From NCBI RefSeq assembly GCF_009914755.1, contig NC_060947.1: 64,000 nucleotides of DNA. One strand, 5' to 3'. The notes below the pieces were generated by a model. The model was not told the origin of the DNA, made no database searches, and saw only the letters and a program-made list of their open reading frames with translations. Below are positions 1 through 64,000 of the stretch, piece after piece (the stretch's first letter is position 1; the number at the start of each line of letters is the position of its first letter). This DNA is from the human T2T-CHM13v2.0 reference genome, Homo sapiens. Both the position numbers and the translations under genes were made by a program.

Positions 1-929
1 CTCTAAAGAACCCTGGCAACCCATGTGAAAATGTTACGTGGAATCATCATTTTGAATAGAGCAAAATGACGCTGGAAAAGAGCTAGGGCTGAGCTGTGCA
101 GCATCATTTGAGATCTGTGCATCCAGAAACTATAAGCACATCTTGAATACAGAAGACGCACCTCCCTGCTTTCACGGTAATATTTTAAATAGTGTGCTGG
201 CTGGCTTTGCTTTTTAAAACAAATGTGTTTAATCTTTGTTAGGGTGAGGGTGAAACCACACAAGAACATTTACAGCAATATGTAAATTGACATTATATGG
301 CTTTTCTACTCTCCTAAGAAACTTTATTAGGGGAAGTCACTTTTTTTCTGCATAGAAATAGCAGCCCCTAAAATATATCTAAGCAGTTAAGGCTTCACCC
401 CAACAGCTTGAGTAAACACATTTTTTTAACTTTCCCATGGACTTCAACTTTGAAGGTTTTACATAAGGTAATTCTGAAGTGGTTGTACAGAGTTAATCCT
501 GGGTCTTTTATTTATAAAGCATTAATTTCAGACTTTTTAAAAAATGTAATTTTCTCAGATAATGTCTGAGAACAAATTGAGCTTCTAAGATTTAAAAAGA
601 AAAGATCCAATTGTGTTTATTTGTGGCCACCAAGCAGGTCAGTGGGAGAATCATGTATGTGTCACTAAGTGATTATTTTGAGAAATTGAGTATACTGACT
701 CATCTTCTAATTGAAAATTGCGTTGCTGCTGTGCTTTTTTAAAAGTTACTTATTAATATCAGACAACTTTCCTTGGAAGCTTAGGCTATATGGTCTTATT
801 TATGCCATGCAAATGATGTGAATAGTTGAGGCAAATAAAATCAGAGGAAAAGAAAATAACCTCATTTTTCTATCAATTATGTGTATGTGTGAGGCAAAAT
901 TATTTTAAGTGTGAAATATTTAGATTCTC

Positions 930-1205
930 TTTTTCTAAATCCTTTATCATGAAATAGTTACTATGAAATATTAATTGGTATTCAGCAAAAAAGGGAATTA
1001 TATGATCCAACATATTTGGGAAACAGCGGGTTAAAAAAAACTAACAAGTCTTTTCATTGTAGGAATTCTTTGAGCCTTTAATATGCAAATGCTCACTGTG
1101 TTTCTACAAGAGGGGTGTAGAATATGAAGTGTTTTTCAAACTAACTTGGCTATAGAATTTTTTTTCCCAGAATCTCTACCAACATGATGTGGAATAATTT
1201 GGGCC
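930..1205 (+). mobile_element. Ancient hAT-Charlie non-autonomous DNA transposon (MER103C-like)
   Basis: 'atatttgggaaacagcgggttaaa...gagcctttaatatgcaaatgctcactgtg...tttttcaaactaacttggc' resembles the recalled MER103C consensus; a second copy is at ~60.1-60.4 kb. Boundaries approximate. Confidence 0.55.
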
Positions 1206-4200
1206 TCTCCAATCTAGATAACTACACCATTATAGAGTTCTTTGTGCATAGGTAGACTCAGCTTCAATATCTACCTGGAGTATGGATGCTCATTATCTTT
1301 TATCTTGCCATCTTCACTCCACCTTTACTCCAGTTGCCCCGCCACATCTGAAAATACATTTTAAATCAAATATCCCTTATAGGCAGCTTAGTGAAATTAC
1401 AGATAATTTGTATTTCAAAATTTTGGGGGCTTTATTTTTGTATTGATAATATGGAGGGTGTTCTGAAATTCCACCAACTTTCACCCAGATTTCTTTTGTG
1501 AGGAGCCTTTTGTCTGTTTTTTTTTCCCCCCTCAGACCACCTGCAACTGTAAGTTGTCTCCGGGGTGGCTGGCTGGGATCATCTTCCTTCACTGTGAAGA
1601 GAAAAGCTGGCTGAATAGAGACAAAAACACTGCATACTCACTGAACATTCTTGGGAGATAATTTGCTGCCATGTTTTATAAAACCAGGGGCTGGATGTGC
1701 TTAAGAGCTTTTTATTAAATATTGCCAAGAGAGATAATAGTCCTATTATCCAGGTGACTTTTGAGACCATTCTGAATGCTAGTATTATTGAAAATGCAGT
1801 AATGAAGTCAACTCTCAAATCTAAGCATGTGGATCGTCCACTTCAGACTGTGTCTTCCCTAGCTGGCTTGTTGAGGCCACTCAGCCCAGCTCTGGGCTGC
1901 CTTCCCCTGCCCTCTGTGGGAATGTGTTTTGAGAATGCAAACACGCATAACATTAGACTGAGAAAAAATGCAATTAAGAAGATATTTTTTAAAAAATGAT
2001 GGGAGGAGGTGATGCGTTATACACAATCCAGAGTCTAAAGGAAAGGACTTCCCATTATGCCCTCATTTTCTGTGCACTGCTTGGCTCTATTAACGCCAGT
2101 AATCCAGAGCTGATACAGTCCCTCTGAAACAGCCAAATTATATTTTCAACAAGGCCAAGAATGTGTCCTTTATTTAAGCACTTTCTTGATAACTGATCTA
2201 TTATGAGAAGCATTTACTACATAGTTAAACTGGCAAGAACTAGAATTTCTGGTTTTCTGATCTACACACTTAAAGCAAATACGTTTCTGTGTGCACAGTA
2301 CTTCATTTAATTATCATTTTAATTACTTTATTGACTTAAACATTAGTATTGAACACATTTTACAACAACAATGAATACACAAGCAATTTATAATTTTCAT
2401 TATTTCTTATCTCATTCACATTATCTGAAGCTTGATAGCAGATAATTATTTGATTGAATATGAAAACACCCAAAATATTGTTGGGTAGCAGATATGAGCT
2501 CCAATTAGTTGACTCTTTCTTCCCTCACCAATTACATATTTTTTTATATTTATTTCTGGTATATACTTAATATTTATAATACGCATGTTTGGAATTTGTA
2601 CACAGGGAGATGGCTCAGTGATTGTATTTGGACTATATTGTAACAGCTACCTTATCATATCTATGAAGACAAATATTGAAATTTTTATTTCTGGAATTAA
2701 CATTTTACTTTAGAGTTTCTCATTAATCATTACTTTTGTTTATTTTATGTATGGTGTTAGAGACATGATTTGAAAATATTTTTTCTCAGCAAACTGGGTA
2801 GGGTTAAATTTAGAAACTTGACAATAGAAGAACTATCTACAGAAAATACCAAAGATGAAAATACAAAATGCTGAGAGGCTGGTACAAAAGTACAGTTTAC
2901 AAGACTGTACTCTCCTTGAGGTTGGAAGTTGCTGGAGAAAAGTGGCTGATGGTCTCACACCTCATCTAGCTAAACTCACTTTCCATTATCTTGGTTACCT
3001 GCGCTATGAAGTGGCCATTCAACTTTATTTAATGTTTGCAAAATCTGGCTGATTGATTGCCTATTCACTGAGGTCTGGGGAACCTCAGATTGAAACATTA
3101 TCCAGGCAGTAGCAACATGTACTTTTTCAAGGGCATTTAAAGGAATACTAGTAAACTTCTGGTGGGTATTCCTAGTCTAGATTTATGGTTATTCTTTGAG
3201 GAAATACCAAGAGTAGGTAGAGATACCTGGCTTATCTTGTAAAATTGAGGTAATCATTTTGCAGGGATGCTTTTCACTGTTAGTTGAGCCTTCTCTTGCT
3301 GTTGCAATTTTATTTGTCCACAGGGAGAAAATGGGTAGGGTGGGAACAATGCTAGGAATCCGGGTAGCAGTGTGTGAAGAAATGTATATTTTCATCTACA
3401 AAGAGAAGATAAATTAAATTCTTAGAAGTCAGAAGATTCTTATGTTTGCTGTAAGATAAAATTCTGCTGACAAATCCACCTCAGGTGGACCTGGCTTTGG
3501 GGAGGAAGGTCCTTAATTTGCTTTTCTCCCCAAATTCTGATGAAAGCCAAGAGAAAAATCAATTAACCAGTATCAAACTAGGGCTCAAAGATGCCCTGAT
3601 GTGGCACTGCGTGTTCATTGGTAAGCCTCAGTGTACTGTGAGCAAGTCGTCATCATTTGGTGCGTGGCTGATGAGAGATATTTAACTCAAAGAGAAGTGG
3701 CATAATCGTTGAATTTGACTCTGCCAGTTGACTTACCCTGAAAGCCCAGAGTGTATTGGCTTCAAATGGTTAACTGACACAATTTTCAACAGAATATTCT
3801 CCTCCAACTGGTTGGAGATCCAACTCAGTGACTTGAGATTAGCTGAAAGGTGGAAAGGCTTCTCTGCCTCTGTAACTTCTGTTTTAGCAATGGATAACTA
3901 GGAGTTTTGTTGGTGGTATGGTTAATATAGATAACAGGCATTTCTTTTGGGCAGGAGAGCCTTGCTATTTGAGGTGAAGACCAATGGCTTGACTTTCCCC
4001 CAAATTCCACAAACACAACCATATAAACAGATTTTTTTCCCATGAACTCCATTCTAGTGTCCTAGAAACAGGTAGATTTATGCAGATTAATTTGGCATAG
4101 TACAGCAAATTGCTGCTGTGAGATATATCATAGAATTACTTCCTAGCTCAGGCTAGCTAATGGCTAGAATGAAATAAAACATAAAAATACATTTACATAG

Positions 4201-6059
4201 ATTGTTTTATAAGTCTGATAAAGCTTTTTGTTACCTACCACTGGAACTGGACGTGTTTTTGCAAGCAGCATAAGGGTTGTTCATGTAATACTTTCATTAT
4301 TTCCAGCAAGTGTAAAACAAAATAAAAACAAGAACATTGAATTTAGCCGCCATTAACTACCATTAACTGTAATTTTTCCTGACAAGCTCTCTCTCATCTG
4401 ATGATGAGTGAAACGCTGGGAAAAGTCGACTGAAAAATTGTATAAACGTTGATGAAATATGCCCTTGTATTTTAAGCATGCCCAGTTCAGACATTTAAAA
4501 TCGAGCAATTTATAATGTGTTAGCAGTCAGAACTCCATCATGTTTTAAATAAATTTATTTTTCTACTTCTTGTGAGACTCTAAGTCACTCTAAGAAGACT
4601 CATGACATTTCACTGTACAAGGCAGGTCACAAATTGAATAATGTGAAATAACTTTATTAGAGAACTGAAGAAAATGATATGGCAATAATGTGTTTTACAG
4701 TAAAATTTGATAGCCCTCTAAAGATCAATGAGTGTGTTTGTTTACTTTGAAGTGAAAGGACAAAGGCTTCATAATGGAATTCAGAGAAATGCCTGAATTA
4801 AAGGCATCATTGCCAGATAAAATGGCTTTCCTAGTCTGTGGTGAATTCAGAAAACCTACCACGTACTTTGCAGTAGAAAGAATAGCCTAGGTACTGTCTG
4901 TGATAATATGTCATTATAAAGCTGCCCTAGAATGAATGAAAGTCCTCTTGTGGCCACACAGAATAAAACAAGCTGCAAGTCACAAGGTTCTTGTCCTGTC
5001 CCAAACATTGATTGAAAGGGCACTTTATAAAGGGAGAAAGAAACAGCGGGGGCACCCTCATTTGCATCACCAAACCCTAATGATGGAGGCGCTTTTATGG
5101 ACACACTGTGTACACAGAATAGGTTCAATTAAAAAGAAGCCATTTTACACTGGCCTTTACCCCACCAGGATTTTTTCTTAAAGACAAAACAAAGACCATT
5201 TATCTGGGTAACAATACATTACTTTAAAAAATGAGGCAGAGTGTAGAACATAGGGTAGGCAAGAGGCGTGGGTCTCCCATGGTTTTATCTTTGCCACTTC
5301 TTTTCTTAGCCAGTGCACTGTAGATGTCATGAAAGCATATCTTTGTCAAAATAAGGTAAATATGAATGACGATTGGAGTAGGCAGGAATCTTGTAGCTGA
5401 CCCTGACTAGGAAGAGCAAGATTCAGAACTTCACTTGAGTTTAAAATGAAGTTCCATTAGCAGGGACCAAAATGAATTGCTGTCTGATAATTCTGGCCTC
5501 GATAAAACGAGTTGGGCATTTGAGTTCAATGCCTATGGACAGATGTTCCACAGACAAAAAACGAGGCTCTTAATTGGCACTAATTAGCACCCTTGTTGGC
5601 AGGGAGAGATTGACAAGGTTATTTCTATGGCACTTCCCCTGCTGACTCCCATAGCTGTTCTTTCCAGGATAAGGGGAGAGCAATGTAGGTAAACTTATGC
5701 TCTTAGCCTTCAAGGATTATTTGTGCCCCCAAACAAAGACAGTCTTCGCATTTCTAAGCTGTCAACTTAGTAAGATTCTTTGCCTAGGATATACATTGGC
5801 TTTTATTTTTAATTAAATAAAGTGTAATTAGTAGGAAACAATCAATACGGTAGAGTGACAAGCACTTTTATGTTGGTTTGTTTGTCCCTGCTTAAAGAAG
5901 CAGAAGCAAAAAGAAAAAAAGAAAGAAGCTGTATTAAGGATGAGAAAAACAATCTAAGCACATTATAGATGTTAACACTAGTAGCGAACAAAGAAGGTGT
6001 TTTATACTGGCACAAATTCCTGCAACCTGCTGTGCAATACATCTTTTCAATGCTTTGTT

Positions 6060-6180
6060 TATAATCACCTTCATCTGTAAAATGGCAAAATGCCACCAGC
6101 CTCCTGAGAGGGCTAAAGTCTGTAAAGAACCTGGATGTCCTGGGGCATAAAGGTGTCTTATAATTATAAGCTATCTCTAA
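6060..6180 (+). mobile_element. MIR fragment
   Basis: MIR core 'ttcatctgtaaaatggcaaaatg...cctcctgagaggg'. Confidence 0.55.
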
Positions 6181-6569
6181 AATGAGTAGCATGCTGAAGG
6201 AACTGTGGCTGCATTCTAATATACATTAAGCAGAGCTATATGGAAGTATGCTTTAAGTTTCTGCAAATGCTTCTCTCTCTATAATTGCAAAGTTGAGAAT
6301 TATGCAAAAGTAGTTATTTTGCATTTATTCAATTTAGTGCTAATAAGGAATTCAAAGAATGGATTAAAGTCATTTTTAGTAACTTGACAGATTTTTGTAT
6401 ACTGTAGCATGATGGTGTACATTGCTGAAGAGCTGGAGAGGCTCTTAAATCTAGACTAAGCCCATTTATTTTTCTAGGAAAACCGAGGGATTCGATATCC
6501 AGAACTAGATTCAAAGAATGCTCATCAACAACGCACATGTGGTAGAAATCATGTGTGGGAATGGGGCAG

Positions 6570-6930
6570 CTGGATGGCAGGTTCCTGAGAAGCAGAGCCT
6601 GACATAGGCATTCCTGTGAATTAACTCTAAAGAAAAAGAAACCTGTAAGGAAGTGAAGAGAACAAGTGGGATGGTGGGCTTGGCTGCAGCTTGATCCCAT
6701 GAGGAGTCCTAGAGCATGAACCAAATCACAGAGTTGTCCCACATTGAGGCAAGATGGGGCCAGCCGTTTGGCTGGATACTGGCTGAACGCATTCCCGTCA
6801 TTTGGATAGGGGTTTCCCATCCAAGAGCAAAGTGGCTTTCCTTCTGCCAAGGGCAAGTATCTGGAGAAGGGCCCACCTGGAGGTCCCTGGAGAAGGACCC
6901 ACAATAGCTAGAGCATCTGTGCACCAGTCT
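6570..6930. mobile_element. Old ERVL LTR (LTR16-like)
   Basis: 'ggttcctgagaagcagagcctgac' and 'tgatcccatgaggagtcctagagcatgaa...cacagagttgtcccacattgaggcaag' resemble LTR16-family motifs; explains the overlapping spurious ORFs at 6.3-7.1 kb. Confidence 0.5.
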
Positions 6931-7939
6931 GGTAAAAGAGATGAGGGAAGGGCCATGCTACCAGCCTTCACTACAGGGCTAAGTTTGGTAGAGCCAGGTA
7001 GCTTCCTATCTAAGCAAGGCCTTTTGTTTCCTGAGCAACTTTCAGAAGAGCACAGTGTTGACTGAGCAGAATAAAGCCCATCCTTAGATAGTGAAATTTT
7101 TAAAAAGTATCCTTTGATAATTAGCAACAGTATACACATAGATGAGCTAAGCAATATTTTCTTTGATGCGAACAGTCCTTCTTGAAGTACAAGAAGGCAA
7201 CACAGATGTTCATTCGGCTTCTTATGTGTTCAGATACTGTGGAAACAGAATTCCCAGTTCCTCAAACAAAACATTTCATTCATACCTGTCCATACTTGCA
7301 TGTGCCTCCTGTGTCATGCCTCTCTGCCTGTGGTACTCTGGAATCTTTGTCTTCTATTCACTTCTCAAGATTGCACACCAGCATAAATTCCTAGGTGAAG
7401 ACTTCCTAGAACACAGGTCCACACGATGAAAAAGTCACTACAGAGGCTATGTAAATACTCCAAGTTCCAAAGACAAAGGGATTTCCAGTACTTCCTCAAG
7501 GCCATCTCTCATAGCTTAGATTTCCTGTCCACACCCTGGAACCTAAAGCCTAGGCTCCTCTCAGTTTACTCACACTCTTTGCCCCTGAAGGCATTTTCCT
7601 TGTCACCAAGCACCTACTACAATTGAAGAGGGTACAGTCAGTCCCAAGCAGCCCTACCAGGTTTCTCTTACCTCCTCACCATGGATGCCTGGTATCCCTT
7701 CCTCATCAGCATTCTCTGATGCTGACACTGGATCCCATCCAAGAGCCATACACTGTGCTGGTACATCACAATGCCAACCACCCTTTTTACATACTCTTAA
7801 AACAACCACCACCAGATTCCCCCAGCTCTTCTTCCCCCAAGGCCACAAAAATCTGCAGACTCCATGCATCCCAATAGTGATTTTCAGAGACTGTGACTTC
7901 TGTTGCCCTTGAAGAATCCTAATTAGGGGAATTGCCTGG

Positions 7940-8160
7940 CCGAAGTTATGCTTTAGAATGATTACTGAAGCCATAGTGAGAGATCTTGAAGGCTTGAAAT
8001 AGGTAGGGATAGAGAAGAGAGGACAGACTGGAGAAAGGTATGATATCTGTGTTCCCATCAATGGATTTGAGTAACTGACAAGATGTGTGAAGTGGGAAAG
8101 AGAATAGAAGTGTTAAAATGATCAAGCTTGCTTGCTTGATAATTTGGATAGGTGGTAATA
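7940..8160 (-). mobile_element. L2 fragment
   Basis: Purine-rich L2 antisense pattern 'gtgagagatcttgaaggcttgaaataggtagggatagagaagagaggacagactggag'. Confidence 0.5.
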
Positions 8161-8169
8161 CAATAGAGA

Positions 8170-8574
8170 TATCTTAGTCAATTTGTACTGCTATAACAAA
8201 ATACCTAAGACTGGGTAGTTTATAAAGAAGAGAAATTTTATTTCTTCACAGTTCTGGAGGCTGGAAGTCCAAGACCAAGACACCAGCAGGTTCAGTTGTC
8301 TGGTGAGCACGTGTTATCTGCTTCCAAGATAATGCCTTGTTGCTGCTTCCCTAGGAGGGATGAATGCTGTGTCCTTACATGCTAGATAGAACAAAATGGC
8401 AAAAACGGCTTAACAAGTTCCCTCCAGCCTTTTATAAGGCACTAACCCCATGTTTAAGGGCAGAGCCCTCATGGCCTAGTCACCTCCTAAAGGGTCCACC
8501 TTTTAATACTGTTGCACTGGGGATTAGGTTTCAACATGAATTTTGAAGGAGACACAAACATGCAAACCATGGCA
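8170..8574 (-). mobile_element. MaLR solo LTR (MSTD/MLT1A-like)
   Basis: Begins 'tatcttagtc...ctgctataacaaaatacctaagactgggtagtttataaag', contains 'cacagttctggaggctggaagtccaaga', ends 'acacaaacatgcaaaccatggca'. Confidence 0.85.
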
Positions 8575-8584
8575 GATGCAAAAG

Positions 8585-8980
8585 TAAAGCAGAGGAATTA
8601 ACTTCTGACACATTCTACAACATGGATTACACTCAAAAACATTATGCTAAGTGAAATATAATATGCTAAAAGCCACATATTATATGAGTCCCTTCATAAG
8701 AAATATCTAGAATAGGCAAATCAATAGAGACAGAAAGCAGATTAGAGGTTGCCCAGGGATGGAGGGTGGAGGGGATAGAGGGATTGGGAGAATGATAGCT
8801 AAAAGTTACAGGGTTTCATTCTGGAGTGGTGAAAATGTTCCTGAACTAGATCATGGTGATGGCTGGACAACACTGCAAAGATACTAAAAAGCACAGAATA
8901 GTCCATTTTAAAAGATAAATGTTATATGTATTTTATTACAAAATAAGTAGATAGATTAAAAATAAAACAAAATAAATGAA
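8585..8980 (+). mobile_element. L1M (L1MB/MC-like) 3' end
   Basis: 'acaacatggat...cattatgctaagtgaaa...aataggcaaatcaatagagacagaaagcagattagaggttgcc...ggtgaaaatgttcctgaactagat' followed by an A-rich tail. Confidence 0.85.
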
Positions 8981-9205
8981 GGAATGCATACATACATACA
9001 TACTTAAACCAGTAGGAGGGACATGCCAGAGATGGTGAGCTCAGTTTTAGCTTTCTTAGGCTTGAGGCATTTGTGGAACATTGTGGTGGAACTGGATTTA
9101 GGTGCCAGGAGCTCAAAAGAGCGTTATAGCTGTCAGGGCTGTAAATACATTGCCTCAGCCCACCCATTTTGGAGAGCTGGGAAGGTAGGAACTGGGGCAA
9201 AGCCC

Positions 9206-9599
9206 TGTATTAGTTTCCTGGAGCTGCTATAACAGAGTACCACAAGTTGGAAGGCTTAAAGCAACAGGAATGTCCTGTCTTCCTAACTTCCAGATGTTAG
9301 AAGTCCAATAACAAGGAGTTGGTTCCTTCTTAGGATGTAAGAGAAGGATCTGTTCCAGGCCTCCCTCCTTGGCTTGTAGACATCTGTCTTCTCTCTCCCT
9401 GAGTCTCTTCACATACTCATCCTTCTATGGGTGACCGTATGCAAATTGCCCCTTTTTATAAGGACACCAGTCATATCGGATTAGGGATCACCGTAAGGAC
9501 CTCAAGACCTTATCTCCAAATAAGACCACATTCTGAAATACTGGGGGTTAGGGCTTCAACGTATGAGTTTTAGGTAGGAACGCAATTCACCCCCTAACA
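9206..9599 (-). mobile_element. MaLR solo LTR (MLT1B/C-like) with intact 5-bp TSD
   Basis: TG...CA termini ('tgtattagtttcctggagctgctataac' ... 'cccctaaca') flanked by AGCCC at 9201-9205 and 9600-9604. Confidence 0.9.
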
Positions 9600-10802
9600 A
9601 GCCCATTTCCTGAATTTCCCTTTTCTGAATGGCAGCAATTTTAACGATCCTCCAGTTGCAGTAGTAATCAGCTGCACAGTTCTGTCCCATCCTACGTAGA
9701 GGGAATTTAGGGGTACTTACCCCCAAAACCACTCTGGAGCTTCCGTCCATTCTTCTGCAATCTCTCAGAATAACATGGACTTAGGGAGCTGACTAAGAGT
9801 CATCTGCCTGCAGTCATTTTCAAATAACATTGTTATTGCAATTACCAAGTTGAGAAAAGCCTGCCCAACCACTACTTGGGCAATTGATAAGGTAATGAAA
9901 AAAACAAACAGATTTACTTTTTTATGTGAAGACAAAATGTTTGTAGGAAGCAGCTCTCACATTCTTTGTAAGCAGCTCTGCTCTGTGGATTTTCTCAGCA
10001 TCTTTGACCAAGCCTGGCTTGTGACCATCTTGTTTTCCTATGGTAGTTCATTCTCTGTTTCTGTGGTGGGACACTGTGCCAAGAGAACTCGCTCAAGACC
10101 AAGAGACAGATCAGGCTGTTGTTCCACATTTTCTTTCCACTAAATCACAGTTTTCTTTCAAGGGAAGGTGGCTGTTGTGAAGCTGTCAAACTAGCTGTTA
10201 AATGGGTTGAAGTGAAGGCTCCTATTAACAACAGCAGCTATCTCTGTCACATTCAAGTTCTGCAGACAGTTACAAGGCAATTTGGTCCTGATAGGTGGGC
10301 TATTAAAAATAACAAAAGGCAAGAAGAATGAGAGAGGAACACCCTTTTTACTTCCTGGTTTCAAAACTAAGGGGGCAACTGAATATTTCACACATGGACC
10401 TAGCCTGCAGTTAGTGTGGCCTTCATAATCTCACAGGGACAAGGCATCCTCCCTCCCTGGGTGTTTTCCTTTAGCCAGGTCTGGGAATGGAAGGTGGCAG
10501 TGGGGGAGACAGCAACAAGGTCTCTATCAAGTTCAAGGTGGCCAAAGAGTTCTGAATGCTGATCATAATTGGAAACAGTGTCACTGGTGAGGGCAGTATG
10601 TGTGCTGTGTGTGTGTGGTTGTGGGGAGCGGGTGGGGGGCAGTGATGATGCCCTCTGCATGAGAAAAAGCAGTGTGGACAGTTTTACAGTGTCATATCCA
10701 AGACTGTGAAGGTTAGACGACAGACAACCGGAAGAGAATTAAAGGGAAATTATCTCTCAGCTTAAGGGAGCCCCAACTTAAATTGGATTTGTGAGTTAAC
10801 AT

Positions 10803-11312
10803 TTGCCTTACTGTGGGAGTTACATACCCGTACAGGGCCCTGATAGGAGCCTGGATACCTAACCCCTCGTGTCATGGTTTGGAAAATCAATTAGCCAGTG
10901 AAGGACCCGGCCTTGCGTAGACTCAGCAGAGGAGAAACTGCTGCAACCCAGGCAGTCTGCACCTCTGACCAGCAAGAATGGACACATTTTTCTTCTGTTG
11001 AAATAGATTCAGAGTCCCATTTTGCCTGTGCTTAATGAATTCATATATAACATGATCCTTACCCCAGCTTCTTCTGTAATCACTAAAATGTGAGCCTCCT
11101 TCCATCAGCCCTCACATCGTATTAGAGCAACTCATCCAAATTGGCAGCCCACATTAACCACATGCCTGCCTGTGGGTTTTATTGCGAATGGGGGCAGGTG
11201 ATTTGTACTGTTGCGAGGAACATTGCACAGACAGATTCCTTCTTTACTACCCTCAGGTTTGGAAATTCCAAAGTCAGGGAGGAGGAGAAGAGTCTTTGCC
11301 CACAGGATCTTG
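10803..11312 (+). repeat. Donor segment of a local permuted duplication
   Basis: 10803-11016 matches 12772-13001 and 11105-11312 matches 12567-12774; near-identical ORF translations at 11141 and 12603 confirm the copy. Confidence 0.95.
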
Positions 11313-11564
11313 GCTTGGTCTCCACCCCATCCAGACAGCTGTCTCTTTAATATAATGCTTTGTCTCTCCTGGAAAAGACAAAGCTCTTTTCCCTTGGTGA
11401 GGCTTCTGCTGGTCATATCAATTGCAGTTTTAATGTAGGGAAAAAATACAGTGAGAAAGAGATTAGGCAGGAAAAAATAGCTCTTTTTCTCTGTGTTTTT
11501 CTTGGCAGATATGTCTAGGAATGCATTGGAGACCTTCTGCCGTACTTCGTTATGCAGGACAGTA

Positions 11565-11653
11565 AGCAGAGTGGTTAGGGACATGGGCTTTGGAATCAGG
11601 CCACTGTGGATTGCCAGACCAGCTCTCCGTTCTTCTCTTGTCCAGCTGTGAGA
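11565..11653 (+). mobile_element. MIR 5' half (split by L1)
   Basis: 'gcagagtggttagggacatgggctttggaatcagg...cagctgtgagact'; the MIR resumes at ~13125. Confidence 0.7.
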
Positions 11654-12176
11654 CTTTTTTTTTTAAAAAAGACGGCTCTATTTAGATGCATATAACATAA
11701 AACTTACCATTGTAAAGTATACAATTCAGTGTTTTCTAGTATATTCACAGAGTTGTGAAACCATCACCACTGTCTAATTCTAGAATATTTTTATCACCCC
11801 GAAAGAATCTTCATAACATTAGCAGTCACTCCCCTTGCCCCATCCCCCCAAGCCCTGGCAACCAGTCTCTTTCAGTCTCTACAGATTTGCCTGTTTTAGA
11901 CATTTCATATGAAAGGAATCATGTGATATGTGGCCTTTGGTGACTGGTTTATTGCACTTGGCATAATATTTTCAAGGCTTATTCATGTTGTACCATGTGT
12001 CAGTACTTTCTTCCTTTTTGTAGCTGAATAATCATTCATTTCATGGATCTATCACATCATGTTTATCCATTCCATCAGTTCATTGACATTTGTGCTGTTT
12101 CTACTTTATGTCTATTCCGCGATGGTTAATGATGTTGAGCATCTTTTCATCTGCTTATTGGCCATTTGTCTTTCTG

Positions 12177-12532
12177 TGTCTGTCAGTCTGGGCTGCTATA
12201 ACAAGAATCCCATAGGCTGGGTGGCTTAAACAACAAACACTTGTTTCTCACGTAAGTGGTGGTTGGGAAGTCCATGATCAGGATGCCAGTATGGTTGGGT
12301 TCTCGTAAAAACCCTCATCCTGATATCCTCACATGGTAGAAAGAGAATGAAAGGAAGCAAGGTCTCTTGGGTCTCTTCTTAGAAGGTCTCTAATCCCATC
12401 ATGAGTATTCAACCGTTATGACCCAGTCACCTCCCAAAGACTCCACCTCCTAATATCATCACATTGTGGATTAGAGTTTCAACTCTATATGACTTTGAGG
12501 GAGGGGGACACACAAACATTCAGTCCACAGTG
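12177..12532 (-). mobile_element. MaLR solo LTR (MLT1A-like) inserted in L1
   Basis: 'ggctgctataacaagaatcccataggctgggtggcttaaacaacaaacac...gggacacacaaacattcagtccacag'. Confidence 0.85.
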
Positions 12533-12566
12533 GTATCTTCTGTGGAAAAATGTCTATTCAGATCCT

Positions 12567-13001
12567 TCAGCCCTCACATCGTATTAGAGCAACTCATCTA
12601 AATTGGCAGCCCACATTAACCACATGCCTGCCTTCGGGTTTTATTGGGAATGGGGACAGGTGATTTATACTGTTGAGAGGGACATTGCACAGAGAGATTC
12701 CTTCTTTACTACCCTCAGGTTTGGAAATTCCAAAGTCAGGGAGGAGGAGAAGAGTCTTTGCCCACAGGATCTTGCCTTACTGCAGGAGTTACACACCAGT
12801 ACAGGGCCCTGATAGGAGCCCGGCTATCTAACCTCTCGTGTCATGGTTTGGAAAATCAATTAGCCAGTGAAGGACTGGGCCTTGCATAGACTCAGCAGAG
12901 GAGAAACTGCTGCAACCCAGGCAGTCTGCAATCCAGGCAGTGTGCACCTCTGATCAGCAAGAATGGACACCTTTTTCTTCTGTTGAAATAGACTCAGACT
13001 C
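12567..13001 (+). repeat. Circularly permuted ~435-bp copy of 10803-11312 inserted in L1
   Basis: Order B'(12567-12774) then A'(12772-13001); about 24 substitutions over ~420 aligned bp by eye plus a 16-bp internal tandem duplication ('atccaggcagtgtgca'). Confidence 0.95.
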
Positions 13002-13124
13002 TTTAATTGGGTTACTTATCATTTTATTGCTGAGTTTCCAGGGTTCCTTATAAATTCTGGATACTAGATCCTTATCAGATATATGACCCACAGATATTTT
13101 CTCCCATTCTGTGTGTTTTCTTCT

Positions 13125-13285
13125 TAACTTTTTTAAACCTGAATTTCCTCACTTGAACAGAGAAAATACCAGTATAACCTCCCAAATTTCATGGAAAGAG
13201 TCAATGAAGTGATCCATTAGCGCACTTAGAGAAATGAATGTCTGGCACACATTAAGCTTACCTCAATAAGTCTTAGTTATTATTA
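13125..13285 (+). mobile_element. MIR 3' half
   Basis: 'aaacctgaatttcctcacttg...gcacttagag...tggcacac...ctcaataagtcttagttattatta'. Confidence 0.7.
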
Positions 13286-13884
13286 GCTAGTATTGGCTGA
13301 CTTGGATTTATTGTGAGACAGAGACAAGGTGTAAGCCCTCAAGTCATAATTGTACATCTGACAGGTGTGATGTGAAAGGTTCAAAGTGCTTTGATTGAAC
13401 TAACATGTTATTCCTAGGATGATTGGAGCAATTTTATTTGAGGGACTACATTTTTATTCTGAATAGATTTCCTAGTTCTAGATATTAAATACTAAGTCTT
13501 GGCCAGTATTGGGGTCTGCTATTCTCCACGTATCTATATTTACAGTTCTTTCTGATTCTATCTAGACAGCTAGTTACCTATCTATCAAGAAGGTGAGTCT
13601 ATGAATAATAGGATAGAAATAGCCAAGTTCTGGGGCAAGTACTCAGAATTGGCACCCTCTTACCTGAAGCCAAATCAGGAAAGAGTAGAGCTCCAATTTC
13701 ACAAGATGTTCATCCACTATATGTAAAACCTACTCTCATGTCTCTCTGTTGTTGCTTAAACTGCTTTCTTCAACCAGAGACCTGGTGATTTCCTCTACAG
13801 TGATTCTTTTAAGGCTGCTTCTAAATACATTGATATAAGAACCAGGCTCCAGTTTGCCTTAATATCAGTAATAGTGGAAGCAGT

Positions 13885-14095
13885 GGCATTTATCAAGTGC
13901 TCACGACGAACTCTTTTCACATATTATTTCAGCTAATCTTTGCAACAACCGTCCAAAGTTGTTATAACTAGCCTTGTTTTAGAGACGAAAAAAAAAATGG
14001 CGACTCAGAGAGGTCAATTAGTTTGCCCAGATTTGTACACTTGGTAAATGCAAGAGCACAGGCTGGACCTGTAGTCTATTCAGCTCCCAACCCTT
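13885..14095 (-). mobile_element. MIR
   Basis: 'gcatttatcaagtgctcac...aatctttgcaacaacc...actcagagaggtcaattagtttgcccag'. Confidence 0.75.
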
Positions 14096-15169
14096 TGCTA
14101 TTTCCTTTACACATTGTTACCCCTAAGGAAATTGAATTACAGAGCCCTTGATTGTTAGACAACTGAGTTATCTCCGTGTTTCAGAATTAGAAAGCCAATC
14201 CTGTCTAATTCATTAGTATATGGTAATACAGAACAGTTTAGATAAGTGTGTCATTTGTTGACAGTGGCCCTCCCTTTTCTTGAGAATCCTCCTCTCCGGT
14301 TCAGTTTTTCTTTATGAGTCAGTGGCAGTGCTAAGATGATGGCCTTACATGTGTTCAGCAGGGTCACAGGAATAAGAAAGACTCATGGTATATTGGTGAG
14401 CTACAGAGAATTCATTTGCCGCAAGTTGAAATTTGGAGAGAGATGGCCAAAATGACTCAACATGGTTGGCTTTCCACATCAATGTAATTGTGCCATGTGC
14501 TATAATTTATAGTGTAAACAAGTTTCCTGCAAAAGCTAAATATATCATGCAACTCATTTAACATGCACAGAAGGAGCCATTAAATTATTTCAGTCCCGTT
14601 ACTCAAAATGTTCAGAAAATTCCTCTGTATTAGAGCCAGTGCAGGATTGGTTCTGCAGCCAAGTGCATCAACATAAATGTTGAATTCTCAGAAGGAAATG
14701 CATGCCTCATACTGTTACTTAGGGAAAATATATGCCCAGACATTGTGGAGCCCCTTCTAAAACAATCCTCATTTTGTTAAAACAATACTATCAAATTTTC
14801 AATCAGGTTATAAAGCATCTCTGCATTTATAAAGCTTGCAGACAATTGTGAATATCAATAAAAAGGTGATGTGTTTTTAAAAGATTAATAATTTATGAAC
14901 CATGGAAATGGAAACTGAGGCTTTTTATGTCATTTTCTAATTTTGTCTACCTACGTGGAGAGAATGCCTTGTGGAAGCCATATGTGATGCCTTAAAACTG
15001 TTTAAATTGGAGTAATTATCAGAACAAATGGTGTCATTGGATGATATTAGTCTGTTTGTGTTCCTTCTGTCTACCCAATGAATCAACATTAATACATATT
15101 TTTAAAAACATTTGAAACATGGTCATCTGTGGTTTCTTTTTTGTTTTAAAGTATATGTTTAAAAATTGA

Positions 15170-15440
15170 TCTAACCTTCCATACATACTAAAATATACCT
15201 TAGATTGAGAGTTTGCAGTTACATATTCCTTATGCAAAAAGGGAGTATCCTTCTCTACTTAGCTGTTAAAGAGTTTGGGTGAGGGATGGATATAAAATTT
15301 TGTCAAGTATATTTTTGGCCTCTATTGAGGTGATCATCTGGTTTTCATCATTTTATTTGTTGATGATGTGCTTTGTTCTACAAATAGACATTTCATTATC
15401 AAAATGTTTCAGCACTCCTGGAATGATACTAGATTAATAT
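15170..15440 (-). mobile_element. Old L1M ORF2 fragment
   Basis: 'ggatggatataaaattttgtcaagtatatttttggcctctattgaggtgatcatctggttttc' matches the antisense L1 ORF2 pattern. Confidence 0.6.
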
Positions 15441-17879
15441 TTGATGATATATAGTTCAGTTGCATTTTAGGTAGATTTGAATTTTCAAGATTTGAAAAAG
15501 TTGATATAGTAATATTAAAAAGGTTCTCATTATTAAAAACATGATCTACTTCTGTTTCTGGCATGCAAAAGCTATTTGTGGCAAATATACAGTTATTTTC
15601 CTTCTTTCGATTTTTACTTTAACATGAGAACACATTTCTCTAGTTTGCCTTGTTTCCAAATAAAATGACATCTGATGTGTCAGGATAATTCAAGCTCAAC
15701 TATCTTGAGCCAATAATCACAGATGATAAAGATTGGGTGATTCCTACGTGCTAGGGGTTTGAAGTGAGATATTGCATTTAATAGTTATAGCAATTCTATA
15801 AGACACTCAGAAGTTCAAGGGATTTGATCTGAGGTGACACAGATAGTCAGAGTTTGAACTTGGGTCTATCTGACTGCAGTGCAAGCTCTATTGCTACACT
15901 GAGCTTTTCAGTGCACTCAGTAGCCACACACAAGTCAATTAGCTTTGCAAAATGGAAAGTTACTGGTCTCTGAGGACTCTGAATATTGGCTAGTTCTTAT
16001 GGATGTGTGTGCCCTTGGACCCAACATGTTACATGATGAGCTCTGGCTAGCTTAGCATGCATGCATCACCCCAGCAGAGAAACAAGTCCATTCGCTATTG
16101 TTCTGTTTATGGTAATGATACTACCAGCCTTTGTTAGAATTTAAATGTGGACAGCACATTCACAATGAGACCTTAGTAAATGAGAGTTATGTTCAGCAGG
16201 TCACCAGGATATGAAACTCAGGTCTTGTAAGGAGTAGTTATCAACTTACAGGGATGTCTGGTGGTGTAGGGGAGCACTTTTACCATGGCACCCTGGAGAA
16301 CCTGCAGGTATCCAAATAGGCCACATAAGCAGAGGCTTGAACCACAGCTAATCTGAGCCTTGGTGGAACATCCATTGATCCTCCCAGAACAAGAGAGGAC
16401 AAGAAGATTGTGAGATGTACTTTAAGGCCATCTCCCACTCACTTCCCTATCTCCTTTGGAATGCTATCATGAGACAGTTTCCCATCACCTCCCAGGTTCT
16501 GTTGAGGAGTTTTCTGTCCTGCCCTCCACTGAATAGAACTCTAGCCTATACAACTGCTAAGCCAAAGTCTAAAATTGACTCCTCAGCTACAGTGTGTCCT
16601 ATAACTTGGTCTGCAGTCATCTGGCCTCTTTTGGTTGGTATCCTCCTTTTTGGTGTGTGGGACAAGAGTCGGGGGTCAGCTGGCACCTTTGGCAATTCTT
16701 CTTTTATTTTATTTCAAGCCTAGTTTAGTAAGTACTAAACTATCTGTATCTAAAAGTGGACCTGCATCTTTATTGGTTGAATTAGCCAGGCCTTGGCCTT
16801 GACCTTGCCCTGTCTTCTATGTGTGTGTTAACAGGAGGTACTCATACTCATCTGCTGGAATGCTCACAGGGGTCCTGGGCTACATGTGCCCAAGAAGGTC
16901 TATCCAGCTCTACAGAGTTAAAATACTGTCAATATGGGTTAGAAAGCAATCTACCTCTTCCCCTAAACCAGAGTGTGGAGAGTGATTTTGATGCAGCCAA
17001 AAGAGCTGAGCATACAAATCAGGTGGGATTTTTATAAATAACTGAGCAACAATGCTGTCAACATTTTAGTTGGGCCTACATTGTCAGTCCTGAATGTTTT
17101 GCTAAAATAATCTGAAATAAAATGTGAATTCTTTATGCATCAGCATAAGGGAAATCCTATTTCCTGTGTCAATTCAGGTAGACAGGCCTTCTTGACAACC
17201 TTTCTCTGGAAATGGGTTTGAGAAATGGTTTAAAGCACTCCAAGCTAAAGTGTTCTGTTATCAGCAGCTGAAAATTTGCCATGCATCACATAGGACTAAG
17301 AATTGGTCCTTGCCCCCATTGAGTTTAATGTAAGACACAATGGCTGTCAGCAGGTATGAGTTGTAGTGCACTTAACAGCGACTTAGTATTTCAGTTGTTT
17401 TGGACAGCTTCCTTAGATAGATATTAATGGACCAACTCCATAAAGGAGTTATTTCCTTAATCATTTGACAATTAGGAGCTGACGTGAAGAGATGAGTAAT
17501 GAAGTACCCTCTGTGATTGTACTTTGGAGGTAGCCACAGGGGTTTCTTATATCTAATCTGCTGTAGTTGCTCTAAGAAGCTGAAGGGAGACTGAGAGGGG
17601 CAATTCCAAAAGGAATTCTGCCTTTCCTCATCACTTGAGAATGGAAGCTAACCAGTGACTGGGTTTGTCTCCAAAGAGAATGCTGAGTACTAGAGACACT
17701 CTTCTGCCTGATAGAGAAAGTCCTCACTTGGCATCTGAGCCTTATCAAAATGAAGAGACATTTGATAGACAGGCAGCCTAGTGTGAGGGAAGGCTTTGAT
17801 GTCTGGTGGAATTCCTGATTTAAATTCAGTGTTCTTAGACAACCTTGAATGTTAGGATCATCAGTGTCCAAATTCAGTT

Positions 17880-18060
17880 GACTCCAATTCTGAAATGTCT
17901 CTAGAATCTGGTCTCCACTATTTTTACTGTCTGTGCCCTGACCCAGGCCACCAACCTGTGTTACCTGGAGTACTACGATGGCAGTCTAACTGGTTTCCTT
18001 GCTGCCTCCTTCTTTCAGTCAATCTATATTCTTTACTTCCTGAAATCTCACCGGCAAATA
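17880..18060 (+). mobile_element. L2 fragment
   Basis: 'gacccaggccaccaacc...acctggagtactacgatggcagtctaactggtttccttgc'. Confidence 0.65.
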
Positions 18061-19085
18061 CCAAGCCTCGTATATGGTCTTGAATGAATTCCTATTCCTC
18101 CACTTGAATGACTTTCCATATCACCCAGTATGACTCAAAGGAAATTCTTTCAAGATGACTTGTACCGCCCTACCAAAGAGCAGAACATCAGCTATCAGGG
18201 TCCATACTTGAAATTTTTTTTAAAGATAAAAGATTCTGTGTTCTCCTTTGGAATTATCCCCGCATTTGTTTTCAGGCCCAGGTTGATCTACTGAGTTATG
18301 GTCTTCTCTGGGGAAATTCACTCTTAGATGTTTTAACACACACACTTCTAAAAAATGATACAAGACTGTTTCGTTGTGAGTAACATTTTCTTGAAAGCCA
18401 TCTGAATTCTATTAGGCACTTTGTCATTTGCATGATAACTTGAGTTCCCACATTGGGAGGACATTGTATAACCCAGAGAAATATACTAAGAAAATGAAAA
18501 TCAAATCCAAAATAGTGACAGTAGAGCAGAAAATTGGTATTGTGATGAATGTATGTGACCAATTCTAAGGAATTCCAAGGTTGAAGAGGTGACAGTTGAT
18601 TGATTCAAGTCATATACGTCAGGGTTCATACTATTAGATTTGGCTTGTGTATACAATATAGACATAGATTCATATGTATCACATATGCACCCAGACAAAA
18701 GGATAGTTACTCTACTATTCTCCTACTGTTGTTTGAGAACTCAGCACTGTAGGCTGTCAGGCTATGTGGCACTTTCTGAATCTCTGAGATACATATTATT
18801 TTTATTCCCATTGCATAGAAGAGAAAACTGAGGTTCAGAGAGGGTAGGTAAATTAAGCTCAAGTTCTCTTATTAAATCCTATGCAATATCCATGGAGCCA
18901 CAACCATCTCCATAAAATGAGGAATCTTAACTAGATGAGTTGTTTTTAAGCTTTGTTCCTGCAAATCCCTGGGAGTTAACAAAACAAACTACTTTAATCT
19001 TATTTGAGGTTTCCTGTAAGGTTTCATTTGGCTACACAAGAAAAGATTTTTTGAGTTTAAGAGTTTGAAAATCATTGGCTTAAAG

Positions 19086-19419
19086 CAAGGGTCAGCAAAC
19101 TCTATTTTGATAAAGACCTAGATGATAAATGTTTTAAGCCTTCGTTTGGTAGCAACTACTCAACCTGGCCATTGTAGCTCAAAAGCAGCCGTGGATGATA
19201 TATAATGAATGGGAGTGGCTGTAGTCCAATAACACTTTATTTATGGATAATGAAATCTAAGTTCCATATAAATTTTTATGTGTCGTGAAATATTATTCTT
19301 CTTTTGATTTTTTTACACATTTAAAAATGAAAAAAAAAAAAACTGTTCTAAAATCATAAGCAGTACAGAGACAGACGGAAGGCTGCTTTGGGCTGAGGCC
19401 TTCAGTTGGCCAATCCCTA
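19086..19419 (+). mobile_element. MER58B-like hAT-Charlie MITE, near full length
   Basis: Terminal inverted ends 'caagggtcagcaaact' / 'agttggccaatccct'; internal 'gcaactactcaac...gccattgtagc...ggctgtagtccaataacactttatttatgga'. Confidence 0.85.
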
Positions 19420-21369
19420 GACTAGATGGCCCCTAAGGGAACTCCTAGTTCTCACACTAAGAAGCCCAATTAATCTTATGAAATACCTATTTTCTGAACC
19501 CCTTGGAAGGCCATCAGCTACAGAAGACAATCTTTATCAGGCCCACGTGCCCATGGCAGGATGCATGTTTAGACCTTGCCTGTGGGCACAGTGGTTGGCA
19601 CTGGGCTAGGGGTCCACCCCTGATAGAACTTGGAGATTTGTTCCTATAGAGTATAATACAGATTTTCAAACTGGTTGTCACTGCCACAGCCCTCAGACAG
19701 GGATTCTGTAGGATTCCCAGTGAGGTGGTGGCCACTGAATCAAAGTTTTAAGTTAAAACCTTAGGAAAATTAAATGTAGCTCCTCCTAAGGGGAAAAAAC
19801 AGCCTGAGCACCTTTACTGCAGGGAAGAAGAATGAATTCCCTGAAAAATATCACCTCCTCTTCCTTATCACCTGCCTTCCTACCAACAAATGATTCAATG
19901 CTGTGGAGACTACAAAGCACTAGATAGGAAAATATATAACTCTCTGAGTAATTCTAAACCAGTCATGTTTTATTTCTTTTAGGTTACTTTATGAAGAGGA
20001 AGTGCCCTTTAAGGAGTCAAGAGGGCTAAGTTACTATCCTAGAAGAGGGACCAGAGTAAGACTCTGCCTAATGAGAACATGCAAGCCCTCTCTAGGCTGT
20101 GTTATTATCCTCAAAGTCAATTGTGTCATTCATTTGGGCCATCAGAAACTTACTCTGATTGCCATGAACTCTGGGGTATTTAGAAAGACAATGATAATTT
20201 AAACCAGTAACCGGAAGACCCCAAACTCACTGGGCCAGAAGTTATAGCTCTATGTTTTAGTTAAGAGCTTAAAACCTGAGTGTAATAACCTCCTCCCTCT
20301 CCTATATGACAGAGGTAGCAACACTGGTTCTGTCTCCAACATCATTACAAGTCTAGTCTCTGAGTGTGGACTATAGAGAGCAAGACTCCAGCTGCAAGGT
20401 AGAAGGTACAGGAAAGCACGTGGCAACTCCTAACTGGCAGATCATTCTCACAATTAAAGGTATTGAACAATAGAAAGGTATTGTTAGCTACCTATCAGAA
20501 AAAAACATGTATGACCATATGTTAGGAATGTTGCAGTTCTCTCCACTAGGTGACACAGTGACATGGTGAAAGAGATAGCACTCTCAAGTACTTCCAACTG
20601 GAAGAGTACATCTGAGAATCAGTCACCAGCATTGCAGCTAGCACCATAGATACCTTGAAGCTGGAATCTAGCCAGTATCAAGTGCTGCTGTCTGCCAAGA
20701 GGAACACCATTTTGTAGTTCACAAAAAGGCACTGTGTAGGCTTGCAAGTCCTGAGAACAACTCAGTGTCCCAACGGTTGTTTCTGAGCAAGGATTCTGGA
20801 TCAACTAGGAGCCTATTATGCCCAGTCTTACACGCAAACTTCAGAGACAGATGTGTGTTGGAACAGCTTCCTGAGAGTGACAGGCCTAAAGACACGGTGC
20901 TCAAGGTGAGCACAACTTCAACTGGGGGGTCGCCCTTGGTTCATTTCTCTGGATCAGCAGGTAGCTTCCCAGGTATAAAGGTCAGAACATCGGGGCCACT
21001 CATTTTTTTCTGAACTCTCACTTGGTACGGTCTGGATGTTTCCTCTTGCAACTGTCTTTCAAATTTCTGGGATAACTTAAGCACTCCAAGAGGATCTAAG
21101 AAAACCCAAGACAGATCTGATGGATTTAGGCCATTTCTAGAAGAGTAAACCAAAGCTCCGAAACTTTCCAAACTCCTTTATAGTCTTTGAACCTCTCCTT
21201 ATTTGGTCATGGTTTCCAATGATGTGTGGGGCCTGATTCCTCTGCCAGCCTCTAGGTTAACACATCAGCTTTTAAAAATTATTATTCCCACCTCTACAAC
21301 AAAATTCCTTTGACAATAATAATAACAATATCAATAGTAACCAAGATGAAAGTGATAGCTGGTAGCTGT

Positions 21370-21570
21370 ATTGGCTCCTAGGCAATTTGTATAAACTTTA
21401 TTTTCTAATTCTAAAAATTGTCCAGAGTAGGTATTATTATTGCCCATTTTAACATATAGAAAATTGAGATTCAAAAGGTCTTATTTACTGTATTAAAAAA
21501 AAATCCGTTAGGAATTCCTGTATTTGAACTCAGGTCTGTTTGGCTCTCGAGACCTTGCTCTTAAGTCCAT
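21370..21570 (-). mobile_element. MIR
   Basis: 'gtaggtattattattgcccattttaacatatagaaaattgagattc...tttgaactcaggtctgtttggctc'. Confidence 0.75.
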
Positions 21571-22959
21571 GCTGACTCAACCAAGGGCTTCTTCCTGCCA
21601 GCCTTCTATAATAATGTTTCAAGCCCTCTATTTTTCCCTCTTCAAAATCATCTAAGCATTCCACTATGTAAATTGGCAAGGTTTTGGGAGAGTGATCTTA
21701 TGATTTTCTGGTTATCATTCACATGGGACCTGTCATGTCATAGTGCACTAGAATGTTTCAGTGCAAAGAGCCCTTGGAGGCCACTAGGTTCAGCTTGAAG
21801 CTCAGAAAATCAAGGACAAAGATCTTCTTTTGGTCCATTCCATCTCATCCAAATTTCACTATCTGAGCTTTTATAGGATCATCTCCTCAGGGCAAGAACT
21901 TGGTTTTTTGTTCACAGTTTTATAGATTATTCTATGTCTCAATACTACAAATTATAGGTCACAGTAAAACTAAAAACAGCATTTTTACACCAAGATGAAC
22001 ATTGTGGATGACTAGACCCTGAACAGACAACAGACTTCACTAAGGAGGTCTAATTGGTTCTGTTTTCACCTAATTGAAAAGTTGAAGAACAATGTCTGTT
22101 TTTTTTAAGATCACACACACAGGCATACATTTATATGAGCAATTTTTTTCACATTATGTGTCATGAATTTGTCTATGGAATTATAACCTCATGAAAAGAG
22201 ATTACCATTTTTCTGCTGAGACGACCTTAACTGCATTGGGTGTGAATGGTGCTGCTATAATAATTAAATCTAATATCTTTCATAATCCTACGCTTTCCCT
22301 AGAGTAATGTTCAGCATTAGCCAAGGATGAAAATGCAAACAAGTACATGTATATTCAATAATAAAGCTTAATAGGTCAGGGAAGAAGTGGAATGAAATGA
22401 ATGCCTAGTTCCTCCAGAGATAACTAATAGTAATTTGCTTCCTAGTTACTTCTTTGACTTGTGTTTACTGGGACTTAAATGTATGCATCAGATTTTCCTT
22501 TATTAACAGCCAAATCCATACCAAGCTTGTTGCATGGTGGGGGTGTGGGGAGGTTGTTTAATGTGGATCGCTGTGTAGATTGGCTGCCTATTTCCAGAAC
22601 TGTACATTGGAGTGCATTTCATCTCCATGTTAAAAATCATATAATGTTGATTGGAGAGTAAAATAACTGCTGAGTTCAGACCTCTGTGCTCTGACTCTGG
22701 TTGTGCTACTTCTACCTGAAGGAGAGAAACCGGAAGACCACAAGCACATTTCTACATCTGGCCTTGAGATGCCCTTAGACATTTCCCAAGTCATCATGGA
22801 TTACCTTCAGATTGTTCAGAAAATTAAAAGGAGAGGAGCAAAGGCACACAGAAACTTCTGCTTCTGATTACTTTTTAATAGTATTAATGAAGTCCATTAT
22901 TTCCAACTGAGATAGCTTTCCAAATTAATGGTGCCCCGCATTATTAGTTTTGTGCTTTC

Positions 22960-23140
22960 ATAATGCACTTTCACATGCATTAGCTCCTGTTATGCTCACC
23001 ACCACCCTCCTGTGATGGAACCAAAGTGTTATCCCATTGAACAGATGAGGGACACAGATGAACCTCAGAGCTGGTAAGTTACCCCAGATATCGGGGTTTA
23101 TGATTAGCCAGCAATTGAGTCCCAGTATCTTGACTCCATG
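22960..23140 (-). mobile_element. MIR
   Basis: 'gcactttcacatgcattagctc...tgttatcccattgaacagatgaggg...gagtcccagtatcttgactcc'. Confidence 0.7.
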
Positions 23141-23239
23141 CTAATGTTTTCTGAGGTTTTTGTTATTGCTGTCAATTTTATTGAATATACCATCTTTTAT
23201 AAGTTGTACACTCTAGGAAAACCTTGTATACTCCCAATT

Positions 23240-23420
23240 CTAGCTGGAGATGATCTAGGTTCCATGTTTGCCTCCGTGATTTCTAGCTGTGTGTTCACAA
23301 GCAAGCTCCTTAACCTGTCTAAACCTCAGAGTCTCCATCTGAAAAATGCAGCTGTAACATCATCTCCTTCATAGAAGTATTGTGAGGACCAAATTCCGTG
23401 CTGCTGGTCAAATACTTAGG
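23240..23420 (+). mobile_element. MIR
   Basis: 'tagctgtgtgttcacaagcaagctccttaacctgtctaaacctcagagtctccatctgaaaaatg'. Confidence 0.75.
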
Positions 23421-23534
23421 ACTTTCTCTGTCTCTGAAAATTGACCCTCTAAATGCAGGAATTATTTACCATTTCTTTTGCTGAATACTTGAATATAAAT
23501 TAACACATAGACATTCCCTAGATGTATTGAGATA

Positions 23535-23557
23535 CACACACACACACACACACACAC
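23535..23557. repeat. (CA)n microsatellite
   Basis: About 11 CA units. Confidence 0.95.
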
Positions 23558-24094
23558 GGAAAGTAAAGCCATTTATAATAACAAGCATAGGTAGTTTGTA
23601 AATATTTGAGTTCTATAGCTTATGAGAATGATACAGTCTTCATTTCCCACAATGTGTTGTAAAGAATTATTTGTTCAGAGTCAGAAGTCTGCAACTGCAA
23701 AAGAAATACCAAGATACATTTTTTCTCCTTCTCTAAGATCTTCAAAACATCCATTAGTCTCTTGAAGGACAGTCATAAATCCTGCAAATTTAGTTTATCC
23801 GAAAGCCACTCTAACAGTTGTCCTTCCCAGCAATCATCCTTTATATCAGTCTTTGGTTTGCCGACCTCAGTGTACACATTCTAGTGTTATGTGACTGAGC
23901 ATGAAAGTGGGGGAGCTGTGCTTTTTTTGGAGAGTTATTGGATATCCGCTCTGCCCTGACTCTCCTTTCAATATTTGAACATAACCTCTGAAGTAACTTT
24001 CCCCCTATTTATCAAATTAGAAGCTTCCTTTTCCCTTCTGGCTTCTCTTCTGGAAAAACACCCAAGTGGGATTACAGAGATGGAAATTTTAGGA

Positions 24095-24240
24095 GTGGCT
24101 CCAGCACTAACTATTAATAGCTGGGTGAGCTTCAGCAAAGCAATTCACCTCTCTGAATCTTTCCTTCCTTGTCTGCAAAATGAGGCCAGTAGACTCTATC
24201 ATTTGTGGGAAGATGCTGTGAAGCACAGTGAGGTGAAAAT
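24095..24240 (+). mobile_element. MIR
   Basis: 'tagctgggtgagcttcagcaaagcaattcacctctctgaatct...ccttgtctgcaaaatgagg'. Confidence 0.7.
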
Positions 24241-24942
24241 GCTGCACCCTCTGCCCTCATGGGAATTACGGACTAGTGGGGAGAGATTCAGTGGAAAGCT
24301 GTGCTGTGATCCAGCTGGAGCTGAGGGTTGGGTAGAGGAAAAAAATATTCTTCCTGAGATGAGAGTTCTTTCTAGAAAGCTTTTGTACAGAAAGTGGGAT
24401 CACTGGGCTACAAAGGATAAATAGGATTTCCAGAGTTAAGAAAGAGATTTCTAGCCCTGGAGCTGAGCCTGATGCAGAGCCTAGATGCAAGAAAGAGCAA
24501 TATATGCATAGGAAATGGTCATTGGTCCAGAGAGGCTGAGACTGTCCCTTCTTGAAGCCTAAGGATGAGGTATAAAGTTATATATAATAAATAAAAATAT
24601 GAACACCAATAGGTCTTTAAAGACAGTGTAGCTGGAATTTTAAGATAATAAGCTATTCGTCCTGCTGTAGCTCACACTTGGAGAGGATGCCACTGGAATT
24701 AATATCCCTATAGAAACAAAAGGCTTTGTGGCTCCATAAACAATCTTGAAAGTGCTAGTTCATCACCAAAATCCAGACCACTCATTTTTCAGGTGCCTTG
24801 CCTTAGGAGAGAAAGATTTCTTATCCACATCATGGGCTTACATCTCTCAGATCAAATTTTACAGGAAGAGATCGGTCATATATCAGAAGGTTAATGACTA
24901 GCCATTTCTCTCCCAGCTCTTTTGCGGCCACCCAGCTACCCA

Positions 24943-24958
24943 GCAGCAGAGGGCACTG
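24943..24958 (+). promoter_or_regulatory. Candidate CTCF motif
   Basis: GCAGCAGAGGGCACTG vs core CCASYAGRKGGCRS (one mismatch); motif only, no binding evidence. Confidence 0.35.
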
Positions 24959-25428
24959 AAAGGCAGTGCAGGTTCACTGTGCCTTTTACCTCCGTCATCC
25001 AGAGAGACCCAGCAGGCTTTGACAACAGCCTCCAGAGCTAGGGATGGTTATCATGCCCCTCTTCTTTAATGGGAAACTCTGAGCACCTTGTCCTGTAGAG
25101 ATCCAGTGCCACATCCCACATACACAGTGATTGATCAGTACATTTATTGCACTTTTAGTAGTAAAAATGTATAGAATCCAGTCATCTCTGGAGATGCTGA
25201 AATAGTATTTTCCCCTTGATTTAGGGGAAGGTAGAGAGGGAAGATATGTGCAAATATGATATAAATATAAGAGCTCAAATATCTAATTAGCTGAAACAAT
25301 CTTGGTTCCCTCTACACCTTTGAAGGATTTGCAGCTGTCAGATTGTAGCTCCAATACTTTATTCTCATTGCAAGATGTATCCGAGGATGATTTAGAAAAT
25401 ATGCCTTCTAACTCAAACACCACTCTGA

Positions 25429-25548
<120 letters not shown>

Positions 25549-27569
25549 TAGGGCTTTGTTTTGGGATGAAGGGGGGAGCAGGAGGAACTGGAATGGCTTT
25601 GACATGCTTTGACATGCGCAAACTTCCCCATGCTTTATCTCTGGGCTTTGGAGAGAGGGAAAGAAGCAAAGATGAGCATAGTGTTCTGGAACAGGTCAAA
25701 TCAGTTCAAACTTTCATTAAAGCTATAGTAAGGAGATACAGAGCTCTTTAAAACTGCTTTCAACCCCCTCCCATCTCTCTCTCTGTTCCATACACAAATG
25801 CTGGTCAGTGGTAAGCAATAGAGATTGTCTTGCCCTCTCTTGGACTACTTATTGTCTTGGGTGAGGTATAATTTTCATTTGGTGACTCTGGTGTGAGGCT
25901 TGGAACCCATACTCATTAATTTAGATATAAATGTGATGCTTCATTCACCTTTCCCAGATGCACCATTTCAGAATGCAGCTGAGAATCAATACGCAACATC
26001 TTGCCATTAAATGAACCTTTAGGCAGAAGACATTTGGCAAAAACTTGTGGCTGCCCTTGTATCCTTCTATCCCACATTTTAAGCATTTACAGTATTTTAC
26101 CACCAAATGAGATGGCAGGAATGTGTGTTTTCAGCATTTCAATGAGACTGGACTTTATGATTTGAAAAGGCCAAGTATCATGTATGACTCATGAGAACGG
26201 CAACCTAGTGTGTGGTGTCAATGATGCTTGCACATTTTCTCCTTGAGAGAGAACTGTCTCGAATGTGGGGTCCTTCTGGGTGTGCTTATCACCTCAAGTG
26301 AGGAATGCAGAAGGATTGCCTTTCTTTAAATCCAGTACCTGACCAAGATCTTCCTACAGTGAAGTCTGCTACATTATAAAACAGACTGTTTAAAGGAATG
26401 CTCATGCACTCGTATTTCAAGAGAGTTAACAAATATGGAATTCCATGTTCATTGAACATTTCATGAGGAAGAGCCTACAAAGAAAAGCTTAGGAAAAATT
26501 ATCAAGGCTCAGCTACTCTATTCTCATCTACAGCTGTTTACCACACTAGAACTCCTACCATTCTGGTATACTTTAAAAATCAAATCCATCTTCAACGTTA
26601 TGTGGCCAAAACTTTTGTCTACTTTACTTTCTCCACTTTCTTGTGCTTGAATTTTAATAATATGTAAAAAATAATTGCATCTTTGCAAGTTTAGTGCTTT
26701 ATCAAGAACAACCACAGGGTAAGTGCAGACTACATAGTGCTGGCCTAAGCCAATTTCACAACTGTTCCCCAAGGGCTTGCTGTACATTTACTGGATGCAA
26801 GCTGTCTCCCTCCTGCTTGAGTTGGGCTTCATAGCAAATGTAAAATGTACACTTCATTTCCAAAAATTGTCATTTCTCCTTCACACATTTAATACGCCAA
26901 TAGCAGGAGCATCATATTTGTAAGTAAAACAAAAGCAAAAATGAAAACATTCTAGATCATTGATTTTGACAGATAAAAAGTTGCCTTTTAATGGAAATGT
27001 TTAAAGTAGAATTCAATAATAATTGAAAGTAGATTTTGCACATTGACTTCCTCTTTATGTAATTATATGAATGTAATCTACTTTTTAACTTATAAAGTTA
27101 TTTTCTGTATTTATCTCAAAATTGGCAAAGGGTCTGTTAGCCTGAATCATCTGAGTTTTAGGGTATATTCACTGACTTTTTGTAAGTGCTGAGACTCTCA
27201 GATGATCAGGATTGGTGGGTTGGAACCTTTTTATGACATGTTGCCGCTAGTCATGATGTCTTCCTCAAAAAGGCTTAGGTTCTCAGTGAAAATTTGATGG
27301 GGAGATTGAACTAGGGGCTCTAAGGTGAGGCAAAATGACAACTTATTCCCTCTAGCTGAGTCCTAGGAGCAAGATGTAGGCACAAGGTTATAAACATTTG
27401 CAAATGAACCCTCCTTGTAGAGTTTGAAGATGAGTTACAAGGCCTGGAAGGCTATAGACCAAAAGAGAATGCTTGTGCAGTAGTGGCAGCAGTAATACTA
27501 GCAATGTTTGCAGAGCTCTGCTTTTAGGATGCATAATGTCTTTTTGTAAAAGTAAATGGGTTGAAATAA

Positions 27570-28140
27570 TTTTCTTTTTTTATTGCGGCAAAATTCGCAT
27601 AACATAAAATTAACCATTTTAAAGTGTTCAATTCTGTGACACTTAATACAATCACAAGACTGTGCATCCATCCCAGTTCCAGAATTTTTCATCACTCCAA
27701 GTGGAAACTCCATACCCATTAAACAGTTCCTCCCCATTTCCCCCTCCCCCTAACCCCGACAACTGCTAATCTACTTTTTGTCTGTATGGATTTGTCTGTT
27801 TCATGTAACTGGAATCCTATAATATGTGACCTTTTTTGTCTGGCTTCTTTCACTTACCATAATATTTTCTTGGTTGTTCGATGTCATGTATCAGTACTTC
27901 ATTTTGTTTTATGGCTAAGTAGCATTCCATTGTATGAATAAACCACATTTTCTTTATCTACTCATCATTTGATGGACATTTTGGTTGTTTCCAACTTTTG
28001 GCTACTGTGAATAGTGCTACGGTGAAGATTTGTATATAAGTTTCACATGGACATGTTTTCTTTCTGGTGTGTACCTAGAAGTGGAATTGATGAGTCACAT
28101 GGTAATTCTACAGTTAACTTATAGAGGAATCACCAAAATC
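27570..28140 (-). mobile_element. L1MB-like 3' fragment
   Basis: 'ttttttattgcggcaaaattcgcataacataaaattaaccattttaaagtg...tggcttctttcactta...tgatggacattttggttgtttccaacttttggctactgtgaatagtgct'. Confidence 0.9.
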
Positions 28141-29269
28141 ATTTTGTTTTAGATAATATAGTGCCATGCATATAACATAGTACTGTTCACTCATCTTTGA
28201 ATTGGGACAGTCATACCTCCAGCACCATCATAAGGAGGAGTACTGAGACTACCATTTTTGGAACCACTCTTGCTCTATGCCAGGCACAAGCTAGGTGTGG
28301 TGTCTCATTTGAACCTTACAGCAAACCTTAGCAGTAGGTTTGGGCCTCCTGGCTGAGCAAAAGAATTGCGGAGTCATTCCATTTGTGGCAGAATGATTGG
28401 GGAGAAAGCATACAGACAAATGAATTGGTCCATAAAACTGTGCTCAAGAGCCCAGACAACACTGCTGGTTTCAGCTGACATAATAGTTAGAAATGGCTCA
28501 GAACCCAGTGGCTGCATTCGTGCAGACATAGTCCAATAAAAAAGCCATTTACTTTCTGGAGACGTCCCCAAATCATCTCATCCATAATCATCACACCTTG
28601 ACTCATTTGAAGAAACTCAAATTATCCAGGTGTAGTGAGTACACAGCAATCTTTTTCAAACAGTATCTAAGAGCTTATAATGTGGGCTTAGAGCATAAGC
28701 ATCCCCAAGAGAATACATTTCAAATACATGTATGAAAATGAAACACAGGATCAAGTTGTGTCAGCCTCTAAACTGGCATTTGGGTACCGAGTATCTTACA
28801 ATCAGAACAGCCTCCCCTTTTTCTGCTACTTCTACCTTCCACAGCAGTGTTAGCCATGCTGAGCCAGGTGACAGGTCATGTGCACAAACACAAGCAGAGC
28901 AAGTAGGGTATGTTTAAATGCTAAATATTATTCCCTCAAATGGGAAAATGGAACATGAGTCCAGAATGGGGGAATTATAATATATAAATTAAAGATGCCA
29001 AATGGTCAGCCATAGAGACTCATGATCATAAGAAAACATTTTTAACAGAAGATTTTACCTTCAAATGACTCTTTAAAGTCAGAGATATGTAATCACACAT
29101 GTACATGGCTTCAATGAAGACACGATAGTGATTGCAGCCTGAAAATACCTGTTAAAACTTTGTGTTTTCTCTCCAGTCCTCTACTGCATTTGACTTTCTT
29201 GGTTGGGACTATTTGGGCAGCAGACATATGCATGCTGTTTTCTAAGGTGGTGGGACAATGCTGGGACAG

Positions 29270-29520
29270 TGTAGGAGAGCGTGTGAGAGTATAGCTGTAT
29301 AGTTACACGGACATGGCTTTGAATTCTAGCTCTGCCACTCTGAAACTGGTTGACCTTGGGCAAAGACCTAAGTACCTATAAAATAGAGGTAAAAATAGCA
29401 CCTTCTTCATTGGGTCATACTGGGGATTCAATGATTAGGTCAATCAATACAGGCAAAAGCACCTGATGCTATGCTTAGCACATAGTAAGTACTCACCACT
29501 TTACGTGATAATAATCATCA
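29270..29520 (+). mobile_element. MIR
   Basis: 'tttgaattctagctctgccact...tgaccttgggcaa...tgcttagcacatagtaagtactca'. Confidence 0.8.
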
Positions 29521-29724
29521 TTGTTATGGGTGCTACTAATGATCTAAAAAGCTTCACATTCTTTGAGATGCTACATATATTTACTTTCCCTTTTCTTGTA
29601 AGGAATGGGATGTTAAAGACAGCTGCTGGGTTTTCTATCCTGTATATGGCAAACTTGAATGAAAATGTCTGTCATCCTAAAGTTTATTAGCTGTGTGCCT
29701 GGCCATGAGTAATTTTAAATGTAG

Positions 29725-29945
29725 ATATTAAGAACATAGTTTTTGGAATAAAGAAGCCTGGGGTTTAATCCCAGGCCTCAAATACTAGCTGTATACTAGC
29801 TGTATGGCATTGGGAAAGTTGTTTAACATCTCTAAGTCTCAGATCTCTTACCAGTAGACTGGAATAAACCAGCCTTGTCTAACTCATGGAGTACTGTAAG
29901 GATCAAGTGAAGACAGTGTATAAGAAAATGCCTTGAACTACAAAA
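29725..29945 (+). mobile_element. MIR
   Basis: 'gcctggggtttaatcccagg...tagctgtatggcattgggaaagttgtttaacatctctaagtctcag'. Confidence 0.75.
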
Positions 29946-32900
29946 TAGGTGGTTACTCTTCCTTGTGGTCCTTTTAAACATTAACTGGCAGCCCTCTCTT
30001 TAGGATCCATAGGGAAATAGACATAGCCCTTCATTTTGGCCTAGGTATCCATAGGGATCTGTTAGGAACTGCATTGCATGTCTTAACTGGCCCCCAAAGG
30101 CAGCCATCAGATATGAATGACCTTAACTTTCCTTTAAGCCCTGACAACTTTTAAACTAGAGATCCCAGAAAGAAAGGCTAGGTTGCCAATGATCTGCACC
30201 AAGTCCTCCAGGAAATTATGTGTCTCCAAAAGAGTTTTTCTTCCAAGGATTGGCGTGGGTGGAGAGTTGATTCATACCCTTCTATTGCAGTTCTTACCTT
30301 CTCTTTCTGAGCTCATGCTGTCCCCTAGAGAAAGGCTTGAAGGCTCTTCTAGGATGCTATACTCACCTTGGCTGTCTCTCAGGAGCTGTCCCTGAATGGG
30401 AGATAAATAACTATTTGAAGTTGACATTAGACATTGCAAACATCCAGAACAGTGTTGGAATTAGACATAGTGCTATGTACTTAGTGTCTGAATAAACATA
30501 TGTGCTGCAATGTATTTTTTAAGTTTGATATCAATGGCATGGTTGAGATTTGGGGGCCACATGATGTCTATTACCTGGCTGACTGCATTTTTTGCTTCTC
30601 AGCTGCCACTGTTGGCATCATAGATATAAAATCCAGCCCTGGCCTTCCCCATGAAACACTTATTGAATTTCCATTTTCAAGCCAGTCCTCCAGGGTAGGC
30701 AGAGATGGCCACTGGGGTTTGGCTAGGGAGTGGCCTGACCCAGGAGGACAGACGTTTTGGGAGTGGGAATATGTTATGTTCTCTGTATGCCCTGCCTCAT
30801 ACCACTAAACCTCTGGTTTTTCTTTTTGTCAGTTTTTCTTTTCATTTTTCTCGGGGTTAAAGGAACCCCTGAAAATCAGGAGTTAAACCTGGAATCAATT
30901 TTCATTTACAGCTGAGAAGCAGTTATTGATGCTATGCTTGCAGTTCAATAAAAGATCTAAAGATATAGACCTTGTGCTTCTCTTTCAATATAAGCAGCCT
31001 AATCAGTCTCAAAGGTTTTTTTAACAAAGAAATTGTATGGACAGGTTTATTAAAATTGCTGTCTTTAAAGTTTTAAACTATCCGCAATTTGACTTATTCC
31101 AAAGGCTTCTAGAATGTGTGGCGGGCAAACTCCAAAGCTCCCTCCAGCACATGTTCTTAGAGCCAGGTAAACATCTGCTTAATGTCTAATTGAGTGATAT
31201 TATGATGTCTGATTTCCACAGCCCTAAACATGTAGTCTGGTGTCCACAGGTAGCGGGATGGCTTGTGATGCCTGGGTTCTGAAGCCTAGTTAGATCTGGC
31301 CATGGCTGTCTCATGCCCCAGTTAGCTCACATTGGCATTAGAAGCAGCAGACTTTAGAAATCTAAAAGCCATAAAAGAGATGGGTCTTGTTAGAAACTTC
31401 CTTTAGGGCATTATAACATTAGTAACATCTTATTAATATGAATTAGATTGAAATATTAGATGACTTCATTTAGCACAGTTAGAAGTTCAGAAAACATTTG
31501 ATATGACTGAAAATGTTCAATTAGTGACCAGGTTCACTAAAAGACCCTACTTAAAGCTTGGAGTAGTATGCTAGTGCTTTAAAAACAGAACTGAACCATT
31601 AAAATTTTCTTTGAACACAAAACATTCTAATGTGTTGTGTCTGGGCATGTGATTGTGAGTAGCTCCAGTGTACCCAATTTTATTTAACCCCATCTTATTT
31701 CTTTTTCTGCCAAAGAAGTATGCTGGTATTCTGTGAAATGTTCACTTAATTGAAAGCATATTAATTACTGGAGATGTATGGACTTTCCAACTAGACACTA
31801 GTAGCAGAGTCGCACCTTAAGCATATGAGCATTTACAGAAAACAATAATCTTCTTAGATCTTCCCCTCCACTTCATAGTTTTGTTTTTTCTTTTTTTAAA
31901 TCTTCAGATTACTAATTACCGAACACAAAAAAAGTTGCTTTTAATCCAGTTTCTTTAATCCAGGTCTTATATTTGATCCATTTTGATTTGTTTGTTGTTT
32001 GGTGGTGGTCATGGTCATGGTTGTTGTTCTTGTTGAGCGAGCTTACTGGCCTGGTTGCTATTTGAGAATTTCAAATGAAATAATTACATAGCCACCGAAG
32101 ACCCAAACATTCTGTCAGCTTTGGGATGTGTTCCTGATACCTGTGATGCACACTGAACTTTCAGAACCTAGTAGCCACATTAAATTGAAAGCCCGCATTT
32201 ATATTTTAAGTTTGCTAATGAAAAAGATGCAATGAATTTTACTCCTGCTATCAGCTGGCTCTTTTGAAGTTGGTGTGCTGTATAGAATACATTAGTTGTG
32301 ACAACAGATACTCTTCCCTGCTGTAATCGGTCCTATTTTGTAGCCACAGTTCTCCCTCGTCATACTGAACAAGTTGTTACCTCCCCAAGGTTTCTCTGCA
32401 TTTCTATTTACTTTGTTATCAGCAGAAAGGCTGGGGAAAGCCTCTTCAGTAATGACATCGATACGACACACACAGCAAGAGAGGTCAGCCTGTCAGAGCT
32501 CTAGAAACAGCAGATGGATTAGGATGAAACTGGGTGCAAAATAACTTTGATAGAGTCTTTTAATGTAAACAGTTTATCTGTCATTGCCTTTCATTGAAAT
32601 CCCTCACAGAATGATAGCATTTGGGCCGTTAAGGTTACAGAATGTAGCTGAATAAAACCCATACATTGTCATGCTCAAACTCTCCACCAATTAGAGAATG
32701 AGAGGACATTTTAATTTATTCATTAAAGACAGGAGAGTAAATAGGATAACATATAAGGTTAATAGAATAACATTGGCCTTCATATTCCCAAGATTGTATT
32801 TCCCATTTGGCTATATTAGCACAGAGACTAGATTAATAAGAAACTGCTTAGGGCTTGTATGATGTGGTTTTTAATATGCTTGAGACAAGTCTGTGACTGT

Positions 32901-34246
32901 TTAGAAACCTGTGTGCTGAATTTTTTTATTACAATTAGGTCTTCTCCTTCAGTACCAATTTTTTTGACTTGTAATCTATATACAATAGAATGCTTTGAGC
33001 ATACAGAGATGCATAGAAGTGTAATGTTTTTATGTATTGTGCTTATCTCATGGTCAGTAATGACCAAATACTGGCTAGTGTTTAATAAACTTTATGAATT
33101 ATCCAACTATGAGCATTTCAGTTGCAAAGCCAATAGCTCTTTTGCTTAGCTTAGCACTTTTCCACAATGACCTTAAGTCAGACACTGGTGAGGGTATGTT
33201 GTTTGCCCCAAGATCCAAACAGAAACAAAAATGGATATGATCTGTCATTTCAAAATAGATAATGCTCATATGTGACAGGGATGACCACAGCCTTTTCACC
33301 CACAAAGAGCACACAGCACATATATGGTTCTGTAAAGAGTGTGGCAGTGAGAGAGCAGCCACCTCTGGAAAGCTGGGGACCACTAAGTACAGACTTCAGT
33401 TGAAGTGCCTGGAGAAAAGAGTCCTCATCATGTTGCCCTTTCTGGGCTGGAGGAAGTGACTGGACATCACTGGTCCTTTCTTCACTCAAACCCCACCCTC
33501 TGTTTGGTCCAAGCACATTCTTTTCCTTAAGTCTCTTCATCATCCCAATTAGGGTCCTAATCCATTCTTGCAGCCTGGAAGTTTCACTCTGGAGTCATCC
33601 ATAAGTAAGTCCCAGGAAATGCACCATGTGTGCCTAACTTCATTGGTAGTTTCCAAGCCTTGAGTTTAATCAGGGTTCTAGAATATACCTAGAACAGTAT
33701 GCACATCTCAAGCAAAAGTTATATAATGAAACACTTTGCCACTTTGAAAAAGTAAGATTTTGAAATTTATATTCTGTCTTGAACAATTTACTGGGGCTTT
33801 GGTTTAGGGCTCAAGAATGCTTAACTCTACCCCCTCCCCCCCAGATATCTGCCATCTGCTAAAAAAGTCACCAGGCAGGCTGAAAACACCAAGGACCTTG
33901 TTCTGCCTGGAAAACTGAATTGATATTTTCTTAAGCAGCTATATTTACTTTTATCTTTATTTATCAAGAGCAAAGAGCATAAGCATTGTAAGTGCACAGA
34001 AGAGTTTCCAAATTTGAGATTAACCAATCCAACATTAACCATTCAAAATACAGGTGGATGGGCGGAAAAAAGAAACAAAACTTTCCAAAATGTATGGGGC
34101 CACATAACTCGTATTTCACACAGCAAAAATTTCATAGGAGTCTTTGGAACATTTTACTAAAAATGTATAAACTTGCTAAAGCTAGTTTATTGTTAATGGA
34201 GGTCGACTAAAGCTTCATATTTAACCCTGAATCATATATATGTGTG

Positions 34247-34522
34247 TGTTTCTCAAAAAACTAAAAATAGAACTACTATATGACCCAACAATCTCACTAC
34301 TGGGTAGTTTTCCAAAGTAAAGAAAATCAGTATATTAAAGGAATACTTGCACCACCATGTTTATTGCTGCACAAGTCACAATAGCTAAGATATGGAATCA
34401 ATCTAAATGTTCATCAACAGACAAATGGTTAAAATGTGAGATAGATAGATATATATATATATACACAAAATTGATTACTATTTAGCCATAAAAGAGTATA
34501 AAATCCTGTCATTTCTGGCAAC
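34247..34522 (+). mobile_element. L1 (L1MA/PB-like) ORF2 3' fragment
   Basis: 'ctcaaaaaactaaaaatagaactactatatgacccaacaatctcactactggg...cacaatagctaagatatggaatcaatctaaatgttcatcaac'. Confidence 0.9.
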
Positions 34523-34800
34523 ATTGCTGCAAAAGCAAGTAGGGCTTTAGTTCTTCCCCCTCCTGTGGAGTCTGCAGTCCGGATTCATGCCCTTCCCCAA
34601 GTTCTGGCCAGGAGATTTCTCAATGGGTTCAAATTGTTACAAAGTTCAGCTGGAGGTTTCCTTCTCCCTGTAGCCTTTTCCGAGTGCCTCTAGCAGCCCT
34701 CCTAAAGGACCTCTGTGAGGCAAAGCTGAAATTGCTTACTGGGGGGGCCAGCAAGCCCACAGGGCTTTTCCCACTGCTTCCTCTACCCCTGTATTTTGCT
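34523..34800 (-). mobile_element. L1PB/L1M1-type 5'UTR fragment
   Basis: 'ttcaaattgttacaaagttcagctggaggtttccttctccctgt' and 'cccacagggcttttcccactgcttcctctacccctgtattt' resemble the antisense L1PB-type 5' end. Confidence 0.6.
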
Positions 34801-35109
34801 AGCAGGGGTATTGTGCTTACAATAAAAATGGCTACATTTTTATTGTAGGGATACAGGGAACCAAGTTACAATTGGCAACATTAAATTCACACAGACAATG
34901 AGGGAAAGAGAGTAAAAGTGTACAGTCCAAGTGTGTTAATACCCATGTAATTTTATTTGAATATTGACATAAGTGACACCCACCCACCACCTTAAACACA
35001 CACATATAAATGAAGTCTGCAATAACATCCTTTTGTCTTATTGACAACAAGTATGGCCATGCTACTATATGACTGTATTTGTGATGTTCTGGCTGTGAAC
35101 AGTGTACTC

Positions 35110-35122
35110 TGTGAGTGAGTGA

Positions 35123-35153
<31 letters not shown>

Positions 35154-35181
35154 GGAGGGGGAGGGGAGAGAGAGAGAGAGA
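35110..35181. repeat. (TG)n followed by (GA)n microsatellite
   Basis: Direct read. Confidence 0.9.
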
Positions 35182-36766
35182 TACAGAGATACCGAAACAA
35201 ATAGAAATTCTGTGCATTACTGATTGGCACACCACTGCCCTCACCTATGGATGTGTCTGTTCCAATCCCATATGCTCTGTTGTGTTCCTCTGTGAAGAGT
35301 AGTGCAGTGGTACTTGTGATAATTCCTCAGAAAAGTGGAAGAACCTGGCCTCTTATATCCTCATTTTCCCTCTTCTTCTCCCCTCTGTATCTTCTCACCT
35401 CTCCTGCCCAACCATTCTTACCTCTCTAATATTTCTTCTCCCAGCCCTCACTTGGAGCAGAATCACAGCATGAGCTCAGGTTCTTAAAGACAGCGATTAG
35501 GTTCACCTTCAAGCCTCTGAGCCACGAGCCTGCCTGGTAAAGTGGAGAAAACTTTATAGTGAGTGAGAGCATCCCTATGACCAGGCATGTCCCAGAATCC
35601 CCAAGCCTAGCCTTCAGAATCCTCTGGGCATAAACATGGACTCGAGGGTCATTAAGTCTTAGTAAGTCTTTATTCCTCTTTACTGCATCTGCAGAGAAAC
35701 AACGTGCTAGATACAACTCCTTAGCTCAGGGGAGCAGATGTGTTATGAAATGAGGGGAAGGGCACTATCCTGAAGAGGGAGGAATCTGTTTGGGGGATGA
35801 TATTAATTCAGCTTCCCTCGGGAGCCATGAAAACATTGATTTTGTACCATTAAGTCTTCACAGTGTGACCATGAAACTGTTCTCAGCAACTTTTCTGTTT
35901 TAATATATTTGTGTAAATCCTGACGTAGTTTCACAACTGTTACAATTGAGGCTTCAAAAGATGAAGGAGAAGACATCTAAAATAGACACATTAGACTCTG
36001 TGGCACAACTCTGTTTATTGGCAGTGTGCATGCCTGCAGATAATGGCAGCAACTATCTTCCAACCCAGCAAGATTCTCCTTCTCAGTCTATAACTAATGG
36101 TGAACAGATACAGTATTTGGAGAGAGGTTTGCATGTGTTTCAGCTCTTTTGGCAGAAAGTGAAGAAAATTCCACATTTTTTTTCTGATAAAACATATTAT
36201 ATTGTCCCTTCCAGCCAGAGCAGAAGTAGTGTTTCCTGAGAGGCTCCCTTCCTGAATGATGATAGGGTGGACCTGATAGTACTACCAGGACATGCTACAG
36301 AGCCTGGTTTTCCTGACTAGAGTTAAAAATAGACTGAGGGAAAATTTAGTACATTAGACAATTAGATGGTATTTTTTGCCTCCTAGTTCAGACTATTTTG
36401 AGTTGTTAGCACAGAAATAGTAATGCTGTCTGTGGTCCAAGAGACATTCTGCTTTGATCTGCCATGTTCTCGTGTTCATTACTTCTCTTTTGATTAATGA
36501 GAAAGTAACTCCCTAGCTTCCTGTTTCTCCCTCATTGTGTCCATCTTCCTTATTGTATCCACATTTATCTTCCCACATCAAGTCTGACTCTATCCAGTTT
36601 CTGCTTAAAATTCCTTCCCTTGAACCCTACATTCTCCATTGCATACTACAGACTTTATGTAATAAAGGGCAAACACCATTGTTGCCAAGGACATTGTTGC
36701 CAAGTCCTTCACTCAATATTCAATCACACATATATATGATTCAGGGCTAAATATGAAGCCTTAGTC

Positions 36767-36769
<3 letters not shown>

Positions 36770-36824
<55 letters not shown>
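36770..36824. repeat. (TA)~27 microsatellite
   Basis: Uninterrupted TA run of about 55 bp, followed by degenerate TA-rich sequence to ~36890. Confidence 0.97.
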
Positions 36825-36828
<4 letters not shown>

Positions 36829-37829
36829 AATATATATATCCATATGTGTGTATATATATAAATACATATATATATCCATATGTATATAATCCTTTTAGAT
36901 ATATGTGAAATACTCCTGTGTGTGTATTAAAATATAGAATACCAGACCTTAAAATGACCATAGAGAGTTTTTACTCTAGCTTTCTAATTTTCTCAATAAG
37001 GAAACTGAGATACAAAGCAGTCAGTTAGTATTTAGTATATAAATAAAAATGTAGTCTCATTACCCACAGTATAATGTGTTCCAAAGGGATAGGAAGCCTT
37101 ATCACACTAGCAGGTTAATGATAAAGATATTTTATCAGTATTTCCTGCCAATTAGGTTTTTGAATATGTAACTGAGTACCTACTATGTACTAATAATACA
37201 CTTCCCATTTCTTCTGGTTACGAATGGTAGGGAGAAAACCTCTATTAGGCATTGATTGTCTCTCACTAAAAGATACATGTCATTTTATGAGGTGTGCCCC
37301 CTTAGCATCAGGGGCAAGAGGGCTCAGATTGGTTAGGGGGAAGAAAATTGAATTTTCAAACCCACAAACCCCAGGGGAACAGAGTGACCAAGTGCCACTT
37401 ACATTGGGCCTCCTGACTTGGAAAAAATAAACACCTCAATGCAATACTGAAGTGCTTGGCTGGCATCTGCATATTTACTCCACTTAGAGAATGATTAGTG
37501 TCAACAGATGACTTTGTGGGTGAAACATGCTTCTTCACCAAAGACAGTACATTTTTCATTAAGTTACAATAAACCAAACCTTAGTTATAAAGGAAATTTC
37601 CAATTGACAAATGGATCTTGCCAAAGGATTTTCTATCCAGCAACATAGCCAGAGTGAAGGGAGCAAGTCTTTATGGAGTGCAGGCACTTCTGAATGCTGT
37701 TATCACGTCATCTTTGGGCTGGATGCTCACAAAACTCTGGCTTCCATGGTAGTGAAATGCACATGCAGGTACAAGTAGTACCTGCTATTCAGTGGCTGTT
37801 CAACTGGCTGTGGCAGGGTCTAGAATGGC

Positions 37830-38075
37830 AGTGTGAGTGAAATTGATATTTACTCAATGAGCAATGGGAAGCCATGAAGGATTATGACAATGAGAGCAAT
37901 GTGATCAAAGTGGAGCCTTAGGAGGATTCATCTTGAAGTAGAACATAAAATAGATTTAGAATAGGGAGACCAGTAGAGAAGTGAGGTGGCAGTGGCCATA
38001 GTCCTGGTGAGAGGCAATAGAAATCAAGTTAGCAGTAGTTGCAGGAAGAGTGAGGAAGGCACAGGTAGCTACAAG
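37830..38075 (-). mobile_element. L2 fragment
   Basis: 'gagcaatgggaagccatgaaggatt...gagagcaatgtgatcaaa...ggagaccagtagagaag...tagtcctggtgagagg'. Confidence 0.7.
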
Positions 38076-39461
38076 CCTTCTTCCAGAAAGTGGGATGGGA
38101 AATTCACCCTGTGAATGCTGCTCCAGACTCCCTCCTCTTCGGAGTGTAAACAAGAGCCTTACATTCAGTTGCAGGATGAATTGAGATGCACATCAGCCTG
38201 GAGCTCAGCTCTTCCTCCAGAGGCTTATTTTTTCCCTCCATACAGAGCTTACTGTCCTCTGGCACATTTTCATGCCCAGAGCATAATGTCCAGGCCTATG
38301 AGTTTGCCTAGTCATTCTTGATTCATTTATCTCATCAATGTTTAAGTGACTATTAAGTGCAAGACATAGTTCTATCCACTGAGAACAAATTTTCCCCAAC
38401 CTCTGCCTGTCAAAAGTATGTTCCTGCCTCTGTTACGTATAGCAAAGACCTATTTCATTGATTATTAGAAAAGAATGAATAAAGTTAAAATGTGGAAAGC
38501 CCAGTGATCTAAAGATAGGTAACATGTTTTTGCTTCCTAGAGGTTCAAGGTTCAAATACAGAATGTTTCCATGCACGTTTTCAGGCATCCATAATAATGG
38601 TTAGTGTTTTCCTGAAGATTATAATCCCCGTATGACAAGTCAGAAATTCAGGCATCCAGGTGTTGCAAAATCTTGAGTGACATTTTGTCCTCTTAATCTG
38701 CCACCCTTGGCTGTGTGTGCTTAATGCCAGCTGGGGTTTAGCCTACAGGATACATTGTCTTTTGCCATTTTACTCATTCCAGTGAAATCTATTTAAATGC
38801 TGTAATTAAGCGATTCATTTTTATATTTAAGCAAGTGCTGTCAGTATATGTCTCTTCAATTGTTTTAGCCAATTCTGTTGGTATTGATTTTAGGCCATCT
38901 GAATACCCTAATGATGAGTTCATTTGTTAATGGAAGAGTTTCTCTTCTGAACTTAAGCAATCGATGCAATTTACCAATACATGCTGCTAGGTTAGGGTAT
39001 AGCTGTGCCCCACAGAACAATCATGTGAAAAAAAATTAAATCCAAAACAAAACAAAGAAACACAAAACCAATGCAATTAATTGTTTTTCTGTCTTTTTCC
39101 ATGTTGTTGAATACCCAGTTATTTGAAATTATCTGAATGATTGGATTTTCCCTTTTGATTAAGAAATGTAAAAACCCAGTTTGGATGTATCTGCTAGTAG
39201 AATGAAAGGAAAATGCATATGAAATGGAAATGTAAAAGGCATATAGAGCAATACTAATAAAATCACATTTTATGCTTGACTGACAGTATTATTATTGATT
39301 ATGGAAGAAATGAATACCTGAGTCCACTGCCACAATATCTCTAGGCCATCCAAATGTTCACTTTGACAGTCTCAACATACAGGAAACATATTGCATTAGA
39401 TTTGTTTTCTGTAAAAGGAGGGGGATAATGTCATAAGTCTGACTGTTCAGAGCATGCTTCT

Positions 39462-39545
39462 TATAACCCCCAAAAGATTCTCACATTTTCTATAAATATA
39501 TATATATATAACCCCCAAAAGATTCTCTACATTTTCTATAAATAT
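39462..39545. repeat. ~38-bp tandem duplication separated by a TA run
   Basis: 'tataacccccaaaagattctc(t)acattttctataaatat' at 39462-39499 and 39507-39545. Confidence 0.95.
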
Positions 39546-39552
39546 GTATTTT

Positions 39553-39594
39553 TAGTCCAATAGACATGTCTATTTATACATGTCTATTGGACTA
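39553..39594. repeat. Perfect 17-bp inverted repeat with 8-bp spacer
   Basis: TAGTCCAATAGACATGT (39553-39569) / ACATGTCTATTGGACTA (39578-39594). Confidence 0.95.
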
Positions 39595-40574
39595 GAATAG
39601 CAATTAATTGAGTATAATCTCTGAGACAGAATTACCTTGCTAAAGAATTTTGAAGAAGTGTTATCATTATAAAGAAAATGGCTGGCAAGTTTTCTAAGCA
39701 CCTTTTATGTCATATTTTATCCTTAAGGAAATGTGATACCATGTATGCCACGTGGATGGGACTCAAGAGACAGCAACTGTCTTTCCTTCCTTCCTTCTTT
39801 CTTTCTACCTATTTTTTTGTAATAGTGCTATATGATATGGTTTATGTAATTCAACATGGTTCCTGGGTTACTTGAGCTTTAGTGCAGCACAAGGATTCTC
39901 TATATAAAAGAAAGACAAGCTTCTTATTTTCAGGAACATAGGTTTAGCGAGTGAGCAAATCTGAGCCTGTCTGTAGCCACATCATCCCTCCAAAGGAAAT
40001 AAATGTGCTGATAATGAGAGAGGAGTCACCTCAGAAATGCTCCTTGGAATCAGAGAAGTTCCTTCTTCCTTGCATTTAATTTCTCAAGATACCCCATGAC
40101 AGAGGTGGCCCATGTAGAATAGGAGCTTCAGGGCTTCCCCATCCTCAGGGTCCAATGTTAATAAAAAAGTAAAGAGCCCATCTGATGGAGTGAAGTGTGG
40201 AAGGAGGGGCTACTAAAGGAGAGATCAACTGGAAAATATGGAATCATCCTAGGCTTCCTTGGAAACACAGAGAAAGAGAGAGAAAAGAGAGAAAGAAAAG
40301 TAGAGAGAAAGAGAGGTCTGTAGAATCTAAACATATCAAAGTCTTCTGTGAATAGCACTTTCCAGACAGAAGCATTCTATTCACTCCAGAACCACTACTG
40401 ATATGGAGAGTAGAAGATAGTGGTTCCTATAATCCTCATTGGAATAACTACGTAGGTTTCATACCACAATGTGGCCTCTACTCAGTAAGCCCATAGACTA
40501 TCTGGCTGTAAAAATCTATGCATGAACAACTGTGTAGAAAGCAGTCACAATCAAGGTGCACTGCATTTGCATAT

Positions 40575-40780
40575 CATGTTGCAGCTTCCAGAGCACTGTT
40601 GTCAATGTTGGCTACTCACAACCACCGTTGCTGTAGAAAAGGCAGGAATTATTATCTTCATTTTTAAAATGAAGAAACTGATGCTCAAAGGTGTTTAGTA
40701 CTTGCCAATAGGGTAAGTGGCAAATCTGGGACTAGAACCCAGGTTTTTAACATTTCTGGCACAGCACTCTCTCCACTCTA
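40575..40780 (-). mobile_element. MIR
   Basis: 'ggcaggaattattatcttcatttttaaaatgaagaaactgatgctcaaagg...gtaagtggcaaatctgggactagaacccagg'. Confidence 0.8.
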
Positions 40781-41377
40781 GCCTATTACCTCTCATCACA
40801 CCATACTGGAGTACATTCTCTAACATTTTAATTTCTTTTATTGTTTTTTTCTTATACTAGAGCTTCCTCAATTGTGAGATAAATATCATGATAGGGAACC
40901 ATGGCACAAAATAAGGAGAATATAGGTTTTTAAAAGCATATAGACGTTATAAATTAAAGCAGCATAACTGTTAACTCTCCAGCCTCCATTTTCCAATCAG
41001 TTTAAATTACTTTAATGTATGTTTTTAAATTTAAAATTAGCTGCAATCCCAATATGTAACTGTCTTGATGTTTGGTGAATTGTGCTATGTCACTTCCTTT
41101 TAATTTTCCTCCTTTTGCAGTGTGTCTCACATTCTGGCAAGTGTATCTGGAACTTGGGATGGTCTTCTTATGTCCCATCATTTCAAAAGAGAAATTCTCT
41201 CTTTGTGTATCTTGTAGAATAATTCACATATCATTTGCACATAAATAATTCACTTAAAATTTTTTCCTCAAAGTCTCTTAATGTAATAATTCCTCATAGC
41301 ATACCTAAAACAACATCAAATTACAGTGAAAGCATAGTAACACATTGCGAGCTTTTTCTCATATGGCAAGGTTCTCT

Positions 41378-41421
41378 GCCATCATTTACTCTACCATCAT
41401 TTACTTGCCATCATTTACTTG
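41378..41421. repeat. Three tandem copies of ~14-bp CCATCATTTACT(TG)
   Basis: Direct read. Confidence 0.9.
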
Positions 41422-43766
41422 AGAGATTCAAGGTGATGAGCACACAAGAGGATGACATGAGGACATCTGACTAGAGCTGTTGGGACATCAGAATGATCAC
41501 AAGTTAATTTCCAAAGAAAAGAGAACCTCTCAGCATAGACATTTTCAATCAATAGCCAGGCAACCCAGAAAAAATAATTTGAAGGAAGTTATTTTCCTAT
41601 GTTGGCTCTATAAAAAGATGTATGTTTCAAAGAAACTGGCCTCAAACATGATCACGTTCCTCCTGATCAGAGAAAAATAACTGGGTCTAATTGACAGTTC
41701 CAAAGCATAGAGCAGAGAGGGTATTTTCAAAAAACATGCCTCCGAATCAAAGGGAGGATAAGCAATGTCACTTTGATTTTTCCCTCTTCCTGTCTCCTGC
41801 CAGTGGCAAGCTCATCCTATCACATCCAGCATGCTTTAAAAGGAAACCACTTGAACACAGCACCCATTACTTTGTGATAACCTAAGTCTTCTAGAACAGA
41901 CTTATCTGGATTCTAAGGGATTGAAAAAAGTGGATTCACATGATTTCCACAGTGACATGTCTTCAGCCTACTAGTATATCTTATTGCAAACCAGCCAGGC
42001 TTGGGAGAGAAAAGGGTTTTTTAAAAAAAAGGCAGATGTGAGTGTGCATGTATGTACAGACTGGGTCCTGCTGCTGTAGGAAAGCTGCATGGCAGTCCCC
42101 ACTTCTTGCCAGCACCACTTCTCCCTTTGTTCTTCTGACATGGGAGAATCTGCAGGATGAGTGAGGTTCACATCCTCTGTACATGGACTGCAAATGGACA
42201 GCAAATGGACAAGTTTTCATGTCCAAGATACATGTGACAGATGAGTTGGGCCAGCCAGACACATATTTCTTGTTTTCTCATTTTCACCTCTTACCTCATT
42301 CCTTAGCTTTTTTCCTATTCTAGCACTTGCCAAAATTCAACCTCAGGCACAGATGGTGAGAAAATGATTTTTGCCTACCAAGCCAAAGAAAGTGCCCAAA
42401 TATTAATGGTTATTTATCTAGAAACAGAACCTGAGACTTAGTAAATGGAAGCATGGATTTCCAGCACTAACATCTAAAATTTGGAAGTGTTTTATTCAGT
42501 TGTTATGCATAGAGGTCTTCAGTATGTTGAATATCACTTGTCACCGAGAATGTCAAGTCCAGAGTTAGATTATATGTTGTCTCTGCTAAAAGTGGTTGCC
42601 TCTGTATTCTAATTTACAGCAGTATTCTCTTCTCTGTAGCCCTTACCCACCTCCAAGATTCACAAAGATCCCCAAACAGATACTTTTTTAAAGGATCTGA
42701 ACAACCCTGAGGTTGTCAAATAGCTGCTTCAATGCTCTTTTTATCAAACTTAACGTCTATAGCCTGAAAAAGTCTATGGGAGTACAAGTTTGGTTCTGAT
42801 TACATAATTATGCTACAGAAATATGAAAAAAAAATCATCACTAAAACCCTCCAGGTGCTTAAACAGTTTGATAGACTGTAGCCATTCTGCCATCAGCACC
42901 CCCAGCTGTGTTGCTTAGCAACATTTTAATTCCAGAAGAATCGAAGGAGATGAAATCCCTGTGGAGAAGGAAACAGAAATAAGAGGGCTGTTGACAGATG
43001 ATCTGAGTTGTTTCTTCTAATATACTGTGAAGATCACTAGCTCTTTTCATGAATGATAAATGGACTGTACACAGATCAATGGGTTCAGCACTAAACTGGA
43101 ACCGGGCTCCATGTCTAAGGCAATGCAGGCCGAGAGGCCCAGAGATTTCCTCATTTCTATGATTTGGTGTATATTTTCTTAAAGGTTCCACAGGAGGAAA
43201 TTGATCTGAGTATTCAGTCATTCCTTGCCCTTCTGTGGTGTCGGCTAATAAAAATGATTTTAGAAAGGGACACTCGACTTTCTATCATGGTGGAAGTATG
43301 GCCAGATGTCAGTAGTAGTGCTAGGGTGAGCAGTTCCCTACCACAAATCTAAAAATCCAGGATATGCCCATGACCATTCCGTCTGCATCTGTTTCCCTAA
43401 CCTGTCGTTACAACCCAAGCAGGTCCAAACACGGTAAGATTAGAGTGAAAGGTGGGAAGAGAGGGACCCTAGTTATGCACCCAGAAGTCCACTTTTATGG
43501 TCCCTGATGAACTTTCTAGGCAGCCCTCACAATATCCACCTCACAATTTCCACCTGTATTGGAAAGCTGCACTTGGACAGGTAACCATGTTTCCCAGGAG
43601 AAGAAAATTGCTTTCTGAGTCTCCAGTCTGCTTATCTACAGCACCCTGTTTCGGTTAGCTCCTTATGTTTCTGAAGAGCATTTTATATTGCTTATTGTTT
43701 TGGTAGCTAGTTGCAATGATTATGCCTGCTAATATTGTCTAATTGCATTTTTTCTTCTGTTTACAG

Positions 43767-43804
43767 GCTGTTGAAAAGGCAAAACCTAGGAATAATCCTG
43801 TGAA
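43767..43804 (+). other. Candidate 38-nt internal exon (gene unidentified)
   Basis: Branch-like CTAAT, polypyrimidine 'ttttttcttctgtttacAG', exon, then donor AA|GTAAGT; non-repetitive context. Confidence 0.5.
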
Positions 43805-45799
43805 GTAAGTTATTATTTTTATTAGTTGCAAATGTTAATTTTAACGGACTCGATGCATGTGAAAAAATAAGGTCATAAAAGAGACCTTGGATTTTGAGTT
43901 AATCTCTATTCATGACAATTTAAAGACAAAAACAAAACAAGCCAAAAAAATCCTCCAATGAGCAGGGACCAGCTTATATTTTTCCCTGTGCTCCTGATGA
44001 AGAAATGCCCCAAGTTGTACCCAGTTTACATAAATTAATATGTGCAATCCATGAATAGCTGCCAAATACGATTATAATCATATTCAATACATAGTACTTC
44101 AAGCCTTTGGGTTTTGCACATGCTAAAAAGATTACATTTTTAATTGCAAACCTTGGACCTATGACAGAGACATAAATGACTGAAAGTGTGCCAAGTGATT
44201 TCCAGCCACGTGGGGAGGTTTGGCACCTTGGCATCAAGGCCTCAATACTCTGTTAATGAAAAGCTCATAAAATATACTTAACTAAAGGCTTTTCTTTTTT
44301 GTTTTAGCTAACAGAAAGCAATTCCCAAGGCATTTTATGAGATACTCTTAAATCATAAACAAGCTACACAGACCTCCTTTAAATATAGTACATCTTAGAC
44401 ATCCTGTCTCTTCCAGAAGGGAGACTTTCAAATTAAGAAGGATGGCTGTCTTGTCATTTGGTTTGTAACATCTGATTGCAGTGTTACAATGCATGCTAGT
44501 CCTGCCAGCTCTGTGGCTGAGGGAGGACTTTCTCTATTTGCTGGGCTATTATAGGTCTGGTAATATCACATCTCGAGGAACTATGTGTTAATTTATTTTG
44601 GCTGACTTCCTTTATAGTTGGTACCAAATACAGAAATGGAGAGTACATAGATTTTTAAGTTTCTGGGAGAATGGATCAGCTAATGCCAACAAGAAATGTT
44701 TTTGTTTTGTATAATAAAATAACTAAATTTCCAGAGCACCAGGGTAGCATTTAGCATACCATTAAATCCAAGCCCTAGTACGTTTTTCCAAAAGGTGTTG
44801 TGTACTTTGCTTTTAAGTTTCATTTTTCTTAGGCCAAAGAATATTCCCTATCAGGCTCTGTAACATCTAGAGGGGCATCCGTAGTCTGGAGATATATTAT
44901 GTTGTAGTCTTATGGAAGTATTTGTAGTAGCTGAGGTTTTGTCAGGTCGTGCAGTTGGGGGTTGAAATCTTCTCTGCAGCCTGATTTCTTTTCCGTCTGA
45001 ATGCCCTAAAGGCTCCTCCACTGTGAGCCTGTGGCTGGCAAGCTCGGAGAATTAGAGGATGGTGCTAATGAGGCCAGGGTCAGGGCTTTTGTCCCTGGGT
45101 GGGCGATTAGTGATCTTCTTTCCTGCAGTTCAACTGCACTCCTCCCTTCAGTCCGCCTGCATGCAGATGTGTGCCCCAGGTCATAAGGAGTGGGGCTAGG
45201 GCTGGAGGAATGTAAATCAAGGCCCTCAATGGCAAATGTCTCCAAGCTCCAGCCCTCCCAATAGGAAGTGATTCCCAAGTTGCATTTTTGCATGCATGGA
45301 ATAGCCCATTGGCAGTGTTTGGGGTTGCATTTAATTCTATTCTAATGGCCTAGAAGCAGGACCTGTTTTCTCTTTGCTCCTTGTGAGAATTTGACCCTAC
45401 AGTAATTGTATTTTTATGAGTTCTTATTAATTCACAGTGCACACTCTATCTAATGTCTAGCGTTTTGAGGAATGTTATAAAAAGAAGGAACAGAAACTAG
45501 AAGAGTCAAAGGATTATTGAGCTTTGTGCTTTAAATATATTTGAAAATCTGCTTAGTAATAAACCTAAGTCATAACCAACTGGTAGGTGTTTAGAATTGT
45601 CTTCTAATTAAGTAAGATACTGTTCTCAGAATGAGTTTGGGTTCATGATACCAAACTCAGCACTTGAAGAAGGAGACTTCCTCAAGACCTCAGCTCAGAA
45701 ACAAAAACTCCACAGCAGGGTTCAGTTGCTCTGCCTGACAGGAGAACAGAGTCAAAGTTTTTAAAAAGTTTTATACATAGTGGTCCTTTTGCCATTTCT

Positions 45800-45880
45800 G
45801 ATGACATCAAAGGCATCCCTCTTGAGGAAATCTCAACTGCACAACCCTACTATGCCCCCAGTTCAGCAGGAAGCAGTTAG
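45800..45880 (+). pseudogene. HERV-W env (syncytin-1-like) C-terminal remnant
   Basis: Translates DDIKGIPLEEISTAQPYYAPSSAGSS* (TAG 45878-45880), matching the recalled HERV-W Env tail NDIKGTPPEEISAAQPLLRPNSAGSS*; followed by 3' untranslated sequence and polypurine tract GAGAGGGGGAC (45927-45937). Confidence 0.88.
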
Positions 45881-45937
45881 AGCAGTTGTTGGCCAACCTC
45901 CCCAACAGCACTTGGGTTTTCCCATTGAGAGGGGGAC

Positions 45938-46699
<762 letters not shown>

Positions 46700-46945
46700 C
46701 TAGAGAATTTCAGTTACACACAATGCACTGGAACTCCAAATAGAGTAAAGGTTCAATACAAGTTTACGGAATGAATAAGTAAACAAATTGGACATATCCC
46801 AGAAAACAGGGATTCTTCCAGGAAAATAGGTTTCTTCCAGGAACCTAGCCTGCAGGCTTGATAAGGCTGGTGGCTCTCTTCTAGTAGAGTGTCACCATCA
46901 TGTTAAAAGAACATGTGTATTGTAACTAACCAAGTGGTCCAGTCC

Positions 46946-48034
46946 TGTCGGGCGAAATTCACCCCTGATATTTCACGTAGGTTCTTTTCTGTTTTCCCTA
47001 AGTGTCAGCTGGTCTGAGACATAAAGGGAAAGAGTACAAAAGAGAGAAGTTTTAAAGCTGGGTGTCCGGGGGGGACATCACATGTCAACAGGTTCTGTGA
47101 TGCCCCCCAAGCCGCAAAACCAGCAAGTTTTTATTAGTGATTTTCAAAAGGGGAGGGAGTGTACGAATAGAGTGTGGGTGACAGAGATCACATGCTTCAC
47201 AAGGTAATAGAATATCACAAGGCAAATGGAGGCAGGGCGAGATCACAGGACCACAGGACCGGGGCAAAATTAAAATTGCTAATGAAGTTTCGGGCACGCA
47301 TTGTCATTGATAACATCTTATCAGGAGACAGGGTTTGAGAGCAGACAACCAGTCTGACCAAAATTTATTAGGCGGGAATTTCCTCGTCCTAATAAGCCTG
47401 GGAGCGCTATGGGAGACTGGGCCTTATTTCATCCCACAGCTGCAACCGTAAAAGATAGCCACCCCCAAAGCGACCATTTCAGAGGCCTCCCCTCAAGGAC
47501 GCATTCTCTTTCTCGGGGATGTCCCTTGCTGAGAAAAAGAATTCAGCAATATTTCTCCCATTTGCTTTTGAAAGAAGAGAAATATGGCTCTGTTCCGCCC
47601 GGCTCACCAGCGGTCAGAGTTTAAGGTTATCTCTCTTGTTCCCTGAACATTGCTATTATCCTGTTCTTTTTTCAAGGTGCCCAGATTTCATATTGTTCAA
47701 ACACACATGCTCTACAAACAATTTGTGCAGTTAAGGCAATCATTACAGGGTCCTGAGGCGACATACATCCTCCTCAGCTTTCGAAGATGATGGGATTAAG
47801 AGATTAAAGTAAAGACAGGCATAGGAAATCATAAGGGTATTGATTGGGGAAGTGATAAGTGTCCATGAAGTCTTCACAATTTATATTCAGAGATTGCAGT
47901 AAAGACAGGCGTAAGAAATTATAAAAGTATTAATTTGGGGAACAAATAAATGTCCATGAAATCTTCACAATTTATGTTCTTCTACCATGGCTTCGGCCGG
48001 TCCCTCCATTCGGGGTCCCTGACTTCCCGCAACA
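46946..48034 (-). mobile_element. MER11 (MER11A-like) solo LTR of HERV-K11/HML-8 with 6-bp TSD
   Basis: Minus strand begins TGTTGCGGGAAGTCAGGGACCCC; TG...CA ends; CAGTCC duplicated at 46940-46945 and 48035-48040; minus-strand AATAAA at 47130-47135; internal tandem block at 47810-47975; 1089 bp. Confidence 0.95.
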
Positions 48035-48299
48035 CAGTCCCTGTTATTCTTGACTCATGCCACATGTAAAAATGTTCCTCCATTGCTCTGGTTCTTTCTA
48101 GCTGTTCTTTTTCTGACCAGTTCCTTGTTTGATCTCATATCAAGAAATAACATTTGATTGTCTTTTTGAGCATACAATGAAAATTGTGTACAGTTTTACT
48201 GGAAAACAGAGGCCCAGCGGCATCATTTACAACTCAAGTATGAACACAAATTGGTAAATATGAACATGTGTGTGGTTTCATATAGCCCTTTGGTGTAGA

Positions 48300-48551
48300 A
48301 TTTGGCAAATGGTTGAAAAAAATAAAAAGAAGAACATTTCTTGACATGTGAAAATTATATGAAATTCAAATTTCAGTAAGCATAAATAAAGTTTTATTGG
48401 AACACAGCCACACTCATTCATTTCCATATTGTCTGTGGCTGCTTTTGTGCTACAATGGCAGAGTTGAGTAGTTGTGACATAAAATGTATGTAGCCTACAA
48501 AGCTGTACATTTTTACCATCTGGCCCCTTATAGAAAGTTTGTGGACTCCTG
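48300..48551 (-). mobile_element. MER58B-like fragment
   Basis: 'ataaataaagttttattggaacacagccacactcattc...gtggctgcttttgtgctacaatggcagagttgagtagttgtgac...aaagtttgtggactcctg'. Confidence 0.85.
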
Positions 48552-49844
48552 CTCTAGTTGGTGAGGCAGAAAAAAGCATTAAGCTTTTTTGTGATGCTGA
48601 AGGTTAAACTATCAATCCTTTCTCCTTTGGCCTTTAAAACAGTGAGTTTTAATGAGCCCTTATTGTGTGTTTAGGACTTTCTAGGGTTGATGTGCCACTT
48701 AATTCTCATTCAGAGCAAACAGATTCGCTCTTCACTCACTACCTTTGAAAATCATATGGATATGAGATCCATTGACAGGGCATTGATGCCTCAGAAACAA
48801 ATGAACACATAGAACACATATCTAGGGCATACTGCTAGCCTTCCAAATTGTGTGTAGATGGATTTATTGCAAAGGGCATATTAATTTTCTAAAATTCTGT
48901 CACTTCCACATCTAACTAAGGCTAAATTAGCTTTCAGTTATGGTGCTGGTAAATAAACTTATTAGTGTATGGCTAATAAGTTTCTAAAAGTTTTGCCTCC
49001 CTCCCCTATTTCTTAACCACTCTTTCAATTTATTTTTAATACTTTCATGGTTGTAAGCTGCTTCTTTCATTGCCATAGGGAGACTGTGATATACAGTAAT
49101 TATGCTCCATATAAAAAAGAAATTAAGTATATGCCTAGTGAATGTAAGCACATAATGTACCTGGATACACTAATGCCATTTCCTTGAAACATTAAATATT
49201 ACCTCTGAGGGTAAGACTCAAACATGAGTGTTCTTAAGATCACTGATCAGGACAAGGGAAACCTGGTCTATTTCTCACTATACTGGAACCATACTGTTAT
49301 CAGAGCTTGATTAGTATGTTCAAATTATGGCTCTTTAATGTGTCAGAAAGACTTTCACTTGTATTTTAATGCTCTGCAGCAGTCATCTCCAAGATTTCAT
49401 TGTGACAGCAAGGCCTGAGAGATGTACAGATTTCTTTCACCATATGTGACTTATCACATACATTTTTTTCAAAAACACATTTCTGTTATTAAGACATATG
49501 TGATAGTACATTTCTGAAAATGTGAATTGCTTTTGGCTAAAAGCCATGCACTAATAAGTTGAGTTGAATCTAACCAAGGTTGACATCTGTTACCAAAAGA
49601 GAGAGAGAAAGAAACAGAGAGAGAGAGAGAGCATGCACACACTGTTGTCAAGCATAAAATTCTTCCCTGCTTTTACACTTTAACAACATTAAACAATGTG
49701 ATGATTGTCTTTCACAATTCAGGATCAGAATCCACTCTGCGTAGGAAATTACGTTTTTTTAGGACCTGATTCATCATAGATATGGTGCTTTCATTAGTGA
49801 AAATGACAAATAGCCACAAAAATTTTCCTGACTATGATATTTGC

Positions 49845-50010
49845 ACATTATTCATTTATTCATCTGATGAATATTTATTTAGGTTCTACAACATTCTGGG
49901 AACTGTGATAGGTGCTGAGGAAATTAAAAGTAAATCTGACACAGGTCCTACCCTTGAGGAGTTTAGAGTCTAGCAGAAAAGATAAAATCGGTTTGTAAAA
50001 AATTAAATAC
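49845..50010 (-). mobile_element. L2 3' end
   Basis: 'cattattcatttattcatc...aatatttatt...gtgataggtgctgagg...ggtcctacccttgaggagtttagagtctag'. Confidence 0.8.
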
Positions 50011-50621
50011 AAGATATATGGGGAGAGAAATGTTTGTTAAGTGGGGAACAGATAAAGTACAGGGAGGCTCTAAGAACAAAAAATGCTTCTAGTTAACACT
50101 GTCAAAGATGGAAGGGACAATGGGGGAGGAGAAAACATTTGCACCAGGATTTTAAGGACTGCTGGTTTGCGACACTGGTGCTGAGGTATGGCAAGGGAAA
50201 GCAAGGAGCCCAGGATGCCTGATGGGGTGCAGGCAGTGAAATACCAGGTTGGAAACCAAGGCTGAGTAGAAATGGTAGCTTAGGGCCCTCAGAGCTCACC
50301 CAGATGAAAGAGATTCACATGGTAGAGTCAAATGGCATTAAAGAGCTCTTCACTTGGTACTAAATGTGAATTATCCATCAGTCCCCTAATTATTAAACAC
50401 AAAGGGTTGATAGACCTGGGTTCTAGTCTTGAATCTGATATTAGTTTGTAGTATGAAATTGCATGCGTCAACTCCTTGTTATAGGCCTCAGCTAGATTAT
50501 TTACATGGACATTCCACTTCTTTAAAAAAGTCAAAGCCTGGAAATCTGTTTTATGATTATACTCATTTTAGAACAATATTAACCCTGTTAGTTCGATGTA
50601 GATTCATGCATGCACATAAAT

Positions 50622-50716
50622 TATATATATATATATATATGTGTATGTGTGTGTGTGTGTGTTTATGTGTGTATAATGCATCTGTATTTAACTCCACACA
50701 CACACGTGCACACACA
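50622..50716. repeat. Compound (TA)n/(TG)n/(CA)n microsatellite
   Basis: Direct read. Confidence 0.9.
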
Positions 50717-51286
50717 TAATGCCTTTCCCCACCATTTTTACCTTTTACATTTGTGGAATAAAGGACAAGAAGACACATCATTAGAGTTTAAAAAAGATAT
50801 CTTAGGTAGAAAATAAGTGTGGCTCCAAAGACACTTGGTAAAGCCTTTGAAATGGCCCCCGAGGACCAAAGGTAATTTTGCATTTGGAGTCCATATCTCT
50901 TGTGATGTTCTTGTATACATGCACATCACAGACATGCAGAATGTCAGTCAGTTAAGTCACCATTCTGAATAAGGCAGTGGAATCTGATTTGTGTTCTGCC
51001 AGACAAGTTTTGTGGGATTTTCTCCTTGAGAATAAAAGGCTCCAGCACCAAGAAGTTTTGGCATCTTCTATCATATCCCTTCCCTGGAGCATCACTGTGC
51101 ACATTCACATAATGTAGGCTCAAAGAAGGAGTTCTGTTTAGCTTTGTCTTACCTAAGGATTCCCAAATGTGTTTGACCAGAGGATATCTTTGTCTGGCAG
51201 GGCAAATGTTTCATGAAACACAAAATCGAGTGTTGTTGCTAACAATAAAGTGGCTTCATTCCATTTAAAAATCTTTAATTCCACAT

Positions 51287-52181
51287 TTGTTGGCAAGGTC
51301 ACAGAGAAAAGGGACACTTGTACACCGCTGGTGGGAGTGTAAATTAGTTCAGCCGTTGTGGATAGTAATGTGGCAAATCCTCAAAGAACTTAAAACAGAA
51401 TTACTATTCGGCCCAACAATCCCATTTTTGGATATGTACCCAAAGGAATATAAATCATTCTACCGTAGAGATATATGCACGTGTATGTTCATTGCAGCAC
51501 TATTGACAATAGCAAATACATGGAATCAACCTAAATCCCCATCCATGGAAGACTGGGTAAAGAAAATATGGTGTATATACACCGTGGAATACTATGCAGC
51601 CATAAAAATGAATGAAATTATGTAGTTTGCAACAACATGGACAGAGCTGGAGGCCATTATCCTAAGCAAAGTAATGCAGGAACAGAAAACCAAATACTGC
51701 ATTATTTTTTAAAATTTTACTTTAAGTTCTGGTATACATGTGCAGAACATGCAGGTTTGTTACATAGGTATACGTGTGCCGTGGTCATTTGCTGCGCATA
51801 TTGACCCATCCTCTAGGTTCCCTCCCCTAGCCCTCCACCCCCCCATCAGGCCCTGGTGTGTGTGTTCCCCTCCCTGTGTCCACGTGTTCTCATTGTTCAA
51901 CTCCCACTTATGAGTGAGAACATAAATACTGCATATTTTTAGTGGGAGCTAAACAATGAGAACAATGGACACTACGAAAGGAACAACAGACAACTGGGCC
52001 TATCTCAGGGTGGAGGGTGGGAAGAGGGAGAGGATTAGAAATAAATACCTACCAGATACTATGCTTATTACCTGAGTGATGAAATAATCTATAAATCCAA
52101 CCCCCATTACATGCAGTTTACCTATATAACAAACCTACACATGTACCCCTGAACCTAAAATAAAAGTTTTCTAAAAAAAGA
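51287..52181 (+). mobile_element. L1PA15/16-like 5'-truncated LINE-1 (ORF2 C-terminus + 3'UTR)
   Basis: ORF 51287-51625 gives decayed ORF2 C-terminus (HRWWECKLVQPLW...MFIAALLTIANTWNQPK...YYAAIK); 3' end 'acaaacctacacatgtacccctgaacctaaaataaaagtt' plus A-tail. Confidence 0.92.
51703..51923 (-). mobile_element. Younger L1PA (L1PA8-like) 3'-end insertion, antisense, with TSD
   Basis: 'ttttactttaagttctggtatacatgtgcagaacatgcaggtttgttacatagg...cattgttcaactcccacttatgagtgagaacat' flanked by AAATACTGCAT at 51692-51702 and 51924-51934. Confidence 0.92.
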
Positions 52182-53479
52182 AAATGAATTGACTGTAAAT
52201 GCTTAGATTTATTTCTGGATTCTCTATTCTGTGCCATTCTTCTGTGTGGCTCCTATGTCTCTTTTACAGTGTGACACTGTAAGTTGTTTTTATGGATTGT
52301 AAATGCCCTGAGACACAGTCCTCAATGAAGGTATAGGAAATTTTGGGGTGGGTCCCACCGAGTGAGATACATGAAGCTAAGTAGTCCCCAGTGTGCTTCA
52401 TCAGATCAGTGGGCAAAATGCCCAGTCCACTCATTTCAAGATAATGAGGCACCCTCAACAATGTGCTTCCTACATCCTCCCCAAACCTCTAGTCAATCTC
52501 TAACTGGCTCTCGCCAATTTAAGGACAATTAATGGAGAGATACCAATAACATCTCTCTCTAAATAGCTGCATAAAATAAATTGGGCTCTTAATGTTGTTC
52601 AGATAGACACAGTTGGATGCAACAGGTTCCAGCAATCATCCTCACAGCTAATGAAATTTGCACAAATGTCTGAACACCTTCCTTTTCATTGGTATTTGGA
52701 TTTGTACCATCTAGGCAATCTCAGATGAGAAAACTGAGACCCAAAGAGCAAACTGCCCAGAACCCCAAGTTTCCAGGAACTCTACAGTTTTTACCAACTC
52801 CCTCTCAGGACACACATGTCCACTTTCCATGCCTAGAAATGTGTTATTGGTTTTTTCAGTTGTATTATGTAACTTTATTTAACAATTTATTTTCTTAGAA
52901 CATGACACCAAATGTGTCAAAAATTAATGAATCATCAGATTTGCAGGTTCTTTAACAATTATGCCAACTTCAATTATATTAAATTTATATCTGTAAGGAT
53001 AAGTTTCTTCAAAACTTCAAACACATTAGTTGCCAAATTACCATCACTCATCTTTCCAAAAGTTTTATGAGAACCTTTTCTCTTTAGGTGTTAAATTAAT
53101 ACCCTAATAACCATAGGGATAAAATAGAAACAAAAAGCACCCATTTATTGGTGAATCTGATGGACCTCAACTAAGCCAGCAAATGTGGAATTAAACCATT
53201 TTAAAGGGAACTAAACCATGTTATTTTTAGTATCAACATTCATAAAATACTTCCTGGTCCACGTGTTAGTTTCTAACTCTGTCCTTCTTAGTGTTTGCTG
53301 TTTAGACAAGAATGGACAACGCTGTTTAATCTGCCCACATAAGTCAGCTCAGTTTTGGGTACATAAGAGTTACACCTAGAATTTTATTTCAATATTGCCG
53401 TGTAGTGATCTTTCAGTAAACTGTCAAAAATGTAGAGTCACATAGCTAACCTGCTAGAATTCAAGCAAGCCACACATTT

Positions 53480-53920
53480 GCTCTTTTAACAAACAATAAT
53501 GATGTCCCTACTATGTGCCAGACACAGTTAATAGAGAGATTAGTTAAATAAGATCTCTACTGTGAGAGTCCCCACACACTGGTAGGGAAAGACAAAGCCA
53601 TTACACTACAGAATAGGTCGTTTGTATGATTGAAGCATGTGTAGCATTCTATGGGACAGAGATGAAGGAGGGAGTGACTGCTGAGAGTGAGCTCTCCCTA
53701 TCTCAGCAGGAGTCCCCCAGTGAACAGTGGGGAGAGGCCTTTCAAGAGAGCAGAACAACATTTTCAAAAGGCACTAAGAGAAGAAAGCAGATGCTGTGTT
53801 GTGAGCAATGTCTGGTACTTAGAGGCAGCTGGGGCGGGGGGTGGCATTTTTCACAGTAGCGGAAAATACCAAGTGTGTGAGTTGTAGAATAGAAAAGAAA
53901 GGAAAGAGTTGTTGCATGTG
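53480..53920 (-). mobile_element. L2 fragment
   Basis: 'ttaacaaacaataatgatgtccctactatgtgccagacacag...ggggagaggcctttcaagagagcagaacaac...aaaggcactaag'. Confidence 0.7.
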
Positions 53921-55739
53921 CCAGTATACCTAAAGCATCACACTGCCAAATATTAATACTTGGGCCCTACTTTTGGTATTAGGAGGAGAGCAGTGTAGTG
54001 TGGGTGAAACTAACAAAATGCTGGAAAGGATTCTTTTATTCTAGAAAGTTAAAGGTTAGAGTTAGGGAGAGATTATAAGGTGCTCTTTTTAAACTGTTTG
54101 CAAATAAATAGACACATCAAATCCTTTCTGATTATATCTAGCTAATCCTTCTCTGTGGACTTTTATGTAAACCTCAGCTCATATAGAGTTCCTGTAAGCA
54201 TTCAGCTGTTCCCTTGTGGCTTCATGAACCCTTGATTATTTCTTGCATTTTTCAAAATGTTTCTTTCATACAGTTCCTTTCACATTACACAAATGTCTAG
54301 GCTACACTAAGATATAGTATTTTAGGCATGACACAAAACACTATTATTTTAGCTTCAGTTTCTGAATTCACTTCACAGACATAAAATTTCTTTCTGAATG
54401 TATTTTTGTCAGCCCAAAACATAAGCACAGTAGGGCTATTTAGGGCTATTTTTATTTCTAGGGAAATGATGCATGCCCCCATGGTGACTATAGACAGGGG
54501 TCCAAACAGTAAATCAGTCCTCTGTCGACCGCAGAATGCGTTCAGAGTCAAGAGCCTGAGGTAGTAAGTTATTATTCAGTTGACTACTAGTTTGGGGGGA
54601 CTGAGAACTACAGAAATGACTCATTTTGGCCAGGGCCTCAAATAGGAAACAAATAGTATCTGCTTTCTTAAAGCTTTTGCCTAAATCAACAGGAGTTAAC
54701 TAGAGAGCCACCATTGAAAAAGAAAAAAAAAGTAAATCATTCTTCCACAAGAAAATGTTTTTATTTGTAGAATTTACAGCATAGGGGTATATTACATGTC
54801 ATTATAATCCAGTTTTTATATGCACATGTGTTTATATACTCTATATCAGCATACCCTCATGCACCATGGTAATTTAAATCCAAGACAGAATTGTTCCCCT
54901 TGTTGGGGCAGGCAGAGGCAGCCATAACTAAAAGAAGGTCTCAAATCTTTTTCTCAATTCTCATTCCTTTTCCAATTTGTTTACTGTCTTCTGCACCTCT
55001 CAGCACCATACTGTCACAACAAGTGGGTCCCACGTACTTGGGGAAAGCATTTCAGAAAACTGTTGTGGCTTATATTCCTCCATGGAAGCCTGGCAAAGGG
55101 AGCTCAGGGCAGCCAAAGAGCTCCTTCGTACTCATTCATGTTTGCATTATCAAACGCTGCAGTGTGGTTGCTGGGGATCTGCTAATAATAGCATCTACAT
55201 CTAAAATCACAACTTATTCATCTCTCTCACGAGCTGGAGATGTGTGTAACTTCCAACACTGGCTAGGTGAAAGTTTAACTTGACTCATACCATGTTGCGC
55301 AGGTTTAATAGCAAATTAGACATGTTAGAAAACTTGCTTTAAATATATATGTGGATGTGTATATACACTCTCTACATACACATTGTACACTCACATATAA
55401 TTTAAGCTTCACCTATTTCCAAACAGGGATGTAACATAATTGAAACAAGATTGTAGAGGAGAATGTTTAAAGAAAACAGAAGAACCTATTTCCAAACACT
55501 ACAGAAACATCTGTTTACATATGTGATGGAACTAGAAAAAGCTATGTGTTTTTAAAATCAACACCCAAATAAGGGCCACCCTTACAATGACACAGCAGAG
55601 CACAGCTGTGCCCTTCCTGCAAGGATGCTGTTGTGGTGCACAGCCCGTTGGGAGATCCCCTTGGAGAGTGTGGTCAAACCATGTATGAGGTTCTTCTCCT
55701 GGTCTTAGTGATGGGTAATAGACTTTTGAATGTGGTTTT

Positions 55740-56052
<313 letters not shown>

Positions 56053-56264
56053 GGTTTTAACTTTTAAAAACTAATCTAAGATGGTGATTCGGAGCCATGG
56101 ATGTTGAAAACCAGTTGTAAATAAAAGCAGTTAATGTGGTTCAAAATAAGAATGATTTCTTCTTGCACATAGTGAATGCCTTGAAGAGGAATTTTACAAG
56201 GCTTTGAACAGGAATAACAATATTGGACCACCGCTGTATACAAAATAGCATACAACCTATACAC

Positions 56265-56485
56265 GCTCACTCTCTTTACCCTACTTTATTTTTTCTCTTA
56301 AGTACTCATCATTCTCTCTCTCTCACTCTGTCCCTTTCTCTCTCTCCATGTTTTGAAGTGTCACCTCCCACAAGAATGTAAGGTCCATACAAGTGAGAAT
56401 GTTGTTTTAGTCACTGCTGTAACCCCAGCATCTCAAATAGTAGCTATCATATAACAACAGCTCAGTATCTTGAATGAGTAAGTGC
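56265..56485 (+). mobile_element. L2a-like 3' end
   Basis: 'agaatgtaaggtccatacaagtgagaatgttgttttagtcactgctgtaaccccagcatct...cagctcagtatcttgaatgagt'. Confidence 0.75.
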
Positions 56486-57418
56486 AAACATCTAAGGATA
56501 TCACTTTAAAGTTCAACCGTCCTAGTTTAGTTTGAGTATGCGTTTAGTCTTAGAATAAGTATGATTTTGTGCTGCCCTTTGGAAATCATACTGAACTAAT
56601 TATTAACCATTGGGTAAATTATTTGCTTTTGTTGGAAAGGAATAGAGTTTTATTTTATAATAATCTATGTTCCATATTAGCTTTATTCTGAGCCATCATA
56701 AAGCTAGTTTTACTGTTATTAATAGAGCTAGAATTTGACCCTCCAAGTGATTCTTCTGGTGTATATCCACCTTCATACTTTTGATTCATTCCCTCTACAA
56801 ATTGAAAAGAGGAGGCACAGGAGTGAAGATGTCGGCCTCCCTATGAATGGGGGTTAGTGCATGGGTAGTTATATTTGATGTATGTCATTAGGCATTTTCA
56901 AGAATGATAGAAGTCAAATTTTCATAACATGGGACAAGGAAACAAAAACATCATGAAGTTAACAGTTGAAAACACATGCAATTTTCTATTTTGGAAAGGC
57001 ATCTTGATCCTCAGAAATCTGCAGGATTGGACACACAGCAGCCAGTTTCAGAACCCTCACACTTGTCCTCTTCTTTGGAGTTATGAAGTCTGAGATGCAT
57101 CTGATACTTCCCTTTTGTCCTTCCTGCGATACTCCACTGTCACAGGACTAAAAAGCATTCAGCAGCTTTTCCCATTGGCCAGTAGTTGGAGAAGTTGGAT
57201 GGCTCCAAAGCTCTAAGGGAGCGGCCCTTAAGCAAGGCTTGACTCACTGTCACGGACGTTTCTAGCCACAAGGTCTAGGCAATATCTCTGCAAAGTGGTT
57301 AAACTAAACAAGCTTTCTTTAATTTTATATGCTTCTCATGAATATGTAAGTCATTAAATCCCTTGGTCACATCTCAGTGATGGGGTAAAAATATCCCTCT
57401 CTTAATATTGAAGTGTAC

Positions 57419-57447
57419 AAAACAAACAAACAAACAAACAAACAAAA
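57419..57447. repeat. (AAAC)n microsatellite
   Basis: About 7 units. Confidence 0.9.
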
Positions 57448-60060
57448 CCCAAGACCGTGTTAAAGGAAATAACATTGCTACAAGGTTAATTTTGCCTCAT
57501 ACAGCATTTCCTAGAACTGAATTGCCTGATCTCCTCCCTCGGGGGTTGCACCAATGCTTGCAATAACCAAGGCTGATTTTATTGGAAAATCACCTCTAGA
57601 TGAAGAACATACTCCAGAGGAGATTTTGTATGGGACAAACTGGTTTCTGGTGCCAGTGTCATGTTATCCAGGTTAGCACTCTTTGAGCTCCCAATCTTTC
57701 TGTTCATTCAGGCAGCACATTCATTAGCAACCCTTAAAACAGGGTAGAATAACTAGACATATCAGGGAATTTACTTTAAATTGTTTTCAAGACTTATTGG
57801 CTAGCAGGCCAGTATTCAAATTGTAGCTCTTAACATGCACATTGAATGTTTTACTAGTAGTGGTGAGACTCGCGGTAGTTTTTATTTCAAATGCTTAACA
57901 GATAACTCTTTAACATAATATAGGACACTCAAAGATCCTGCCTAATTGGGAAGAATTATGGAGGGTAGATTGATAGGAGAGAGTATGATGGTACTGAGTA
58001 GTGAAGATCTCATGTTACCTTTGTAGGCACAGCTTATCGAACAGGCATTTCCTGTTAGTTGGCTTTTTTAATTATAAAAAGAATCCATAGTTATCTTGAC
58101 AGCACAGCGTAGCACAACTCACCCAGAGACACAAATTCGGAAATATACCCCAGCTTCCAAACTTCACCAAGTGGAAATGGAGAATATTATAAATGGAATA
58201 CATTGAGCCTCCAGGAGGAAGGAAAGGGAGGAGGAAATTGATAGAGAAGCCACACATCTGCGAACTCTGGTGACCTTGGGATGACATTAATTCTAGAGGC
58301 TAGAGGACAGATACTCAAAAGCTGATTTGATTCAAGATGGGATACTTGGAGAAAAATCCAGAAAGGATAGTTTTATGAACAAGAGAGGGAAACAGCATAT
58401 ATCTCATCAAAGTACAGACTGCATCTGATCTTCCAGCTTCTTAGGCAAAACCTACAATAAGAAGGAGAGAAACGAACCCCCTGTTGTCTTCCTTTTGAAA
58501 GTCTCTCTGCCTGGGCCACTCACCAAAGCACAAGAAAACTTGTTCAGAGACAGTGTACCTAATGCCTACTTCTAGATTTGTAATAATTCAGACATTAATG
58601 TAGAAAGCCAAAATATCTGTCTATGCTGACTCATTGGTACCTTCCTTTTATGAATTTTGTGTCCAGATTACTATTATTTACTCTAACTGAGAGAGGGAAA
58701 GTAAAACAATTCCCAAGATTCGGCACTGACACAAAGCTTTTTAACTACTGATATAGGTGGCATATGGCTTAATACTTGGGTTTTCAGCAATCAAAAAGCA
58801 ACCCTGTGCAATATCACCGTAGCTCAGTTCCCAGTGGGCATAAGAGATGATTAGATATATTGAGTTCTTTGTGTCATTCAAAGAATAAAGAATCTCATAC
58901 ACATTGGTGTTAGCTTCCTCTCACTTCATTTCAATTTTCAATAACCAGTGTCATCACTTGTAACAGTTTCTTCATAATGAAACCTCATGTCGAATTGGAT
59001 TTGTCTTTCAAGTGAAAGCATATTGGGAAGCCTTCTGAAACCTCATCCTTGAAATAATTGTTACTGCTATAAAATTTTTACATATATATATAAATATATA
59101 ATTTATTTATTTCAAATTCCCCAAAGAAGAATAATATAGAAAATGAATAATAAAAACAAAATTATGACATTTGAAAAAAGTTATAGGTTCACTTTTCATA
59201 TTTGACAAGTCTGGGGGAAGAAGTGCTCTGGTTAATCCAAATAATTTGGTTAATAGAGCTACCACATATAGAGAGAATGATTTTCAAGGAATTAGAAGGC
59301 TATATACCCTTAATAAAAAAAAGAAACAATGTGATCCATAATATAATCTTTTCTAATTCAGAAAGACCATATAAGACTCTCACTGTGAATAGTTCTCATT
59401 GTGCCATTTGCACAGAAATTCTGATTACTCAAAAGTTCTAGGTGCTTGGACACAATCATGCTCAGTCTCATTTTCCAGAATATCAAATTATGTTCTTGGA
59501 TTTGGTAGTTTGGTGTTAAATCACACCTTTGCTCTATGTGGCTTCCTACCACCTCAACAAAACTATAGTCAATCACACTGTGATGTAAAAAAAACATACG
59601 GTAGTGTCTGCACAAATTCTACAGTGTCCAGGTTAAGTCAAGCATTGCCTAGACATTTTGTCTCCTACTTTCCCAACAAGAAGATAGTTGTATTGGGGTA
59701 GTTTTTCTATAGATTATAGATTATTGAGAGTAGAACTCCCCCAGGCTTTTTAGTGGTATAGATGACTGAAATCCAGACATATTGATCCTTGTAACATTTG
59801 GAGTGACAAGGGGTAGGAGCCCTGAACCTCTTGACTGCAAACCATCATGTTAGTTTATCCTGACATACTATTCCAATTCTTTCCTTTGTGGGCCAAGATT
59901 TGTAAAAGGTTAGGAATTACTATCCTAGGGATTTAGGTGTTGCATATCCATGTTCATTTTTTTGAAATTAAAATTCTATAAAGCAAGGTAAAGTACTCAG
60001 ATGGTAAAAGCTTTAAAGTCATGGTTCTCTCTTCCTTCAGCCAATTTGATGAGCTAAATA

Positions 60061-60392
60061 AGCATTTCTTAAAGTATTGTCCATGAATGGTGTTTTGAGG
60101 GATGTCAATAGGTATTGTGAAGGACAAAAATGTGTATGTCTTTGGGGTGTGTGTGTGAGTGTGCGTGTGTGTGCGCGTGTGTGTGTGTGTGTGTATTTGG
60201 TGGAGGGTGGTTAAATAAGTATGGGAAATTCTGAGTTTTAAAATTTTTCTTCTAAGTTGAATTTTGAGCCCTTAATATTACATTGTGCACCTCTAAGATG
60301 GGGGACATAGTTTATTGTTGTGTTTCCATAGCTTATTTGACCCTAGAAGCTTTTTGCCTATGGAATATCAGAATCAACTTTGAGACATGCTG
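60061..60392 (+). mobile_element. MER103C-like hAT element with an internal (TG)n tract (60147-60194)
   Basis: 'gggatgtcaataggtattgtgaa...ggttaaataagtatgggaaa...gagcccttaatatt...ggggacatagt...gcttatttgacc', homologous to the element at ~1 kb. Confidence 0.55.
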
Positions 60393-60790
60393 GAATGAGT
60401 AAAGTTGAGTTGTGTTGGTGATTTCGACGCATCAGTGGGTTAAGGAAAGTCATTGTTGTGTAAGGCTACCCCTAACTGAGCCAGAAGCAAAAATGTCTTT
60501 AGGCAACATGTTTCTGGCATATGGAGCCGCTGCAGCAAACCCTGGAAGGTTCACCAGCCTATCAATGGGGCCACTAAGCTGGACAGTGGTCCTAAGCAGG
60601 GAGTCTTTAAGCCACAGCCTCATTGCAAGCAGGTAAATTGAGCTAAAAAGTTGGAGATTTATGGTTCAACTAATTAGGTGATTATGAATACTCATATTGG
60701 CTAGGTCAGCATCGTTAGTAATGTCTATTCCTCTCTTAAACTTTCCCCATGGTAGACATATAAAGTGGGGATTTTGAGATCATTACACAA

Positions 60791-61127
60791 TTTTAACAGC
60801 TTTATTGAGATATAATTCACATATCATACAGTTCACTGATTTATACAATTCATTGGCTTATATATTCACAGATTTTTGTAACAATCACCGCAATCAATTT
60901 TAGAACATTTCTCTCACCCCCCAAGGGAGCCCTGTACCCGTTAAGCAGTCACTCCTCATTTCTCCCTCCAGTAAGCCTTGACCAGTAAACTACTTTCTGT
61001 CTCTATGGATTCACTTATTCTGGATATTTCATAAAAATGGAATCATACAGTATGTAACCTTTTGTGTCTGTTTCTTTCACTTAGTATGTTCTCAAAGTTC
61101 ATCCATGTTTTAGCATGGGTTAGAACC
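60791..61127 (-). mobile_element. L1MB-like 3' end
   Basis: 'ttttaacagctttattgagatataattcacatatcataca...ctactttctgtctctatggattcacttattctggatatttcataaaaatggaatcatacagtatg'. Confidence 0.9.
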
Positions 61128-64000
61128 ACTAGCTGATTCTAACTAGGGAATGTTACTAGGAAAAAAAGAATGGTCTTCCCTTTTCTACATTCTAAATGTA
61201 TAGGGAGAAGGAATTTGATGGCATTTTAAGAACATTGAGAGATATTGAAACAAAAGTAAATGATAACTTGATACATTCTGATGCTTAAGATAAAATGACT
61301 CTATTATGTGGATCCTTCTCAAAAGCATTGAACATCTTGTGGATTAGTTTTTAGTAAGCTGGTGTTAAGTATGAATGGTGTTCTTCAATTCTGTAAACTA
61401 TTCGTCCTACTTGCAAAACAAGGAGGTGGTGTGGCTATTGTATCACATATCTATGGCTTCCCAATTCATATTCTTACATCTGGCAATTTCCTATTTTATG
61501 AAATATTTTAATATGGCAAACTCATTCCAATTACACAGTCATTATAAGTTTTGCCAAGGTTGAGTATGGATCGTTTTGTGTTCATTAGAGCACAAAATTA
61601 GAATTTTCATTGCTGCAACCATAAACACCATTGGCACAAAGGATTTGAGCATTTTCTCATAAAATCTTGGACAACTGATAATTGTTGTTTTCCCTGTTTT
61701 TCAGCATATTTTAATTTTTTGAAACTATTTTCTGTATTTCCTCCCCTGGTATATTTCTTTTGGCCTAGAAGTGATTCTCTTCCAAACGGATGATGTCGCA
61801 CACGATGCATGAACTAGTGAACACAGAGAGCACCATCCCTAGAGTCAGGGGAAGGAGCATAAATTATTTCTTTAATTTTCTCAGCTTTAGTTGGTCCAAA
61901 GTCTGGCAGTTAGACCTGAGTAAGTCTGGAAAAACCGTCTGGCACACCTACATCTGTTCTCACATTTGCCAATCAGGATTTATCAAAAATCAATGGCTCA
62001 AAAACATGAAGCTCTTGAGAGGTGCTAATTTGTGGCTAAAGAATAATTCAAATGCAGCACCATTTGGTCTTCATGGAATATGGTTTCGATTTTGGGAAAT
62101 TCAATGACTGTTTCATCTTGCTCTCTTATATTCTCTGTTAAAAGAAGGAAAACTGGAAAGTAGTTCTAATCTAAGGACTTTATTTCCCCTACATTTGTCC
62201 CTTTGGAAATTTGGAATAACTTTGCCAAGGGGATTTAGATACATCAGTGCTATTTATTTATTAATGGTCACTCATACATCCCTGATCTCTTCCTACTTAT
62301 CAGGATGTTCTCAGCAAAACACCAACACTTGATTCTGTTTTTCACTTACCATCCCTTTTCTCCAACCCTCTGCCTGATATTCGAAGTCAATCACCTATGA
62401 AGAAGGTGACTCCCATTCCTCTCCCTCCGAGGCAGCAAAGAGGAGATAACATTCATTATTCATTGCAATGTTTCCACTTTGCCAAGATGTATTCTCTTAC
62501 TTCAAATTCAGAACAGTTTATTGGCTTCTGGGAGTTCAACAGCCATGGGTGGAGGAACATGTTCATTAGAGGAAGCACATGACTCTGCCAGATTTAACTA
62601 ACAGATTTTGAAGCTGGAGCAAGCAATTGGCTGGCACTCTTCAGGCATGAATGTCCTTTGGCTTGTGCTGTGCTCATTGTTACACAGGTGCTCCTTATAA
62701 AGTACGTGCACATTTCTAACATAAAACCAATAATGTCATTCACATACCAAAAACTATAGAGAGCTTATGCCCCCGTGACAAATTTGAGATGGGAGCAATC
62801 TACACTATGATGTATATGTATAGTATGATGCATATGTAACTGACTAGATTATACTTTGATACAGTTAGGTTGCGTTTATCAGACTTTGTAGATTTGGAGA
62901 TTAAAATGATTTGCTTTTGAACCTCATATGCTTGGGACAAGAGGTTTTGTCTCTGAAAGCCAAAAGCGTCTTGTCAAAAGGCCGCTTCCTTAATATTGCT
63001 TCTAAGGTCAGCTTTATGATGTCAGGTCTAGAGTATAAACATTAAACTCTACTACTGTTTGCAAAAATTTTGAAACGGAAAGATACCAAACCATATTTAG
63101 CTCACTAGTAAGTAAAACCCAAAGTGTGTGTGATAGATAAAATATGGGCATGTGTTAAAAAAAAAAACATGATGTATATTAGCAGAGTTGAACTGGGTCC
63201 CACAGATACAGCACAGAGAATAGAAAAATACTTCGACTTCTAAGAAAACACTCAATTGTTTGCTTTGTAGGATGTATATAGTCTTTGCCTAGAAGAGTTT
63301 TATTCTCTGTGAGGGAATCCACAGTGTACCAAATATTCCCTCTTGCAGGATCACAAATCACTTTCTGAATCCAACCAAAAGCTTCTCTGATTGCATGTGT
63401 TTATGAGGCTGGTGAGTGTCCAGGCCTTTGAAGAAGGAAGACTGTTTGGGTATATTTGTTACAGAAAAAGGAAGTTATGGAGGTTTCTCTGGAGCTGTTT
63501 ATCTTTTGTGAAAAAGTAGAATATGTCAAAATAGAGCCACAGCTTAAACTCTGGCAGTTCCCAGCAAATAAACGAGGCCTAATTATATGTAGGACTTCAG
63601 CTCTATTTAAATCAATAATAACAATGGAAATGATCACCAGATTTTTAATTTTTCTATAAAAAGTGAATTGAATGTCAGCTTCATATACTTTGGATGAACC
63701 TCAACTCTTCCTAGAGTGGAATAGCAACTATAGGAAATCAAAATGTAAAACCTTTTTACTATATGGACTTTGATTTTCTTCAGGGACAGAATTAACCACC
63801 AAAGATAATGATTAAACCTACCAGCTAATGAAAAGACAATAGTGAGATAGTGAGATTTGTAGAAAACTCATCATGTATATGCATGGGTGTGCATGTGTGT
63901 GGGGGTGTTTGTATACACTTTTAGCAAACATCGGTTTTCTTTCACTGGAGGCAAATCTGCCTAAATTCAGGGTTCTTACCTGAAGCCTATGCCTTCCATG

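What the first reader, a model, noticed from the sequence alone, without database searches (positions are those of the whole stretch)
10803..13001. Circularly permuted local duplication: signature of a reintegrated ~507-bp DNA circle
Seen: unique sequence A (10803-11016) ... B (11105-11312) is copied ~1.3 kb downstream in the same orientation but in order B-A (12567-12774, 12772-13001). The B/A junction joins the END of the donor to its START, where the donor ends share TTGCCTT (10803-10809) / TTGGCTT (11310-11316). The middle 88 bp (11017-11104) are missing. The copy interrupts an L1 at 'tcagatcct|...|tttaattggg', replacing roughly 10 L1 bases, with no poly-A or TSD and short microhomology at the left join (tcc[a/t]tcagcc). 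Established: small extrachromosomal circles (microDNA) are a few hundred bp and often bounded by short microhomologies, and permuted order is the hallmark of circular-intermediate insertions. Inference: a 507-bp circle was opened and resected in its middle and captured at a nearby germline break. A two-step template switch (MMBIR or Pol-theta templated insertion) is the alternative. About 6% divergence by eye implies an old primate event.
Basis: partly seen in the sequence, partly recalled or inferred. Interest (0 to 1): 0.8.

Follow-up and report, generated by a model that had tools for sequence, protein, structure and literature searches.

The report
Permuted local duplicate inside an old L1
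A unique stretch of about 510 bases in an AFF2 intron was copied once, long ago, into a nearby L1 remnant with its two halves in swapped order, a known signature of a DNA-circle or template-jumping repair event with no sign of function.

Summary
Donor blocks A (10803-11016) and B (11101-11316) recur 1.25 kb downstream, on the same strand, in order B-A (12563-12778, 12772-13001). 24 of 415 aligned bases differ (5.8%). The middle 88 bp are absent from the copy. A whole-genome search finds the sequence nowhere else, so it is not a repeat family.

The copy sits in an old L1. L1 relatives show the two flanks are about 14 nt apart in intact copies, so about 10 L1 bases were lost. There is no target-site duplication, poly-A or splice signal. 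The B|A join uses 3 nt of exact microhomology (6 of 7 imperfect). The L1|B join uses 3-4 nt. The A|L1 join shows none.

It is therefore one break-repair event. The template was either a ~507-bp circle (my estimate 0.48) or the linear chromosome read through three template switches (0.33). The sequence alone cannot separate these.

The AB-to-BA signature is already in print: for large segmental duplications, for cattle KIT, and, in a 2026 preprint, for 82 small polymorphic human insertions that are likewise nearby and co-oriented. This locus is an old, fixed, sub-kb member of a known kind. Dating needs primate orthologues, which were not available here.

The parts
10803..11016 (+). Donor block A (214 nt), unique sequence in an AFF2 intron
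   Evidence: The genome search finds only this place and its copy.
11017..11104 (+). Donor middle segment (88 nt, 39% G+C), absent from the copy. It corresponds to the two ends of the inserted piece.
   Evidence: The DNA fold is weak, -3.8 kcal/mol, with no notable hairpin.
11101..11316 (+). Donor block B (216 nt by the repeat finder). The first 4 nt (TCCA) overlap the L1|B microhomology, so B proper starts at 11105.
10803..10809 (+). Left 7-nt imperfect direct repeat (TTGCCTT) at the start of the donor interval. Its partner TTGGCTT lies at 11310-11316.
   Evidence: One search shows the sequence. 3 nt are exact and 6 of 7 match.
11310..11316 (+). Right 7-nt imperfect direct repeat (TTGGCTT) at the end of the donor interval
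11686..12169 (+). Upstream part of the host L1 remnant
   Evidence: 11686-12114 matches other L1-like pieces of the window. 12127-12169 matches L1 relatives just upstream of the insertion site.
12170..12533 (.). Another interspersed repeat nested in the same L1 (family not determined). Its limits are approximate.
   Evidence: L1 colinearity is interrupted here. There is a partial second copy at 8471-8564.
12534..12566 (+). 33 nt of L1 directly left of the insert. The last 4 nt (TCCT) overlap the start of the copy.
12563..12778 (+). Copy of block B (9 mismatches in 208 aligned)
12772..13001 (+). Copy of block A (15 mismatches in 207 aligned, plus 16 extra nt). The B|A junction lies at 12772-12778.
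12910..12941 (+). 16-nt tandem duplication that exists only in the copy. In the donor the single unit is followed by a repeat of its own first 5 nt. The two units differ at 1 of 16 positions.
   Evidence: (pair D3).
13002..13134 (+). L1 directly right of the insert
   Evidence: 40 scored matches of 1389 candidates in the genome, at 77-82% identity.

Best explanation
One germline break-repair event filled a double-strand break in an old L1 remnant with a circularly permuted copy of a unique segment lying 1.25 kb upstream on the same chromosome. I date it roughly to the stem of the catarrhine primates.

The most likely template was a small extrachromosomal circle of about 507 bp. The circle would have formed from a sister-chromatid copy of 10803-11316, closed by joining its two ends at the TTG / TTG(C/G)CTT microhomology.

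Two routes from circle to insert are possible. In the first, the circle was opened inside the 88-bp middle segment, trimmed and end-joined into the break. In the second, it served as a template that was copied for 0.83 of a turn.

The repair deleted about 10 L1 bases and used 3-4 nt of microhomology on the left side. The insert has since drifted as neutral intronic DNA.

Shown by the data: the permuted order, the uniqueness of the sequence, the insertion into L1 with a small target deletion, and the junction microhomologies. Inferred: the circle itself, the germline timing and the age.
For: 1. Blocks that are colinear in the donor are swapped but co-oriented in the copy.
2. The two ends of the insert map only 88 bp apart in the donor. 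The insert is therefore one source interval, cut once, covering 423 of 507 nt. A circle predicts this. Independent template jumps give it only by coincidence.
3. The B|A join links the two outer ends of the interval at 3 nt of exact microhomology and 6 of 7 imperfect. Random junctions in this window reach those levels in 6.1% and 1.0% of 200,000 trials.
4. The sequence occurs nowhere else in the 3.1-Gb assembly: 2 candidates in the first look, both local.
5. The flanks are colinear L1. By my reading, 12 of 29 fetched L1 relatives give a match of the left flank ending about 14 nt before the start of the right-flank match. About 10 L1 bases are therefore missing.
6. No further partial copies of A, B or the middle segment lie within +/-4 kb. 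This removes the tandem-duplication false positive described by Takahashi and Innan.
7. Feasibility comes from a 2026 preprint. It reports reporter eccDNA integrating into the mouse germline, and 82 AB-to-BA insertions among 327 source-resolved polymorphic human insertions.
Against: No circle can be observed in a genome sequence.

A free circle joined into a break should land in either orientation and anywhere in the genome. This copy is co-oriented and 1.25 kb from its source, as a local replicative template switch predicts. In the preprint's own set, 79 of 80 intrachromosomal events are co-oriented and 80 of 82 are intrachromosomal. That fits a freely diffusing circle poorly.

The two copied tracts are almost equal in length (214 and 216 nt). 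A randomly opened circle does not predict this.

The copy carries a 16-nt slippage duplication whose units have already diverged (1 of 16). This would fit error-prone copying at the time of the event.

The right junction shows no microhomology.

Source coverage is 83%, below the 95% the preprint requires for its class.
Confidence: 0.48

Rival explanations
1. Serial template switching on the linear chromosome (MMBIR / FoSTeS / multi-invasion SDSA), with no circle. A 3' end at a stalled fork or break in the L1 (about 12566) re-primed 1.47 kb back at 11101 and copied about 216 nt. It then jumped a further 0.5 kb back to 10803 at the TTG microhomology and copied about 214 nt. Finally it returned to the L1 about 10 nt beyond its starting point.
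For: All templates lie within 1.8 kb on the same strand and the copy is co-oriented. Microhomology is present at 2 of 3 joins. The two tracts are nearly equal, 214 and 216 nt. A slippage-type 16-nt duplication of apparently similar age lies inside the copied tract. The published AB-to-BA class shows an extreme same-orientation and same-chromosome bias. MMBIR is named as the alternative by Holt et al. and appears among the keywords of Chicote et al..
Against: Three switches are needed. The second tract must also stop, by coincidence, within 88 bp upstream of where the first tract began, which I estimate at roughly 10-20% (inference, not computed). No other templated snippets or inverted pieces lie within +/-4 kb. 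The right junction shows no microhomology.
Confidence: 0.33
2. A transient tandem duplication of the donor (A-m-B-A-m-B, formed at the 7-nt repeats). A single colinear stretch spanning its B|A junction was then copied into the L1. The donor later collapsed back to one unit by unequal exchange.
For: The 7-nt imperfect direct repeats are the kind of sequence that seeds tandem duplication. Takahashi and Innan describe this as the typical false positive for circle signatures.
Against: It needs three events. The donor shows no remnant of a second unit, and there are no extra A or B fragments near the donor or the copy.
Confidence: 0.1
3. Two independent insertions of A and of B that landed next to each other in the L1.
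For: Divergence differs between the blocks: A has 15 mismatches in 207 aligned and B has 9 in 208. I ran no significance test on this difference.
Against: The B|A join falls exactly at the outer ends of one donor interval, and those ends share a 6-of-7 match (1.0% of random junctions). Two hits at the same base of the same L1 from the same 514-bp source are very unlikely.
Confidence: 0.03
4. An RNA-mediated copy: a retrocopy of a circular or back-spliced RNA, or another L1-driven retrotransposition.
For: The donor lies in a transcribed intron of AFF2 on the + strand (hub annotation). Back-splicing gives permuted order.
Against: I examined nine junction registers. None has GT after the end of B together with AG before the start of A, and none has the reverse-strand equivalents. 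There is no poly-A and no target-site duplication; there is a target deletion instead.
Confidence: 0.02
5. The segment belongs to a multi-copy repeat family whose consensus already has B-A order, or the structure is an assembly artefact.
For: None found.
Against: Only the donor and the copy match in the whole assembly, whichever of the two is used as query. Neither is in NCBI's masked list (hub note). A divergence of 5.8% excludes a collapsed or duplicated assembly error. One caveat applies: the genome search skips very common words and scores only the best candidates.
Confidence: 0.01

Closest known systems
AB-to-BA 'eccDNA-mediated' polymorphic insertions in human long-read data (Zhang ... 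Chen, bioRxiv 10.64898/2026.09.03.749254). I read the abstract and sections 7, 9, 10 and 29.
   Same: The source is unique. The block order is a cyclic shift. The source span is under 5 kb, on the same chromosome, in the same orientation and close to the insert. Microhomology is involved.
   Different: This event is fixed and about 6% diverged, not polymorphic. It covers only 83% of the source interval, against their filter of >=95%. It lies inside a transposable-element remnant.
eccDNA-mediated segmental duplications in the human reference (Takahashi and Innan 2020, PMC7188851, parts 1-2 of the text read; Chicote et al. 2020, PMC7450558, abstract and outline only).
   Same: The same dot-plot signature: two parallel lines, A-B becoming B-A. 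Breakpoints carry only microhomology or short indels. The events are germline and fixed.
   Different: Those screens start from segmental duplications longer than 1 kb. Takahashi and Innan kept 3 strong circle candidates. At about 0.43 kb this insert is below their size threshold.
Serial translocation of the cattle KIT locus through circular intermediates (Durkin et al. 2012). I saw it only as described in Holt et al..
   Same: Permuted order is taken as the mark of a circular intermediate in a mammalian germline.
   Different: It involves hundreds of kilobases, moves between chromosomes and has a coat-colour phenotype.
MMBIR / FoSTeS templated insertions at breakpoints. The papers appeared in the search listing only; the mechanism is as described in Holt et al..
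   Same: Nearby templates, microhomology at joins, several switches in one event and small copying errors.
   Different: A product that amounts to one source interval cut once is not a stated hallmark of this mechanism.
microDNA (Shibata et al. 2012; recalled, not read here)
   Same: A sub-kilobase circle bounded by short direct repeats. The source is richer in G+C than its surroundings: 47% against 39% for the window.
   Different: 507 bp exceeds the usual 200-400 bp (recalled). The origin is intronic, not a CpG island or 5' UTR. No circle has been observed.

Membership tests
Circle-type (AB-to-BA) duplicative insertion | Two blocks that are colinear in the source appear in swapped order with the same orientation | tested here: met
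Circle-type (AB-to-BA) duplicative insertion | The source is unique and is not a tandem duplication or a repeat family | tested here: met
   Only the donor and the copy are found in the assembly. They are 1.25 kb apart with L1 on both sides of the copy.
Circle-type (AB-to-BA) duplicative insertion | The internal junction joins the two outer ends of one source interval | tested here: met
   11312/11316 is joined to 10803/10806 with 3 nt exact and 6 of 7 imperfect microhomology.
Circle-type (AB-to-BA) duplicative insertion | No extra flanking copy of either block (the false-positive filter of Takahashi and Innan) | tested here: met
   A sensitive self-comparison of 7000-17000 finds no further pieces.
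Circle-type (AB-to-BA) duplicative insertion | At least 95% coverage of the source interval (the criterion of the 2026 preprint) | tested here: not met
   423 of 507 nt, or 83%. The 88-bp middle segment is missing.
Circle-type (AB-to-BA) duplicative insertion | A circular DNA molecule was the physical intermediate | not testable with these tools
   Only the product is visible.
MMBIR / FoSTeS serial template switching | Microhomology at every junction | tested here: inconclusive
   L1|B has 3 nt (4 of 5 imperfect) and B|A has 3 nt (6 of 7). A|L1 shows none in today's sequence. The pre-insertion L1 sequence is unknown; only 6 of 29 relatives keep the possible 8-nt match.
MMBIR / FoSTeS serial template switching | Templates lie close to the break on the same chromosome | tested here: met
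   The jumps are about 1.47 kb and 0.51 kb.
microDNA | Size of 200-400 bp and origin in G+C-rich genic starts (recalled definition) | tested here: not met
   The inferred circle is 507 bp, intronic and 47% G+C.
Retrotransposition or circRNA-derived retrocopy | Poly-A tail, target-site duplication, or canonical splice dinucleotides at the permuted junction | tested here: not met
Interspersed repeat family | Many dispersed copies in the genome | tested here: not met
   By contrast the L1 flank gave 1389 candidates.

The most novel reading that the evidence does not exclude
This is a fossil, roughly 25-40 million years old, of germline re-insertion of a sub-kilobase extrachromosomal circle. It would be smaller than anything the >1-kb segmental-duplication screens could see, and far older than the polymorphic cases in the 2026 preprint. 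Small circles would then have been seeding dispersed duplications in primate genomes throughout their history. A bolder variant draws on the co-orientation, the kilobase proximity and the two near-equal tracts of about 215 nt. On that reading the whole 'eccDNA insertion' class is made by a local replicative double back-jump, without free circles.
Probability: 0.45. Interest if true: 0.45.

Novelty: new member of a known kind. Interest (0 to 1): 0.3.

Why it matters
The locus is a clean, datable example of a permuted duplicative insertion. The source is unique. The empty site can be defined because the host is an L1. All three junctions are readable. It lies below the size range of earlier reference-genome screens.

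It could serve as a test case in the open question of circle re-insertion versus template switching, once primate orthologues give the empty site and the state at birth.

There is no sign of biological function. It is intronic in AFF2, more than 12 kb from the nearest exon in the window. No RNA family matches it, and no annotated element overlaps it.

Tried and rejected
1. Repeat family or artefact. Two whole-assembly searches, one with the donor and one with the copy, found only these places.

2. Eroded tandem array. No extra fragments lie within +/-4 kb, and L1 abuts both sides of the copy.

3. circRNA or retrotransposition origin. No splice dinucleotides appear in nine junction registers, and there is no poly-A or target-site duplication.

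4. Structured RNA. Rfam at gathering thresholds over 10000-14000 gave 0 matches.

5. A hairpin or cruciform in the 88-bp middle segment that might explain where a circle opened. The DNA fold is only -3.8 kcal/mol.

6. An 8-nt match between the donor bases just after A (11016-11023) and the L1 bases lost at the target. It is present at the site in only 6 of 29 diverged L1 relatives. It would also need a later 4-6 nt deletion to fit the product. I kept it as a lead, not as evidence.

7. Other permuted pairs in the window. There are none.

9. Primate orthologues. No primate genome is held by the tools, so the empty site and the age were not tested.

10. The preprint's Table S2 (sizes and distances of the 82 events) could not be read, because bioRxiv supplements are closed.

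11. A genome-wide census of such events was not attempted. The assembly is served only in short stretches, and I did not tile it.

Full report
**What is there**

- Donor block B (11101-11316) recurs at 12563-12778 (216 nt, 95%).
- Donor block A (10803-11016) recurs at 12772-13001. The repeat finder splits it into two pairs (159 nt at 93%, 76 nt at 92%), because the copy carries a 16-nt tandem duplication at 12910-12941.
- The order in the copy is B then A, on the same strand.
- The 88 bp between A and B in the donor (11017-11104) are absent from the copy.
- Over 415 aligned columns there are 24 mismatches: 15 transitions and 9 transversions, of which 3 are transitions at sites that are still CpG. 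This gives p = 5.8% and K2P = 6.0%. By block, A has 15 mismatches in 207 and B has 9 in 208.

**Is it more than chance, and is it a repeat family?**

- A self-comparison of the whole window gives only 5 plus-strand off-diagonal matches at E <= 1e-10.
- These two are the only ones at >=85% identity and >=80 nt, and they form the only permuted pair.
- Searches of the window's own 3.1-Gb assembly, with the donor and with the copy (E up to 10), returned only the donor and the two pieces of the copy. The first look found 2 candidates each time.
- The tool warns that it skips very common words. Even so, the neighbouring L1 flank gave 1389 candidates under the same search, so a repeat family would have been seen.
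- A divergence of 5.8% rules out an assembly artefact.

**The recipient site**

- I fetched 29 relatives (L005-L033) of the right flank 13002-13140, at 77-82% identity.
- By my reading, 12 of the 29 also give a match of the 48-nt left flank directly upstream. That match ends about 14 nt before the start of the right-flank match.
- 12127-12169 maps just before that point again.
- The structure is thus one L1 remnant in + orientation (about 11686-13134) carrying two insertions. One is an unrelated interspersed repeat at about 12170-12533. The other, 33 nt further on, is the B-A piece.
- Alignment of the site and the site strings show that about 14 L1 bases normally lie between window positions 12562 and 13002. 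Four of them survive on the left (TCCT), so about 10 were lost.
- There is a target deletion, no target-site duplication and no poly-A.
- This fixes the direction of the event. The L1-embedded B-A is the derived copy and the colinear A-m-B is the source.

**The junctions**

- B|A: the end of B (...TCTTG|GCTT) meets the start of A (...TTTG|CCTT). Three nt are exact, and 6 of 7 match in the TTG(C/G)CTT repeat that bounds the donor interval. Among 200,000 random junctions 300-700 nt apart in this window, 6.1% have >=3 nt exact and 1.0% have >=6 of 7.
- L1|B: TCC is shared, with 4 of 5 matching over TCCNT.
- A|L1: nothing is shared in today's sequence.
- One curiosity: the donor's next 8 nt after A (11016-11023) equal the L1 bases lost at the target in 6 of 29 relatives (7-mer in 8, 6-mer in 12). 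The product would then need a later 4-6 nt deletion, so I do not rely on it.
- None of nine registers around the B|A junction has GT...AG or its reverse-strand equivalent. A back-spliced RNA is therefore not the source.

**Mechanism**

The product needs three new joins, made in one event.

The circle reading:
- The interval 10803-11316 is closed on itself at the TTG microhomology, giving about 507 bp.
- The circle is then opened in the middle segment and either end-joined into a break in the L1 or copied for 0.83 of a turn.
- This explains why the two ends of the insert lie only 88 bp apart in the source, so that the insert is one interval cut once (423 of 507 nt).

The template-switch reading:
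- The strand jumps back 1.47 kb and copies 216 nt. It jumps back another 0.51 kb and copies 214 nt. It then returns to the L1.
- This explains the same orientation and the kilobase proximity, which a freely diffusing circle does not predict.
- It also fits the near-equal tract lengths.
- It fits the 16-nt slippage duplication, in which the single donor unit is followed by a repeat of its own first 5 nt. The two units already differ at 1 of 16 positions, about what 5.8% divergence predicts for a duplication as old as the insert. That last point is an inference.

No further templated snippets lie within +/-4 kb.

I weigh the circle at 0.48 and linear template switching at 0.33. A transient tandem duplication of the donor gets 0.10; this is the false-positive route spelled out by Takahashi and Innan. 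The remaining readings share 0.06.

**Age**

This is inference only. K2P of 0.060 between the paralogues means about 0.030 per copy. With recalled catarrhine rates of about 0.8-1.2e-9 per site per year, this suggests 25-38 million years, near or after the split of catarrhines from New World monkeys. No primate genome was available to test this. Gene conversion between the close copies would make the event look younger than it is.

**Comparison with what is known**

- The swapped-order signature is established for large events. Cattle KIT is one case (as described in Holt et al.). Human segmental duplications are another: Chicote et al. 2020 (abstract), and Takahashi and Innan 2020, who kept 3 strong candidates among duplications longer than 1 kb.
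- A September 2026 preprint extends it to small polymorphic insertions. It reports 82 AB-to-BA events among 327 source-resolved insertions. Of these, 80 of 82 are intrachromosomal and 79 of 80 are co-oriented. Terminal microhomology of >=5 bp is seen in 23 of 82, against 10 of 245 controls.
- The sections of that preprint I read (7, 9, 10, 29) do not discuss template switching as an alternative. Holt et al. do.
- Searches for small fixed cases listed nothing beyond these papers. I read only the listings of the others.
- This locus is thus a fixed, old, sub-kilobase member of a known kind. It would fail the preprint's 95% source-coverage filter.

**Function**

- None is indicated.
- The site is intronic in AFF2. 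The nearest exon in the window is at 25440 (hub annotation).
- No Rfam family matches.
- Neither the donor nor the copy appears in the annotated functional elements listed by the hub.

Noticed in passing
window 12910-12941: A 16-nt tandem duplication present only in the copy. In the donor the single unit is followed by a repeat of its own first 5 nt, a slippage context. The two units differ at 1 of 16 positions, so the duplication is old and possibly as old as the insertion.
   Followed up: partly
window 12170-12533 (and 8471-8564): A second, unrelated interspersed repeat is nested in the same L1 only 33 nt upstream of the B-A insert. A partial relative lies at 8471-8564 (72% over about 105 nt). 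The family was not determined.
   Followed up: partly
window 11016-11023 versus the L1 target site: The 8 donor bases that follow block A are identical to the L1 bases lost at the insertion site in 6 of 29 L1 relatives. This would be an in-register microhomology if this L1 carried them, but the product would then need a later 4-6 nt deletion.
   Followed up: partly
window 10803-11016 and 11101-11316: The two copied tracts are almost the same length (214 and 216 nt), so the B|A junction sits in the middle of the insert. Neither model explains this fully.
   Followed up: no
window 10814-10815 versus 12783-12784: The adjacent double difference TG (donor) versus CA (copy) is the pattern expected if an ancestral CpG decayed on opposite strands in the two copies. 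The count of 3 CpG transitions therefore understates CpG decay.
   Followed up: no
window 10598-10650: A short (TG)n run followed by a G-rich stretch lies about 150-200 nt upstream of the donor interval.
   Followed up: no
window 8593-8931: An inverted L1-like fragment is related to 11686-12015 (71-77% identity).
   Followed up: no
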